Assembly: GCA_963734495.1 (NCBI GenBank) | Contig: CAVTHK010000008.1 | Span: forward strand, 9,611-73,610 | Direction of reading: 5' to 3' | DNA from: an uncultured Spirochaetota bacterium | Lineage (GTDB): Bacteria; Spirochaetota; Spirochaetia; SZUA-6; CAVTHK01 | Length of the DNA: 64,000 nucleotides | Shown here: piece by piece, positions 1-64,000 of the stretch | Layout of the letters: the number at the start of each line of letters is the position of its first letter | Numbering within the stretch: the stretch's first letter is position 1 | The notes under the pieces: model-generated | Told to the model about the DNA's origin: nothing | The model's database searches: none | The model's input: only the letters and a program-made list of their open reading frames with translations | Position numbers and translations under genes: made by a program

Positions 1-1
1 T

Positions 2-1369
2 CCGCTGGCCATCGGAGACGGCCTCGTGACGCAGCTGCCCGCGCTCCTGATCTCGACCTCGACCGGCATCATCGTCACGCGCTCGGTGTCCGAGGCCTCT
101 TTCGGCAGCGACGTCACGAAGCAGTTCACGCGCGAAGGCCGCCCCTACTGGATCTCGGCGGCGATCCTCGCCATGCTCGGCGTCCTCCCCGGCTTTCCCT
201 GGTACGTCCTCTTCCCCATGTCCGGGTTCCTCGCCTTTGGCGCGCTGCAGCTGCAGCGCAGGGGCGCGGCGCGCGAGGAGGAGGAGAAGGTCAAGGTGAA
301 GGGGAAGGCGGAGGCGCCCGCCGAAGTCTCGCCCGTGGTGCCCCTGGACCCGCTGTCGCTCGAGCTCGGCTACGGGTTGATCCCCCTCGTGGACAAGGAC
401 CGCGGCGCGGAGCTGCTCGATCGCATCACGCGCATCCGCAGGGAGGCCGCCCTCGACCTCGGCATCGTCGTGCCCCGCATCCGCATCATCGACAACATGC
501 GGCTCGAGCCGCCGGAGTACGTGTTCAAGATCAAAGGGGTCGAGGTCGGCCGGGCGAGGATCCGCATGAATCAGTACCTCGCGATCAACCCGGGCGAGGT
601 CAAGGAGGAGATCTCGGGAGAGCCGGCCCGCGATCCCGCCTTCGGGCTGCCCGCGACATGGATCGGGGAGGCCGAGCGCGAGCGGGCCGAGCGCCTCGGG
701 TACACCGTCGTCGACCCCCCCTCGATCATCGCGACGCACCTGACCGAGATCATCAAGCGGCACGCCGCCGAGATCCTCGGGCGCCAGGAGGTGCAGTCGA
801 TTCTCGACACCCTCAAGACGGACTACCCGGCGGTGGTCGACGCCGTGACCAAGCTCCCGAGCTCGACCGGGCTCATCCAGAAGGTCCTGCAGGGGCTGCT
901 GCGCGAGCAGGTCTCGATCCGCAACATCGTCACGGTGCTCGAGACCGTCGCGGACTACGGCGCCGTGACGACGAACGTCTCCATCCTCGTGGAGAAGGTC
1001 CGCCAGAGCCTCGCGCGGCAGATCTCGCTCGCGAACGCCGACGAGAACCGGATCATGCACGTCCTCACCATCGAGCCCTCGGTCGAGCAGAAGATCATCG
1101 ACTCGCGCGTGGAAACGGCCGAAGGCGTCGCGGCGGGGCTGGAGCCCCAGCTGCGACGGCGGTGGATCAACGCCGTCTCCAACGCGGTGCGCCGGGCGCA
1201 GGAGGCGGGCCGCCGCGTGGTCGTCCTGTGCTCCGAGGCCGCGCGGCCCCTGGTCAAGGCCTCCACGTCGCGGGAGATCCCGCACCTGGTGGTGATGTCG
1301 GTCCCGGAGGTCGATCCGGAGATCAGCGTGGAGTCGGAAGGCGAGATATCATGGGAGGCGAGTCCGTAA
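2..1369 (+). CDS. flhA: Flagellar export protein FlhA (5'-truncated by window edge)
   Basis: GDGLVTQLPALLISTSTGIIVTR, LELGYGLIPLVD, GYTVVDPPSIIATHL and VSIRN motifs; followed by flhF. Confidence 0.97.
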   Translation, partial: PLAIGDGLVTQLPALLISTSTGIIVTRSVSEASFGSDVTKQFTREGRPYWISAAILAMLGVLPGFPWYVLFPMSGFLAFGALQLQRRGAAREEEEKVKVKGKAEAPAEVSPVVPLDPLSLELGYGLIPLVDKDRGAELLDRITRIRREAALDLGIVVPRIRIIDNMRLEPPEYVFKIKGVEVGRARIRMNQYLAINPGEVKEEISGEPARDPAFGLPATWIGEAERERAERLGYTVVDPPSIIATHLTEIIKRHAAEILGRQEVQSILDTLKTDYPAVVDAVTKLPSSTGLIQKVLQGLLREQVSIRNIVTVLETVADYGAVTTNVSILVEKVRQSLARQISLANADENRIMHVLTIEPSVEQKIIDSRVETAEGVAAGLEPQLRRRWINAVSNAVRRAQEAGRRVVVLCSEAARPLVKASTSREIPHLVVMSVPEVDPEISVESEGEISWEASP

Positions 1370-1370
1370 C

Positions 1371-2564
1371 ATGCAGTACTTCACCATCCAGGCGCGCAGC
1401 CAGGGCGAAGCGCTCGAAAAGATGCGGAGCCAGTACGGCCCGGCGGCGCGCGTGCTCTCCCACCGCAGCATCCGCATCGGCAGAGTCCTTGGCCTCTTCG
1501 GCCGCGAGGGCGTCGAGATCACCGGCTACCTCGCCGGCGAGGAGAAGCGCCGGGACGTCGAGGGCGAGAAGCGCAAGATCCTGGAGACCGCCCGCCGGGA
1601 GCAGGCGATGCAGCTCATCCTCGAAGAGCTCAAGTCCCTGAAGAAGGACCTGCAGGCCGGCCCGCAGGCGGCCGCGGCGCCCTCCGGCCTGCAGGCGCCG
1701 CCACCCGGCCACCCTGCGCTCGCGCGCGTGCGCGAGCTGCTGGGGGCCAACGATTTTCCGCCCACGTTCACCGACGGGGTCGTAGGCAGGATCGGCCGGG
1801 AGTTCTCGCTCGAAGACCTGGCGGACAACGCAGCGGTCGAGCGAGCGGTGCTCGAGTACATCGGCGACGGGGTGCGCCTCTGGCGCTCGCCCACGCCGTC
1901 GGCGGGCCCGCTCATTCTCACCGTCGTCGGCCCGACGGGGGTGGGCAAGACGACCACGATCGCGAAGCTGGCAGCCATGTACAGCTTCGCGCGCGACGGC
2001 GGCGGGACCCGGCGCGTCAAGATGGTCACGATCGACAACTACAAGATCGCGGCGCGCAAGCAGATCGAGACCTACGCGGAGATCATGCAGCTCCCGGCGG
2101 CCTTTGCCGAATCGCGCGACGACCTCGAGAAGGTGATCTCGGTCTCGCAGGATGTCGATATTATACTGGTAGACACAATCGGAAAGAGCCCCGGGGATTT
2201 TCAGAAGCTGGGCGAGATCAAGGATATCCTCGGCGCGTGCGGAAGTCGGAACGAAGTGCACCTCGCGATCAGCGCCACCACCAAGAGCTCCGACATCGAG
2301 GAGATCCTTCGGCAGTTCGAGCCGTTCCGCTACCGGGCGGTGATCGTGACCAAGCTCGACGAGACGTCGCGGGCAGGCAACGTCCTCGGCCCGCTGATCG
2401 AACGGCAGAAGGCGATTTCCTACATCACCGACGGGCAGCTCGTTCCGCAGGATCTCGAAGCCGCGACCGTCACCAGGCTCCTCCGGGGGCTGGACGGGTT
2501 CAGGATCGACCGCGAGAGGCTGGAACAGCGCTACGCGGAAACATCAAAGGCACGGAGCGCGTGA
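1371..2564 (+). CDS. flhF: Flagellar biosynthesis SRP-family GTPase FlhF
   Basis: GPTGVGKTTTIAKLAA, DNYKIAA, DTIG, TKLDET and TDGQLVPQD motifs. Confidence 0.96.
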   Translation: MQYFTIQARSQGEALEKMRSQYGPAARVLSHRSIRIGRVLGLFGREGVEITGYLAGEEKRRDVEGEKRKILETARREQAMQLILEELKSLKKDLQAGPQAAAAPSGLQAPPPGHPALARVRELLGANDFPPTFTDGVVGRIGREFSLEDLADNAAVERAVLEYIGDGVRLWRSPTPSAGPLILTVVGPTGVGKTTTIAKLAAMYSFARDGGGTRRVKMVTIDNYKIAARKQIETYAEIMQLPAAFAESRDDLEKVISVSQDVDIILVDTIGKSPGDFQKLGEIKDILGACGSRNEVHLAISATTKSSDIEEILRQFEPFRYRAVIVTKLDETSRAGNVLGPLIERQKAISYITDGQLVPQDLEAATVTRLLRGLDGFRIDRERLEQRYAETSKARSA

Positions 2565-3493
2565 TGACTGACCAGGCCGAAAAGCTGAGAGAGCTGATGA
2601 AGAGCCGGGGCAACCCCACCAACGGCTCGGGCGCCCGCAACAGGACCCGCATCATCACGATCTCCAGCGGCAAGGGCGGGGTGGGAAAGACGAACATCGC
2701 GATCAATCTCGCGATTGCCTACGCCGAGCTCGGCAAGCGCGTCGTCGTCATGGACGCCGACCTCGGGCTGGCCAACGTCAACGTCGTGCTCGGGATCATC
2801 CCCAAGTACAACCTCTACCACCTGATCCGCCGCCAGAAGAGCATGAAGGACATCATCCAGGACACCCGCTACGGGATCCAGATCGTGGCGGGCGCCTCCG
2901 GCTTTTCCAAGATCGCCAACCTGAGCGAGGAGGAGCGGGGCAAGTTCGTCGCCGAGCTCCAGGAGCTCTCCTCGGCCGACGTGCTCATCGTGGACACGGG
3001 CGCCGGCGTCTCGAACAACGTCCTGTCCTTCATCGCGGCCGCGGACGACGTCGTCATCGTCACGACGCCCGAGCCGACGGCCATCACCGACGCTTACGGG
3101 ATCATCAAGATCATCGCCACGGAGATCGACAACCTCAGCCTCGGCCTCAAGCTGGTCGTCAACCGCGTCAAGAGCGTCGCCGAGGGCCGCAAGGTAGCCG
3201 AGCGGGTCATCAACATCGCCGGCCAGTTCCTCAACCTCAAGGTCGACTACCTCGGGTTCGTCTTCGAGGACGAAATCGTCCACGAGTCCGTCGTCAAGCA
3301 GAAGCCGTTCCTCGCCATGGACCCGAAGAGCAAGGCCTCCATGTGCGTCCGCCACATCCTGAGCCGCCTCGAGAACTTCGAGTACAAGGAGGGGAGCGGC
3401 ATCTCGGGCTTCATCAAGCGGCTGTTCGGTACCAAGGGGCCGGCGGCGGCCCCCGGTCCCGTCGGCGCCCGTGGGCCGTCGCCCATCGCCTGA
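2564..3493 (+). CDS. flhG: MinD-like ATPase FlhG/FleN
   Basis: MTDQAEKLR N-terminus, SSGKGGVGKT, DADLGLANV and TTPEPTAITDAY; ATG overlaps the flhF stop (TGATG). Confidence 0.95.
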   Translation: MTDQAEKLRELMKSRGNPTNGSGARNRTRIITISSGKGGVGKTNIAINLAIAYAELGKRVVVMDADLGLANVNVVLGIIPKYNLYHLIRRQKSMKDIIQDTRYGIQIVAGASGFSKIANLSEEERGKFVAELQELSSADVLIVDTGAGVSNNVLSFIAAADDVVIVTTPEPTAITDAYGIIKIIATEIDNLSLGLKLVVNRVKSVAEGRKVAERVINIAGQFLNLKVDYLGFVFEDEIVHESVVKQKPFLAMDPKSKASMCVRHILSRLENFEYKEGSGISGFIKRLFGTKGPAAAPGPVGARGPSPIA

Positions 3494-3629
3494 CGGGGCC
3501 TGCGCCCCGCTTCCGCCGGCGTTACGCCCGCCGGCGCCCCACCCTGGGCAGGCCATGCCGCGCGCGCGAGTACCCGGCGAGCACGCACTCCCTCGCTGCG
3601 CTCGGGACCTGCGAGGGCCCGAGCTGTCC

Positions 3630-3658
3630 TTGACGGCCATGCGGGTTTGCCATAAGCT
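3630..3658 (+). promoter_or_regulatory. Sigma-70-type internal promoter upstream of ORF-fliA
   Basis: TTGACG-N17-TAAGCT in the 180-bp gap after flhG. Confidence 0.55.
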
Positions 3659-3673
3659 TGGCGGGAAAAGCGC

Positions 3674-4312
3674 ATGAGGTACCGGGTAGCGGCGGCTGTT
3701 GCGTGTCTGGCCTTCGTCGTGGCTCTCGCTGCCGGTCTTGCGGGCGGCGTGCGGTTCGGCACGGTGCTGCTGCGCGCGATCGTTGGCGGTGCGGTCTTTG
3801 CGGTGCTGGGGACTGCCGTCACGGCGCTTCTCGAGCGGTTCCTGCCGGAGCTGGTCAACGGGCTCGCGGACAGTGCGGGCCCGGTAGAGACGCCCGCGGA
3901 GGCGGAGGCGCCGCGCATCGACATCGTGCTCCCGGAGGAAAATCCGCTGGAGGACGCGATCGCGGCGGACCTGGAGCCCGCAGACGAGGCGCCTGCCGAG
4001 CCGCTGGAGGAGCCGGGGCCGGGCCTGTCGGGCCCGCCTGAGGGTGCCGCGGAGCCCGTCGGCAGGCCTTCGGCAGTCGAGGATCTCACGGCGGAGCCGC
4101 TCGGGCAGAGCGGTGACACCGACAGTGGCGACAGCGACGACGCCCTGCCCAGCCTCGACGGTCTGGACCTGGAGCCGCCGGCGCCCCCGTCCGAGGCTTC
4201 GCGCGGCGCGTCCGGTGCAGCCGGCGCGAGCGGCGCGCACGGCGCGCGCGTCGACCCGTCGCAGGCCGCCCGGGCGCTGAAAACCTGGCTCAAGAGGGAC
4301 CATGAAGGCTAA
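3674..4312 (+). CDS. Hypothetical membrane protein (2 N-terminal TM helices, acidic linker, C-terminal helix) between flhG and fliA
   Basis: Hydrophobic N-terminus, acidic low-complexity middle, [16 protein letters not shown] tail; overlaps the fliA start. Confidence 0.8.
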
Positions 4313-5102
4313 GCGGAGCGTCGGCAGGCTGAGCGGCAAGAGCGAAGACGAGCTCTGGAGCCTGTACCGCAGCACGCGCGATCCCAGGATTCGCGACCAC
4401 TTCGTGCGCCAGTATGCGCCGCTGGTCAAGTACGTCGCCGGCAAGGTCGCCATCGGCATGCCTCACAACGTCGAGTTCGACGACCTGGTCGGCTACGGCG
4501 TGTTCGGCCTGTTCGACGCGATCGCGAAGTTCGATCCCGAGAAGCACGTCAAGTTCAAGACGTACGCGGTCACCCGCATCCGGGGCGCCATCTTCGACGA
4601 GCTCCGGTCGATAGACTGGGTGCCGCGCTCCGTGCGGCAGAAGACGCGTGAGCTGGAAGAAGCCATACGGACGCTCGAGTCGCAGCTCGGCCGCGCCGCC
4701 ACCGACGAGGAGATCGCCGCGGCCATGAGCGTCTCCGTCGAGGAGCTGCAGTCGCTCATCCTCAAGATCAGCGGCACCTCGATGCTGTCGCTCAACGACG
4801 TGTGGTACTCCGGCGAGGAAGACGACAAGATCTCGATCGGCGAGAGCATCGAGAGCCCGACCAGCATGAACCCCGACATCATCGTCGAGAAAGACGAGAT
4901 CAAGCGGGTGATCATGCGGACCATCCAGGAGCTCCCGGACAAGGAGAAGAAGGTCCTCGTCCTGTACTACTACGAGGACCTCACGCTCAAGGAGATCGGC
5001 CACGTGCTGGGCGTGACTGAGTCGCGCATCTCCCAGCTCCACACCAAGGCCATCATGCGCCTCCGGGCCAAGCTCACGAGCGTGCGCAAGGGGATCGTGT
5101 AG
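4302..5102 (+). CDS. fliA: RNA polymerase sigma-28 factor (FliA/WhiG family)
   Basis: [36 protein letters not shown] and [27 protein letters not shown]. Confidence 0.96.
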
Positions 5103-5154
5103 GTGGCGGTCGGACCTGCGGGGTCGGCAGGCCGCGTACCCGAGGAGGCCCCAA

Positions 5155-7095
5155 CTGGTAAAGCTCGCCCAGATACAGGATTTCATGGCGCAGCAGGCGG
5201 TCCGCGACCGCGGGACCCGCTCGGTCCGCGTCGAGGGCTCGAGCCTCGAGGACGCTCTGGAGAACGGCGCGATCCAGCTCGGCGTGGCCCTCGACCGGCT
5301 GGAATACGAGGTTGTCACGCGCGGCGACCGAGGCCTCTTCGGCCTCGGCCGAAGGGCGTGGGTGGTGCACGTGTACGAGTCGACGCTCGTCGCCTCCGCC
5401 GCCGCCGAGGCGGGGACCGCGGAGGGCGCCCTCGCGTCCGGGGCGGCGGCCGATGAGAGCGCCGATCGGCCGGGGGAGATCTTCGTCAAGCTCGTCCAGG
5501 GCAACGTGTTCCTCAAGGTGACGCGGCCGCACGGCAAGGCGCCGCGCATCACCGACCAGGTCGCGTCGCAGTCGCTGGCCCGCAGGGGGGTGAGGGACTT
5601 CGACGCGGGCATGGTCTCGCGCGTGGTGCGCCGGGCCGACGGCCAGTTCGTGCAGGTCGGCGCTTTCGAATACAACCCTGCGAACGACGCCGTGGCGTCC
5701 GTCGAGCTCGCGGACCAGGAGATGAAGGCGTACGTCGAGGTGAGGCCGCCGGGACCCGGCGGCGCGGACCTGACCTTCGACGCGCTGGTGGGCGTGCTCA
5801 ACAACAACGGCGTCCAGCACGGGATCCGCGAGGACGCGCTGCGGGAGCTCGAGGACGCTCCCCGGTACAACACGACGATCCTGGCGGCGGAGGGATCGCC
5901 CGCCGTGAACGGAGCCGACGCGGAGATCGTCTACAATTTCAAGACCGAGCGCTCGCCCGTGCTCAAGGAGAAAAACGGCCGCGTCGACTTCCGGGAGCTG
6001 AACCTGGTCGAGAACGTGGTCGCGGGGCAGATCGTGGCGAGGAAGATGCCGGCCGGCGAGGGGCACGAGGGACGCACGGTCACAGGCCGGACCCTCCCGT
6101 TCAAGGGCGGCCATGATGTCACGCTCAACGTCGGCAAGAACGTGAAGCTCGCCGAGGACGGGATGACCGCGATCGCCGAGATCAACGGCCAGGTGCTGTT
6201 GATCGGCGGCAAAGTCAACGTCGAGCCCGTCTACACCGTCGGCGGGGACGTCAACCTGCACACGGGCAACATCCTCTTCCTGGGCGGCGTGATCGTCAAG
6301 GGCGGCATCGACGACGGCTTCACGGTCAAGGCGGCCGGCAACATCGAGGTGTTCGGCAACGTCGGCAAGGCCCAGCTCGACGCCGAGGGCGACATCATCG
6401 TTCACCAGGGCATCCTCGGCAAGGGCGGCGGCAAGGCGACCGCCGGCAAGAGCGTGTACGCCAAGTTCATCGAGCACGCTCACGTCGAGGCGGGCGAGAA
6501 CGTAGTGGCGGCCGAGGGGCTCATCCACTCCTTCGTGGACGCGAACCGCAAGATCGTCTGCCAGGGCAAGCGGGCCTCGATCGTCGGCGGTCGCCTTCGG
6601 GCGGCGGAGGAGATCAACGCGAAGAACCTGGGCTCGGTCGCCGGCACGGAGACCCTGCTGGAGGTCGGCTACGACCCCAAGAGCAAGGAGCGGCTCGTCG
6701 AGTTCGAGACGACCATGACGCGGCAGCGCAAGGAGCTGGAGGAGCTCGAGCGGAACATCAAGACGCTGCTCACGCTCAAGCGGGTCACGAAAAAGCTCCC
6801 CGACGAGAAGGAAGCGTACCTCGCCCAGCAGCTGGAGAAGCGCTCGCTGGCGCTCGCCACCATCAAGGAGGCGACCGCCGGAGTCGAGGAGATCAAGGCG
6901 CGCCTCGCGTCGATCAAGCGCGAAGGCAGGATCTCGGCCTCGGACACGGTCTTCGCCAACGTCAAGATCTTCATCAAGGACTCGAGCCTTGTGATCCGCA
7001 ACGAGCACAAGACCGTGACGTTCGTGCTCGATCAGGGCAACATCAGGGTGACGAAGTACGAGCCCCTCGAGGAAGACTTCACCCGCAGGGGATAG
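5155..7095 (+). CDS. fapA: FapA/DUF342 flagellar assembly protein with an N-terminal Jag_N-like domain
   Basis: GRVDFRELNLVENV, GDVNLHTGNI.F.G and VDANRKIV..G..ASIVGG repeats. Start is either CTG 5155 after GAGGAGG or ATG 5185. Confidence 0.85.
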   Translation: MVKLAQIQDFMAQQAVRDRGTRSVRVEGSSLEDALENGAIQLGVALDRLEYEVVTRGDRGLFGLGRRAWVVHVYESTLVASAAAEAGTAEGALASGAAADESADRPGEIFVKLVQGNVFLKVTRPHGKAPRITDQVASQSLARRGVRDFDAGMVSRVVRRADGQFVQVGAFEYNPANDAVASVELADQEMKAYVEVRPPGPGGADLTFDALVGVLNNNGVQHGIREDALRELEDAPRYNTTILAAEGSPAVNGADAEIVYNFKTERSPVLKEKNGRVDFRELNLVENVVAGQIVARKMPAGEGHEGRTVTGRTLPFKGGHDVTLNVGKNVKLAEDGMTAIAEINGQVLLIGGKVNVEPVYTVGGDVNLHTGNILFLGGVIVKGGIDDGFTVKAAGNIEVFGNVGKAQLDAEGDIIVHQGILGKGGGKATAGKSVYAKFIEHAHVEAGENVVAAEGLIHSFVDANRKIVCQGKRASIVGGRLRAAEEINAKNLGSVAGTETLLEVGYDPKSKERLVEFETTMTRQRKELEELERNIKTLLTLKRVTKKLPDEKEAYLAQQLEKRSLALATIKEATAGVEEIKARLASIKREGRISASDTVFANVKIFIKDSSLVIRNEHKTVTFVLDQGNIRVTKYEPLEEDFTRRG

Positions 7096-7098
7096 CCG

Positions 7099-7422
7099 AT
7101 GCCGCTGCTGCCGATCGACCTGCAGACCGTCTTCTCCCAGACGAACCAGGTGGGCCGCGATCAGGCGGTCCAGCAGCAGGCTCCCCCGCTGGCCCAGGCG
7201 CAGGCGGGGTCGGAGCTGGCCCGGCAGGCGCAGGTCCGCGACACCCAGGTCAACGAGAGCAACGACGCAGGCGACGGCGCCGAGCCGGTCAAGGACGAGG
7301 AAGCCGGCGGGCGCAGGCGCGGGCGCGGGAGGGGCCGTGCGCGGGAGCGGAAGGCCGAGCCGCCCCGCAGGCCGGTCTTTACCGACCCCGAGCTCGGGCA
7401 GCACGTGGATATCACGGGGTAG
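7099..7422 (+). CDS. Small conserved hypothetical protein of the fliA-fapA cluster
   Basis: MPLLPIDLQ...DPELGQHVDITG termini are typical of the ORF following fapA. Confidence 0.75.
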   Translation: MPLLPIDLQTVFSQTNQVGRDQAVQQQAPPLAQAQAGSELARQAQVRDTQVNESNDAGDGAEPVKDEEAGGRRRGRGRGRARERKAEPPRRPVFTDPELGQHVDITG

Positions 7423-7432
7423 CTGCCGCACC

Positions 7433-7945
7433 ATGGCAAGCGTCTTCGCCGTCGCCGCCGCCGTCCTCGCCGGCCTCGCCGTGGTCTACCTGGCGCTGCG
7501 CACCCGCATCGACAGGAGCATTGCCCGTCTCGATCCCGCAGCCGAGATCCGCGAAGAGCTCGCCTCCGTCATGGTGGAGATGAACCGCACGACGGAGCGC
7601 AACATCGCGCTCCTCGAGGACCGGATCGGGCAGCTCAACCAGCTCCTCGCCGATGCCGACCGGAAGATCGCCCTCGTGCGGCGCGAGAGCGAGAAGCACG
7701 AGACCAGCCGCATGGTGTACACGCACCTCGCGAAGGCCGCGGCCGAAAAGCCGCCGGCTCCGCCCGCGCAGCAGGCCGACCGGGCCGAGGACGGCCGTGG
7801 GCCGGCGGCGCCCGCGGAGACGCTTGAGAGCCGGATCCTGAGGCTCGAGAGGGAAGGGTTCTCGGCGGCTGTGATCGCGAACCGTGTCGGTTCGACGATC
7901 GGCGAGGTCGAGCTGATCATCTCCCTCGCCCGCCGCCGGCCATAA
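7433..7945 (+). CDS. Membrane-anchored coiled-coil protein with a C-terminal HTH-like motif (DUF6115-like)
   Basis: N-terminal TM, NRTTERNIALLE coiled coil, C-terminal GFSAAVIANRVGSTIGEVELII. Confidence 0.75.
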   Translation: MASVFAVAAAVLAGLAVVYLALRTRIDRSIARLDPAAEIREELASVMVEMNRTTERNIALLEDRIGQLNQLLADADRKIALVRRESEKHETSRMVYTHLAKAAAEKPPAPPAQQADRAEDGRGPAAPAETLESRILRLEREGFSAAVIANRVGSTIGEVELIISLARRRP

Positions 7946-7984
7946 AAAAAACGGTATGCCTGGACGTCGAAGAGCATACCGTTT
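7944..7984 (-). terminator. Intrinsic terminator on the minus strand
   Basis: 11-bp stem AAACGGTATGC/GCATACCGTTT, 14-nt loop, ending in an 8-U run (A run at 7944-7951 on the plus strand). Confidence 0.85.
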
Positions 7985-8017
7985 GCGGGAATCGAGACGA
8001 ACGGTCCCGGCCCCAAT
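7944..8017 (-). ncRNA. Candidate sigma-28-dependent small RNA (about 70 nt)
   Basis: Lies between a sigma-28-like promoter (8050-8023) and a strong terminator; no complete ORF is evident within it. Confidence 0.5.
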
Positions 8018-8022
8018 TCTAG

Positions 8023-8050
8023 AAATCGGCGCGCGCCGGGCCTAGCTTGA
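8023..8050 (-). promoter_or_regulatory. Sigma-28 (FliA)-type promoter
   Basis: TCAAG-N15-GCCGATTT; the -35 element lies in the last codons of the Maf/DUF115 gene. Confidence 0.6.
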
Positions 8051-9860
8051 GCGTCCGGCTTCCAGGCGCGCCAGCGTCCGGCGAACGAGCTGCTCGTGCA
8101 GGCGCGCCGAGCGCTCCATCTGCAGATAGATCTCCCGCGTGCGCGCCACCGGGTCGGTCCCCGGCTTCTCCTCCATGATGCCGTGAATGATCGGCTGCAT
8201 GAGGAACCCGAGGATGTCGCGCGCGCCGACTTCGAGCATCTCGGCGTCGCTGCGGTCGAGCTCCGCGAGCGCCCGGGGGTCTCGCGCCGCGCGGTCGGCC
8301 GCAGCGACCGCGTCGCGCGCCACCCGGCGGGCGCGACCGAGCTCCCGCAGCAGCTCGTCGAGCGATCCCTTCAATCTTGACCAGTCCGGCGCCGGCTCGG
8401 CCCGCGCATCCCGCGCGGCCCGGGCAATGCGCGCGTCGATCTCGCGCCGGCAGCGAGGCATCGCAAGGACGGCTTCGATTGTCGCCGGCTCGATGCCCGC
8501 CACGGCCACGCCGCCCGCCGACAGGTTCAGCGTCCGGACCTCGGGGAACCTCCTGGCCTGACCCTCGAACCAGGAGGCGTAGATCGCCATGCGGCGGTCG
8601 GTGAGCACGGTCCCGCCGCAGTTCGAGCGCACGGGAAACGGGCCCGCATCCGCCAGGTAGGCAAAGGCGTGCTGCTCGGCGGGCATGGTGCGCCGGGACA
8701 GCGCGAGAAAACGATGCTCGAAAAAGGCGCCGCGGAAGTGGGTCGCGCGGCCGGGGTAGCCCAGGTCCAGCCCGGCCATCACGATCGGCCGCGCCCCCGA
8801 GACGCGCGCAAGGTCCCAGGCCGTGGTCGCGACCGAGCCGCCGGCCCCGAGCTCGCCCTTGCGCGATCCGAACGATTCGAGGTAACGGCCGAGCGGGAAG
8901 AGGGAGCTCATGAAGAAGGCCGTCGGCGGCGCGAGGCGCAGCGCGCGCGGGTGGGTCGCCGACTCGGCGACGAGCAGCGTCCGCGGCGACTCGGTGCCGT
9001 CGAGGTGCCTGCTGTTCCAGTACTGAGGGTCGATCAGCACCACGAAGTCGGGCTGGACTCCCTGCGCGAGGCAGGCCCGCAGGCTCGTGTCGACCGAGAT
9101 CACGACGCACCGCTCGGCGAGCTCGCGCAGCCGCGGCATGACCGCGTCCAGCGAAGGTCCGGAGGCCAGAACCAGCGCGGGCAGGCCGTCGAAGAGGCCG
9201 CGTATACGCTCGACTCCCGGCGCCGCGAGAAACGTCTCGAGGTTCCGCAGGAGGTTCCGCACCCACAGCGGCCCGAAGCGCTCGAGCGTGTCGACGTTGA
9301 CGCGGCCGCGGTCGCGAGCCGCGACCAGGATCTGCCGCACGCGGGCGAAATAGACGGCATGCCGCTCCTCGACGGCCCGCAGCCTGAGCAGGCACGGCGC
9401 CCGCAGCGGGAAGCGCTCGCCCCGCGCCTTCGGGATCGAGCAGGCCCAGCAGCGGCTCGGGGTCGGGGGAGACGTGCAGGTCGAGCCGGGGATCGGCGAG
9501 CAGCGCATCGAGCGGGCGGCACGAGAGCGCCTGCGCGAAGAGCCCGGGATCGGGCTCGACCGCGAGGACGGGGAGCCCCGGCCGCAGGCGCAGCAGGGCT
9601 TCGCAGACGTAGCCCAGGCCGAAGCCGAAAACGACGGCGGCGGTGGCCCCGGGCCCGCAGCCGCCGCCGGCGATCCGCTCGGCCTCGCGGACCGGGTCGA
9701 AGAGGCTGTGCAGGAGCTGGCCGCCGGCGCGGGCGGTGGGCGAGCCGGTGCGCGCGGCGAGGATCTCGACGTCCGCCGGAGGCGCCGCGCCCGCCAGCTC
9801 CGCCGCAAGCCGCGGCCAGCGGTCCGCCAGCGTGGCGAGGTTGCGCTCGAGGTGCGTCAT
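8042..9860 (-). CDS. Motility-associated factor (Maf, DUF115/MptE-like) putative flagellin glycosyltransferase; frameshifted near 9430
   Basis: N-part MTHLERNL...LHSLFDPVREAE...FGFGLGY is in one frame; C-part NLLRN...LASGPSLD...PDFVVLIDP...GGSVATTAWD...GLDLGY is in another. Confidence 0.85.
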
Positions 9861-11728
9861 TCGAAGTCGAGCGTAATGGTCGTGCCGGAGGCTACCGGCG
9901 AACCGGGAGGCGGGCTCTGCCGCACGACGAAGCCCTCGCCGCGCATGATGATCTTGAGGTCCTGCCGCTCGAACAGCCCGAGGAGCGCGCGCTTCGGCGA
10001 CCCGGTGAGGTCGGGCATGGCCCCGCCGATGGTGATCGGCGCTCCGGGCCGGACGACCACCGACCCGGGGGAACGCACGATCTCGGTTCCCGCGCGCGGG
10101 ATGCCGCGCAGCGCCACCAGCTTGTCGGCGATCTCCTTGAAGACCGGCGCCGCGGTCCGGCCGCCGTAGATGTCCTTCTTGGGACCGTCGAGCACGACGT
10201 AGACGATGAACTGCGGGTCGTCGGTGGGGAAGATGCCGATGAACGACGCGATGAAGGTCTCGACAGAATAGGCGCCCGTCGCGGGGTCGCGCACCTCCGC
10301 CGTCCCGGTCTTCGCGCTCACCCGGAGGCCTTCGAGCTTCGCCCGCCGCGCCGTTCCGCCCTCGAACGTCGCGGTTTCCATCATCCGCAGCACGGACCGC
10401 GCGACTTCGGGCGAGAGGACCTCCGCGACGGGCTCCCGCGTGTAGCGCTTGATCAGCTTGCCCTCGGGGGAAACGACCTTGCTCACCAGCAGCGGCTTGA
10501 TCATCAACCCGTCGTTGGCAATGGCGGTGGCCGCGGCCACGACCTGAAGCGCCGAGACCGAGATCTCCTGGCCGAACGCGATCGTGGGCTTCGAGCGGGC
10601 CGACCACTCGGCGGGCGGCCGGAGAATCCCCGACGTCTCCCCCGAGAGCGGCACGCCGGTGGGGCGGCCGAAGCCGTACTTGCGCAGCATCTCGTAAAAG
10701 TCGCCCGCCGAGGCGCGCTCCGAGGCGTACGCCGCGCCGACGTTGGAGGAGTACTGCAGGATCTTCTGGGCGTTCACGGGGCCGTACACGCCCAGGTCCC
10801 GGATGCGGATGCCATGGCGGGCGTCCTCGTACACGCCGCCGGCGTAGAACGTGTCCTCCGGCGTGATGGCGCCGAGCTGAAGGAAACTGCTGATGCTGAA
10901 GATCTTGAACACCGAGCCGGGCTCATACGCGACGCGCGCCGGCCGGTTCGCGAGCGATGTCTCGGGGTAGCTGCGGTAGTTGTTGGGATCGAAGGACGGC
11001 AGCGACGCGTAGGCGAGGATTTCGCCCGAGCGGGCCTCCTCCACGAGGATGGTCGCCGAATCGGCGCGCGTTTCGCGCCAGGCCTTTTCCGCGATCTGCT
11101 CCACGAAATACTGGATGTTCAGGTCGATCGTGAGGAAGACCTGGTTGCCGAAGACCTCGCGCATCCCCTTGGCGACCTGCGGGGGGGAGAGCTCGTGGTC
11201 GAAAGTGAACTCGATGCCGTCGAGACCCGTGTTGTCGATCCCCACGTAACCGATCAGGTGCGCCCCGAGCTGACGCTCGGGGTAGCTGCGGCCGTACTCC
11301 TTGTACAGGCTGACGCCGGGCAGCTTGCCCCCGGCGATCAGGGCGCGGACCCGCGCCGACTCCGTCGGCGTGACCTTCCGCTTGATCCACACGAACCCCG
11401 TGCCCGATGCGAGCCGTTCCGCGACGGAACGCGGCTCCATCTCGAGCGCCTCGCCGAGCACCCGCGCCATCGAGTCCGCGTCCTGCACGTGCGGGACCCA
11501 TGCCGCCACGGAATCGAGCGCCGTCGTGATCGCGAGGATCCGGCCGTTGCGGTCGAGGATCGGCCCCCTCTCCACCGTCGGCAGGTCGATCAGCGACTCC
11601 TGGGGCCCCGAGGGGGAAATGACGGTCAGGTAGACGAGACGACCGACGATCAGGACGACCGTGAGGGCCGCGAAGGCGAGGAACCCGGCGAGCCGCCTGT
11701 CAGTCCGCGATTGCGCTTTCCACAGCAT
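9857..11728 (-). CDS. Class B penicillin-binding protein (FtsI/PBP3-like transpeptidase)
   Basis: RGPILDRNG, YEPGSVFK (SxxK), SSNVG (SxN) and KTGT motifs; C-terminal PASTA-like domain. Confidence 0.92.
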   Translation of the reverse strand: MLWKAQSRTDRRLAGFLAFAALTVVLIVGRLVYLTVISPSGPQESLIDLPTVERGPILDRNGRILAITTALDSVAAWVPHVQDADSMARVLGEALEMEPRSVAERLASGTGFVWIKRKVTPTESARVRALIAGGKLPGVSLYKEYGRSYPERQLGAHLIGYVGIDNTGLDGIEFTFDHELSPPQVAKGMREVFGNQVFLTIDLNIQYFVEQIAEKAWRETRADSATILVEEARSGEILAYASLPSFDPNNYRSYPETSLANRPARVAYEPGSVFKIFSISSFLQLGAITPEDTFYAGGVYEDARHGIRIRDLGVYGPVNAQKILQYSSNVGAAYASERASAGDFYEMLRKYGFGRPTGVPLSGETSGILRPPAEWSARSKPTIAFGQEISVSALQVVAAATAIANDGLMIKPLLVSKVVSPEGKLIKRYTREPVAEVLSPEVARSVLRMMETATFEGGTARRAKLEGLRVSAKTGTAEVRDPATGAYSVETFIASFIGIFPTDDPQFIVYVVLDGPKKDIYGGRTAAPVFKEIADKLVALRGIPRAGTEIVRSPGSVVVRPGAPITIGGAMPDLTGSPKRALLGLFERQDLKIIMRGEGFVVRQSPPPGSPVASGTTITLDFE

Positions 11729-11746
11729 CCGCGCTCCCCATGGATA

Positions 11747-11775
11747 TTAACGGACGGACGGCGCCCTGTCGATAT
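11747..11775 (+). promoter_or_regulatory. Possible sigma-28-type promoter of the M23 gene
   Basis: TTAAC-N16-GTCGATAT, 8 nt before ATG 11784. Confidence 0.4.
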
Positions 11776-11783
11776 GAGAAGCG

Positions 11784-12849
11784 ATGGGTACTGCTGCGCT
11801 CACGAGGCAGCACGTCAGCCGGAGACCTGCGCGTCTCCTGCTGCCCGCGCCGCGCGAGGAGTCGCGCCGGCCGGGCGCCTCGAACATCCTGGCTTTCCAC
11901 GCTCGGCCGATCCGGCCGGGGCGCCGGTTCCGGCCCGGCGTCGTGTTTCCCGTCGCCGGCCTTCTGCTGGTCCTGGCAGTCGTGCCCGCAGTGGGCACGC
12001 TCTCCGAAAAACGGCCCGCGCCCATCGCATCGGCCTCCCCTCCCGGCACGGCCGAAGCCCTCGCCGGGCTACCTGATCAGCGAGCCGATCCAGAAGGCCG
12101 CGCCCCACGGGGAGCTGCCGCGCACGCTCAAGGTCGCCACCCATCGCGTCGGGCCGCGGCGAGAGCCTCCTCGCGATCGCTGCAGCGGTACGGTGTCTCC
12201 GTCGATGCGCTGATCAGCTTCAACAACATCACGAGAGCCCGTTCGCTGCAGGCCGGGGTCGAGCTGCAGGTGCCCAACGCCGACGGCCTGGCCTATACCG
12301 TGCGCCGCGGGGACTCGCTCCGCGGCATCGCGGCCCGCTACGGAGTGAGCCTCGAGAGCCTCCTCGACTGGAACCGCATCGAGAGCGAAGTGATCCATGC
12401 GGGCCAGTCGCTGTTCGTCCCCGGGGCGCGGCTTCCGGCGTCCGTGCGCGAGTCCGTCCTCGGCAAGCTGATGGTCTTCCCCACCAGGGGGGAGCTGAGC
12501 TCGCGCTTCGGCTGGCGGCAGAACCCCTTTACCGGGCTGCGCGAGCATCACAACGGCCTCGACATAGGGGCCCCGGTCGGGACTCCGGTGGTCGCGGCGA
12601 TGGCCGGACGGGTCGCGGCGGTGGGGATCAGCCCGGTCTACGGCAGGTACGTGATCCTCGCCCACGCCGGAGGGCTGCAGACCCTGTACGGGCACCTGAA
12701 CCGCGCCCTCGTGTCGCGGGGAGCCGACGGTCTCGCAGGGCCAGCAGATCGGCGAGGTCGGCAATACCGGCTACAGCACGGGCTCGCATCTCCACTTCAC
12801 GGTGTTCCGCAACAACGTGCCCGTTGACCCCTTGCGCTTTTTCCAGTAG
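11784..12849 (+). CDS. LysM-containing M23 family peptidoglycan endopeptidase; frameshifted (near 12060, 12160 and 12720)
   Basis: Two LysM repeats (YTVRRGDSL..IA..YGVS), SSRFGWR.NP, HNGLDIG, TLYGHL; VGNTGYSTGSHLHF...VDPL continues in a shifted frame to TAG 12849. Confidence 0.85.
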
Positions 12850-12862
12850 GAGGCGGCGGCCC

Positions 12863-13933
12863 ATGAAGCGGCTCGTACTCTCCGTGGTCGGCCTTCTGGC
12901 ATTGTTCTCGATCCTGAGAGCGCATTCCCAGGAGGAGACCCGCCATCTGATCGTCCACCCCAGCCTGATCGATCTCGCCGACGACGATTCGGGCGTGAGC
13001 ATCGCGCTCGGGGCGGTGGAGGCCTCGGGCGACAGGGACCAGGTCTGGAACGTGTTCCCGATCCGGGTCTCGCTGCGCTCGGGAAAGCAGCGTCTCACGG
13101 TCAGCCTGAGCGGGCTCGACGTGCTCGCGCGCCGCGGCCTCAGCATCGGGCGGCCCGTCTCTGTCGGCGGCACGCACCGCGGGGACCTCGTGAGCGTCGG
13201 GGGCGACGTGGTCGTCACCGGAGTCGTCGAAGGCTCGGTGTGGGTCTTCGGCGCCGACGCCATCGTCAGGTCGGGGGCGAGGGTGGACGGCGACGCGGTG
13301 GCGCTCGGCGGCAAGGTCATCGCCGAGAGGGGCGCCGCGCTCGGGGGCAACAAGGAGTCGCTTCCGGCCATCCGCATCCCGTTCCTCGGCTTCGTCACGT
13401 CCCGGCAGTCGGCCGACTCCCTGGCGCTCATCATCGAGTTGTTCGGCGTCGCGCTCACGCTCATCGCGCTCTTCCTCGCGCTGCACTTCCGGGCCGGGTA
13501 CCTCAGCCGCCAGGCCGCGATCGTCTCCTCCGCGTGGAAATCGAACCTGCTCTACCTGTTCCTCGGGGCCGTGCTCGCGCCCGTTCTCGTCGCGTGCCTC
13601 GCGGCGTCGATCGCGGGGCTGCTCCTCGTGCCCGTGCTCGTCGTCGCGCTGGCCCTTACCACGTACCTGGGCTTCCTCGGCGTGTCGGTGCGGCTCGGGC
13701 GCGTGTTGATGAGGGGCGACGACGACCCGCTGCGCCTCTTCGGGGCCGGCCTCATCGGCCTGGCGCTGATCCGCGGGCCCGCGATCGCCGGCCGCGTGCT
13801 TTCGATCTTCGCCTCCGACCTGTTCCTGGCCGTCGGCGCCTTCCTCGAGGCCGTGAGCGGGATCGTCCTCTTCCTCTCGCTGCTCTACGGCTTCGGATGC
13901 GGCCTCACGGCCGTCCGGGAGTCTTCGCGGTAG
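12863..13933 (+). CDS. Membrane protein with bactofilin-like (polymer-forming cytoskeletal) beta-helix repeats and about 5 C-terminal TM helices
   Basis: Signal peptide; GDLVSVGGDVVVTGVVEGSVWVFG...VDGDAVALGGKV repeats; hydrophobic C-terminal half. Confidence 0.65.
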   Translation: MKRLVLSVVGLLALFSILRAHSQEETRHLIVHPSLIDLADDDSGVSIALGAVEASGDRDQVWNVFPIRVSLRSGKQRLTVSLSGLDVLARRGLSIGRPVSVGGTHRGDLVSVGGDVVVTGVVEGSVWVFGADAIVRSGARVDGDAVALGGKVIAERGAALGGNKESLPAIRIPFLGFVTSRQSADSLALIIELFGVALTLIALFLALHFRAGYLSRQAAIVSSAWKSNLLYLFLGAVLAPVLVACLAASIAGLLLVPVLVVALALTTYLGFLGVSVRLGRVLMRGDDDPLRLFGAGLIGLALIRGPAIAGRVLSIFASDLFLAVGAFLEAVSGIVLFLSLLYGFGCGLTAVRESSR

Positions 13934-13960
13934 CCGCCCCCGCCGGCCCCCCCGGCCGGG

Positions 13961-16714
<2,754 letters not shown>

Positions 16715-16720
16715 GGGTAC

Positions 16721-16773
16721 AGTGTACCCTCGCCCCGCAAACGTTGACAAGCTCGGGCCGCGGCGACTACACT
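16721..16773. promoter_or_regulatory. Divergent sigma-70 promoters with overlapping -35 boxes
   Basis: Plus strand TTGACA(16744)-N18-TACACT(16768); minus strand TTGTCA(16750)-N18-TACACT(16726). Confidence 0.65.
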
Positions 16774-16843
16774 CGTCGCGCACATGCACGCGCCGGGACT
16801 GCACTCGGGGGCCGGGGACGGCCGGAGGCCGTCGCCCGCGGGA

Positions 16844-18061
16844 ATGCGGGCGCGCGTCCTTCTCTTGACCGCAATGGCGGCCGCCTTCGTGTCCTGCACA
16901 AAGATCTCCACGCCGACTCTCCCGCGGGAAGAGCTGTTCTCGCTGGGCCTCGGCAACATGGAGAACCAGATCGACCTCTTCATGGTCGACGGCCGCCCCC
17001 TCAACAGGAGCAACCTGATCTACGTCAAGGGCGGAAGGATCTACATCGTCAACGGGAACGCCTCCAAGATCATGGAGTTCACCCCGTTCGGCGACCTGGT
17101 CTTCCTGCTCTACAACGCGGACGTCAACCCGCAGCCCGTCATCCTCAAGCCGGCCGCGGCCGGCGCCGACGAGCCCAACCGCCGCGCGCAGGGCTACGCG
17201 CTCGCCGACCCCGGGGTGATGGCCGTCGACGGCGAGAAGCGGCTGTACGTCGAGGACCGCGTCGGCCCTCTGCAGGGCCGCTTCGACGAGAGCACGGGGA
17301 CGACGCACTACGCCCACGTCCTGCGGTTCGACCGCGACGGGAAGCTGATCGACTACCTGGGCCAGGAGGGGGTGGGGGGGACCCCCTTCCCGTTCATCGA
17401 CGCCATCCGCATCACCGCGCACGACGAGCCGGTGGTCGTCTGCCGCGTGCCCCCGGCCCGCTGGATCGTCTACTGGTTCACCAAGGAGGGCTCGCTTCTC
17501 TACCGCGTGGAGTTCGACCGCGACTACCTGCCCGCCCCGCAGGACACGCTCCCGTTCCTGGAGGGGATCTTCGCGGACTATTCCCGCCGCGAGCTCCTGC
17601 TCGCCGTGAGCTACTACAGGGAAGAGATCAACGCGTCCACCCGCACGCCCGAGACGTGGCTGCACGTCGGGACGCGGATCCACCGTTTCGACATCGCCAA
17701 GGCGGAGTACGTCGGTCAGGTCGACGTCCCCGACGCCGGCGTGCGGCGCGAGCGGGTCGGGGCTTCCGAGCTGGAGATCCCGTCTCCGCCTTACGAGTTC
17801 CTCGGCAATACCCGCAACGGCTACCTGTTCTTCCTCAAGCCCGAGGAGGCCAACACCTACCGGCTCCTCGTCCTGGACGCGAGGGGCCGGGAGCATGCCC
17901 GGCGCCTCATCACGGTCGAGGACCAGGAGCTTTCCTTCAAGAAACTTACCCTCTCCGAGGAAGGCGTGCTCGCGGGTCTGCTCGGCCTCAATGACGGGGC
18001 GCGGGTCGTCTGGTGGCGGGCGGACCGGCTCGTCGAAGGTGCGGGGGATGCGCGTCGTTAG
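16844..18061 (+). CDS. Conserved spirochaete lipoprotein (LIC_12708-like) divergent from secA
   Basis: Lipobox-like AFVSC after a hydrophobic leader; [11 protein letters not shown] and [15 protein letters not shown] motifs; family name is recalled, not searched. Confidence 0.65.
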
Positions 18062-19544
18062 CTCGGCCGAGATGGCCGAGATCGACCGGTTGACGCAGGC
18101 GGAGTACTCGATCCCCGGGATCGTCCTGATGGAAAACGCGGGCGCGAATGCCTTTCGAGCCCTGCTCGACCAAGGCCTGCGCGAGCCGGTCGTCTTCGCG
18201 GCCGGTAAAGGGAACAACGGCGGCGACGCTTTCGTGATGGCGCGCCACGCGCAGCTCGCCGGGATCAAGCGGCTCGCCGTCATCCTCGCGGCCGGGAGGC
18301 CGCGCGAAGGCAGCGAGCCCGCGCTCAACCTGGCCTCCTGCAGAGCTCTCGGCATCGGCGTCATCGGTTTCGAGGAACGGGCGGCCCGGGCCCGGCTGCA
18401 GGAAGCGGCGTGGATCGTGGACGGCGTCGCGGGCACGGGGCTCACCGGCCCTCTGCGCGCTCCGCTCGACCGGGTCGTGCGGGCCATCAACCGCGCGCCG
18501 GGAAAGAGGGCGGCGGTCGACGTTCCCAGCGGCCTGCGCGACGGCTGGGTCGCGGCGGAGCCCGTGGTTCACGCGGACGTCACCCTGACCATGGGGCTTC
18601 CCAAGCGCTGCCTGTACCTGCCGCAGGCCCGCGCTCTCTGCGGCAGGATACGCGTCGTCGACGTCGGTTTTCCCCCCGCGCTCCTGGAGGCGGCCCACCT
18701 GCGGGGCGAGCTGCTCGCCGCGGCCGACCTGGATCGCCTCGTTCCGCCGCTCGCGCCCGACACGTACAAGAACCGGCGCGGTCACCTCGCGGTGTTCGCC
18801 GGCTCCCCCGGCACCACCGGCGCGGCGTGGCTTGCGGCTCACGCGGCGGCGCGATCGCGGACCGGGCTCGTGACGTTGTACGCGCATCCGGAGATCTACG
18901 CCGCGGTCGCCGGCGGGTACAGCTCCGTGATGGTGCGCCGCGGCACGCCGACCGCTCTGGAGCTGGCCCGCCACACCGCCTTCGTGGCGGGTCCGGGGTG
19001 GGGGACGACGCAAGAGCGCAGGTCGGAGCTGGCGCTGCTGCTGCGGAGTCCGCTCCCGGGCGTCATCGACGCGGACGCCCTTGCTCTTGCGGCGGACATC
19101 CTGGCGAGGGACGGCGTCGCTCCCGGCGGGAACCGCGTGCTGACGCCTCACCCCGGCGAGGCCGCGCGCGTCCTCGACTGCCCGGTCGCGGACGTCCTGC
19201 GCGACCCTCTCGCGGCGCTCGAGGAGGCGGAAAAGAGGCTCGGCTGCGTGATCGTGCTCAAGGGGCACGTGACGACGGTCTGGTCTCCGGGCGGCCGCTT
19301 TGCAGTGCTCGACGGCATGAACGCCGCGCTGGCGACGGGAGGCAGCGGCGACGTGCTCGCCGGAACGATCGGCGGGCTGCTCGCGAGCGGCCTCACGGCC
19401 GAGGCCGCCGCCCGAGCCGGGGTGCTGGCGCATTCGGTGGCGGCCTTCCGCGCGGCAAAGGCGCGCGGGCTCTTCCTTTCGGAGGACCTGTTGCCGTTTC
19501 TCTCGCGCGTCTTCGCGCCGCGGCCTGACCGGAGGCAGCCGTGA
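18048..19544 (+). CDS. nnr: Bifunctional NAD(P)H-hydrate epimerase/dehydratase
   Basis: [37 protein letters not shown] and [12 protein letters not shown]. Confidence 0.95.
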
Positions 19545-20017
19545 GCGACGACCTGAACTTCCACTACAAGCGCGACGAGCGCCTCTCGATGCGCAGCGCG
19601 CCGCAGCCTCGCGCCGAGGGCGGAGGCCCCATCCGCCGCCGCGGCATCCCCATCCTGTTCGTCGGGGTCCTGATCGCCATCGTGCTGGTCCTCCAGCGCC
19701 ATCCGCCCGCGGCGGGGCCCTACCGCGCCGAGCTCGCGGGGTGCCAGGTCACGCTGACCGCGATCGCGGCCGGCGACGACGTCATCGCCGCGCTCGAGCT
19801 CAAGGGCGGCGCGAGCGTCGCGGCCGGCGAGCGGCTGTTCGCAATCTTCCGCGCCGGCGAAGCGGAGCTGCGCCTCTCCGAAATGCTGCCCGCAGCCGGG
19901 CGCTCGGTCACCCTCGACGGCCGCATCATCGGGGCCGGGGCCGCGCGCGAAGTGGTCGTCGAGGTGACGGCGGGCGGCAAGACCGCCGTGCTGCGCCGAG
20001 CCCTCGAGCGCGGCTGA
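19541..20017 (+). CDS. Hypothetical single-TM protein
   Basis: GTG start overlapping the nnr stop; FHYKRDERL N-terminus followed by a TM segment. Confidence 0.7.
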   Translation: MSDDLNFHYKRDERLSMRSAPQPRAEGGGPIRRRGIPILFVGVLIAIVLVLQRHPPAAGPYRAELAGCQVTLTAIAAGDDVIAALELKGGASVAAGERLFAIFRAGEAELRLSEMLPAAGRSVTLDGRIIGAGAAREVVVEVTAGGKTAVLRRALERG

Positions 20018-20095
20018 GGCGCGCGGCCGCGCGCGCGGTTGACGCGGCCCTTGGCCGGGGCGTATTCTCGCATCGCTCGCGACCCGGAGGGGGGA

Positions 20096-20503
20096 ATGCT
20101 CCAGTTCTATGCGCTGTCCGTGTTCGCCAACATCCTCACGGGGCTGATCGTGGCCTCCGACGCGACCGAAGGCAAGGGGTTTCTCGGCCAGCTGCGAAAG
20201 CTGTTCGAGGAGAACAGCCTCAAGTTCGGCCTCGGGCTCGCTTCGCTCGTGATCGCCTTCTTCAAGCTCCTGAGCCCCATCGAGGGTGACGTGCCCGTCA
20301 TCGGCGATCTCCTGCCCGCCGTCGCGGGCCTCGCGACCGGGGCGATCCTGCTGTTCGACTTCTTCCGCGGCTCTTCCGACATCAAGAGCTCGACGGTCGA
20401 CAAGCTCGAGACCGGGATCCTCTCCTACCGCAGGTACATCGGCATCGGCGCCGCAGTGACGGGGCTCCTTCATTTTCTCATTCCGACGGTCCCCATCTTC
20501 TAG
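20096..20503 (+). CDS. Conserved hypothetical 4-TM membrane protein
   Basis: SD GGAGG; MLQFY...FKLLSP...GDLLPAVAG...HFLIP; upstream TTGACG-N18-TATTCT. Confidence 0.8.
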   Translation: MLQFYALSVFANILTGLIVASDATEGKGFLGQLRKLFEENSLKFGLGLASLVIAFFKLLSPIEGDVPVIGDLLPAVAGLATGAILLFDFFRGSSDIKSSTVDKLETGILSYRRYIGIGAAVTGLLHFLIPTVPIF

Positions 20504-21250
20504 GTGAGCCGGCGCGTCCTCTTCCTCGATTTCGACGGGGTGATCTGCGACTCGATCGACGAGTGCTTCGTGAGCTCCTGGCTCGCGTACCATCGGCGGC
20601 CCGGCAGCCGGCAGCCGTCGAGCCTCGCCATCGGGCTGCGCAGGCGGTTCGCGGAGATGCGGCCCTTTATCCGCTCGGGCGAGGATTACGTCGTCATCCA
20701 GCGGCTGCTGGCCGAGGGGCGGGTCGTGTCGACCCAGGCGGAGTTCGACGCCGCGCTCGCGGCCGAGGGCGGGATGGGCCGGCTCAAGGAGGAGTTCTAC
20801 GCCGCGCGCGGGGGCCTTCTGGAGAGCGACCGTGCCTACTGGCTGTCGTTGAACCGGGTGTACCCGGAGGTGCGAAGCCCGCTGGCCAGGATTGCGGACA
20901 GGGATGACGTGCGAGTCCTCTCGACGAAGAAGAGCGAGTTCATCGTGGAGATCCTCGCGGCCAACGGCATCTCGATGCCCATCGATCGCGTGATCTACAC
21001 CGGTTCGCGGACCAAGGCGGAGATCATCGTTGCGATGCTGTCGCCGGCCGACCGGGCCCTGCTCGTCGACGACCAGATCGACCACCTGGTCGCCTGCAGG
21101 GACCCGCGCGTGGAGGTGCGGCTCGCGCTGTGGGGCTACATCAGACCGGAGTGGCCCGGGCAGCACCCCGAGGTCCCGGCCGTCGGTCTCGATGCGCTCG
21201 AGGCGCTGCTCGCGCCCTGGCTCACTCGCCCTCGGCCAGCAGGTGCATGA
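20504..21250 (+). CDS. HAD-superfamily hydrolase
   Basis: LFLDFDGVICDS motif I, LSTK, VDD and LALWGY. Confidence 0.85.
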   Translation: MSRRVLFLDFDGVICDSIDECFVSSWLAYHRRPGSRQPSSLAIGLRRRFAEMRPFIRSGEDYVVIQRLLAEGRVVSTQAEFDAALAAEGGMGRLKEEFYAARGGLLESDRAYWLSLNRVYPEVRSPLARIADRDDVRVLSTKKSEFIVEILAANGISMPIDRVIYTGSRTKAEIIVAMLSPADRALLVDDQIDHLVACRDPRVEVRLALWGYIRPEWPGQHPEVPAVGLDALEALLAPWLTRPRPAGA

Positions 21251-21671
21251 GCTCTTCCTCGGACACGACCGGCCCGCCCTCTTCCCGCCCGCGCGACGTC
21301 TCCGCGACCTGGTAGTCGAGCTCGCGCTCCATCTCCCGCAGAGTCTCGCGCATGCGCTGGTACCGGGGGCCCTGTTCGGCGAGCGCGGCGGACATCGGGG
21401 AGCGGTCGGCGAGGATCGTCTCCAGAACGTCGAGGATGAGGACGGCGAGGGATCGCAGGTCGATCAGCACCTGCAGCCGTTCCTTCCGGAAGGAGCTTTC
21501 CTTGAGCGCCCGGAAGATCCGGCCTGCGGTCGTTGCGACGAAATGGATCTCCCGGTCTATGTACTCCGCGAACAGGTCGGGGTCGACAGCCCGGCCGAGG
21601 TTGCGGATGAGCGCGCCGACCTGAGCATGGAGGTAGAGGATGTCGGCTGCGAAATTGACTTTCTTGGGCAT
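21222..21671 (-). CDS. Conserved hypothetical helical protein (149 aa)
   Basis: MPKKVNFAADILYL...DPDLFAEYI...VVSEEELMHLL; GC3-rich coding pattern. Confidence 0.75.
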   Translation of the reverse strand: MPKKVNFAADILYLHAQVGALIRNLGRAVDPDLFAEYIDREIHFVATTAGRIFRALKESSFRKERLQVLIDLRSLAVLILDVLETILADRSPMSAALAEQGPRYQRMRETLREMERELDYQVAETSRGREEGGPVVSEEELMHLLAEGE

Positions 21672-21680
21672 CCCTTTTAA

Positions 21681-21708
21681 TGGTCGGATGGTCTCCTCGT
21701 TCGCTTGA
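21681..21708 (-). promoter_or_regulatory. Sigma-28-type promoter
   Basis: TCAAG-N15-TCCGACCA, 9 nt before ATG 21671; same spacing as the 8050 site. Confidence 0.55.
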
Positions 21709-21973
21709 CGCTGCACCGGCGCTCGCGGGCGTTCGGGACGCGTGGCGCAGGGCGCAGCGCGGGGCGCGGCAGGGCACAGGGGGCGGGGCCCGCGGGGAGA
21801 CAGGCGCGAGCGAGTCCGGGGGGCGGACGATGGGGCGGCGGGCGCCTTGCGGGCCGACCCAGCCGGCCTTTGCCCCGTGGCGTCGATGAGAAGCGCCGCG
21901 ACGGGGGTGTGCCCTGCGAAAGGCAAGGGATCCATCGGACGCGTTCATTGATGAGATGATGCGTCACGTCACC

Positions 21974-22066
21974 TTGACACTCGCCGCGCCGCCGCGTTAT
22001 GGTCTTTCATACCTCTTCATTCGCCGCGCGAACGTGGCGGATCGTAAGGCCAGGGGGAGGAACCCG
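21974..22066 (+). promoter_or_regulatory. rpsF promoter and probable S6:S18 autoregulatory leader
   Basis: TTGACA-N18-TATGGT; leader CCTCTT can pair with the SD region AGGGGGAGG around the hairpin CGCCGCG-CGAA-CGTGGCG. Confidence 0.55.
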
Positions 22067-22390
22067 TTGTACACGTACGAGGCAGTCTTCATCTATCCGT
22101 CCGGCGCCGACAAACTGGTGTCCGGAAAAGAGGCGGTCGCCCAGGAGTTCGCCACGGCCGGCGTCAAGGTCCTCAGCGAAGAGGACATGGCCGAACGTGA
22201 TCTGGCGTACCCGATCCAGGGCAGCGACCGCGGTCACTACATCCTCTACAACGTAGAGGCGCCGGACCAGGCGATCGGGAACCTCGAAAAAGTCCTCAGG
22301 ATCAAGTCGGGCATCCTCAGATTCCACTTCTACAGGCAGGACTTGCGCATACGGCAGCCCAAGGCCGCCGCAGCAGCAGCCAAGACCTGA
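22067..22390 (+). CDS. rpsF: 30S ribosomal protein S6
   Basis: TTG start after GGAGG; YEAVFI, RDLAYPI, GHYILYNV and ILRF; first gene of rpsF-ssb-rpsR. Confidence 0.9.
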   Translation: MYTYEAVFIYPSGADKLVSGKEAVAQEFATAGVKVLSEEDMAERDLAYPIQGSDRGHYILYNVEAPDQAIGNLEKVLRIKSGILRFHFYRQDLRIRQPKAAAAAAKT

Positions 22391-22394
22391 CGCC

Positions 22395-22874
22395 ATGGCC
22401 GACATCAACCGTGTCATCATCGTCGGGCGGCTGACGAGGGACGCCGAGCTCAAGTACACTTCGGGGGGCTCCCCCGTGGCGAAGTTCGGCCTCGCGGTGA
22501 ATCGCCGGCGCAAGGTCGGCGACCAGTGGGAAGAGGAAGCCAACTTCTTCGACGTCGTCGTCTGGGGGCGGACCGCAGAGGCGCTCAACCAGTACCTCGT
22601 CAAAGGCAAGCAGATCGGGGTCGAAGGCGAGCTCCGCCAGGATCGCTGGGAGCAGGACGGCCAGAAGCGCAGCCGAGTCGAGATCGTCGCCAGCAACATC
22701 ATGCTCCTCGGCGGCAGGGGCGGCGAGGGCGGGCCTGGTCCGTCGAGCCCCGGCGGGCCCGGAGGCCAGGGAGGCCAGGGAGGCCCGGCGGGACCCGCCC
22801 GCGGCGGCGGAGCGGCCGGCGGTCCTGCGGGCCACGAGGGCCAGGACGATTTCGAGGACGATATCCCATTCTGA
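22395..22874 (+). CDS. ssb: Single-stranded DNA-binding protein
   Basis: INRVIIVGRLTRDAELKYT, G/P-rich linker and DDIPF tail. Confidence 0.98.
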   Translation: MADINRVIIVGRLTRDAELKYTSGGSPVAKFGLAVNRRRKVGDQWEEEANFFDVVVWGRTAEALNQYLVKGKQIGVEGELRQDRWEQDGQKRSRVEIVASNIMLLGGRGGEGGPGPSSPGGPGGQGGQGGPAGPARGGGAAGGPAGHEGQDDFEDDIPF

Positions 22875-22925
22875 TTCCGACGGCCGCGCCCCCGTTGTCC
22901 GGCTGCGCGGCCAGCAGGAGGACAC

Positions 22926-23345
22926 GTGTCTGACGACAGCAACAGGGTCGAGCCCGGCGAGGCGACAAGCAGGCGGACCGAGTCGGCCCCGGACGTTCCG
23001 GCCGACCGGCCGGCGCCGAGGCGCAGCGAAGATTCCGACGAAGGCGGGCGCGAGGACGACCGCAGGGAGCGGGGCGGACCTGGCGGCGGCAGGGACGAGC
23101 GCCGCGGCGGTCGGGGGGGCGGCGGCCGCTACCGGGTCTTTTTCCGCAAGAAGGTCTGCCGGTTCTGCAAGGGCCGGGTGAGCATCGACTATCTCGATGC
23201 TGCCGCGCTGCGCCGCTTCACGACGGAGCGGGGCAAGATCCTGCCGGGCCGCATGACCGGAACCTGCGCCAAGCACCAGCGCGTGCTCGCCCGCGCCATC
23301 AAGAGGGCACGCTCCCTCGCGATGCTCCCGTTCGTCGCGAGGTAG
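22926..23345 (+). CDS. rpsR: 30S ribosomal protein S18 (Zn-binding form) with a long disordered N-terminal extension
   Basis: [30 protein letters not shown] and AIKRAR. Confidence 0.95.
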
Positions 23346-23360
23346 CGGGCCGCGACGGAA

Positions 23361-24476
23361 ATGGAGAACCGAGCGCGGGTCTGGCTCCGGCTCCTCGGAC
23401 GCGCCGCCCTGGCGGTGGCGGCCTACCACGCGGGGATCGTCGTCGCGTTCGCGTACATGGTCGCATCGCGGTCCACGCTGGTGCAGGTCCCGCTTCACTT
23501 CGCTTTCCTGCTGGTCCCGCTGCAGGTGGTCTACCGGCGCAGCGGGCCGCGGGACTTCCTCAGGGTGAGCGCGCTCGCCGTGCTCGTCCTGGCCGCGCTG
23601 CGCGTGGCGCTCGCGGCGAGCGCGCTGCGCGAGCTCGCGGCGGCGGGGCCGCAGAGCGAGATCGAGCGCGTGGTCCTCGCGCCGCTGCCCGGGGTGGTCT
23701 TTCCCCTGGTCGCGATCGAGCTCCTGACGGTGATCGCGCTCCTCGCCGGGCTCGTCTGGGTGAACATCTACGGGCCCGCGGTGCTGCGCTGGCGCACGAT
23801 CTACCTCGCGCTCGCGGCGACCGCCTGCTCGGCCGTCGTCGCGCTCGGGGCGATCGCGGCCCTGGCGGGCAATCACGCGTTCGTGGAGAGCATGAAGCTG
23901 CTCTTCGCCAACGTGATGGATCTGTTCTCAAAGGCGGCCGCGCAGGCCGACGCGACCCTGCCGAAGCTGCCGGGCGCCGACGAGATGCTGCGGACGTTCT
24001 GGGACTACCTGTTCGGAAGCTTCGTGTTCGGGTACTTCCTGAACCTGGCGGGCTCCTGGTACGTCGGCGGGCGGATCGGCAGCCGCAACCGGTTCGCCGA
24101 AGGCGCGAAGCTGCAGGCCTTTCAGCTGCCCGACCTGATGGTCTGGCCGCTGATAGCGAGCTGGTCGGTGGTGCTGCTCGGCCGCTTCGCGACGCTCGGC
24201 TGGCTGCGAGCCTTCGCGCTGAACGCCGGCCTGATCCTGCTCGCGCTGTACGCGGTGCAGGGGCTGGCCGTCATCGAGACGCTCCTCGCGCGCAGCCGTC
24301 GCGGGCCCGAAGGGGGCAGGCGGCTGCTGGTCATGGGCCTGCTGGTCGCTCTGGTCGTCCCGGTCCTGACCGTGGTCGCGATGGTCGTCGTACCCCTTGT
24401 TGGGGTGTCGGAGATATGGATAAAATACCGGATCGAGAGGAAGGAAGGGACCGATGAAGGTCAAGGTGATTCTTAG
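23361..24476 (+). CDS. DUF2232/YybS-like membrane protein
   Basis: Multi-TM protein between rpsR and rplI; F.LP..MVW, YAVQGLAV and GVSEIWI.YR. Confidence 0.8.
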   Translation: MENRARVWLRLLGRAALAVAAYHAGIVVAFAYMVASRSTLVQVPLHFAFLLVPLQVVYRRSGPRDFLRVSALAVLVLAALRVALAASALRELAAAGPQSEIERVVLAPLPGVVFPLVAIELLTVIALLAGLVWVNIYGPAVLRWRTIYLALAATACSAVVALGAIAALAGNHAFVESMKLLFANVMDLFSKAAAQADATLPKLPGADEMLRTFWDYLFGSFVFGYFLNLAGSWYVGGRIGSRNRFAEGAKLQAFQLPDLMVWPLIASWSVVLLGRFATLGWLRAFALNAGLILLALYAVQGLAVIETLLARSRRGPEGGRRLLVMGLLVALVVPVLTVVAMVVVPLVGVSEIWIKYRIERKEGTDEGQGDS

Positions 24477-24912
24477 CCAGGACATACTGAACTTGGGCGA
24501 AGAGGGCGATGTCCGCGAGGTTGCAGCCGGCTACGCCCGCAACTACCTCTTTCCGAAGAAGCTGGCCATGGCCCACACGCACAAGGCCCTGCAGCTCTTC
24601 GAGAGCCGCCGGGCGCACATCGAGACGCGCAAGGAGGCCAAGCGGAGCGAGGCGTCAGGGCTGGCCGAGAAGCTCAGCGCGGAAGAGCTCAAGTTCGTGA
24701 TGCCGGCGGGCGAGAACGGCAAGCTGTTCGGGAGCGTCAGCGCCGCGATGATCGGCGACGAGCTCGGCAAGCGCGGCTATCAAATCGAGCGGAAGCGGAT
24801 CGAAGTTCCGGACAACCACATTCGACAGGTCGGCTCCCACACGGTCAAGATCAAGCTGTACGGCCAGCAGGAAGCGCCCGTCAAGGTGGTGGTGGAAGCG
24901 GCCGCTCCCTAA
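24454..24912 (+). CDS. rplI: 50S ribosomal protein L9
   Basis: KVILSQDILNLGEEGDV.EVAAGYARNYL and GKLFGSV. Confidence 0.97.
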   Translation: MKVKVILSQDILNLGEEGDVREVAAGYARNYLFPKKLAMAHTHKALQLFESRRAHIETRKEAKRSEASGLAEKLSAEELKFVMPAGENGKLFGSVSAAMIGDELGKRGYQIERKRIEVPDNHIRQVGSHTVKIKLYGQQEAPVKVVVEAAAP

Positions 24913-24922
24913 GGGTCCGCGG

Positions 24923-26254
24923 GTGGCAACGCTCAAGGACCAGGGCGCGCCGCACAACCCCGAGGCCGAGGCGGCCTGTCTCGGCGCCCTGCTGCTGGCG
25001 CCCGAGTCGGTCTCCGAGGTCATCCAGTACATCCGGCCGGAAGACTTCTTCAACGGGCGCAACCGGCGCGTGTTCGGGGCGATCCTCGCGCTCTACAACC
25101 GGGGAGACGCGATCGACCTGCTGACGGTGACCGAGGCGCTGCGCGGTCAGGGCGAGCTCGACCCGGCGGGCGGCCCCGCCTACGTGTCGGAGCTCACTTC
25201 GGCGGTCCCCACCGCGGCCAACGTCGCGTACTATGCCCGCCTCGTCCAGGACGAGAGCACGCGCAGGCGGCTCCTGGCCATCTCGGCCCAGATCTCGGCG
25301 CAGGCGCACGACGAGACCGTCGAGGCGCGGCAGACCATAGAAGACGCCGAGCGGCAGATCTACCAGCTCAGCGACGACCGGTACGCCGGAAGCTACGTGC
25401 CGGTAAGGGAGATCATTCCGGAGACGATCGCCACGATCGAGAAGCTCTACCACACCAAGGAGAGCTACACCGGCGTTCCATCCGGGTTCGGCGACCTCGA
25501 TTCGCTCACGAGCGGGTTCCAGGCTTCGGAGTTCATCGTGATCGGCGCGCGACCGTCGGTGGGGAAGACCGCGCTGGCGCTCTCCATGGCCGCCAACATC
25601 GCGATGCGGTACAACAAGCCCGTAGGGTTCTTCACGCTGGAGATGTCGCGCAAGGCGATCGTGCAGCGCCTGGTCGCGAGCGAGGCGCGCCTCGACTCGC
25701 ACCGGCTGCGCAGCGGGATGCTCAAGCCTTCGGACTTCCACAACCTCACCGAGGCCGCGGGGAGGCTGTACGAGACTCCGCTGTACATCGAGGACTCGCC
25801 GAACCTGTCGATCCTCGACCTGCGCGCGATGGCGAGGAGGATGCGCTCCCAGAACGCGGTCGAGATCATCTTCGTCGACTACCTGACGCTGATCACCTCG
25901 GAGAACAAGGAGCTGCAGCGGCACGAGCAGATCGCGGAGATCAGCCGCTCGCTCAAGGCGCTCGCCCGCGAGCTCGACGTCCCCGTGATCGCGCTGTCGC
26001 AGGTGCGGCGCGAGACCGAAGGCAAGGAACCGAACCTCGCCGACATCCGGGAAAGCGGCTCCATCGAGCAGGACGCCGACGTCGTCATCTTCCTCCACCG
26101 CGAGCGGCACGGCCGCGATTCCGAGGAGGAGGAGAACGACGTCGAGACCGACCTGATCGTGGCCAAGCAGCGCAACGGCCCGGTGGGCAAGGTCAAGCTC
26201 GCGTTCGTGCCCAGGTACACGCGGTTCGAGAACTGGACGCGGGACCGGCGCTGA
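24923..26254 (+). CDS. dnaB: Replicative DNA helicase
   Basis: PHNPEAEAACLG, GARPSVGKT, FVDYL, LSQV.R, RESGSIEQDADV and AKQRNGPVG. Confidence 0.98.
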   Translation: MATLKDQGAPHNPEAEAACLGALLLAPESVSEVIQYIRPEDFFNGRNRRVFGAILALYNRGDAIDLLTVTEALRGQGELDPAGGPAYVSELTSAVPTAANVAYYARLVQDESTRRRLLAISAQISAQAHDETVEARQTIEDAERQIYQLSDDRYAGSYVPVREIIPETIATIEKLYHTKESYTGVPSGFGDLDSLTSGFQASEFIVIGARPSVGKTALALSMAANIAMRYNKPVGFFTLEMSRKAIVQRLVASEARLDSHRLRSGMLKPSDFHNLTEAAGRLYETPLYIEDSPNLSILDLRAMARRMRSQNAVEIIFVDYLTLITSENKELQRHEQIAEISRSLKALARELDVPVIALSQVRRETEGKEPNLADIRESGSIEQDADVVIFLHRERHGRDSEEEENDVETDLIVAKQRNGPVGKVKLAFVPRYTRFENWTRDRR

Positions 26255-26280
26255 CGGTGTCTGAAGCCGCGCTCGCGCAC

Positions 26281-28326
26281 CTACCGTTCGAGGATGTAGC
26301 GGTCGGCGTCGCGGCTGTAGACGCGGTTCTCCTGAGGCAGCACCGCGAGCCAGCTCGAGTCGGCAAACACGTACAGATCGGCGAGGAGCCTGCCGCTGCG
26401 GGTCTCCCAGAGGCTCACGGTGCGGTCGCGGTTGATCGCGGCGAGGAGGCGTCGTCCGGCTGCGAGCGCGCGGGGCACGTGGGTCGAGGCCTCGAGGGGC
26501 CTGACCCTTCCGTCCGCCCACTCCTGGACGCCCTCCATCCCGATGGAGGAGTAGAGCCTCGCGCCGTCGGCATCAAAGGCGATCGAGGCCCCGCCATCCT
26601 CGCCCGCGTAGCGGATGACCGTCTGCAGGCGCTCGAAACCCGCCCCGTCGTGCAGCCGCACGGTCGTGCTGCTTTCGCCGCCCGACTCCTCCACGGCGAG
26701 CGAGAAGAACCGGGCGCGGGCCGGGTCTGCCGCGAGGGCGTAGCTGAGGAATGCCGTGTCCGGAAGCGGGACGGTCTCGCCGGTCCGCGTGTTGATGCGG
26801 ATCAGCGGATGCTCCAGCCGCGACAGACGGGTCCTCGCCCCGACGAGCACGCCGTCGGGCATCCAGATGACGGCGCGGGTGCTCTGGGCCGTCAGGCGAT
26901 ACAGCCGAGCGAAGCTCGAGCGGTCGATGAGCTGGATGGTGCCGTCGGCCTCGAGCGTCAACAGCGCGTCGGGGCCGCCGCTCGCGACGCCGAGGAGCGG
27001 CGAGCCGAACAGGTCGTCCGGCACGGCGGCCACTTCGTCGAGGGCGAGGTCCTCCCCCGGAGGCGCGAGCGTATAGAGCCGGAGAGCCCGGCCGCTGCGG
27101 TCCCAGACCGCCAGCGTGCGATCGTCGAGAAAGCTCACCGCGGGCTCATCCATGCCGGGCAGCGGAATTCGCTGCGCGCGGTAGCCCTTCACCGTAGACC
27201 GTCCTCCAAACAGGCGAGGGGTCGTGTCGATCTCGAACAGCCACACGCCCTCGGCATCCGCCAGCGCGGTCCGGTCGCCGCCCGCCGCGACCGCGTTGAG
27301 CCGCGCCAGGTTGTCGCGCGAGATTTCGGCCGGGGCGCCGTAGAAAGGGACCTTGACGATCGTGCCGCGCTCGTCGCCGACGTAGACGGCATCGAGCGCG
27401 GCCGCCAGGGCCGTGAGGCCGCCCGTCATGCGGGCGAGGTCGGGCGCGCCCGCCAGCTCCAGCGGGGCCGTGGACCCGCCCCAGTAGGACCACTGGCTCA
27501 GGCTGCTCCTTCCGCTCGAAGAGCCGGACACCACCAGGATGCGGGAGCCGTCCGGGCTGGCGTCGAGGGCGAGGACGTCCGCGATCGGCCGGTCGGCGAG
27601 CATCTCGCCCGTGGCGACGTCGATCACCGCGAGGCCGGTGCGCGAGCGCGCGAGCATCGTCGCCAGGTCCTCCGTGATCCGGCGCGGGGCGAGATCGGCG
27701 ACGGTGGCGACTTCCTTGATCTTGTCGCCCGAGCGCAGCTCCCAGTAGCTGATCTTTCCCGAGGGCTGGTAGGCCATGAGGTTGCGCTCGGTGCGCGAGA
27801 AGGCGACGAACGAGACGATGCCGAATCCCTGGCTCAGGTACGGCAGGGCGCGCCCCGAGCGCGCGTCGAGGATGCTGATGCTCCGGTAGTCGGCGCGGGT
27901 GTACACGAGGTATGTCCCGAGCGTGGAAAAGCTCAGGTGAAGGGGCATGTCCGGCAGATCGACGGAATACAGGCGCGAGCCCCGCGACCAGTCCCAGACG
28001 GTGATGCGCGCGCTGCGCGTCGTCGGAGCGTCCACCGTCGCCAGCAGGGGCGCCGACGGATGGATCGCGAGCCGCTGGACGGGAGAGCGGGAAACGGCGA
28101 GCGCCGCTTCCTGCCGGCCCGTCTTGAGGTCCCACACGCGGACGGTGCCGTCGGAGCCCGCGCTCGCGAGCAGCCCCCGCCCGCTGTCGACCGCAAGCGC
28201 AGTGATCGCCCCCTGGTGCCCGGTGTCGACCGTGAGCGCCGCCGCGGACGCCGCCGCCAGAACCGCGAGCGCGGCCGCGAGCCGCCACCGGCTACAGCGT
28301 GCGGTAGATCCGGTTGACCGATACAT
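26281..28326 (-). CDS. Exported WD40/beta-propeller repeat protein (start uncertain)
   Basis: Signal-like LAAALAVLAAASAAA, GHQGAITAL...ASAGSDGTVRVWD and further blade repeats. Confidence 0.8.
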   Translation of the reverse strand: MYRSTGSTARCSRWRLAAALAVLAAASAAALTVDTGHQGAITALAVDSGRGLLASAGSDGTVRVWDLKTGRQEAALAVSRSPVQRLAIHPSAPLLATVDAPTTRSARITVWDWSRGSRLYSVDLPDMPLHLSFSTLGTYLVYTRADYRSISILDARSGRALPYLSQGFGIVSFVAFSRTERNLMAYQPSGKISYWELRSGDKIKEVATVADLAPRRITEDLATMLARSRTGLAVIDVATGEMLADRPIADVLALDASPDGSRILVVSGSSSGRSSLSQWSYWGGSTAPLELAGAPDLARMTGGLTALAAALDAVYVGDERGTIVKVPFYGAPAEISRDNLARLNAVAAGGDRTALADAEGVWLFEIDTTPRLFGGRSTVKGYRAQRIPLPGMDEPAVSFLDDRTLAVWDRSGRALRLYTLAPPGEDLALDEVAAVPDDLFGSPLLGVASGGPDALLTLEADGTIQLIDRSSFARLYRLTAQSTRAVIWMPDGVLVGARTRLSRLEHPLIRINTRTGETVPLPDTAFLSYALAADPARARFFSLAVEESGGESSTTVRLHDGAGFERLQTVIRYAGEDGGASIAFDADGARLYSSIGMEGVQEWADGRVRPLEASTHVPRALAAGRRLLAAINRDRTVSLWETRSGRLLADLYVFADSSWLAVLPQENRVYSRDADRYILER

Positions 28327-28906
28327 AGGGCCGCTGCAGAATCTCGCTGAACGGTTCCTCGCGGGCGATCTCATGCAGCCTCTCCTTGGCCCGCTGGTAC
28401 GTCGCCTCGGGGACGCGCGACAGCGCGACCTCGCGGTCGCGGAGCCCCTCGATCTGGAAGCGCAGGCGCCCGTCGGCCTCGCGGCCCACGAACAGGACGC
28501 GCACGTCGCGCTGCTCCTCGCTCTCGAGCGCCCGGCTGAGGAGATAGTACTTGACGACCTCAACGGCGGAATCGTCGAGCCCCTCGCGCCAGATGCGGAG
28601 CTTCTCGACGAGCTCGGGGTAGCCGATCGCGACCCGGGCCGGGTCGCCGATCTCGTACTCCAGCGCGCCTCTCTGGAACGCGCTGCGGTCCAGCTCGGGA
28701 ATGAGGAACACCTCGAAGCCGGCCGAAGGCGAATGCACCCGCACGGGCAGCTCGGGTTTCAGGAGCGTCCCGCAGTGGGGGCACTCGAGGCTCATAAAGG
28801 TGCCCTCCAGGATCTCGTCCGCGGCACGCGGATTGCCGTCCAGGTCGACGGCGTCGGCAAAGTCCGTCTGGACGCGCTCTCCGCAGTAGCACTCGATCTC
28901 TTTCAC
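28292..28906 (-). CDS. CpXC domain protein
   Basis: GTG start; IECYCG...ILEGTF...CPHCG and GYPELVEK. Confidence 0.8.
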   Translation of the reverse strand: MKEIECYCGERVQTDFADAVDLDGNPRAADEILEGTFMSLECPHCGTLLKPELPVRVHSPSAGFEVFLIPELDRSAFQRGALEYEIGDPARVAIGYPELVEKLRIWREGLDDSAVEVVKYYLLSRALESEEQRDVRVLFVGREADGRLRFQIEGLRDREVALSRVPEATYQRAKERLHEIAREEPFSEILQRPYVSVNRIYRTL

Positions 28907-28911
28907 GGCAG

Positions 28912-30312
28912 CTACCCCACGTAGAACAGTATATCGCTCGCCACCGCGAGGAAGATGAGCCCGAAGACCACGATCGTCCCGATGATCTGAAAACGCCACA
29001 GCAACCGCGGCCCGAGCTGCCTCCGCGAGATCGCCTCGGCCCCCGAGATCACGATGAGCCCGCCGTCGAGCGCCGGCAGCGGCAGCAGGTTCATGATGGC
29101 AATGGCGATCGAGAGCAGCGAGACGAACTGGAAGAACGCCACGACGCCTTCTCCGACCCCGAGGCGGAAGCCGAACACCGCGGCCTCCCCGACCATGCGC
29201 GTGATGCGGATGGGGCCGGCAACCACCTCGTCGAGCTTGCGGTTGTGCATGTGCAGCAGCTGCCGCAGGCCCGAAACCGACATGCTCACGATCTCGCCGG
29301 TGCGCTGCACGCCCGTGACGAGAGCCTCGCCGAAGCCGAGCCGCGGAGAGCGGTAGACCTTTTGCGCGAAGGTGAGCCCGATGTCGATGCGGCCGCCGGC
29401 GGCGCCCCCTGCATCGAGCCTGGTCGTCCTCTGCTCTCCGCCGCGGTGATACGAGATCGTCGCAGGCTCCGCGCCCGCGCGGAAATGGTCCTCGAGGACG
29501 GCGTAGAACGCAACGTCGTACGGCACCGGCTTGTCGTCGACGGCGGTGATGAGGTCGCCGGCCTGCAGGCCCGACCGTTCAGCGGTCGAGCCGGGGTCCA
29601 CGCGCGCGACCCGCGGCTCGACCCACGCGTAGACTCCGATCCTGCCGAGGCGGGTCTCCGCGTCCCGATCGGGCACGATACGGAGCGCGATCCTGCTGCC
29701 CGCGCGGTCCACGCTGAGGGCCAGCGCGCGGCCCGGGCTGCGGCGCACCGTCTCGGAGATCTCCCAGAAGCTCTGGACGGGCCGGCCGTCGATCGCGAGG
29801 ATGCGGTCGCCCGTCTCGAGGCCCGCCTTGTCGGCAGGGTAGCTTGCCGGGGCCGTGCCCTGGCTCGCCGCCGCCTGGTCGTACTGCGACGCGAGGACGA
29901 TCCTGCCGTCCGTGGAGTGGATGCGGAACCCGAGCCACCAGATCAGGGTGAGCACCAGGACCGCGAAGACGAAGTTGGACGCCGGCCCCGCGACGGCGAC
30001 GACGATGCGGCGCCAGGGGGCCGCGGCGAGGAAGGAGCCGGGCTCCGCGCGCACCGCCGCGACCTTCTCCGCGCTCATGTCGCCGCGGAGCATCTCGCCC
30101 TTCATCTTGCAGTAGCCGCCGATGGGGAACCAGGCGATCTGGTAGAGAGTGCTCCCGCGGGTGAACCCCCAGAGGCGCCGGCCCCAGCCGAGGGAAAAGA
30201 CTTCGACCTCGATCCCACTCGCTTTGGCTGCGAGGAAATGGCCCAGCTCGTGGACGAACACGATCATCCCCAGTCCGAGGATGCCGAAAAACAACGTCGA
30301 AACGACGGTCAC
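28912..30312 (-). CDS. rseP: RIP metalloprotease RseP (site-2 protease with PDZ domains)
   Basis: HELGH, FSLGWG, PIGGYCKM, AGPASN and NLLPLPALDGG. Confidence 0.95.
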   Translation of the reverse strand: MTVVSTLFFGILGLGMIVFVHELGHFLAAKASGIEVEVFSLGWGRRLWGFTRGSTLYQIAWFPIGGYCKMKGEMLRGDMSAEKVAAVRAEPGSFLAAAPWRRIVVAVAGPASNFVFAVLVLTLIWWLGFRIHSTDGRIVLASQYDQAAASQGTAPASYPADKAGLETGDRILAIDGRPVQSFWEISETVRRSPGRALALSVDRAGSRIALRIVPDRDAETRLGRIGVYAWVEPRVARVDPGSTAERSGLQAGDLITAVDDKPVPYDVAFYAVLEDHFRAGAEPATISYHRGGEQRTTRLDAGGAAGGRIDIGLTFAQKVYRSPRLGFGEALVTGVQRTGEIVSMSVSGLRQLLHMHNRKLDEVVAGPIRITRMVGEAAVFGFRLGVGEGVVAFFQFVSLLSIAIAIMNLLPLPALDGGLIVISGAEAISRRQLGPRLLWRFQIIGTIVVFGLIFLAVASDILFYVG

Positions 30313-30345
30313 TTGAACGCTCTCCCGGGTCGATCCCCGGCCGGT

Positions 30346-31185
30346 CTACCGGCCGAGCAGCCCGACCAATAGGTAGTATAACGGCGCGGCGAGCAGCAGA
30401 GAGTCGGCCGAGTCCAGGAGGCCGCCCCTGCCCATCATCAGCGTCCCCGAATCCTTGACGCCGGCCGAGCGCTTGAGCACGCTCTCTATGAGGTCGCCGA
30501 GGATGGTGGCGCAGCCGATGACCGTTCCCAGCAACAGGGCCCCCGCCGTTCCCCCGGGCACGAGCCGCGGCCAGAGAAGAAGCGCGGCCAGCGAGACCAC
30601 AAGCGACATTACGAAGCCGGCGACGAAGCCTGCGATCGACTTGGTGGGACTGATCAGCAGCCCGATGGGCCGGCCCACGAGCATCCCCACCGCCCACGCC
30701 GCAGTGTCGTTGCCGAACACCAGGGCGAAGAGGAACAGCAGGTGAAACGTGGCGTCCTGGAGCGTGGAAACCCGCGCGATGAACAGCACGAAGAGGCCGG
30801 GATAGACGAGCACGACCAGTGAGGCCGCGACGCGGGTGAGAACGGCCTCCATGTCCTGCTTGTTGTCGACCCAGATCCCCCGCAGCAGGAGAAGTCCGAC
30901 CGCGCCGCAGACCCAGAGCAGCAGGTGAGACTCGCCGATGACGCCGACGGCCTGCAGATACGAAGCGGCGGGAAAGCTCGCGCCCAGCAACGGCGCGAGC
31001 CAGCGGTACGTGCTCAGGGACCGCTTCTCGAAGAGGTTCCTCACCTCGAGCGCGCCCATGAACGTGGCGGCGACGCACGTGACGTTGATCAGCAGGAATT
31101 TGGCCCCCGTCAGGCGGTAGGCCATGAGGAACAGCAACGGAAGCACCAGCGCCGCCAGCATGATCCTCGCCAGCAGCTTGTTCAT
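30346..31185 (-). CDS. cdsA: Phosphatidate cytidylyltransferase
   Basis: NDTAAW, ISPTKSIAG and GDLIESVLKRSAGVKDSG...GRGGLLDS.DS. Confidence 0.95.
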   Translation of the reverse strand: MNKLLARIMLAALVLPLLFLMAYRLTGAKFLLINVTCVAATFMGALEVRNLFEKRSLSTYRWLAPLLGASFPAASYLQAVGVIGESHLLLWVCGAVGLLLLRGIWVDNKQDMEAVLTRVAASLVVLVYPGLFVLFIARVSTLQDATFHLLFLFALVFGNDTAAWAVGMLVGRPIGLLISPTKSIAGFVAGFVMSLVVSLAALLLWPRLVPGGTAGALLLGTVIGCATILGDLIESVLKRSAGVKDSGTLMMGRGGLLDSADSLLLAAPLYYLLVGLLGR

Positions 31186-31913
31186 CTCTTGCCGCCGAAC
31201 GTGCGTTTGCGCTGCTGGTAGTCGCAGAGCGCCAGGGCGAGCTGCTCGCCGTCCCAGTCGGGCCATCTCAGGGGGCTGAAGAACAGCTCGGCGTAGGCGC
31301 TTTCCCACAGGAGGAAGTTCGAGAGCCTCTGCTCGCCGCCGGTGCGGATGACAAGGTCGAGGGGCGGCAGGTCGGGCTGGTCGAGGTGGCGCTCGAGGTC
31401 CGTGAACGAAAGCGCGGCCTGGCCCGCGCCGTTGTTCCGACCGTGGTCCTTCCCCGCGGCCAGCCAGCGATTGACGGCCCTCACGATCTCGTCGCGGCCT
31501 CCGTAGTTGATGGCCAGGTTGACCGTGATCCCCGGGTACGCCGCCGTCGCCGCCTCCACCCGCTCGACCTCACGCGTCACATCGGGCGGCAGGCGCGCGC
31601 AGTCTCCCGAGTGCACGACGCGCACCTTGTTCGCCCGGTAGAAGTCCAGCTCCTTGCGGAGGTGCGTCCGGAGCAGGAGCATGAGAAAATCGACCTCGTC
31701 CCGCGCACGGGCCCAGTTCTCGGTGGAAAAGGTGTAGAGGGAAAGGTATCTCAGGCCCAGGTCGGACGCGGCCTTGACGACGCGCTTGGCCGCGCTCAGA
31801 CCCTCCTTGTGCCCGTACGTGCGGGGCTTGCCGCGGCTGGCCGCCCAGCGGCCGTTTCCGTCCATGATGATGCCGACATGGACCGGAAGCGATCGTGGAT
31901 CTAGATCCGCCAT
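31182..31913 (-). CDS. uppS: Undecaprenyl diphosphate synthase
   Basis: HVGIIMDGNGRWA, FSTENW, NYGGRDEI and IRTGGEQRLSNFLLW. Confidence 0.97.
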   Translation of the reverse strand: MADLDPRSLPVHVGIIMDGNGRWAASRGKPRTYGHKEGLSAAKRVVKAASDLGLRYLSLYTFSTENWARARDEVDFLMLLLRTHLRKELDFYRANKVRVVHSGDCARLPPDVTREVERVEAATAAYPGITVNLAINYGGRDEIVRAVNRWLAAGKDHGRNNGAGQAALSFTDLERHLDQPDLPPLDLVIRTGGEQRLSNFLLWESAYAELFFSPLRWPDWDGEQLALALCDYQQRKRTFGGKR

Positions 31914-32473
31914 CAGACCTCGAGGATTTCCTTCTCTTTAGCCTCCAGGAGCTTCGCCACCTCGGCGATGTACTTGTCCGTGAGCTTCTGCGTCTCGTCC
32001 TGGGCCCTCTTCGACTCGTCCTCGCTGATCTCGGAGTCCTTCTGCAGCTTCTTCAATTCCTCGTTCGCGTCGCGGCGGATATTGCGGATCGCGACCCGGC
32101 TCGCCTCCGCCTTGTTGCGCGCCAGCTTGACGTACTCCTGCCGCCTCTGCTCGGTCAGCGGCGGGATGTTGATCCGGATGACCTTGCCGTCGTTGCTCGG
32201 GTTCACGGACAGCTCGGACTTCTGGATCGCCTTTTCGATCTCCGTCAGCACCGAGCGGTCCCACGGCTGGATGACGACGAGCCGGGGCTCGGGCACGCTG
32301 ATCGTCGCCACCTGGTTCAGCGGCGTGGCCTGCCCGTAGTACTCGACCTTGATCTTTTCGAACAGGGCGGCCGAGGCCCTCCCTGTGCGGATGCCGTTGA
32401 AATCGTCGGAGAGAGCCTGGATGGCCTTTTTCATCCTTTCTTCGGATTGCCGCTTGACCTTATCCACACTCAC
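31913..32473 (-). CDS. frr: Ribosome recycling factor
   Basis: IRTGRAS, YYGQ.TPLNQVA, IPPLTE.RR and KEKEILEV. Confidence 0.98.
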   Translation of the reverse strand: MSVDKVKRQSEERMKKAIQALSDDFNGIRTGRASAALFEKIKVEYYGQATPLNQVATISVPEPRLVVIQPWDRSVLTEIEKAIQKSELSVNPSNDGKVIRINIPPLTEQRRQEYVKLARNKAEASRVAIRNIRRDANEELKKLQKDSEISEDESKRAQDETQKLTDKYIAEVAKLLEAKEKEILEV

Positions 32474-32499
32474 TCTTGAGCCTCCTGGACGCCCGGGCC

Positions 32500-33336
32500 C
32501 TACTGGCCTACCTTGAAGTAGAGGTAATCCACGAGATCGACCTTGCCCCCGGCCTGCTTGCCGAGGTCCTCGAGGACTTTCGAGACCTTGATCTTCTCGT
32601 CCTTCACGAACCCCTGCTCGAGCAGGCAGATCTCGGAGAGGTGCTTGTTGACCTTGCCCTTGACGATGCCCGCCAGCACGTTCTCCGGCTTGTCCATGCC
32701 CTCGACCTGCTTGCGGAAGATCGCTTCCTGCTCCGCGATGTAGGCCGGGGCGATCTGGTCGCGCGAGAGGTACGCCGGAGCGAACGCCGCGACGTGCAGC
32801 GCCAGGTCGAAGGTGACCTCCTTGACCCGCGGGTGCGACGCCAGCGCGGGGCTGCCGAGGCGGAACTTGAGGATCACGCCGATCCGGCCTTCGCCGTGGA
32901 TATAGTCCACGAGCATCTCGGCGGGCGAGGCGTCGACCGCCTTGTAGCGGCGCAGCCCCATGTTCTCCTTGATGATGCTCGCGGTGTCCTTGACGAGGGA
33001 TTCCAGCGCGGCAGCGTCGACCGCCGCGCCATCCGCGATCACCTTGTCCAGGATCTTCGTTCCGAGGGCGATAAAGTCGTCAGTGCGCGCCACGAAGTCG
33101 GTCTCGCACGAGAGCTCGACGAGGCCCGCCCGCCTGCCGGCGATCCGGGAAAAGACCCGGCCCTCGTTCGTGGTGCGGCCCATGCGCTTGGCCGTGGCCG
33201 CGAGCCCCGACTCCTTGAGCAGCCTTTCCGCCTTGGCCATGTCGCCGCCGGCATCCACCAGCGCCTTCTTGCAGTCCATCATGCCGGCACCCGTCTTGTC
33301 GCGCAGCTCCTTGACGGCGGCAGGTGTCACGGTCAT
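32500..33336 (-). CDS. tsf: Elongation factor Ts
   Basis: VKELRDKTGAGMMDCKKAL, ELSCETDFVA and KPENVLAGIVKGK. Confidence 0.98.
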   Translation of the reverse strand: MTVTPAAVKELRDKTGAGMMDCKKALVDAGGDMAKAERLLKESGLAATAKRMGRTTNEGRVFSRIAGRRAGLVELSCETDFVARTDDFIALGTKILDKVIADGAAVDAAALESLVKDTASIIKENMGLRRYKAVDASPAEMLVDYIHGEGRIGVILKFRLGSPALASHPRVKEVTFDLALHVAAFAPAYLSRDQIAPAYIAEQEAIFRKQVEGMDKPENVLAGIVKGKVNKHLSEICLLEQGFVKDEKIKVSKVLEDLGKQAGGKVDLVDYLYFKVGQ

Positions 33337-33345
33337 TCGTCTCTC

Positions 33346-34320
33346 CTATTCGTCGTAGAGTTTGTCTTCGTCTTCGATGTTCTTTTCCAGCAGGACCTCG
33401 CTCGAGGCTGCCGGCGCCTGCTCCTTGCGCTTTTCCTGCTCTTCGGGGGTGTAGTTGGAGTAGTCTTCGGCCGTGAAGCCGGGGGCCTCGGCCGGCGCGC
33501 CCTCGCCCACGACGGCGGCGACCGGGACCGTCTCGACCTCGCCTGTCCTGGGGGCCGCGGGAACCGCGGCGACCGGCGCCGCACCGGCGAGCGCGACTTC
33601 CTCGTCCTCCTGGAGCGTCTCTATGACTTCGAGGCCGACCTCGTTCTCGGCGTCGATGACCGCGTTGGCGATGATCTGGGTGAACAGCGTGATCGCGCGG
33701 ATGGCGTCGTCGTTCCCGGGGATGGGGAAGGTGATGCCCTCGGGGTTGCAGTTGGTATCGACGACGGCGACGATGGGCAGGCCCATGCGCTGCGCCTCGG
33801 CCACCGCGATCGCCTCCTTGCGGGTGTCGATCACGAAGACGACGCCGGGCAGCTCCTTCATCTCCTTGATCCCGCCCAGGTTCTTCTCGAGGCGCGCCTT
33901 TTCCTTGTTGAGCTGCGAGACCTCTTTCTTGGTGAGGTTCTCGAAGGATCCGTCGACCTCCATCTTCTCGAGCTTCTTGAGCCGGAGCAGCGACTTCTTG
34001 ATGGTGGCGAAGTTGGTGAGCATCCCGCCCAGCCAGCGGTTGTTCACGTAGAACATGTTGCAGCGCTGGGCCTCTTCCTGGATGGCCTGCTGCGCCTGCT
34101 TCTTCGTGCCGACGAACAGCACGCCCTTGCTGGCGAGCACCGCCTGACGGACGGCCTCGTAGGCTTCCTTGATGGCAGCGATCGTTTTCTGCAGGTCGAT
34201 GATATGGATCCCGTTGCGCTCGGCGAAGATGTACTTCTTCATCCGGGGATCCCAGCGCTTGGTCTGGTGACCGAAGTGCACGCCCGATTCGAGCAGGCTC
34301 TTCATCGTGACAACGGCCAA
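33346..34320 (-). CDS. rpsB: 30S ribosomal protein S2 with an acidic C-terminal extension
   Basis: TTG start after GAGGAGGGAG; [28 protein letters not shown] and PGNDDAIRA. Confidence 0.98.
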
Positions 34321-34511
34321 AGCACTCCCTCCTCGCGGCGCGGTTTCCCGCGCCACGCGCGCCCCGTCGAGGGCGCCCCCTTCTCGTGTTTCTCGCACCC
34401 CTTCGGCCTCGGCGCGCGGCCGGGGCGATGGGGCCGGAAGATATGGCGCTCCCGGTCCTAGAACCGGTAACCGCCGGCCCTCAACATGCCATAAAACGTC
34501 TCGAGCGGCAA
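34321..34511 (-). promoter_or_regulatory. rpsB promoter (in the maf 3' end) and long structured 5' leader (probable S2 autoregulatory element)
   Basis: TTGCCG-N17-CATGTT at 34511-34483; about 150-nt leader with hairpins such as GCGCCC-TCGAC-GGGGCGC and GGCGCGG-GAAA-CCGCGCC. Confidence 0.45.
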
Positions 34512-35036
34512 GCCCACGACATTGCTGTAGGACCCTTCGATGGAAGCCACGAGAAAGGCGCCTCGCTCCTGCACGCGGTAGGCCCCCGCGGCGCCCCGCC
34601 ACTCGCCTGCCCGGAGGTACCAGTCGATCTCGTCTTCCGTGAGGTCGCGGAAGCGGACTCGCGTCGTCGCCAGCGCGGACGTCCGTCGCGTCCGCGAGCG
34701 GCCGAATAGAGGGCAAGACCCGTGTGCACGAAGTGGTCCCGTCCCGCGAGGAGCCGCAGAAAGCCGCGCGCCTCTTCCGGTCCGAAGGCTTGCCCAGGAG
34801 CTCTGCCCGCCACCTCCACGAGGGTGTCGCAGCCGAGCACCCACTGCAGGCGTCCGCGGGCGGCGCGAACGGCGCCCGCCTTGCGCTCGGCGAGCGCGAG
34901 CACCAGCGAGGGCCGGCGCCGCGCCGGGCTCGGCGCGCTCGTCGACGCGCGGGTCGCGGGAGCGGAAGGGCACGCCCGCGCGCCGCAGGAGCTCCTTTCG
35001 CCGGGGCGACGTCGATGCCAGGAGAAGCGGTTCCAT
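34458..35036 (-). CDS. maf: Maf/YhdE-family nucleoside triphosphate pyrophosphatase; frameshifted
   Basis: [21 protein letters not shown] (other frame), GEW.GAAGAY.VQ and [10 protein letters not shown]. Confidence 0.9.
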
Positions 35037-35263
35037 CAGAGCCGCCGCGCCAGCAGCGCGGCCGCGCCGCCTCCGATGATGCTGCCCGGGTTCACCCTGA
35101 CCGTGAGCGCGACGACGTAGAGGTCGAACACCTGCAGCGGCCCGCTGGCCAGCGACACCGGCAGACGGAGGAGGCGTTCGACGACTTCCCAGGCCAGACT
35201 GCCTGCGACGGCGCCGAGGACGACGATCAGCACGAAGAGAGCAGGGGACGACTTGCTTGCCAT
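35036..35263 (-). CDS. DUF4321-like small membrane protein
   Basis: [16 protein letters not shown]...FDLYVV...[10 protein letters not shown]; own promoter TTGACC-N18-TACACT at 35311-35282. Confidence 0.75.
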
Positions 35264-35668
35264 GGCGTGTCCGCGCCGCGGAGTGTAGGAGGCGGCCCGG
35301 CCGTGGGTCAAGGGCGGCGCGGCCGCTGCGCGCGGCGGCGACGCGCCGCGGCTGCCCGCGCGCTCGAGGCGCTGCCGGATCTCGAGCTTTTCGTTGTCGG
35401 GGTTCGGCTGGCAGGGCACGTCGTCGGGAAAGTCCTTCCACGCGCGCAGCGCGAGGCGCCCCCCTCTCGCGACCGTCTCGTTGATGCGGCCGAGGTCGTG
35501 CGTGCGCGCGTAGAAGCTCACCTGGCTCACCGGCACTCCCTGCCAGTCGTAACGGTAGAAGCTGACGGTGTAGCAGCCGTTCTCAGCGATGGCGTCCGTG
35601 GATTGCCAGCCGAGGGTCGCCATATGGATGCGGATGTCGTAGGCGTCGATGAGAACGCGCTTGCTCAT
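35264..35668 (-). CDS. Hypothetical protein of about 100 aa, running in frame into the DUF4321 gene
   Basis: Globular-looking MSKRVLIDAYDIRIH...WKDFPDDVPCQ followed by a low-complexity stretch. Confidence 0.55.
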
Positions 35669-35676
35669 CGCTGTGG

Positions 35677-35705
35677 ACTATACTATACATATGTATGCTA
35701 ATCAA
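35677..35705 (-). promoter_or_regulatory. Sigma-70 promoter with a palindromic operator in the spacer
   Basis: TTGATT-N17-TATAGT; perfect palindrome ATACATATGTAT at 35685-35696. Confidence 0.65.
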
Positions 35706-35821
35706 CCCGGGCGCTTCAACCGCAGGGCCCGCACCAGCTTCTGTCGGCCAATCCGGCTGTGGCGGCGAGATTCGGCCGGTCGACCTTCTTCATTTTGTGA
35801 TCTGGGGGCTGGACGCTTGGG

Positions 35822-35867
35822 TTGACAGCGCACGCCCCGGCATGATAAGGTCCAAATGGTAATGCCA
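35822..35867 (+). promoter_or_regulatory. Promoter and FadR/PdhR-type operator of the GntR-ABC operon
   Basis: TTGACA-N18-TAAGGT (TGn extended); TGGTaatGCCA at 35857-35867 resembles TGGT-N3-ACCA. Confidence 0.55.
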
Positions 35868-35920
35868 CTATGCCACCCCTCCATGGTACCATACCCGGGA
35901 GGGACGCGGGGGCTGGACAG

Positions 35921-36673
35921 GTGTTCGAGCCGGTCAAGAACGAGAAGCTCTACAAGATGGTCGTCAGCCAGGTCAAGGCGCTGATAGCCGACGGCAAGCT
36001 GGCGCCCGGAGACCGGCTTCCGCCGGAACGGGAGCTCGCGGGCCTGCTGTCGGTCAGCCGGGCCAGCCTGCGTCAGGCGCTGTCGGCCATGGAGGCGCTC
36101 GGAATCCTCGAACGGCGGCAGGGCGACGGGACGTACGTGACGACCGCCAGCGACGAGGTCGACGTCATCGCCTCCTTCAGCGAGAACCTCGTGAGCCGGC
36201 AGCTGACCCCGCTCGAGATCCTGGAAGCCCGCATCGTCGTCGAGTGTCCGGTGGCGCGCATGTGCGCCGAACGGGCCACCGACGACGAGATCCGCATCAT
36301 CGGCGAGCGGCTCGAGCGCCATCGGCTCAAGGTCGGGAAATCCGCTTCGCTCGAGGAAATGAACCGCGATTTCCACCTCGCGGTGGCGGAGGGCGCCCAC
36401 AGCGCCTGCGTCCTGCGGCTCGCGCAGGGGCTCTACGAGATGATGGAGACCAACCTCTGGCCCACGCTCAAGACCCTGGTGGAGCAGGACGAGCAGCGGA
36501 CCGAGCACCATCTCGATCAGCACGAGAAGATCTTCGGCTGCATCCGGTCGCGGCGCCCGGCCGAGGCTGAGGAGGCGATGAGGAAGCACCTGCAGACGAT
36601 CGAGCACGAGTTCCTCGAGGACGCGCAGAAGGCGAAGGCCGCGGAGCGCCCGCCGGCCCGGAGCCGCAAATGA
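35921..36673 (+). CDS. GntR family (FadR subfamily) transcriptional regulator
   Basis: LAPGDRLPPERELA.LLSVSRASLRQAL...RRQGDGTYV; FCD domain FHLAVA...HEKI. Confidence 0.95.
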   Translation: MFEPVKNEKLYKMVVSQVKALIADGKLAPGDRLPPERELAGLLSVSRASLRQALSAMEALGILERRQGDGTYVTTASDEVDVIASFSENLVSRQLTPLEILEARIVVECPVARMCAERATDDEIRIIGERLERHRLKVGKSASLEEMNRDFHLAVAEGAHSACVLRLAQGLYEMMETNLWPTLKTLVEQDEQRTEHHLDQHEKIFGCIRSRRPAEAEEAMRKHLQTIEHEFLEDAQKAKAAERPPARSRK

Positions 36674-36773
36674 AGGGAGCGGCCGCCGGAGGCGCCGGGG
36701 AACCGTCAGTGAGAAGACACTCGCGGGACGTTGTCCCGCTCCGCAACACCATCATTCGGAAGGGGGCGATACC

Positions 36774-38291
36774 ATGAAAAGGCTTTGCACGGCTCTTGTG
36801 GTGTCGGTATTGGCTGCGGCCCTGTCGATCGGGGCATTCGCGGGCCCGGTGAGCGAGTCCGCATCCGCGACGGCGAAGGAGGCGCCGCTGGAGATCCAGA
36901 TGACGGTGCGGCTCTTCGATCAGGTCCCGGACATGACCAACGCTTACTGGGTCGAGTACCAGAAGAGAACCAACACGAAGCTCGACGTGACGTGGATCCC
37001 GGACGGCGACTACGCGACCAAGCTGAACCTCATCCTGGCATCGAGCGCGATCCCCGAGGTCCTGATCGCAAACCCGTCCAACAACTGGAACAGCCCGCCG
37101 TTCCTGAACGCGGTCAAGAACGGGGCCTTCACGGAGCTGACCCCGATCCTCGGCGACTTCAGCAAGTACCCCAACCTCAAGAACAACTGCGCCCCGAACG
37201 CCTGGGTCGTGGGCCGTGCTTTCGGCAAGATCTACGGCGTGCCGCAGAACGTCCCGACCGTCTCCTCAGTCCCGAAGATCCGCAAGGATCTCCTCGATGA
37301 CCTCAAGCTCCCGCTGCCCACGACGATGGACGAATACGCCGCGGTGGTGAAAAAGGTGGTCGACGCCAACCCCGGCATCATCGGCATCGTGTCCAAGCAG
37401 GACATGTTCGTGAACTCCAGCGGCGGCCTCGCCGACTCCTTTGGCGTCACCGCGCCCACCTACAACTCCGGAGGCGGGCTCATCTTCTGGAAGCTGACGC
37501 CTCAGTTCGCGGACTTCGTGGACTGGGTGCGCAACGCGTACTCCATGGGGATCCTCGCCAAGGAGTTCTCGGTCATGAAGCCGACCCAGGCGACCGAGCT
37601 CTACACCTCCGGCAAGGCCGTGTCGTTCCTCAACGAGAGCATGAGGTGGGATTACGCGTTCACCGAGATGCTGAAAAAGGTCAAGGCCAACGCGGACAAC
37701 GAGCCGGTTCCCCCGCTCAAGGGACCCAGGGGCTACGCGGCCAAGGCCGGCACCGGCATCGTGGACCAGATGTTCATCAGCGCCAAGGTGCCCAGGGACA
37801 AGGCCATCCGCATCCTCGACTACTTCGAGAAGACCACCAACGAGGAGTACTACACACTGAGCACCTACGGCGTGCAGGGCATCCACTACAACATCGTCAA
37901 CGGCTACAAGGTCGTGACCCCGCAGCGCGACAAGGACCTCGGCTCCAGCGCGCCGTGGCAGGTGCTTCCCCTCATGTACTACAAGTACATGAAGACCGAC
38001 AGCACGGCCGCGCCCGAGGAATACAACATCGCGCACCGCAAGATGGTCGACTCCTGGGGCTACTTTGACAAGGCGATCCCCGACCCGTTCGACGTCGCCC
38101 AGTCGCAGACCTGGATCACCACGTGGCCCAAGTTCGCTCAGGAATGGGCTTCCATGTGCGTCAAGGCGGTCGTCGGGCAGGTCACGATGGCGCAGTATCG
38201 CCAGTACATCGATGGCCTCAACGCCAACCCGGACATCCAGAAGGCGGGTGCCGAGTTCGCGGCCAGCTACAAGGAAATCTTCGGAAAATAG
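36774..38291 (+). CDS. Carbohydrate ABC transporter solute-binding protein (LplA-like)
   Basis: Signal peptide; KLNLILAS..IPEV, GKIYGVP, IRKDLLDDLKL and YGVQGIHY. Confidence 0.9.
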   Translation: MKRLCTALVVSVLAAALSIGAFAGPVSESASATAKEAPLEIQMTVRLFDQVPDMTNAYWVEYQKRTNTKLDVTWIPDGDYATKLNLILASSAIPEVLIANPSNNWNSPPFLNAVKNGAFTELTPILGDFSKYPNLKNNCAPNAWVVGRAFGKIYGVPQNVPTVSSVPKIRKDLLDDLKLPLPTTMDEYAAVVKKVVDANPGIIGIVSKQDMFVNSSGGLADSFGVTAPTYNSGGGLIFWKLTPQFADFVDWVRNAYSMGILAKEFSVMKPTQATELYTSGKAVSFLNESMRWDYAFTEMLKKVKANADNEPVPPLKGPRGYAAKAGTGIVDQMFISAKVPRDKAIRILDYFEKTTNEEYYTLSTYGVQGIHYNIVNGYKVVTPQRDKDLGSSAPWQVLPLMYYKYMKTDSTAAPEEYNIAHRKMVDSWGYFDKAIPDPFDVAQSQTWITTWPKFAQEWASMCVKAVVGQVTMAQYRQYIDGLNANPDIQKAGAEFAASYKEIFGK

Positions 38292-38308
38292 CGACGGCTG
38301 ACAGGTGC

Positions 38309-38345
38309 GGTGACCCTGGGCGGACCTCCTCCGCCCGGGGTCGCC
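38309..38345 (+). terminator. Stem-loop after the SBP gene (mRNA stabiliser or attenuator)
   Basis: 16-bp stem GGTGACCCTGGGCGGA/TCCGCCCGGGGTCGCC. Confidence 0.6.
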
Positions 38346-38394
38346 TTGTCGCCGGTGGAAGCGCCATTGTGTTTCAGGGATACTGGCTCTTGAC

Positions 38395-39333
38395 ATGACC
38401 CCCAAACAGCCGACCGTCATGGCCTCGCGACACAGCCTGGGCCGAAGGATCTTCGAGAGCCGGCAGATCTACCTCCTGTTTCTGCCGGGACTGCTGTTCT
38501 TTCTGACCTTCCACTACGCACCGATGTGGATGCTGGTCATCGCGTTCCAGAACTACAGCCCCTTTGCGGGGGTGTGGAAAAGCGAATGGGTCGGGCTGGC
38601 CCACTTCAAGAGCCTGCTCTCCGATCCGCATTTCTACGTCCTGTTCCGCAACACCCTCGCCATCAACCTCATCAAGCTGCTGTTCTACTTTCCCGCGCCG
38701 ATCTTTCTCGCGCTGATGCTGAACGAAGTGCGGCACAACTCCTTTAAACGGATCAACCAGACCATCGTCTACCTCCCGCACTTCCTTTCGTGGGTCGTCA
38801 TCGCGAGCATGACGTTCTTTGCCCTCTCGGTGGACGTCGGCTTTGTCAACAAGGCGCTGGTCAGGATGGGCCTGGGCAGCGTGACGTTCCTGTCCAACCC
38901 GAACTATTTCTGGGGCATCCTCACCGGCCAGATCATCTGGAAGGAGTCGGGGTGGGGGACCATCATCTTCCTGGCCGCCATGGCGGGGGTGGATCTGGAC
39001 CTTTACGAGGCCGCCGTGATGGACGGAGCCGGGCGGCTGCGCCAGATCTGGCACATCACGCTGCCGGCCATCCGATCGACAATCGTCGTGCTCCTGATCC
39101 TGCGCCTGGGCGCCATCGCCGACGTGGGCCTGGAGCAGATCCTCCTGATGTGGAACCCGCTGGTCAACGACGTGGCCAACGTGTTCGACACCTACTCCTA
39201 CATGCTGGGCATTCAGCAGGGCGACGTGAGCATCGGCGCGGCCGTCGGGTTGTTCAAGGGCCTGGTGGGGCTCGTCCTGGTTCTCGTCGCGAACAACGTG
39301 GTCAAGAAGCTCGGCCACGAAGGGATCTACTGA
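38395..39333 (+). CDS. Sugar ABC transporter permease (LplB-like)
   Basis: WVGL.HF, YLPHFLSWV and LYEAAVMDGAGRLRQIWHITLP (EAA motif). Confidence 0.95.
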   Translation: MTPKQPTVMASRHSLGRRIFESRQIYLLFLPGLLFFLTFHYAPMWMLVIAFQNYSPFAGVWKSEWVGLAHFKSLLSDPHFYVLFRNTLAINLIKLLFYFPAPIFLALMLNEVRHNSFKRINQTIVYLPHFLSWVVIASMTFFALSVDVGFVNKALVRMGLGSVTFLSNPNYFWGILTGQIIWKESGWGTIIFLAAMAGVDLDLYEAAVMDGAGRLRQIWHITLPAIRSTIVVLLILRLGAIADVGLEQILLMWNPLVNDVANVFDTYSYMLGIQQGDVSIGAAVGLFKGLVGLVLVLVANNVVKKLGHEGIY

Positions 39334-40208
39334 TGGCGACGCTGCTGCGGCGCGGCAAGATGGCCTGGGGCGACTACGTCAACTACGGCGCGCTCGCTCT
39401 CGTCTCCATGATCAGCGTGGCGCCTTTCATCTACGTCATCGTCATCTCGTTGACGGACCCCGCCACCTACATACCCCTGACGTTCTATCTCATCCCGAAA
39501 AGACTGTCGCTCGCCACCTACCAGTACCTGCTGTCGACCAACAGCTTCATGAACTCCCTCAAGAGCACCGTCTTCGTCACCGTGGCCGGAACCGTGCTGA
39601 ACCTGGTGACGACGTTCAGCATGGCCTACGCGCTCACGCGGAAGAAAGTGCCGGGCCGCAAGCTGTTCCAGGCCCTGATCATCGTCACGCTGTTCTTCCA
39701 GGCCGGCATCATCCCCGTGTACCTGGTGGTGCAGAAGCTCGGCCTGCTGAACTCTTACTGGTCGCTGATCTTCGTGAGCCTGACCAACGCGTGGAGCCTG
39801 ATCGTCGTCCGCAGCTTTATCGAGTCGATCCCGGCGGACCTGGAAAACGCCGCGCGGATCGATGGCTGCAGCGACATCGGGGTGTTCTTCCGGATGATCA
39901 TCCCGCTCTCCATGCCCGCGATCGCGGCCTTCACGCTGTTCTTCGCGGTCCACCACTGGAACACCTACTTCAACGCCCTCATCTACATCTCCGACACGCG
40001 CAAGTGGACGCTGCAGCTGCTGATCAAGCAGCTGGTGATCGACGCGGACGCGATGGGCGCCGCCCACACCGACTCGGACAGGGCGCCGCCGCAGGAGACC
40101 ATGAGGATGGCTTCCATCGTGCTCTCGATGCTCCCCATCCTCCTGGTGTACCCGTTTCTCCAGAAGCATTTCGCGAAAGGTGTGATGCTCGGCTCGATCA
40201 AGGGCTGA
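39333..40208 (+). CDS. Sugar ABC transporter permease (LplC-like)
   Basis: LENAARIDG, WNTYF and YPFLQKHFAKGVMLGSIKG. Confidence 0.95.
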   Translation: MATLLRRGKMAWGDYVNYGALALVSMISVAPFIYVIVISLTDPATYIPLTFYLIPKRLSLATYQYLLSTNSFMNSLKSTVFVTVAGTVLNLVTTFSMAYALTRKKVPGRKLFQALIIVTLFFQAGIIPVYLVVQKLGLLNSYWSLIFVSLTNAWSLIVVRSFIESIPADLENAARIDGCSDIGVFFRMIIPLSMPAIAAFTLFFAVHHWNTYFNALIYISDTRKWTLQLLIKQLVIDADAMGAAHTDSDRAPPQETMRMASIVLSMLPILLVYPFLQKHFAKGVMLGSIKG

Positions 40209-40220
40209 GCGGCAATCTCG

Positions 40221-40266
40221 GGCGCAAAGGCGCGAAGGCGCACAGGCGCAGGCGGACAGGCGCAAA
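40221..40266 (+). repeat. Degenerate 8-bp tandem repeat (GGCGCAAA-like) x6
   Basis: GGCGCAAA GGCGCGAA GGCGCACA GGCGCA GGCGGACA GGCGCAAA, running into the AAGGAG SD. Confidence 0.7.
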
Positions 40267-40278
40267 GGAGTCATCGGC

Positions 40279-41283
40279 ATGGCAGGGACACGGACGATCC
40301 GCACGGTGCTGGCGACGGTGCCGTACACGGGATGGCACATCGAGAAGCTGCGGGCCGCCTTCGCGCCGGCAAAGGTCGTCCAGGTGGACAAGAGCGACGC
40401 GGCCGGGATCGCGCGGGCGCTCGAGGAGGCCGACGTGGCGGTGCTCGCAGGCGATCTGGACGACCGCACCATCAAGGCCGCGAAGCTCAGGTGGGTCCAC
40501 TGCGACCACGCGGGGCTCAACAACTCCGCGCGCCCCGGTGTGTTCGAGAAGGGCCTGATCGTGACCGGCTCGGCGGGCCGCTCGGCGCCCGTTCTGGCGG
40601 AGCACGCCCTCTTCCTCATCCTGTCCCTGATCTACGATTCGCACGGGCTGCACGACGCGCAGAAGGCGCATCGCTGGCGCGGGATTCCCGGCTACGGCGA
40701 CCGGCGCGGGATGTTCAGCAAGACCATGGGGATCATCGGCCTGGGCTACACGGGCAAGGAGCTCGCGAAGCGCGCAAAGCTCTTCGGCATGCGCGTGCTC
40801 GGCTACGCGCGCGGCGCCATGGAGCCGCCCGAGGGCGTGGACGTCCTGTACTGCCTCGACCGCGGGCAGACGCCCGACGCGCTGCTCAAGGAGAGCGACA
40901 TCGTGGTCCTCTGCTGCCGGCTGTCGGACGAGACCTGGCACATGATGGGGCCGCGTCAGCTCCAGATCATGAAGCGGACCGCGTTCCTCATCAACATGGC
41001 CCGCGGTCCCGTCGTCGACGAGCAGGCGCTCATCGCCGCTCTGCGCGCCGGGACGATTGCGGGCGCGGGCTCCGACGTCTTCGAAACGGAGCCTTTGCCC
41101 GCGGACAGCGGGCTGTGGGACGCGCCTCACATGGTGATCACTCCGCACCAGACGCCCGAGGTGCCCGACCTCTGGGCGCAGGGCCTCAACATCATCTGCG
41201 AGAACATCCGCCGGTACCGGGCAGGAGAGCCGATGCTCAACATGCTGGTGCCGCGGGACGTCTACACCAAGGGTCAGGGTTGA
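40279..41283 (+). CDS. D-isomer-specific 2-hydroxyacid dehydrogenase
   Basis: GIIGLGYTG, INMARGPVVDE, DVFETEP and ITPH. Confidence 0.93.
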   Translation: MAGTRTIRTVLATVPYTGWHIEKLRAAFAPAKVVQVDKSDAAGIARALEEADVAVLAGDLDDRTIKAAKLRWVHCDHAGLNNSARPGVFEKGLIVTGSAGRSAPVLAEHALFLILSLIYDSHGLHDAQKAHRWRGIPGYGDRRGMFSKTMGIIGLGYTGKELAKRAKLFGMRVLGYARGAMEPPEGVDVLYCLDRGQTPDALLKESDIVVLCCRLSDETWHMMGPRQLQIMKRTAFLINMARGPVVDEQALIAALRAGTIAGAGSDVFETEPLPADSGLWDAPHMVITPHQTPEVPDLWAQGLNIICENIRRYRAGEPMLNMLVPRDVYTKGQG

Positions 41284-41294
41284 AAGGGACGAGA

Positions 41295-43837
41295 ATGAAG
41301 GCAGACGGCGGCACGGTACGGCTCGATCGCGGATGGCAGGTTGCGCGTGTGGCGGCTCTCGCCGAGGGACCGTTCGACGGCGAACAGCTCGCGTGGATCG
41401 ACGCGGTGGTTCCGGGCGCGGTTCAATACGATCTCGTGAGGGCGGGGCTGCTGGACAACCCCTTCCGCAGCACCGATGCGGCGCGCGCGGCCGAGTGGGT
41501 CGCGGAATCCGACTGGCTCTACCGCGTGCGGTTCGACGCGCCGCAGCGGCGGCGACGCGCCGGCGGCGCCGCGGGCGCGGCCGGCGCGGGCTGCGGGCCT
41601 TTCTCGATCTCCAGGGGATCGACACGTTCTCCGACATCCGGGTCAACGGCGAGCCGGTGGGCTCGACGCGGAACGCCTATCGCGGCTACCAGTTCGAGCT
41701 GCGCCCCGGCCTGCTCAAGGCGAAGGGCAACGAGCTTACCGTGCGCGTCAAAGCGCACGGCAGGATGATCCGCGCCTTGGTGCCCGAGGCGAAGAGGATG
41801 GGCCGCGAAGGGGACGTCACCGGCCTGCTCGGCAAGTCGCTGATCCGCCGCTACCAGCGGAACTTCTACGGGGGCTCCAGCCTTCTCAACCTCGGCACCG
41901 GGGTCCTCGGCATCGGGATCAACAAGCCGGTCGAGCTGCGGTTCTACCCGGGAGCAAGGATCAAGGACCAGCTCGTCCGTGTCGTCGGCCTTTCGGAGGC
42001 CCAGGCGGAGGTCGCGGTCGCCGTCGACATCGATGCGGCCCGCGATGCGAGGGAGCTCGTCGTAACCGCTGCGCTGGGCGAGCCGGGCGCGGGAAAGCCC
42101 GTGGCCTCGGGCAGCGCCGCGGTCAAGGCCGGCCGCGCGGAGCTGCGCCTGACGGTCCAGCGTCCAAAGCTGTGGTGGCCCTCCGGCTACGGCGAGCAGG
42201 CGCTCTACGACCTGAGGCTCGAGCTCACCGCCGGCGGCCCGGCGGTGGACGCCTCGGAGTCCCGCGTGGGTCTGCGGCGGGTCGAGCTCGCAAGGCGCCT
42301 CGATAACGGCAAGGACACCTTTCAGCTCCGGGTCAACGGCCGCCGCATCCACTGCCGCGGCTACAACCTGATCCCGGTCGACTACATCAAGGTGCACGGC
42401 GAGTGGGAGGAGTACCAGAGGCTGCTCGAGCTCGTAAAGGCCTCGGGCGCGAACATCATCCGCATCTGGGGCGGAGGGGCGGTCGAGGACGAGCGGTTCT
42501 ACCGGGCCTGCGACGAGCTGGGCATCATGCTGTGGCAGGATTACTTCCTCCACAGCAACGTCTACCCCGACTACGACGCGGAGTGGGTCGAGGAGTTCAG
42601 GCAGGAATCCGTGGAGCTCACGAAGCGGCTGCGCAACCACGCCTGCCTCGCCATGCTCTGCGGCGGCAACGAGCAGCAGGAAGGGTGGGACGAGTGGGGG
42701 TGGAAGGACGACATGGACCGGTTCTACGGCGAGCCGCTGGTCCGCGAGCTCCTTCCCAGGGTGGCGGCCGAGCACTGCCCGGACGTGCCCTACGTCCCGA
42801 ACTCGCCGCACGGCAGGAACTTCGCCCAGTCTCCCGTCGACGGCGACATGCACTGCTGGGGCAACTTCTACAATTCCACGAAGGACCCCACGTTCGTCAC
42901 GGAGAGCTGCTGGAACCTCGAGAGCTATTCCCGGCCCCAGACACTGCTCAAGGCGATGGGGCTCGACGTCGACCGCCTCGACCAGCGGGGCTGGCACAAG
43001 GAGTGGAAGCGCATCACCGGCCTGCCGCTCATCAACCGGTTCCCGTTCAGCACGTACTTCGACGTGAGCTCGCTCCGGGGCTACCTGCACTCACTCGAGG
43101 TCGAGCACGCCCTCGCGGACTACCACGCGTTCTCCAACCTGCGGCTGCGCAGCAGCTCGTGCAACGGGATCCTGTACTGGTCTCTCAACAAGGGCGGCCC
43201 GCTGTTCGGGTTCGGCTGCATCGACTACCTCGGCTACCCGCTGATGAGCTACTACGTGACGAAGCGCCTGTACGCCGACGCGGTCGTGGGCGTCTACAGG
43301 GACGCCGACGACGTGCGGGTCATGTGCTCGAACGAGGGACAGGCAGAGCTGAAGGGAACCCTCCGGGTGCGTCACATGGCTGCCGGCGGTCGGGTGCTCG
43401 GTCGGTGGGAAAGCGCCGTGGAGGTCCCGTCGGGGAAGACCATGCGCGTGCTGGACCTCCCCGGCCGTTACGCGGAGGTGGGCGACCGGCTCTCCGAGGT
43501 CGTGCACGCCGCGCTCTATGACGGCGACCGGCTCGTATCCGAAGACACGCTGTTCTTCTGCCCGTTCGCGGAGTTCGCGCGGGCCGCCTCGCCCCTCGCG
43601 GTCAAGGCGGCGAGGGCGGGCGACGGCTGGACGCTCGAGATCGAGTCGTCCCAAGTCTGCAAGATGGTGGAGCTCGAGACCGAGGCGCGCGTCGTGTTCA
43701 GCGACAACTACTTCCCGCTGGTCCCCGGCGTCCGCAAGATCGTGCGGATGTCGCCGCTGGCCGGGGCTCCGTTGCCCGACTCGGTCTCGGTCGGGGTCAC
43801 CGACGGCGCGCCGCCCGCGAAGGTTTCGCCGGGCTGA
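41295..43837 (+). CDS. Glycoside hydrolase family 2 (beta-mannosidase-like); frameshifted near 41550-41600
   Basis: AVVPGAVQYDL, GIDTFSDI.VNG, PKLWWP.GYGEQ.LY, NIIRIWGGG, CDELGIMLWQD, CGGNE (acid/base), GDMH.W and TES (nucleophile). Confidence 0.9.
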
Positions 43838-43896
43838 GCCGCTCGCGACCGGGGCGCGAGTTTGCGCGGGGCGTCGCCCGCGCATACAATCTCGAT

Positions 43897-46833
43897 GTGA
43901 AGCGGCGAACCTCCGCCGGGCGGCACGGTGCGGGCTTTGGGGCTTCATCTCTCGTGGGCCGGCAATCCGAGATGGAACGGCTCGTGGGTCTCCTCGGCTC
44001 GTCGATGCGGGGCAGGGGAGCGGTCGTCACGATCACGGGCGACCACGGCGTCGGCAAGACTCGTCTGGCGCGGGAGCTCTGCGCCCTTGCGGAACGGGCC
44101 GGCGCCGGGGTGCTGTGGGGGCAGGCGCGCGACGACGAGGGCTCGCCGGCATACGGGCCCTGGGCCGAGATCGTCATCCGCCACATCGAACGCGTGGGAA
44201 GGGCGCGGGCCCGCGCCCTGATGGGAGGCGGCGCGGGCGACATCGCGAGGATGCTTCCCGGTCTCGACACCCGTCGTTCCCCCGCATCGCAGTCTCCTGA
44301 GCCACCGTCGCCCGAGGCGCGCTTCCGCCTCTTCGTCTCCATGCGAAGCTACCTCCGGCGAGTGGCCGATGCAGGCCCGCTCGTGCTCGTCCTGGACGAC
44401 CTGCACTACTGCGATCCCGACAGCCTGCGCCTGCTCGAAGCGGTGGCCGACGACCTGCGCGACAGCAGGACGCTGCTGGTCGGCACTTGCGTCGAGAAGC
44501 GGGCCGCGCGCCATCCCGCTCTCGCCGCCGTCCTCGAAGGCCTGACCAAGCTGCCGTGGCACGAGCGACTCGCGATCGGCAACCTGAGCCGCGAGGAGAC
44601 CCACCGCCTGCTGGCGCGCGAGGTCGGCGACGAGAGCGCGGCTGGGTTCGCCGATCTCGTCCATGCGCGGACCGACGGGAACCCGCTGTTCGTCATCCAG
44701 GCTGCGCGCGCCCTCGCGACCCGCGCGGCACGCAGCCCCGCGGCGGCGCCCGGCGAGGGGTGGGAGCGCGGGGCGGCGGAGAGCGCCGGGATCCTCGCGA
44801 CCCGCAGGATGGCGCGCCTGTCGGAGGCCGCGCGCGGGCTCGTGCGGATGGCCGCGGTCCTCGGACGCGACGTCGACGTCGGGCTCCTGGCGCGGGCCGC
44901 TTCACTGGCTCCCGCCCGCGTGAGGAGGCTCCTGGGCGAAAGCGTCGAAGAAGGGCTGATCGCGGACGACGGCGGCGACCGCTTCCGGTTCGCGCATGAG
45001 ATCGTGCAGAGCGGCATCCTGGAAACCCTCGCGCCGGCAGCTCGATCCTCGATCCACCGCGCCGCCGGCGAGGCGCTGGAAGCGGTGAGAGCCGAAGGCG
45101 CTGCGGTGGAGCCGGCTGCGCTCGCATGGCATTTCGAGGCTGCAGGCATCGAGTGCCGCGACAAGGCCGTCCGTTACCTCCGCGAGGCCGGCACGAAGGC
45201 GCTCGAGTCCGCGGCGTACGACACGGCGCTCAGGTGCTTCGACGCCGCAAGCCGGGACCCGCAGATCTCCGTGTCGCAGCGGGCCGAGCTCGCATCGCTC
45301 AGGGCCCGCTCCCTCTTCGCGCTGGGCCGCTTTCTCGACGTGACGCCGCGCCTCGCCGAGGCTTTCGACCTCTACGAGGCGGCAGGGGACACGCAGCGCG
45401 CGGCCGGGACGGCGCAGTTTGCCGACTATCCCGGAGCCGCGGCGCGGCTGCCGCGCGAGGATCTGCGGAGGCTGCAGGCGCGCGCGCTGTCCGCCGTCCC
45501 ACCCGATTCGGTCGCGGCCGCGGGCCTGCTGTGCGCCCTCGCCGAAGGCCGCTCGTACGCGGATCACCGCGGGGCTGCCTCTTCTTTTGCCCGCGCGCTC
45601 GACCTGGCGCGCGCGCACGGCGATCGCGGGCTCGAGTCGAGGGTGCTCCATGCGTGGGCCTGGCTCGAGTACCGGACCCTGAACATGCCCGAGTGCTTGC
45701 GGATGGGCGCGCAGGCGCTCGAGATCGCGCGTGAGACGCGCGACCGCGATTCGGAGCTCGTCTTCGGCGGCCGCCTCGGCGTCTGGAGGCTCTGCGCCGG
45801 CGACTGCCGTGGCGCGGAGGAGCTTGCCCGCGACCTGAGGAGCGCGGGCGAAGGGATGCGCTCCAGCGTGTGGGCGTATGACCTGCAGGCGCTCATCAGG
45901 CTGCTCGCCGTCTGGAGGGGCCGGTGGAGCGACTACCATCGGGAGGTGAAGCACGCGCAGTGGCTGCGGGAGCCGGGGGTCGTCTCGCGGGAGAAGCCGG
46001 CATCGGGCGAACCGGTCGGGATCAGGACGGCCGCCGAGGTCCTCGCCATCGTCGAATCAAATCCCGACTACTACATCGACCCGGACCGGATCGCGGCGCG
46101 CGCGGCCGGTGCCGCGGACGCTTCCCGCGCGCTCGGAGATCGAAGCTGCGTCGAGCAGGTCAAGCGTCTGGCCGAGCGCGCGCTTGCGATGGAGCCGAGC
46201 TCGTGGGGCAATCTCCACGCACTCGTCGCCCTCGGAGTTGCCGCGGTGATGGAGTCGGACCTCGAGTCGCTGCGCAGAGTCTGTACGCCGGAGCTGGCCG
46301 CCGCGCCGGCTGACTTCATCCTGGAATGTCCGGGCTATGCCATTGACAGCGTCCGCGGGCTCTTCTGGGGCCGGCTCGGGAAGGACGCCGAGGCTCGGCG
46401 CTATTTCGACGCCGCGCTCGCGTTCAGCCGGCGCGGCGAGCTCATCTGGGAGCACGCGTGGACCTGCTGCTACTATGCCGCATTCCTCGCCCGGCGCGGC
46501 GAGTGGGCGAGGGCGCGAGCGCTCGCCGCGGAAGCGCGTCGGATCGGCTGGGGGCTGGGCATGCTCGGGTTCGAGCAGGAGCTGGCCGAGGTGGAGCGCA
46601 CCGTCGGGGAGCCTCTGCCGGACGGCTTGACCGAGCGCGAGCTGCAGGTGATCCGCCTGGTCGCGGCGGGACGGTCGACCAAGGAGATCGCGGGCGATCT
46701 CTCCATCAGCCATCACACCGCCACCAATCATCTCCGCCACATCTACCGCAAGGCTCGCGTCACCAACCGCGTCGACCTGGCGCGCTACGCCGCGGACAAG
46801 CGGATCGTTCCGGCCGCGGGCGCGTCGAAGTAA
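43897..46833 (+). CDS. Large ATP-binding LuxR-family (MalT/LAL-like) transcriptional regulator
   Basis: LVGR..E, GDHGVGKTRL, LVLDDLH, RTDGNPLFV, RFAHEIV and C-terminal LTERELQVIRLVA.G.STKEIA. Confidence 0.92.
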   Translation: MKRRTSAGRHGAGFGASSLVGRQSEMERLVGLLGSSMRGRGAVVTITGDHGVGKTRLARELCALAERAGAGVLWGQARDDEGSPAYGPWAEIVIRHIERVGRARARALMGGGAGDIARMLPGLDTRRSPASQSPEPPSPEARFRLFVSMRSYLRRVADAGPLVLVLDDLHYCDPDSLRLLEAVADDLRDSRTLLVGTCVEKRAARHPALAAVLEGLTKLPWHERLAIGNLSREETHRLLAREVGDESAAGFADLVHARTDGNPLFVIQAARALATRAARSPAAAPGEGWERGAAESAGILATRRMARLSEAARGLVRMAAVLGRDVDVGLLARAASLAPARVRRLLGESVEEGLIADDGGDRFRFAHEIVQSGILETLAPAARSSIHRAAGEALEAVRAEGAAVEPAALAWHFEAAGIECRDKAVRYLREAGTKALESAAYDTALRCFDAASRDPQISVSQRAELASLRARSLFALGRFLDVTPRLAEAFDLYEAAGDTQRAAGTAQFADYPGAAARLPREDLRRLQARALSAVPPDSVAAAGLLCALAEGRSYADHRGAASSFARALDLARAHGDRGLESRVLHAWAWLEYRTLNMPECLRMGAQALEIARETRDRDSELVFGGRLGVWRLCAGDCRGAEELARDLRSAGEGMRSSVWAYDLQALIRLLAVWRGRWSDYHREVKHAQWLREPGVVSREKPASGEPVGIRTAAEVLAIVESNPDYYIDPDRIAARAAGAADASRALGDRSCVEQVKRLAERALAMEPSSWGNLHALVALGVAAVMESDLESLRRVCTPELAAAPADFILECPGYAIDSVRGLFWGRLGKDAEARRYFDAALAFSRRGELIWEHAWTCCYYAAFLARRGEWARARALAAEARRIGWGLGMLGFEQELAEVERTVGEPLPDGLTERELQVIRLVAAGRSTKEIAGDLSISHHTATNHLRHIYRKARVTNRVDLARYAADKRIVPAAGASK

Positions 46834-46927
46834 CCGCCGCGCATGGCGGAGCCCTGCCATACGCGCGCGCGAGGGATGGGTGCATTCCGTCATTTCGCCG
46901 TGACTCGGTCTCTACGACGCTGGGCCC

Positions 46928-47650
46928 ATGGGAGAACCGTTTGGGTTTGCGGCGCCGGGAAAGGTCTCGCTTCGCGTCTCGAGCCTCCGGGCGGGCGAAG
47001 AGAGCGAGCCGTCGCGCCGGAGCGCGGCGCTCGGCGAACGGCCCCTTGCGGCGCTCAAGCTGGGCCTGCTGGCTGCAGGCGCTGCGGCGATGCTCCTCGC
47101 GGCGGGGCACAGGCCGCCGCTGCTGCGTTCGGTGGCTTCGCCCGCAGCGGGAGTGGAGCTGCGCTACCCCGCGGGCTGGCACGCGGACTGGAGCGCCTCC
47201 TGCGCCGTCGCCGCCTGGGAGCAGCCGCCAGGGGCCGTCGCCAAAGGGTGCCGCGTCTTCCTTATGCGCCTCTCATGGCCGGCGTTCGAAGATCTCCACT
47301 ACCTCCTGCTGCACCGCGCGCCGCCCGCGGGATGGCGCGAGCAGAACAGCGGCATTCTCGCCGCCGCGGCGGCCTGTTTCGGAGCCGCCTCGCTCTGGGA
47401 GTGTCCGCCTGCCGAGCACGTCGCGCTCGGGGGACGGCCGGCCGAGATGCTGCTGTCGCGCTGCGGCGGCGACTGGACGGCTCTGGTCGTGGCTCCCGGC
47501 GAAGACCTGGTTCTCGCCGGCTTCAGCGCGCCGACGGCAAAGGACCTCAGGCGGGTCTGGAAGGCCTGGCTGGCCATGATCGCGGACGCGCGACTCGACG
47601 GGCACCCGCCCCCGGCCGCCCGCGCGGTTGCGGCGGCGCCTACTCCTTGA
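46928..47650 (+). CDS. Hypothetical exported or membrane-anchored protein (start uncertain)
   Basis: Hydrophobic LGLLAAGAAAMLLAA followed by GVELRYPAGW...VALGGRPA (PsbP/DcrB-like pattern). Confidence 0.5.
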   Translation: MGEPFGFAAPGKVSLRVSSLRAGEESEPSRRSAALGERPLAALKLGLLAAGAAAMLLAAGHRPPLLRSVASPAAGVELRYPAGWHADWSASCAVAAWEQPPGAVAKGCRVFLMRLSWPAFEDLHYLLLHRAPPAGWREQNSGILAAAAACFGAASLWECPPAEHVALGGRPAEMLLSRCGGDWTALVVAPGEDLVLAGFSAPTAKDLRRVWKAWLAMIADARLDGHPPPAARAVAAAPTP

Positions 47651-47972
47651 GGACGAGGTAGACCGTCAGGCGCGCCCGCGCCCCGTCGCCTGCGACGGCG
47701 CCGTCGAGCCTCAGCCACCCGCCGAAGTGCGTGACCCTCACGAAGAAGCTTCCGACGCGGTCGATCCGGGGAAGGCACGTGTCGTCGTCCATCCATTCGA
47801 TCCCGTCGACCGAGAGCTGCACCGTCGCGCGCAGCACCGGGGACCCTTCGATTTCGTGCACGCGGACCACGAACATCGCCTCGCTCGCCCAGCCGCACTC
47901 GTACGGCTCGGTCCGGAAGCCTCCCGCGAACCAGCTCATCCGCTCCAGGACGACAGTCTGGAAGTTGCGCAT
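47640..47972 (-). CDS. Small beta-rich hypothetical protein (DUF6385-like)
   Basis: TEPYECGWASEA.F, VQLSVDGIEW.D and HFGGWLRL; family name is recalled, not searched. Confidence 0.65.
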   Translation of the reverse strand: MRNFQTVVLERMSWFAGGFRTEPYECGWASEAMFVVRVHEIEGSPVLRATVQLSVDGIEWMDDDTCLPRIDRVGSFFVRVTHFGGWLRLDGAVAGDGARARLTVYLVLKE

Positions 47973-47974
47973 GA

Positions 47975-48940
47975 TCACTCCCGGCCGCCGGCCACCGGAC
48001 TGGACGACAACACGGCAGAGTCCACGAACAGGAACGCCCTGCGGTCGGTGTCGGATTCCACGAAGACGTTCGAGTTGAGCAGCGCGCGGATCCGCGGGTA
48101 AGGCTCCACCAGGGTCGGCCTGCAACCGCGGAGGTCGAAGACCCGATCCGCGCACCTCAGCTCCACGTACTCGCGCTTCGCCATGTCGATCAGGAGCGAG
48201 AAGTAGTGCCAGTTGAGCTTGTCGTTCGTCTCGTTCCAGCAGAGGTCCTGCCTGCCGTCCGGCACGTCCTCGAAGCCTTCGCCGCCGCCGTCTTCGGTGC
48301 GTTTCCCGTACAGGTGCGCGTCGATGCCGCGCTTGATGCTCGGGACGTGAGTCGCGTCCGCCGAGGCCGGGTCGCCGCCCACGGCGCTCTGGCCGGTCTC
48401 GCCCCAGTCCTCGTCCCTGCCCGGCTTCGCCCTGAAGTACTGCCAGCGATGCTGCAGCTTCCCGCCTGCCGAGTTCATGTGGCGGACGCCGATGAAGTAG
48501 CGTTTCTCCGCGTCCTGGATGTCCCACATGAACCCGAAAGCGCGCAAGTCGTTCTCGCCGATCCCCGGCCGGTCCTGCTCGACCTTGAGGCCGAAGATCA
48601 TCTCGAACTTCAGGAGCTCGCGGCGGACGAACGTGATCCGTTTGAGCGCCTGGGCCGTACTGCCCCTCGCCGGCAGCTCGGACGGCGGAGCGGCAACCGG
48701 CCGCGTCGCGACCTTGAGGCAGTAGGTCCCGGAAAACGATCCGAACGTGCCGACGAGCGTAAAGGGGATCGAGCTGAGCATGGGGGGCCCGACCATCGTG
48801 AACCGCTGCTGGGCCGGGAAATACTCCAGCTCGTCCTGCTTGAGGTTGGGGGCGTAGGCTGTCCACCCGCACAAGCCGCTGTCGAAGTCGTCGTGGAAGA
48901 TGAGGCGCGGCAGAGGCTCGTAGATCCCAATCGTCCCCAT
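47975..48940 (-). CDS. DUF6772-like protein
   Basis: YEPLPRLIFHDDFDSGLCGW, GTFGSFSGTYCLKVATRP and NETNDKLNWHY; family name is recalled, not searched. Confidence 0.7.
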   Translation of the reverse strand: MGTIGIYEPLPRLIFHDDFDSGLCGWTAYAPNLKQDELEYFPAQQRFTMVGPPMLSSIPFTLVGTFGSFSGTYCLKVATRPVAAPPSELPARGSTAQALKRITFVRRELLKFEMIFGLKVEQDRPGIGENDLRAFGFMWDIQDAEKRYFIGVRHMNSAGGKLQHRWQYFRAKPGRDEDWGETGQSAVGGDPASADATHVPSIKRGIDAHLYGKRTEDGGGEGFEDVPDGRQDLCWNETNDKLNWHYFSLLIDMAKREYVELRCADRVFDLRGCRPTLVEPYPRIRALLNSNVFVESDTDRRAFLFVDSAVLSSSPVAGGRE

Positions 48941-49111
48941 GCTTTTCCCTCCTGGCCCGCGCCCAAAGGTACAGAAAAAGCCTCGGCCGCGGGACTGGAT
49001 CCCGTCGCCCCGGGTGGCCCCGCGTCCAGACTTGACAACGCGCCGGCTTGGTCTATGGTGAAGGCACGCAGCCGCCGCCGGCGGTGCGCAGACTTTCGAG
49101 GAGGTGGAAGG

Positions 49112-50397
49112 ATGCGAAACATGCGAGCAGCGATTCTCGTGACTCGTGCTCGTTCCGGGCATGTTCCTCTATGCCGGAGGGGGGACCGAGCCGAAGGCCG
49201 CGGCCGCAGGTCCTGTCAAGCTCACGTTCTGGGCCTGGGGCCCTCACGTCGAAGCGGTCAACAAGGAGATCGGCCCTGCGTTCAACAAGCTGCACCCCAA
49301 CGTGACGGTCGAGGCCGTCTCGATGGGACCCTGGGACCTGATGGACAAGTTCTACACCTCGATCGTCACGGGCAAGGGGCTGCCCGACTCGGCCAACCTC
49401 GTCCGCCGTGTCATCGCTAAGTACCTCATCCCCGAGCTTCTTTACGACTTTACGAGCTTCGTGCAGCCGAAGGCCAAGGACTTTCCGGCGGCCTTCATCA
49501 AGGACGTGACCTCATCTGACGGGAAGATCCTCGCGATCCCCCCCGACTACGGCCCCGGAGTCGTGTACTACGACATTGCGCTGGCCAAGAAGCTCAACGT
49601 CGACGTCACGAAGATCAAGACGTGGCAGGACTACTACGAGCTGACGAAACGCTTGAGCGCCAGCAACCCCGACGTCTACATGCACCCGATGTTCTACCCC
49701 GGAGCCTCGTGGGGCTCGAACCAGTGGAAGCTCTTCGCCCAGGGCGCCGGCGGGAACATCTACGACGAGAAGGGCAAGGTCATCCGAGACAACAAGCTGC
49801 TCAGGGAAGTGACGCGAGTTCTACTACAAGCTGCACACGGACGTGAAGTGCGCAAAGGGGAAGGTCAACGACCCGGCGATTTACGACATCCTCCGCCAGG
49901 GCAAGCTGCTCTTCTGGCCCTCCAACTCCTACCGCGCGATGGAGATCGCGGCGCAGGACCCGTCGCTCAACCTCAAGCTCGGCACCTTCCCGTGGCCGCT
50001 CTGGAAGGAAAACGCCCCTGCCTACACCGGCAACTGGGGCGGCGTGGCCATCGTCGTGCCGAAGAAGGGGCCCAACGTCGACATCGCCGCGGAGTTCTCC
50101 GAGTTCTACGCGACCAACGAGACCGCGCTCACCGGCCTGTTCTTCTCGACGACGGGTGTCCCCACCTACGCGCCGGTGCAGAGCAAGATCCTGGCGATGA
50201 AGGACCGCCAGGCCTTCGCGGTGGACCTGATCAAGAGCATCACGGCGCGCGAGGTGGCGCCGTGGACCTTCGTCGAGTGGTCTCAGACCGAGAAGATCCT
50301 CGGCGACGGGCTGGACAACATGTTCGCGAACAACCAGGACCCCGCTCAGGCCTGGAACGGCATCGAAGCGCAGCTGATCAAGATCCTCGGCCTGTAG
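49112..50397 (+). CDS. Sugar ABC transporter solute-binding protein; frameshifted near 49140 and 49815
   Basis: SD GAGGAGGT; KLTFWAWG, FNKLHPNVTVE, IPPDYGPGVVYY and NWGGVAIVVP; promoter TTGACA-N16-TATGGT at 49032-49059. Confidence 0.85.
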
Positions 50398-50475
50398 AGC
50401 TCTGCGGAGCTCTCCTGAGCAGGCGGCGGAAGCGGGGACGGCCCGCTCCGCCGCCTCTTTCCCCGGGGAGACGGC

Positions 50476-51342
50476 GTGTTCAACCGCAAGTACAGCCCCT
50501 ACCTGTTCACGGCTCCGTTCGCGATCATGTTCCTCGCGTTCTGGGTCTGGCCCATCGTCCAGTCGCTCCTCTGGAGCCTGCTCGACTGGGACGGCATCAG
50601 GAAGGCGAAGTTTGTCGGCCTGCGCAACTACTTCGCGCTGTTCCGCGAGACGGTCTTCCTGGTGTCGCTCCGCAATACCGTGGCCGCGGCCGTCGTCTAC
50701 ATCGCGCTCCTCGTGCTCCTCGCGCTCGTCATAGCCGTCGGGCTCAATTCGCAGATGCTCGCGGGCAGGACCGTGTTCCGATCCGCGTTCTTCATCCCCG
50801 TCACCGTCTCGCTGCCGGTCGTCGCGCTGATCTTCATGATCATCTACACACCGCACAACGGCATCCTCAACAAGATCTTCGGGCTCTTCGGGGCACGGCA
50901 GACGGACTGGCTCGGCAATCCTCACACGGCCCTCGGATCGATCGTGGCGCTCAGGCTCTGGCGGGCGGCTGGCTATTACTCCGTCTTCGTTCTGGCGGGG
51001 CTCCAGGCGATTCCCCGGGAGACGGTGGAGGCGAGCGTGATCGACGGCGCCTCTTCGCTCCAGAGCGGCTTGTTCGTCATCCTGCCGCAGCTCAAGCCCG
51101 TGCTCGTCTACGTCGCCATCGCGTCGTCCGTGTGGGCTTTTCAGCTCTTCGAGGAGCCGTGGATCCTGACGGAAGGCGGGCCCGCCAACGCGACGTCCAC
51201 GGTCGGCATCCACATCTACACCAACGGTTTCAAGTTCTTCAAGCTCGGCTACGCATCCGCCAGCGCGTACCTGCTGGCCATGATCATCCTCGGATTCGCC
51301 CTGCTGCAGCTCGGCGCCGCGCGAGAGGGGCGCCAGACGTGA
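50476..51342 (+). CDS. Sugar ABC transporter permease
   Basis: FVGLRNY, LAGLQAIP..VEASVIDGA and GGPANAT. Confidence 0.95.
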   Translation: MFNRKYSPYLFTAPFAIMFLAFWVWPIVQSLLWSLLDWDGIRKAKFVGLRNYFALFRETVFLVSLRNTVAAAVVYIALLVLLALVIAVGLNSQMLAGRTVFRSAFFIPVTVSLPVVALIFMIIYTPHNGILNKIFGLFGARQTDWLGNPHTALGSIVALRLWRAAGYYSVFVLAGLQAIPRETVEASVIDGASSLQSGLFVILPQLKPVLVYVAIASSVWAFQLFEEPWILTEGGPANATSTVGIHIYTNGFKFFKLGYASASAYLLAMIILGFALLQLGAAREGRQT

Positions 51343-52169
51343 CCCGGACCCGGCGGCTCGGCGCGCGCATCGGGCTGTTCCTGATCTTCGGGGCAGCGGC
51401 CCTCGTGATCATATTCCCCTTCTACTGGATGGCGGTCTCTTCGCTGCGCACCAACGGCCAGATCTTCAGCGCCGATTTCAATCTGATACCGAAGTCGATC
51501 ACCTGGAAGAACTACCACGACCTGTTCACGACGACGCTGTTCTTCCGCTGGGTTCTGAACTCCCTGATCGTCGCGGCATCCACGACGCTGCTCGGCGTGT
51601 TCTTCAGCACGTTCGCCGGCTTCGCGTTCGCGAAATACAGGTTCGCGGGCGCCGGCGTACTGTTCATGTCGATCTTCGTGATGGTCTCGGTCCCCCGTTT
51701 CGTCACCATCATCCCGATCTTCAAAGTCCTGTCCGACCTGTCGCTGACCAACACCTACGCCGCACTGATCCTGCCGTTTGCCGTCAACCCCTTTGCGGTC
51801 TTCCTGATGAGGCAGTACATCCGCAGCGTTCCCGACGACCTGCTGGACAGCGCCCGCATCGACGGCCTGAACGAGCTCGGGCTCGTGGCGAGGATCGTCG
51901 CGCCGACCATCCGGCCGGCCATCGGCGCGGCCGGGATCTTCATCCTGATGTCTTCGTGGAACGACTTCCTCTTTCCGCTCATCCTGATGGGGGACCCCGA
52001 GATGACGCTTTTCCCCGTCGGCCTGTCGTCGCTCAAGACGCTCTACGTGATCGAGTGGGGCATGATCATGGCAGGCTCGCTCCTCTCGACCCTGCCGCTG
52101 ATCATCGCCTTCCTGTTCCTGCAGCGGCAGTTCGTCGCCGGGCTGACCGAAGGGTCGATCAAGGGATAG
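51339..52169 (+). CDS. Sugar ABC transporter permease
   Basis: GTG start overlapping the upstream stop; LLDSARIDG, WNDFLFPLI and LQRQFVAGLTEGSIKG. Confidence 0.95.
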   Translation: MTRTRRLGARIGLFLIFGAAALVIIFPFYWMAVSSLRTNGQIFSADFNLIPKSITWKNYHDLFTTTLFFRWVLNSLIVAASTTLLGVFFSTFAGFAFAKYRFAGAGVLFMSIFVMVSVPRFVTIIPIFKVLSDLSLTNTYAALILPFAVNPFAVFLMRQYIRSVPDDLLDSARIDGLNELGLVARIVAPTIRPAIGAAGIFILMSSWNDFLFPLILMGDPEMTLFPVGLSSLKTLYVIEWGMIMAGSLLSTLPLIIAFLFLQRQFVAGLTEGSIKG

Positions 52170-52300
52170 CGGACTTCGCTGCGACCTTCTTGATCGTTCC
52201 GCGGCACCGGGCCTGCCAGGCAGGTCGGTTCGTTCTGGAAAAAATTGAAAGTCCGTCGTGCGCGGGCTACCTGTATAGGATGACAGAAAAGGAGTCTCCA

Positions 52301-53389
52301 GTGAAGAAGCTCGTGCCTCTGGTCTCACTGGCACTGATCGTGTTCTGCGCCGCCGCATTCGCGGCTCCCCCGTACGTGGATGTGCCTGTGAACTCTTCGA
52401 AGCAGACCTCGACGGTCACCGGCTACGGTCTTCCTTCGTTCTTCGGCGCCGCCACCGACTACCACGCAGTCTTCAAGTTCTCGCCGCTGGCGCCCGGGAA
52501 GCGCTACGAGGTCACGCTGACCTACGACGCGGGCACGGACATCGGCTACGGCCACAGCTGGATAGACGGCGACCCGATGGGCAAGGACTACGCCTCGTTC
52601 GTGGGCATAGGGACGGGCACCGGGACACGCGAGCTGAAGGGCAAGGAGGACAAGTTTCTCTTTACCGTCGACCCGAAGAGCACCTCGAGCGTGCTGTACC
52701 TGGTCGTGCGTTCCAACAAGCCGTGGAAGCTCGCCGCGACCCTGACGGACCGCGCGTCGGGCCTTACGCGCAACTCGCAGGACAAGTGGGGCTACTACTA
52801 CGTGAACGATTTCGACTTCGACCGGACCTCGCCATTCCTGCTCAAGCGCAGCGGCGCTCCCGCCGCGGCCGCCCCGCAGACCGCGGCATCGGGCTACGTC
52901 GACGTCGCCAACGGCGATACGAAGAACGCCGCCACCGCGGCGGGCTTCTCCTGGATGCCGAACTACCTCGGCGGGCCCGAAGGCTTCTACGCCATCTTCC
53001 GGCTCGGGCCGCTCGGCCCGGGGAAACGCTACGAGGCGACGATGACCTTCGACGCGGGTACCGACATCGGCTACGGCCACAGCTGGGTCGACGGCGACCC
53101 CAGGGGCAAGGACATCGCCTCTTTCGTCGGTATCGGCACGGGCACCGGCACCCGCGAGATGAAGGGCGCCGAGAAGAAGTTCCTGTTCACGGTGGACCCG
53201 AAAAGCACCGCGGCTTTTCTCTACGTCGTGCTCCGGTCGAACAAGCCGTTCAACCTGTCGTTCGGCCTGACCGACCGGCTCTCCGGCGTCACGCCCAACA
53301 GTCAGGACAAGTGGGGCTACTACTACGTGACCGATTTCGACGCGGACCGGAACGCCCCGTTCGTGCTGACGCGGGGCCCTGCCAGGTGA
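52301..53389 (+). CDS. Secreted protein with two tandem copies of an unrecognised domain of about 160 aa
   Basis: SD AAGGAG, signal peptide ending AFA; both halves share PGKRYE, DAGTDIGYGHSW.DGDP, SFVGIGTGTGTRE, FLFTVDPKST and NSQDKWGYYYV.DFD. Confidence 0.85.
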   Translation: MKKLVPLVSLALIVFCAAAFAAPPYVDVPVNSSKQTSTVTGYGLPSFFGAATDYHAVFKFSPLAPGKRYEVTLTYDAGTDIGYGHSWIDGDPMGKDYASFVGIGTGTGTRELKGKEDKFLFTVDPKSTSSVLYLVVRSNKPWKLAATLTDRASGLTRNSQDKWGYYYVNDFDFDRTSPFLLKRSGAPAAAAPQTAASGYVDVANGDTKNAATAAGFSWMPNYLGGPEGFYAIFRLGPLGPGKRYEATMTFDAGTDIGYGHSWVDGDPRGKDIASFVGIGTGTGTREMKGAEKKFLFTVDPKSTAAFLYVVLRSNKPFNLSFGLTDRLSGVTPNSQDKWGYYYVTDFDADRNAPFVLTRGPAR

Positions 53390-53619
53390 CGTCCTCCCCG
53401 GGAGCGCCCGTCCGCGACACGGGCATCAGCCCTGCCGCGCCGGGCGCCGCCCGAGGCATCCGAATGGCCGCCTGCCGAAAGGGACGCCTTGTTCGTCCAG
53501 GCCTTGGCCATCGACGGAGAGCTCCGGCAGAGCAGTCCAGCTCGCGTCGTCACCCCGGCGCCGCCGTCGGAGGCTCTCGCCTCTCTGTCCACGAGTTGCT
53601 TATCTTCTTCTGACCCTAT

Positions 53620-54876
53620 ATGTCCGAGACTCCTGACGCACGCGTGGGCCTTGCGGCAACGGCGGCCGTGACAACGTCGTCGACGGTCTTCCCCATCCTG
53701 ATCGCCATCAGCCTGTCGCACCTCCTGAACGACACCCTGCAGTCTCTGATCCCGGCAGTCTACCCGCTGGTCAAGCAGTCCTTCGGGCTCACCTTTGCCC
53801 AGGTCGGCCTCATCACCTTCACCTTCCAGCTCACCGCCTCCCTCCTGCAGCCGGTGGTGGGCGCGCTGACGGATCGCAGACCGCAGCCGTTCTCCCTCGC
53901 CGTGGGGATGGGGTTCACGCTGACGGGTCTCGTGCTTCTCTCCTTCGCCCGCACGTACGAAGCTCTGCTGATCTCGGTCGGCCTCGTGGGGCTCGGCTCC
54001 TCCGTGTTTCATCCTGAGTCGTCCCGGGTCGCCTATATGGCCGCAGGCGGCCGCAGGGGCCTGGCGCAGTCGGTCTTCCAGGTCGGGGGCAACGCCGGCT
54101 CCTCGCTCGGGCCTCTGCTGGCCGCGGTGATCGTCGCGTCTCGCGGGACGGCTCACGTGATCTGGTTCGCTCCGCTCGCGGTCCTGGGCATCGTGATCCT
54201 GTCCCGGGTCGGCCTCTGGTACCGGCGCAGGATCGGCGGCGTCGCGAGGGCCCTGCGCCCGGCGATGGGTCCCGCGGCCGGCTTGTCCCGATCGCGGGTC
54301 GCCGTATCGGTGGCGATTCTTCTCGTGTTGATCTTTTCCAAGTACTTCTACCTCGCGGGGATAACCAGCTACTACACGTTCTACCTGATTGACAAGTTCG
54401 GCCTGTCGGTCAGGGCATCCCAGATTCATCTCTTTCTGTTTCAGCTCGCAGTGGCCGCAGGGACCGTGATTGGAGGTCCTGTGGGCGACCGCGTCGGAAG
54501 GAAATACGTGATCTGGGGATCGATCCTCGGCGTCGCGCCTCTGACGCTCCTTCTGCCTCATGTCGGCTTGGCGGCCACGACCGCCCTGAGCCTGCCCATC
54601 GGCATGATCCTGGCCTCGGCGTTCCCGTCCATCCTCGTCTACGCGCAGGAGCTTCTCCCGGGCAACCTGGGGCTCATCTCCGGCCTCTTCTTCGGCTTCG
54701 CGTTCGGAATGGCGGGGATCGGGTCCGCGGTGCTTGGCGCGATCGCCGACCACACCGGCATCCAGTACGTCTACCGCCTCACCGCATGGCTGCCGCTTCT
54801 CGGGGCGGTCGCCGCCTTCCTGCCGACCGTCGGCGGGAGAGGGAACGCGGCCCGGCGGTCGGCGCGCGCAGCCTGA
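53620..54876 (+). CDS. MFS transporter, Fsr (fosmidomycin resistance)-like family
   Basis: SHLLNDTLQS, LLQPVVG..TDRRP, FHPESSR, QSVFQVGGNAG and GDRVGRK. Confidence 0.9.
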   Translation: MSETPDARVGLAATAAVTTSSTVFPILIAISLSHLLNDTLQSLIPAVYPLVKQSFGLTFAQVGLITFTFQLTASLLQPVVGALTDRRPQPFSLAVGMGFTLTGLVLLSFARTYEALLISVGLVGLGSSVFHPESSRVAYMAAGGRRGLAQSVFQVGGNAGSSLGPLLAAVIVASRGTAHVIWFAPLAVLGIVILSRVGLWYRRRIGGVARALRPAMGPAAGLSRSRVAVSVAILLVLIFSKYFYLAGITSYYTFYLIDKFGLSVRASQIHLFLFQLAVAAGTVIGGPVGDRVGRKYVIWGSILGVAPLTLLLPHVGLAATTALSLPIGMILASAFPSILVYAQELLPGNLGLISGLFFGFAFGMAGIGSAVLGAIADHTGIQYVYRLTAWLPLLGAVAAFLPTVGGRGNAARRSARAA

Positions 54877-54967
54877 GCCTGGCCTGTCGAGGCCGCATGC
54901 AGACGGCCCGACAACGCGTCGAAAGCCGCGCGCGCGACCGAGCTTCTCTGACGATCTTCGATTATGC

Positions 54968-54995
54968 TTGACTCCTGAGGGACACGTGCTACCAT
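54968..54995 (+). promoter_or_regulatory. Sigma-70 promoter upstream of the LacI remnant and ABC operon
   Basis: TTGACT-N16-TACCAT with an extended TG. Confidence 0.6.
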
Positions 54996-55049
54996 GCGAG
55001 GGCTTGTGTTCGCCGCATGAAGGGTCGGATCCGGGGCCCATGCGCGGAG

Positions 55050-55200
55050 ATGTCGACAGCGTGCGCATCAGCCAGATCTCCGGTGTCTCGCGCGGCATGG
55101 TGAGCAAGGCGACTTCTCCGACATCTCCGGAACAACCGCCTCCGGGCCAGTCACCGGGTTCCGGTACTGCCTGGCGTTGTCTGCGCTGAACACTCATTCG
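55050..55200 (+). pseudogene. Decayed N-terminus (HTH) of a LacI-family repressor
   Basis: VDSVRISQISGVSRGMVSKA, then after a frameshift/deletion DFSDISGTT; compare the LacI consensus IA..AGVS..TVSRALN...ISEET. Confidence 0.6.
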
Positions 55201-55296
55201 CACGATCTGAGGAGGTGAACGGCACTGTGCGCTGCAGGAGACGGGCTTTGCCCGGCTCGAAGTCTCGCAGCTTTCGTGGAGGAAAGGGGTGACACT

Positions 55297-56961
55297 ATGA
55301 AACGGTTTCGCTTCGTGGCAATCATCGTCGCCGCGATGCTGGCGAGCCAGATCGCCGTTGCGACCGGGACGCAGGAAAAGCCGGGGACCGCCGCAGCCGC
55401 ACCCGCCGGCAAGATCGACCCCCTGGGAAAGTACGAGCAGCCGCTCAAGGTTTCGTGGTCGATTCAGACCGCGGCGGCTTCGAAGCTCCTCGACAAGGAC
55501 ACCTGGGAGGACAACCGCTGGAGCCGCCTGATCAAGGAAAAGCTCAACATCGACCTCGTGGTCGCCTTTTCCGCCGACGCCAGCAGCCAGGCTTATCAGA
55601 CCAAGCTGAACGCCGTCATCGCATCGGGCGACCTGCCGGACATCTTCAAGACGCAGCAGCCCGACGTGTTTCTGCAGCTGGCGGAGAACGGACAACTGGC
55701 CGATCTCACGGACGTCTACGCCAGGTACGCAACCGATTCGATCAAGGCATACCAGACCAGGTTCGCCGATGCGTACAAAGGCGCTTCGATAGGCGGCAAG
55801 CTATACGCGATACCGCGCATGAACGACAACTTCCACCAGGCGCCGTTCCTCTGGATCCGCGATGATTGGCTGAAGCGGACCAACTCTCAGCCTCCGAAGA
55901 CCGTCGATGAGATGGTCGCTCTCGCAAGAAAGTTCGCCACCGGCGATCCGGACGGCAACGGCAAGAACGGCGACACCTACGGGCTCGCGCTCAACAGGGA
56001 TCTCATCAGGCAGAACCACGCCAGCATTCTCGGCCTCGTTTCCGCGTTCGGGGTGCCGGGACGTGACCGCGACCTCTTCTACCGAGGCAAGGACGGCAGG
56101 ATCACCTGGGCCTGGATCCAGCCAGGCATGAAGCCGGCGCTGTCTCTGCTGCGCGACATGTACAAGGAAGGCCTGATCAACAAGGAGTTCACAGCCAAGA
56201 ACGAGTCGGCGCTGATCGAAGACTGGGTCAGCGCCAAGATCGGCATGGCGTACGGCAGCAACTGGGGCACGTGGTATCCCTACAACAACGTCTACAAGAA
56301 GGACGGAGTCATCACGCGGGCCTATCCCATCCCGACACAGCCCGGCACCGACTACAAGGTGGGCATCCAGAGCAATGCCGTCGGCCAGGTGACGATGGTC
56401 AGCAGGAAGTCCAGGAATCCCGAAGCGGCGATCAAGATCCTCAACTTGTACGATCAGACCGTCAACTACGGGGGCAAAGAGGCCTACCTCCGGTATTGGG
56501 CCGACGAGCAGTACAGGCTCTGCCCGGTGTACATCGACATTCCGAACGAGGTCTTCGAGAAGGAGGTGCTCGACGCTCTTGCCAAGGGAAGCGGCGATGG
56601 CCTGCCATCATTTGCCAGGAGGTCATACGACTACGTGGTGGGCTTCGAGAATGGAACTCTGGCGAAGGACGACAATGCGTTTGGCACATGGGGCCAGATG
56701 AACAAGAATGGCTCGCTCCAGATCGTCCTGAACAGGTACATGCCCGACAACGCGGTGGTGCAGAGCATCATGGGCATCAGACGGCCCGAGGTGTGGCTGA
56801 CGAACGTTTCCCAGCTCGACACGCTCACGATAACGACGTTTACAGACATCATCATCGGCGCCAAGCCGGTCGACTATTTCGACACCTACGTGCAGCAGTG
56901 GCTCAAGGCGGGCGGCCAGCAGACGCTCGACGAGCTTGAAAAGCTGTATCCGGCGAAATAG
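55297..56961 (+). CDS. Carbohydrate ABC transporter solute-binding protein
   Basis: Signal peptide; DPLGKY, IASGDLPD, GKLYAIP, WIRDDWL, DPDGNGKNGDTYG and FDTYVQQWLKAGG. Confidence 0.92.
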   Translation: MKRFRFVAIIVAAMLASQIAVATGTQEKPGTAAAAPAGKIDPLGKYEQPLKVSWSIQTAAASKLLDKDTWEDNRWSRLIKEKLNIDLVVAFSADASSQAYQTKLNAVIASGDLPDIFKTQQPDVFLQLAENGQLADLTDVYARYATDSIKAYQTRFADAYKGASIGGKLYAIPRMNDNFHQAPFLWIRDDWLKRTNSQPPKTVDEMVALARKFATGDPDGNGKNGDTYGLALNRDLIRQNHASILGLVSAFGVPGRDRDLFYRGKDGRITWAWIQPGMKPALSLLRDMYKEGLINKEFTAKNESALIEDWVSAKIGMAYGSNWGTWYPYNNVYKKDGVITRAYPIPTQPGTDYKVGIQSNAVGQVTMVSRKSRNPEAAIKILNLYDQTVNYGGKEAYLRYWADEQYRLCPVYIDIPNEVFEKEVLDALAKGSGDGLPSFARRSYDYVVGFENGTLAKDDNAFGTWGQMNKNGSLQIVLNRYMPDNAVVQSIMGIRRPEVWLTNVSQLDTLTITTFTDIIIGAKPVDYFDTYVQQWLKAGGQQTLDELEKLYPAK

Positions 56962-56976
56962 GCGTTTCGACGCGCA

Positions 56977-57006
56977 GGCCGCGGCGGGGTTTCTCCCGCC
57001 GCGGCC
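56977..57006 (+). terminator. Stem-loop after the SBP gene
   Basis: GGCCGCGGCGGG-GTTTCT-CCCGCCGCGGCC, 12-bp stem. Confidence 0.65.
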
Positions 57007-57137
57007 GTTCCAGGGCAAGGTCGCGCCGGTATGCGGCGAGCATTCTTTCGAGCTGCCTCGACGACCTCGGACCGTGCCGTGAGTGAGCCGGCGGACTCGG
57101 GTCCGCATCCGGCTCGCTCGCAGTTGCTGGAGAGCTG

Positions 57138-58049
57138 GTGAATCAGAGACAACGAGACAAAGCGCTGAGAGAGCTTCCCCTGTACATCATGCTGATTCCA
57201 GCGGTCGTCCTTGTGGCCATCTACAGCTACGGCTCCATGGCGGGCGTCGTCATCGCCTTCCAGAAGTTCGTCGCGGCCAAAGGCTTTTTCGGGGAACAGA
57301 AATGGGTGGGGCTCCAGAACTTCAGAACGCTGTTCGCCATGCCCAGCATCTGGCTGGTCATCCGCAACACGGTCGTCATCGCGCTGGGCAAGATGGTCGG
57401 CGGCATAGCAGTTCCGGTCGTGTTCGCGCTGCTCCTGAACGAAGTCGGGAGCGTCTCCGCGAAGCGCTTCTTCCAGACTCTGGTCTACCTGCCGAATTTC
57501 CTGTCATGGGTCATTCTGGCCGGCATCCTCATCGAGGTTCTGTCTCCGAGCGAAGGCTTCGTCAACGTTCTCCTGTCCAGGCTCGGGATCAAGCCGATCT
57601 TCTTTCTGGGCAATGCGAAAGTGTTTCCGGCCACGATGATCCTGACCGATATCTGGAAAGGTTTCGGATTCGGATCGGTGATTTACCTGGCCGCCCTGAC
57701 GAGCATAGACCCGGGGCTCTACGAGTCTGCGGTGATCGACGGCGCGAACCGGTGGCAGCAGACAGGACACATCACTCTGCCCGGCATCTCGAGCACGATC
57801 GTGCTGATGACCGTGCTGAGCCTGGCGAATATCCTCAACGGCGGTTTCGACCAGATCTACAACATGTACAGCCCCGTGGTCTACTCCACCGGCGATATTC
57901 TGGATACGTTCGTCTACCGGCTCGGCATCGAGCAGGCCCAGTACTCGCTCTCGACGGCCGCCGGCCTGTTCAAATCGGTCGTATCGCTGGTGTTCATCGT
58001 GGCATCCTACTATCTGGCCGACAGGCTTGCCGGATACAGGGTGTTCTGA
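57138..58049 (+). CDS. Sugar ABC transporter permease (LplB-like)
   Basis: YLPNFLSWV, LYESAVIDGANRWQQ..HITLP and AAGLFKSVV. Confidence 0.95.
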   Translation: MNQRQRDKALRELPLYIMLIPAVVLVAIYSYGSMAGVVIAFQKFVAAKGFFGEQKWVGLQNFRTLFAMPSIWLVIRNTVVIALGKMVGGIAVPVVFALLLNEVGSVSAKRFFQTLVYLPNFLSWVILAGILIEVLSPSEGFVNVLLSRLGIKPIFFLGNAKVFPATMILTDIWKGFGFGSVIYLAALTSIDPGLYESAVIDGANRWQQTGHITLPGISSTIVLMTVLSLANILNGGFDQIYNMYSPVVYSTGDILDTFVYRLGIEQAQYSLSTAAGLFKSVVSLVFIVASYYLADRLAGYRVF

Positions 58050-58062
58050 GGAGAAAGGGACG

Positions 58063-58957
58063 ATGAAGGAATCCGTACCGCGCAGAGTATTCCTCGTGCT
58101 CAACACGGTTTTCCTGCTGCTCGTGGCGCTCCTTTGCATATCGCCGTTCGTCAACCTGCTGGCGGTCTCTTTCTCCAACAAGGTTTCCGTCGCCGCGGGC
58201 GAAGTCACCTTCTTCCCGGTCGGCTTCACGACGGTGTCGTACGAGTTCATCACGAACACCTCGAAGTTCATCGAGTCTCTCGCGGTCTCTCTCAAGCGGA
58301 CGGCGATCGGCGTCCCGCTCAATCTCCTGTTGATCATCATGACGGCCTATCCCCTTTCGAAGTCCAGAGCAGGATTTCGGGGCGCGGAACTTCTTCTCCT
58401 GGTTCTTTGTCGTGACGATTCTCTTCCACGCCGGTTTGATACCCACGTACATGGTGGTCAGGACTACAGGCCTGATCGACAAGATCTGGGCGCTCGTTCT
58501 GCCGGGCGCGGTCCCGGTCTTCAGCATGCTGGTGGTCATGAACTACATGCGCAGCCTGCCGAAGGAGCTGGAGGAGGCGGCGTACATGGACGGCGCGACT
58601 CACGTGCAGACGCTGATCCAGGTCATTCTGCCGGTCTCGACGCCCACGATCGCAACGGTGGCGTTGTTTTCGTTCGTCGGACACTGGAACAGCTGGTTCG
58701 ACGGAATGATCTACATGAACAAGGTCCAGCACTATCCTCTGCAGACCTACCTGCAGACGGTCGTGGTGAATCCCGAGGAGTTCATGCGCAGCAACACGGA
58801 CCTGAGCGGCAACCTGGCCCGATACCTGGCGCTTGTCAGCGCGCGCACCACCGGCGCGGCGCAGATGTTCCTCGCGATGATACCGATCCTGTGCGTCTAT
58901 CCGTACCTGCAGAAGTACTTTACGACCGGGCTCGTGCTGGGCAGCGTCAAGGGGTGA
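58063..58957 (+). CDS. Sugar ABC transporter permease (LplC-like); frameshifted near 58385
   Basis: N-part ...AYPLSK and C-part GLIPTYMVV...LEEAAYMDGA...YPYLQKYFTTGLVLGSVKG are in different frames. Confidence 0.9.
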
Positions 58958-59052
58958 GCCGCCGAGCGCGCCCGGTGGCTCAGCCGACGCCGTCATCAGC
59001 CGGTCGACGCGCTCGCCGGCCTGCGTGCGGCGGCATGGACGCGACCGGCCGA

Positions 59053-60294
59053 TTACGGTCGAGCGGCGCGCGTGCCGGCCGGCTCAGGACGCTTTGCGAG
59101 AACCGCTCGAAAAAGGACCGCCCCGCACGACAGCGTGATCACCCCGGCTACCACCGCTACCGTGGTGAAGCTCGCGGCAAAGCCGCGCGCGTCGATGAGC
59201 CGTCCCACCAGAGGCGTCAGGACGCCGCCTGCTTCCATGCCCGAGAAGAAGTACAATCCCAGGACAGTCGATCGGCGGCGCGCCGGAATGCTCGCCACCA
59301 GAAACGCTTCCGAGGTCGGGCCTCGGAAGAACATGAGAGAGCCGATCGCGAGGAGCGTCGCCGCCAGGGGCAGGCCGAACGGGACCGCGACGAGCAGCAG
59401 GAGAGCCGGCGGGAGAAGCACGCCGACCGCGACCACGAGCCGCAGCGGGCCGAATCGGTCGGACAGGTGGCCCGCGAGCGGCCCAGCCACGAACGCGGTA
59501 AAGTACGCCAGGGACAGATAGGCGGCGGCGAGCTGCGTGCTTGCGCCGTGAGTGTCCACGATGAACAGGGGCACAAAAGCGAGAACTGAAGTCACCGTGG
59601 CCGAGATCGTCGTGGAAAGCACGAGCAACGCCGCGATCTGCAAAACGGGGACAGGCGCACCGTCGGTCTTCTCGGCTTCGGCGAAGCCGCCCCGCGAGGG
59701 GCGTGGCGCGGCCCCGCGCCCGAGCAGCGCGTAGAGCAGAACCCCGAAAGCCAGCACGGGAAGCGAAACGGCCAGGAAAGCGCCCCGCCAGCCCCAGAGG
59801 CCCGCGAGGAAAACACCGAGCAGGGGCGCCACAAAGTGGCTCGCCCCGCCTCCGGCGAGGTGGAAGCCGAGGGCCCGGCCTCGTGTCTCCGACGGCACGG
59901 CGGTCCAGATCACCGGCGAGGCGGCGGGGTGATAGCCTCCGCCTGCCACCCCCATCAGGATCAGGGCGGCCACAGCGAACGCGTACCCCGGTGCGATCCC
60001 CAGCAGGGCGCCGGCGAGTGCCACGCCGGCGATCCCGAACGTCAGCAGTCCTCTTGGTCCTATGCGGTCGGCGAGCCAGCCGGCAGGGGGCTGGCCGATG
60101 CCGTAGGCGAGCGCGAACGCGGAGACCACGACACCGGCCTCGGCATAGGTCAGCCCGAAGCCGTCGCGTATGAAAGGCAGCAGCGGGACGACGAGCGCGG
60201 TGACGAGATGGTGAAAGAAGTGCGCCCCCGCCATGAGCGCAACCAGCGATCCGGGTTTCACCAGCGGTTGCACCCGGGGAGGAGACGAATCCAC
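59053..60294 (-). CDS. MFS transporter (Fsr-related)
   Basis: HFFHHL, QPPAGWLADRIG, GYHPAAS and GHLSDRFG; GTG start after AAAGGTGG. Confidence 0.88.
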   Translation of the reverse strand: MDSSPPRVQPLVKPGSLVALMAGAHFFHHLVTALVVPLLPFIRDGFGLTYAEAGVVVSAFALAYGIGQPPAGWLADRIGPRGLLTFGIAGVALAGALLGIAPGYAFAVAALILMGVAGGGYHPAASPVIWTAVPSETRGRALGFHLAGGGASHFVAPLLGVFLAGLWGWRGAFLAVSLPVLAFGVLLYALLGRGAAPRPSRGGFAEAEKTDGAPVPVLQIAALLVLSTTISATVTSVLAFVPLFIVDTHGASTQLAAAYLSLAYFTAFVAGPLAGHLSDRFGPLRLVVAVGVLLPPALLLLVAVPFGLPLAATLLAIGSLMFFRGPTSEAFLVASIPARRRSTVLGLYFFSGMEAGGVLTPLVGRLIDARGFAASFTTVAVVAGVITLSCGAVLFRAVLAKRPEPAGTRAARP

Positions 60295-60450
60295 TGCGAC
60301 CACCTTTCGACACGCCGGCTCACGCGGCCGCGCACCGCGCGTGAGCCTTGCGCCAGATGATACAGCAGCCTGCCCTCCGCGTCGACTGCGCGGGCGTCCC
60401 CGAGACGAGCGCCGCTTGCGTCTGGCGCCGCACCCGGTTACGCTGGACGC

Positions 60451-60991
60451 ATGAAAGAGATCTACAGTCTGCTCGCAGAGTACAACGCGAACGCCAACGG
60501 GATTCTGTTGGGCGTCCTCGAAAAAGCGCCGGCCGGGCTGGTGACCAGAGATGCAGGTTCCTACTTCGGCACCATCCTCGGGGTCCTCAACCACATCCTG
60601 CGCTCGGACCTGGGCTACCTGGCTCGTATCCGGGCCAGCCAGCCCGGGTTCAAGTCGCTCGCGGCTCCGGCGGCGGCGTACGACCCGGCGACCGCTCCGA
60701 AGCAGCTCTATGACAACTTCGCCGATCTTACGAAGCGTCGCAGGCAGGTAGACGAGGTATTCACAGTGTTCGCGGCGGAGCTCACCGGACGAAACACTCA
60801 AATGGGAAATTCGCATGACCAACGCCAGAGGCGAAGCCGAGAGCTTTGCCGTCTGGGAGGTCCTGACACAGCTTTTCAACCACCAGACGCACCACCGCGG
60901 CCAGATCTCCCAGATCCTGGACGCCGCGAAGATCGAGCACGACTTCTCGAGCGTCACGACGGTGGTGCGGGCGCGGAGGGCGCGGCGGTAG
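60451..60991 (+). CDS. DinB/YfiT-family metal-binding protein; frameshifted near 60790
   Basis: YNANAN, SYFGTILGVLNHI..SD and, in the shifted frame, LFNHQTHHRGQISQIL. Confidence 0.88.
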
Positions 60992-61080
60992 GGCGAACAG
61001 CCGCCAGGGCTCCCGCCGCCCGCGCACCGTCGCCATCCGAGCGTCGAGCCCGGGCGCGCCAAGGCTTCGGAGGCACAGGA

Positions 61081-62319
61081 ATGCACGCGGAAATCGTCAT
61101 GATCGGAACCGAGCTCCTGCTCGGCGAGATCGTCGACACCAACGCAGTGTTGCTCGCCAGGATGCTTCGGGACGTAGGAATCGATCTCTTCTACAAGACG
61201 ACGGTCGGCGACAACGAACAACGAATCACCGAAGTGCTCGACCGCGCCCTTGACCGCTCCCACATCGTGGTTACATCGGGCGGCCTCGGGCCCACGGCAG
61301 ACGACGTGACGCGGCAGGCCGTGGCCCGGGCCACGGGGCGCGCCCTGGTCCACAGCGCGGAGCTGGAGGCTCAGATCGCCGCCCGGTTCCGCAGCTTTGG
61401 TCGGGCGATGGCGGAGAACAACAGGCAGCAGGCCTTTCTGCCGGAAGGCGCCCTGCCGCTCCCCAATCCGGTGGGCACGGCCCCTTGCTTTCTCAGCGAG
61501 GACACCAGGGGCCGTGGATTCGTCGTCTCGCTGCCTGGCGTTCCTCGCGAGCTCGAGTACATGATGACCCATACCGTCCTGCCGCTCCTGGTAGAGCGCG
61601 CCGGCGGCAAGAAGACCCTCAAGGTCCGCGTCCTGCGGACCTGCGCCGTAGGTGAAAGCAACGTCGACCGGGCTATCCGCGACCTGGAGCTGCTGGCCAA
61701 CCCGACTGTGGGGCTGTCGGCCCACGCCGGGCAGACCGACGTGCGCATCACTGCCAAGGCAGACACCGAGGCCGAGGCGCTCTCGCTGATTGCGCCCGTC
61801 GAAGCGGCGATCCGAAAGGCGCTTGGAGTAGCGATTTACGGAGTCGAGGGCCAGTCGGTGGCCGAGGTCGTGGGCCGGCTGATCTCCGACGCAGGTCTTG
61901 CGCTCGGCGTACTGGACACCGTCACCGACGGTCAGCTGGTGGTCGAGCTGCAGACGGCGGGCTACGGCGCGAGCGTGGCGAGAGATCTTCACCCGCACAC
62001 CCTGTCGGAGGTCTCGAGGTTCGTAGAGCTCGACATGAAGGACCGCGCAATCCCGACTCCGGCCGGCGAAGGGGCGCAGCTCGCCCTGTCTCTTGCGGAG
62101 AAGGTGGCCCCGCCGGGCGGCATCGGGCTTGCCCTCGTCGGTCCCTTCTCCGAAGAGACCGTCGCCATGGCCGTCTGCGGTCCGGGCGAGCTGCGCGTGG
62201 TGCGCTCGACGAGAGGCTTTCGACGCGAGCCCGAATACCGCAGGCGCTGGCTGATCATACAGGGTCTGGACTGGATTCGGCGGTCGTTGCTCCGGGAGCT
62301 GGATTCACCTGTCGACTAG
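61081..62319 (+). CDS. cinA: CinA-like protein (MoCF/ADP-ribose pyrophosphatase-type N-domain; degenerate PncC C-domain)
   Basis: IGTELLLGEIVDTN, VGDN, GGLGPTADDVT, NPVGTAP and LPGVPRE. Confidence 0.88.
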   Translation: MHAEIVMIGTELLLGEIVDTNAVLLARMLRDVGIDLFYKTTVGDNEQRITEVLDRALDRSHIVVTSGGLGPTADDVTRQAVARATGRALVHSAELEAQIAARFRSFGRAMAENNRQQAFLPEGALPLPNPVGTAPCFLSEDTRGRGFVVSLPGVPRELEYMMTHTVLPLLVERAGGKKTLKVRVLRTCAVGESNVDRAIRDLELLANPTVGLSAHAGQTDVRITAKADTEAEALSLIAPVEAAIRKALGVAIYGVEGQSVAEVVGRLISDAGLALGVLDTVTDGQLVVELQTAGYGASVARDLHPHTLSEVSRFVELDMKDRAIPTPAGEGAQLALSLAEKVAPPGGIGLALVGPFSEETVAMAVCGPGELRVVRSTRGFRREPEYRRRWLIIQGLDWIRRSLLRELDSPVD

Positions 62320-62593
62320 AGGCCCAGCCCGAGCCGACATGCACGCCCCTTCGCCGCGCGGCGATTCGCCGGAGTGGTGGCGTCCTCGAAGACGCCCCCA
62401 TCAAAGGCGCTCATCGCACCCGAAGCCGATGATCCGGACGCCCCCAGGATGAAACGCCAAGCGACTTGGGAAAACGCTTCGTGCTGACTGGCGATCATCT
62501 GAACGCGCTCATGGCACGCCCGTGAGCGGCCAGCGAAATCCGGCGGGTCATCCGGACGGACCCGAAAAGCCTCTCCCTCAATCCTTCATCGTT

Positions 62594-63592
62594 TCAAAGC
62601 TTTTCTACTGCGTCAGGCGTCCTGGCCTTGGGCTGCCGTGCGGGAACAGCGCCCGCCAGAAAAGCTGACGCATACCGAACGCGCCAATCAGGCCTCGTCT
62701 TGTCGAGGGGCTCCAAGCCCCAGTATTTCCATGGCCAGTCGTGTCTCAACGATCGATCACCGTCGTGGATGTCTTCCATCAGATCCACAAGCGGCTTCCA
62801 ACCCAGATCCCGTGCGACTCTTGTTCGAACCTGCAGATCGATTCCGGAAACGAACACGTACCCACCCGCACGGACCAATCCGGCAATGTTGCGTAGACAT
62901 TCTTCTGCGTCATGCTCATCCATGTGACACAGGAAATTGTTCGCCACCACGATATCCTGCGGACCGAGGATTGCGTGCAATCGCGGGTCTCTGGCGTCGC
63001 CGTGGTGCCACGTTATTCCGTCCCTGATCCATTGTTTGACCCTGACGGAATCCTCCCCCGCGTCGAACATTTCCCTCATCTCCTGTTCGGTCAAACGCTC
63101 GAAGGTCTTTGCCTCGCTGAACTCCGAATTGCGCAGGGAGTAGACTCCCCTCTGCGCAAACTCCAGTACTTCCTTCGAAATATCGACGGCATGCAGAATG
63201 ACCTTCAGGTCGGGCCGCGCTGAACGAACAGCCCACAAGATGGAATAGACCTCTGCCCCTTTGCTGCACGCGATCACCGAGATATTCAGGGGTGCCGCGG
63301 TTTCTTTCTGATTTGCGAGACGACAGATCAGTTCCAGTTGCGGGCGGTTTCGCAGGAACAGTGTGCCGAAATTCTGCCCTCTTGTGGCGGTTGTGCGGAC
63401 AAGCCGATGCAGGAGGTTTCCGTAGGCGCGGACCGCGCGAAGATCTCTCGGCAACGGAGGGAGACGATTCCAGAGCCATTGATTCAGGCGCAGATATGCC
63501 CTGATCGGCGATTTCCCGAATACTTTGAACATGACGATCTTCTCCAGAAATGGGCGGGACAGCCGCGCCGCGTGGCAGCCACAGTCTGTCAT
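62594..63592 (-). CDS. CheR-family SAM-dependent methyltransferase (orphan, atypical N-terminus)
   Basis: TLFLRNRPQL, ACSKGAEVYSI, AVDIS and QDIVVANNFL; ATG 63592 overlaps the upstream stop, alternative start 63532. Confidence 0.8.
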   Translation of the reverse strand: MTDCGCHAARLSRPFLEKIVMFKVFGKSPIRAYLRLNQWLWNRLPPLPRDLRAVRAYGNLLHRLVRTTATRGQNFGTLFLRNRPQLELICRLANQKETAAPLNISVIACSKGAEVYSILWAVRSARPDLKVILHAVDISKEVLEFAQRGVYSLRNSEFSEAKTFERLTEQEMREMFDAGEDSVRVKQWIRDGITWHHGDARDPRLHAILGPQDIVVANNFLCHMDEHDAEECLRNIAGLVRAGGYVFVSGIDLQVRTRVARDLGWKPLVDLMEDIHDGDRSLRHDWPWKYWGLEPLDKTRPDWRVRYASAFLAGAVPARQPKARTPDAVEKL

Positions 63593-64000
63593 GTGCTCAT
63601 CAAGGGGGTGCGTCGGGGTGCGCCACCCTGCGCAGCGCCTGAAGGCTCCATTTTCTGCCACATATCATTGAATACAAGGCTGTACTGTTCATCCAGGGCC
63701 TCGCGGAACTCTTCAACGCGTTGTCTGATCTTTGCTTTGAGCACATCTCGGTCTCTTTCGAGACCTCTGAATTGCTCGATCAACCTGGAAGAATCGAGCT
63801 GATTGATGTCGTTGGAGTATCGCGACAAGTCCATCTGCGCCATCAAAGAGACGCACTTGTGATGAAATGAGATCGAGAGGACTGGCTTGTTGAGAACCAG
63901 GGACAGCACCAGGTTGTGGAACCTGGTAGCTACCACGAAGTCGGTGGCAGCGATCTGCGACAGCAGTTGCTCGACAGTGAGAGCCGGTTCGTGGATGACA
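63589..64000 (-). CDS. Polysaccharide pyruvyl transferase family protein, C-terminal part (truncated by window edge)
   Basis: DFVVATRFHNLVLSL.LNKPVLSISFHHKC...MG/D motif. Confidence 0.85.
   Translation of the reverse strand, partial: VIHEPALTVEQLLSQIAATDFVVATRFHNLVLSLVLNKPVLSISFHHKCVSLMAQMDLSRYSNDINQLDSSRLIEQFRGLERDRDVLKAKIRQRVEEFREALDEQYSLVFNDMWQKMEPSGAAQGGAPRRTPLMST

Follow-up and report, generated by a model that had tools for sequence, protein, structure and literature searches.

At the end of a flagellar gene cluster in an uncultured spirochaete, a gap of 96 nt separates the convergent genes maf and DUF6115, and its minus strand carries words resembling a promoter for the flagellar sigma factor sigma-28 (FliA), followed by a hairpin and a run of uridines. 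The question raised by this locus is whether it merely ends the transcription of neighboring genes or holds a small-RNA (sRNA) gene with a role of its own. Post-transcriptional control of the periplasmic flagella of spirochaetes is known mainly through CsrA and FliW, and E. coli and Campylobacter are, to our knowledge, the only bacteria in which sigma-28-dependent sRNAs have been worked out. A first-pass annotation of the window, that is, of the whole 64,000-nt stretch of DNA analyzed, had interpreted the gap as an sRNA gene dependent on sigma-28. That main reading is supported by the genome comparisons described here, from which we put at roughly 80% the probability that window positions 8051-7944 of the minus strand represent a small-RNA gene of ~70 nt, conserved through much of its class and equipped with a predicted sigma-28-type promoter. 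The features on which the argument draws are the following, in window coordinates.

8044..8051, minus strand: sigma-28-type -35 element, CTCAAGCT, which covers the last maf codons and the stop codon and aligns with CTAAAG/CTCAAG in 27 relatives
8023..8030, minus strand: sigma-28-type -10 element, GCCGATTT, in which CCGA is invariant or nearly so in the alignment of relatives
8014..8017, minus strand: predicted transcription start, placed from the position of the 5' hairpin and the usual start distance of sigma-28
7987..8014, minus strand: 5' hairpin from RNAfold-type folds, variable in sequence between species, with its structure kept
7951..7982, minus strand: 3' hairpin with arms ACGGTATGC / ACGGUAUGC (7982-7974) and GCATACCGT / GCAUACCGU (7959-7951) and a 14-nt loop (7973-7960)
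7960..7967, minus strand: loop octamer ACGUCCAG, nearly invariant in the alignments of relatives and the presumed recognition element
7944..7951, minus strand: U8 tract of the intrinsic terminator, sharing two bases with the DUF6115 stop codon; relatives have a T run
8042..9808, minus strand: maf (MptE-like/DUF115, 588 aa), the gene directly upstream (Pfam PF01973, E 5e-37)
7337..7945, plus strand: DUF6115 gene, convergent, last of the flhA-flhF-flhG-fliA-fapA cluster (Pfam PF19610)
4302..5102, plus strand: fliA (sigma-28), with Pfam sigma-70 regions r2, r3 and r4 and a TIGR02479 match of 288.9 bits at G000:C8:14014-14688

Read along the minus strand from 8051 to 7944, the element begins with CTCAAG-N-GCCGATTT and continues with the 5' hairpin and a second hairpin, of 9 bp and with 14 nt in its loop, before ending in U8. 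The promoter words proposed earlier at the end of maf, TCAAG-N15-GCCGATTT, are present as described, with TCAAG at 8050-8046 and, 15 nt on, GCCGATTT at 8030-8023. The sigma-28 consensus has a -35 element like TAAA(GTTT) and a -10 element like GCCGATAA, 11-12 nt apart, and transcription starts ~7-8 nt past the -10 element; the corresponding words here are CTCAAGCT-N12-GCCGATTT, and a like motif precedes the flaB genes of the same genome. After the promoter words come ~71 nt (8014-7944) that end in the 3' hairpin and a T8 run at 7951-7944, in agreement with the ~70 nt, stem and U8 of the first-pass annotation. The arms of the stem are of 9 bp, and RNAfold gives 12 pairs, among them the closing U.G pair and three A-U pairs formed with the U tract. 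A stem of 9-12 bp with U8 directly after it has the form of an intrinsic terminator. The U.G-closed 12-pair stem forms on the minus strand; the hairpin folded from the opposite strand is bulged and less regular.

The surroundings of the element are likewise as first described. The claim that no complete ORF fits the interval agrees with the finding that the single ORF touching the gap (7486-8016, minus strand) is antisense to DUF6115 and has no Pfam match. The sigma factor gene, said to be ~3 kb off, lies 2.9 kb from the element, and the DUF6115 gene of the flhA-fliA cluster runs toward the element and ends in a stop codon at 7943-7945. With the -35 box lying over the maf stop codon and no terminator between them, the layout is that of an sRNA housed in a 3' UTR.

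Considered in this genome alone, the locus does not stand out. The fold of a 116-nt segment is no better than chance (z = -1.1, with 26 of 200 shuffles as stable). A promoter weight matrix, its position weights built from 111 unique foreign promoters, scores the predicted promoter at 20.2 bits, which ranks fifth among the 109 matches above 15 bits in the genome and is not above the control; the reversed genome gives 80 matches above 15 bits, at least 10 of which score higher than the sRNA promoter. A simple scan for a promoter plus a terminator found nothing at the locus because it seeks only sigma-70 promoters and loops of at most 8 nt. The case for an sRNA gene is therefore one that depends on conservation across other genomes. 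The first-pass annotation had itself looked to relatives, for conservation of the -35 and -10 boxes and of the loop and for covariation of the stem, and to Rfam for a known family; on each of these points the outcome, given below, is in favor of its reading.

In 32 of 40 other genomes, from eight families, the 3' hairpin retains 85-97% identity, and the loci that carry it range in G+C content from 36 to 73%. An exact-pattern search places it in at least 118 species records, with all but three of the matches listed bearing spirochaete names. A covariance model detects the element in 66 of the 92 genomes of the order and in 70 of the 151 genomes of the class, each time as a single copy; outside the class it gave no credible match, the credible matches in the phylum sample being only G000 and G150. 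In a family of the same order, f7, fliA is present in 24 of 24 genomes and the RNA in 1 of 24, and 40 maf-positive genomes of the class sample are without the RNA, so that it is not a universal component of either the sigma-28 regulon or Maf function. None of the Rfam 15 covariance models matches the locus (E up to 10) or the loci of 15 relatives (E up to 0.1). No paper describing such an RNA was found either, consistent with the earlier remark that none was known in spirochaetes.

Conservation extends to the promoter words. Of 147 hairpin matches, 132 are preceded at a constant distance by T[ACT]A[AT]-N15-17-CCGA, the remaining 15 being mostly TCGATA/ACGATA variants or cases cut by contig ends, and the promoter is kept in ~19 of 20 divergent members of the class. 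A set of 28 loci was found through the hairpin alone, so that the promoters there constitute an independent observation. In a genome of the same genus, CTCAAG and GCCGAT are kept around a 16-nt spacer that differs, so that both boxes are conserved while the spacer drifts, and the maf frame across CTCAAG is shifted by one base. The 111 unique promoters of relatives yield the consensus CTAAAGTT / GCCGAAAA, with a -10 element of GCCGA(A/T)(A/C)(A/T), and divide into spacer classes of 64, 45 and 2 members; counted from TCAA, the spacer at this locus is one base above the commonest class (64/111) and belongs to the second commonest (45/111). Pairing in the 5' hairpin begins 6-10 nt past the -10 octamer in 103 of the 105 unique relatives. 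For comparison, the RLM-RACE-mapped sigma-28 promoter of flaB2 in Treponema denticola is reported with -35 TTAA and -10 CCGATAA (PMC9481697).

The 3' stem covaries. Both partners have changed in seven of its nine pairs, with pairing in 99.5% of 432 cells, in an alignment that was fitted to the structure of the model and so favors pairing; none of 500 shuffles reaches 7/9, and slid controls give at most 2. Divergent members keep the loop octamer ACGUCCAG even as their stems differ, AUGUCCAG, ACAUCCAG and ACGUCCGG being its only observed variants. The loop itself varies in length among relatives (12, 13, 14, 15 or 16 nt), with conservation confined to its 3' half. Two unpaired pyrimidine segments had been singled out earlier: one of them, the loop, is conserved in that half only, and the other, UUCGUCUCGAUUCCC, proves to lie inside the variable 5' hairpin and is unconserved. 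A T run of at least 5 follows the hairpin in all aligned relatives, and the length of the RNA in relatives is 54-81 nt.

The 5' hairpin presents a different kind of conservation. It is found with at least 4 pairs in 102 of 105 unique sequences, as judged from per-sequence folds and not from a column-wise test, and has z < -2 in 86 of the 105, while its outer helix takes 62 different sequences among these relatives with the shape kept. Two additional interactions were considered and set aside. Self-pairing of the loop through the palindrome GACGUC is not a conserved feature, about one-fifth of the sequences being non-palindromic (AACGUC, GACAUC, GAUGUC, UACGUC). As for a pseudoknot, stretches of 4 nt or more able to pair the 5' segment with the loop are present in 31 of 105 sequences, and shuffled sequences give a mean of 35.7.

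In its genomic placement, the RNA gene is tied to maf and is usually near fliA. Of 94 informative loci, 83 have maf as the immediate upstream neighbor in the same orientation. In the order, maf is present in 66 of 66 RNA-positive genomes and missing from 25 of 26 RNA-negative ones; in the class sample it is present in all 70 RNA-positive genomes. This co-occurrence amounts to few independent events, since a single loss at clade level and the sharing of contigs account for most of it. In 40 of the 66 genomes, fliA is found on the contig of the RNA gene, at a distance of 2.9-8.6 kb. The exceptions to the arrangement with maf are informative for what follows: in family f56 the RNA gene is tail-to-tail with maf, and in three genomes (G272, G306 and G282) it is unlinked, 19 kb to 0.9 Mb away, with the promoter kept in every case.

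The plainest alternative is that the gap contains nothing but an intrinsic terminator for the PBP-maf operon, perhaps a bidirectional one that also ends the DUF6115 transcript, with the promoter words there by chance. The location between convergent genes, 60 nt past the maf stop codon, suits a terminator, as do the strong stem with its U8, the A run before and TTTG after the hairpin on the opposite strand, and a promoter match in this genome that does not exceed the reversed-genome control. Terminators are, however, not conserved in sequence across families, and the 85-97% identity found here in 32 of 40 genomes, loop included, across eight families and loci of 36-73% G+C makes a plain PBP-Maf terminator unlikely; in addition, the promoter words hold their fixed distance in 132 of 147 matches and persist where no maf lies upstream, both in f56 and in the three unlinked genomes. 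With these observations the terminator-only explanation is largely refuted, and we consider it very improbable. The same exceptions bear on the possibility that the element is chiefly a cis-acting part of the maf 3' UTR, in which the loop would bind a factor for stability, localization or translation of the mRNA and the sigma-28 promoter would add competing free copies. As no terminator intervenes from the maf stop codon to the promoter, maf mRNA must carry the element, and both the prevailing position of maf (upstream and on the same strand in 83/94 loci) and its presence in all RNA-positive genomes (66/66 in the order, 70/70 in the class sample) are in keeping with such a role. Tail-to-tail and distant genes that still have the promoter speak against it, as do the 40 maf-positive genomes that cope without the element, and near-universal retention of the promoter would be unexpected if the UTR copy alone mattered. 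A primarily cis-acting function is in our judgment unlikely.

Explanations at the level of DNA or of translation fare no better. Since the arms form a perfect 9-bp inverted repeat of high sequence conservation, the repeat could be imagined as a site for a dimeric regulator bound between the convergent flagellar operons, yet the spacing of the arms varies from 12 to 16 nt, conservation is asymmetric and limited in the loop to the 3' half, the T run always follows the hairpin and does so on one strand only, and in divergent members compensatory changes in the arms keep RNA pairing, G.U pairs included. A DNA site is disfavored by this pattern to the point of being scarcely credible. The ATG that is fixed in the 5' arm (GGTATGC) and the GAGG-like words in the 5' hairpin might instead suggest that the element encodes a tiny protein or serves a gene downstream as leader or attenuator. 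But the closest ORF beyond the element is not the same from family to family and is convergent in 63 of 91 loci; the other 28, on the same strand, are mostly ORF calls in loci of high GC, where such calls are unreliable; a loop of 12-16 nt means that no reading frame is kept through the hairpin, and the RNA ends in a full terminator. We attach hardly any weight to an explanation of this type.

The reading preferred here is that of an sRNA gene, for which the comparison of sequences provides the promoter motif, both hairpins, the loop motif, occurrence in single copy, and linkage to maf and the fliA cluster. A FliA-type promoter would start transcription at about 8017-8014. The resulting RNA would open with a stabilizing 5' hairpin of drifting sequence, pass through a short A-rich linker, and close with an intrinsic terminator composed of the covarying stem and a 12-16-nt loop whose 3' half (ACGUCCAG) is almost fixed. 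The gene usually comes directly after maf and has its terminator in common with it, so that the same sequence would also be the 3' end of maf mRNA; as the promoter is kept where the RNA gene is tail-to-tail with maf or distant from it, the gene appears to be a unit of its own. Reads from three metatranscriptome or metagenome runs of the same study gave no match within 7700-8300 at 85% identity, and no RNA run was listed for 7300-9000, a result that weighs neither for nor against transcription.

The function of such an RNA can be outlined only conditionally. It would be made late in flagellar assembly, once FliA is freed, and may act in trans through the exposed loop octamer, which could engage a short complementary site or a conserved protein. 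In this way it might couple filament production, or a step of flagellin modification, to class-III expression, and in its own genome it would do so without Hfq or ProQ. The conserved element is suggestive of a regulator, not described before, that is connected with the late stage of flagellar assembly. A more far-reaching proposal, to which we give somewhat less than even odds, is that the new RNA family would be the first trans-acting regulator to be described for the sigma-28 tier of the flagellar hierarchy in spirochaetes, that its loop octamer docks one conserved partner, whether a protein or a short RNA site, and that free FliA thereby feeds back on Maf flagellin modification or filament assembly, by a mechanism free of Hfq and older than the families of the class.

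Searches for a partner of the seed candidate ACGUCCAG, itself conserved, returned no conserved complement in genomes (as a 10-mer), flaB leaders, the maf coding region or rRNA. Across five low-GC genomes, the perfect complement of 10 nt of the loop is confined to the RNA gene in G024 and G015, and in the other three it stays within the frequency of a control word. In the flaB leaders (15 upstream regions from five genomes) the longest exact complement measures 0-8 nt and falls in inconsistent places; the pairing with ribosome-binding or CsrA sites that the first-pass annotation had anticipated did not appear in the leaders examined. Against 16S and 23S rRNA the loop has 7-nt matches only, no better than the control. 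The best match of the reverse complement of the RNA within the genome itself, 19 nt with one mismatch in a non-flagellar ORF of 600 aa (E 0.26), was judged to be chance. An apparent enrichment of 7-mers complementary to the loop ~1.2 kb upstream was traced to the codons of a conserved Maf motif, GPSLD; as these codons vary freely, CTGGAC accounting for only 15 of 79, the motif is not constrained at the level of RNA. Among RNA-binding proteins, neither Hfq nor ProQ was found in the genome, which is 83% complete, and CsrA is present. GGA occurs in the 5' segment of 67 of 105 sequences (shuffled mean 34.8), mostly in the stem; the several GGA in hairpin loops that mark a CsrA sponge were not found, the conserved loop having none.

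The candidate is unusually well defined, with a single copy, a recognizable promoter, two hairpins and a near-fixed eight-base motif in genomes of 36-73% G+C. It has a physical tie to maf, the presumed flagellin glycosyltransferase gene, and opens the question of how free FliA may signal back to the spirochaete cell, for which the covariance model and the loop, as a target for mutation, provide a starting point. For annotation, at least 118 species records appear to carry the RNA gene unannotated.

Comparison with known regulatory RNAs helps to place the candidate. DapZ and MicL are 3'-UTR sRNAs with a promoter of their own inside or just after the upstream coding region; the promoter described here similarly overlaps the coding end of maf, and its terminator is common with maf mRNA, although the families in which the gene lies apart from or opposite to maf indicate that the UTR position is common and not defining. 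In RepG of Helicobacter pylori, a C/U-rich terminator loop pairs with a G repeat. An exposed, conserved terminator loop is likewise the putative functional site of the spirochaete RNA, but its motif is ACGUCCAG, with no complementary target found in the genomes or flaB leaders searched. With CsrB/RsmZ the likeness consists in the presence of CsrA in the genome and the enrichment of GGA in the 5' segment, and the difference in having at most 1-2 GGA per RNA, mostly in the stem, an invariant loop that has no GGA, and no repeated GGA loops.

Most enterobacterial sRNAs have a narrower spread. Those tied to the flagellar sigma factor in a 2023 report include UhpU, which is the 3' UTR of a gene, and are associated with Hfq (PMC10578931). 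As that report presents them, they resemble the candidate, as proposed here, in their shortness, in a link to the flagellar sigma factor, in their origin from UTRs or location within them, and in adding a post-transcriptional layer to the flagellar hierarchy. They differ in several ways: the candidate has no sequence or Rfam relationship to them, they are Hfq-associated whereas neither Hfq nor ProQ was found in the spirochaete genome (83% complete), and the spirochaete RNA is class-wide with a fixed loop.

Campylobacter jejuni, a bacterium that is not known to have Hfq, offers another comparison. Two of its sRNAs are described as dependent on particular sigma factors, CJnc170 (FlmR) on FliA and CJnc230 (FlmE) on RpoN, the latter being encoded directly downstream of a flagellar gene with which it has a transcript in common and targeting flgM and Cj1387c (Konig et al. 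2024, PMC11187230). The candidate belongs to another phylum and has no sequence similarity to either. Going by that description, it is nevertheless like CJnc170 in being a FliA-linked small RNA, here by its promoter motif, in a host that has CsrA-FliW and for which no Hfq is known, and like CJnc230 in its position directly downstream of a gene with which it would have a transcript in common.

The first-pass annotation had described, 3' of maf, a candidate small RNA gene dependent on the flagellar sigma factor sigma-28 (FliA). Its description of the site is accurate, as the sequence, fold, and gene content of the window agree: promoter words, hairpins, U tract, and neighboring genes can all be read there in the following arrangement.

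8050-8046, minus strand: -35 word TCAAG, read in the sequence
8030-8023, minus strand: -10 word GCCGATTT, read in the sequence
8014-7987, minus strand: 5' hairpin, from a fold starting at about 8014
7982-7974 and 7959-7951, minus strand: 3' hairpin, arms ACGGUAUGC and GCAUACCGU, with a 14-nt loop and preceded by GCAA
7951-7944, minus strand: U8 tract, directly 3' of the 3' hairpin
plus strand: neighboring genes flhA, flhF, a MinD/FlhG-like gene, an unassigned ORF, fliA, fapA, and a DUF6115 gene
4302-5102, plus strand: fliA, the sigma-28 gene
7943-7945, plus strand: stop codon of the DUF6115 gene, overlapping the U tract
9808-8042, minus strand: maf (MptE-like/DUF115), whose last codons read CGC TCA AGC TAG
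11728-9857, minus strand: PBP gene, preceding maf

Judged in its own genome alone, the element is unremarkable. A 116-nt fold at the site has z = -1.1, and the promoter match ranks 5 of 109 in the genome (5.38 Mb, 68% G+C); a reversed-genome control yields 80 comparable promoter matches, at least 10 of which outscore the window site. Elsewhere in the window, the FapA homologue (5185-7095, plus strand) carries at its N terminus Jag_N (PF14804, E 3e-14), a domain known elsewhere from Jag/KhpB, an RNA-binding protein, ahead of FapA_N and the FapA beta-solenoid. The longest ORF bearing SecA (13961-18490, minus strand; 1509 aa) has SecA domains only from residue 598; the stretch before them is probably not a real N-terminal extension but the product of an ORF call that ran too far in high-GC DNA.

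When 801 nt around the site serve as the query against 40 related genomes, the sole strong match is a 37-50-nt stretch, 85-97% identical, that occurs in 32 of them, spread over eight families of the order, and that corresponds to the 3' hairpin with its U tract; the eight genomes without it are six of family f7 plus G039 and G040. Conservation on this scale far exceeds that expected of a terminator. Scanned over one genome per species, the exact hairpin pattern is found in at least 118 species records, and the names among the matches listed are all spirochaete (Spirochaetaceae, Marispirochaeta, Salinispira, Sediminispirochaeta, Rectinemataceae, Treponemataceae, and others) except three, two of which are named just "bacterium" and one Syntrophaceae. 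The last of these, L121, a 635-nt MAG record and the sole non-spirochaete name among the matches listed, is also the only record to combine the exact hairpin and U tract with the lack of a sigma-28-like promoter upstream; mis-binning of the contig, a transfer, or a copy without promoter could each account for it.

A covariance model of the RNA, R1, finds one copy per genome and is positive in 66 of the 92 genomes of the order, with 1 of 24 in f7 and, the window's own genome not counted, 64 of 67 in the other families. An even sample of the class gives 70 positives among 151 genomes. An evenly drawn phylum sample yields six matches at E up to 0.001, with loop motif and promoter only in the window's genome and G150; the remaining four are plain terminators that follow genes.

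The promoter can be assessed independently of the hairpin in 28 foreign loci that were retrieved via the hairpin alone, the promoter having played no part in their selection. All 27 that were aligned carry CTAAAG, CTCAAG, or CTTAAG (CTAATT once), an unconserved spacer, and (G)CCGA(T/A/C) in a single register; in the 28th, L033, the contig end falls inside the -35 region. More broadly, T[ACT]A[AT]-N15-17-CCGA lies within 110 nt upstream of 132 of 147 hairpin matches, a count that includes species present in two collections, and the remaining 15 mostly have TCGATA or ACGATA replacing CCGA, or a contig edge, with L121 lacking a promoter. The consensus from 111 unique foreign promoters is CTAAAGTT ... 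GCCGAAAA, and two spacer classes dominate among them, with 64 and 45 members, the window's promoter belonging to the second. In a same-genus genome both boxes are retained around an unrelated 16-nt spacer, and the maf frame is shifted by one base over CTCAAG, so that protein coding does not explain conservation of the boxes. Of 20 divergent class members fetched separately, about 19 retain the promoter.

A like motif stands upstream of flaB genes in the window's own genome, and PMC9481697 gives the RLM-RACE-mapped Treponema denticola flaB2 promoter, assigned to sigma-28, as -35 TTAA and -10 CCGATAA. Two of the flaB loci, on contigs C4 (6426-6453) and C15 (6137-6110) of that genome, have near-identical upstream regions of about 300 nt with a common promoter-like site, CTAAAG...TCCGACAA, reflecting either a recent duplication or one region assembled twice. 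A further high-scoring sigma-28-like site, GTCAAGG...ACCGATAA (C7, 322169-322197, plus strand), ranks 6th at 20.0 bits and is found immediately past the two tandem flaB genes of that contig.

Divergent members of the family show compensatory substitutions in the 3' stem while the loop motif is unchanged (UAUGC/GCAUA becoming UACGC/GCGUA, CGUG/CACG, UUUGC/GCAAA, or AUAUAC/GUAUAU). Among 48 sequences aligned to R1, a fit that itself biases toward pairing, both sides change at seven of the nine 3'-stem pairs and 99.5% of 432 cells are paired; none of 500 shuffles reaches this level of changed pairs, and slid controls give at most two. The 3' half of the loop reads ACGUCCAG, with AUGUCCAG, ACAUCCAG, and ACGUCCGG as sole variants, and total loop length varies from 12 to 16 nt, so that no conserved reading frame runs through it. 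The 5' segment varies in sequence and keeps its form: a hairpin of at least four pairs is found in 102 of 105 unique sequences (L062, L093, and L108, whose promoters were mis-assigned, being excluded), with fold z < -2 in 86 and 62 different sequences in the outer helix. In 103 of 105 it sets in 6-10 nt past the -10 octamer, at the position where a sigma-28 transcript would begin, and from that guessed start the RNA would be 54-81 nt long (median 67). The element is thus predicted to be a structured RNA, and the main claim of the first-pass annotation, a flagellar sigma-28 small RNA, holds up under the comparison among relatives that it had itself proposed as a test, with hairpin, promoter, and loop conserved and the 3' stem covarying.

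The RNA gene also keeps particular company. After removal of duplicates there are 128 loci, 94 with enough upstream sequence to judge; maf immediately precedes the RNA in the same orientation in 83, is convergent downstream in 3, and has no match within 2 kb in 8. In the order maf is present in all 66 RNA-positive genomes and missing from 25 of 26 RNA-negative ones (the one other, G227, shows a weak and partial maf match), although such co-occurrence of RNA, maf, and fliA is drawn from related genomes and single-contig genes and represents few independent events. Within f7, the RNA and maf each occur in just one genome, which is the same for both and carries them on one short contig, and in the class sample maf occurs in all 70 RNA-positive genomes and in 40 without the RNA. 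The RNA gene is nonetheless a unit of its own, since it lies tail-to-tail with maf in family f56 and is separated from it by 19 kb in G272, 83 kb in G306, and 0.9 Mb in G282. Matches to fliA exceed the curated cut-off in 85 of the 92 genomes of the order and are found in 24 of 24 f7 genomes, so that the lack of the RNA in f7 does not come from loss of sigma-28. Of the 66 RNA-positive genomes, 40 have fliA on the same contig as the RNA, at a distance of 2.9-8.6 kb, and 26 have the two on separate contigs. One genome, G220, has two adjacent full-length FliA matches of equal score (C57, 19681-21068), possibly a tandem duplication or an assembly artefact.

Downstream, 63 of 91 loci have a convergent ORF as closest neighbor, and the type of the closest ORF varies by family (CheW-domain protein, DUF6115, TPR-like protein); no same-strand gene served by the promoter was found among the downstream ORFs of these 91 loci. 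Families f2, f6, and f8 have, in place of DUF6115, a convergent neighbour with a CheW-like domain at its end (...FSGVSVLGDGR..FILDT...; L012, L013, L017, L021, L023, L026, L028-L030, L034, L035, L054, L058), so that the distance between the RNA and the DUF6115 homologue is about 3 kb greater than in the window.

What the comparison shows is a gene for a short two-hairpin RNA with its own terminator and a sigma-28-type promoter motif; it occurs once per genome, keeps its loop motif fixed, and is linked to maf and the fliA cluster. Such an RNA would be produced when FliA becomes active, would act through its exposed loop, and may relate the late phase of flagellar expression to some feature associated with Maf or the filament. 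The loop motif could be a binding site for a protein or other invariant partner, as suggested by its fixity across genomes of 36-73% G+C and by a perfect 10-nt loop complement that in two of five genomes occurs only in the RNA gene itself, or it may be a short pairing seed. The window's genome (83% complete) yielded no Hfq or ProQ; CsrA is present there. GGA occurs in the 5' segment of 67 of 105 sequences (shuffled mean 34.8, maximum 46), mostly as part of a GAGGA or AGGGA word in the first hairpin's 5' arm (e.g. L012, L009), and the 3' arm is accordingly CCUC-like, resembling an SD/anti-SD pair. Despite this enrichment, the RNA is without the repeated GGA loops typical of CsrA sponges. All specific target ideas that were tested failed.

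As far as searches show, the family is undescribed. Full-text searches, structured-RNA surveys among their subjects, yielded no description of a sigma-28/FliA-dependent small RNA of this type in spirochaetes, although supplementary tables of surveys might list it under another name, and in the accessible portion of the Weinberg 2017 survey the lone "Spirochaet" passage concerns another motif. Two organisms have established small RNAs that depend on sigma-28: E. coli, with UhpU, MotR, FliX, and FlgO (PMC10578931), and C. jejuni, with CJnc170/FlmR (PMC11187230). The spirochaete RNA has no sequence or Rfam family in common with these, but is like them in its predicted promoter class and UTR-embedded position. 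On comparative sequence evidence the element represents a real RNA family, of a known kind of regulator, with expression, FliA dependence, and mechanism as predictions.
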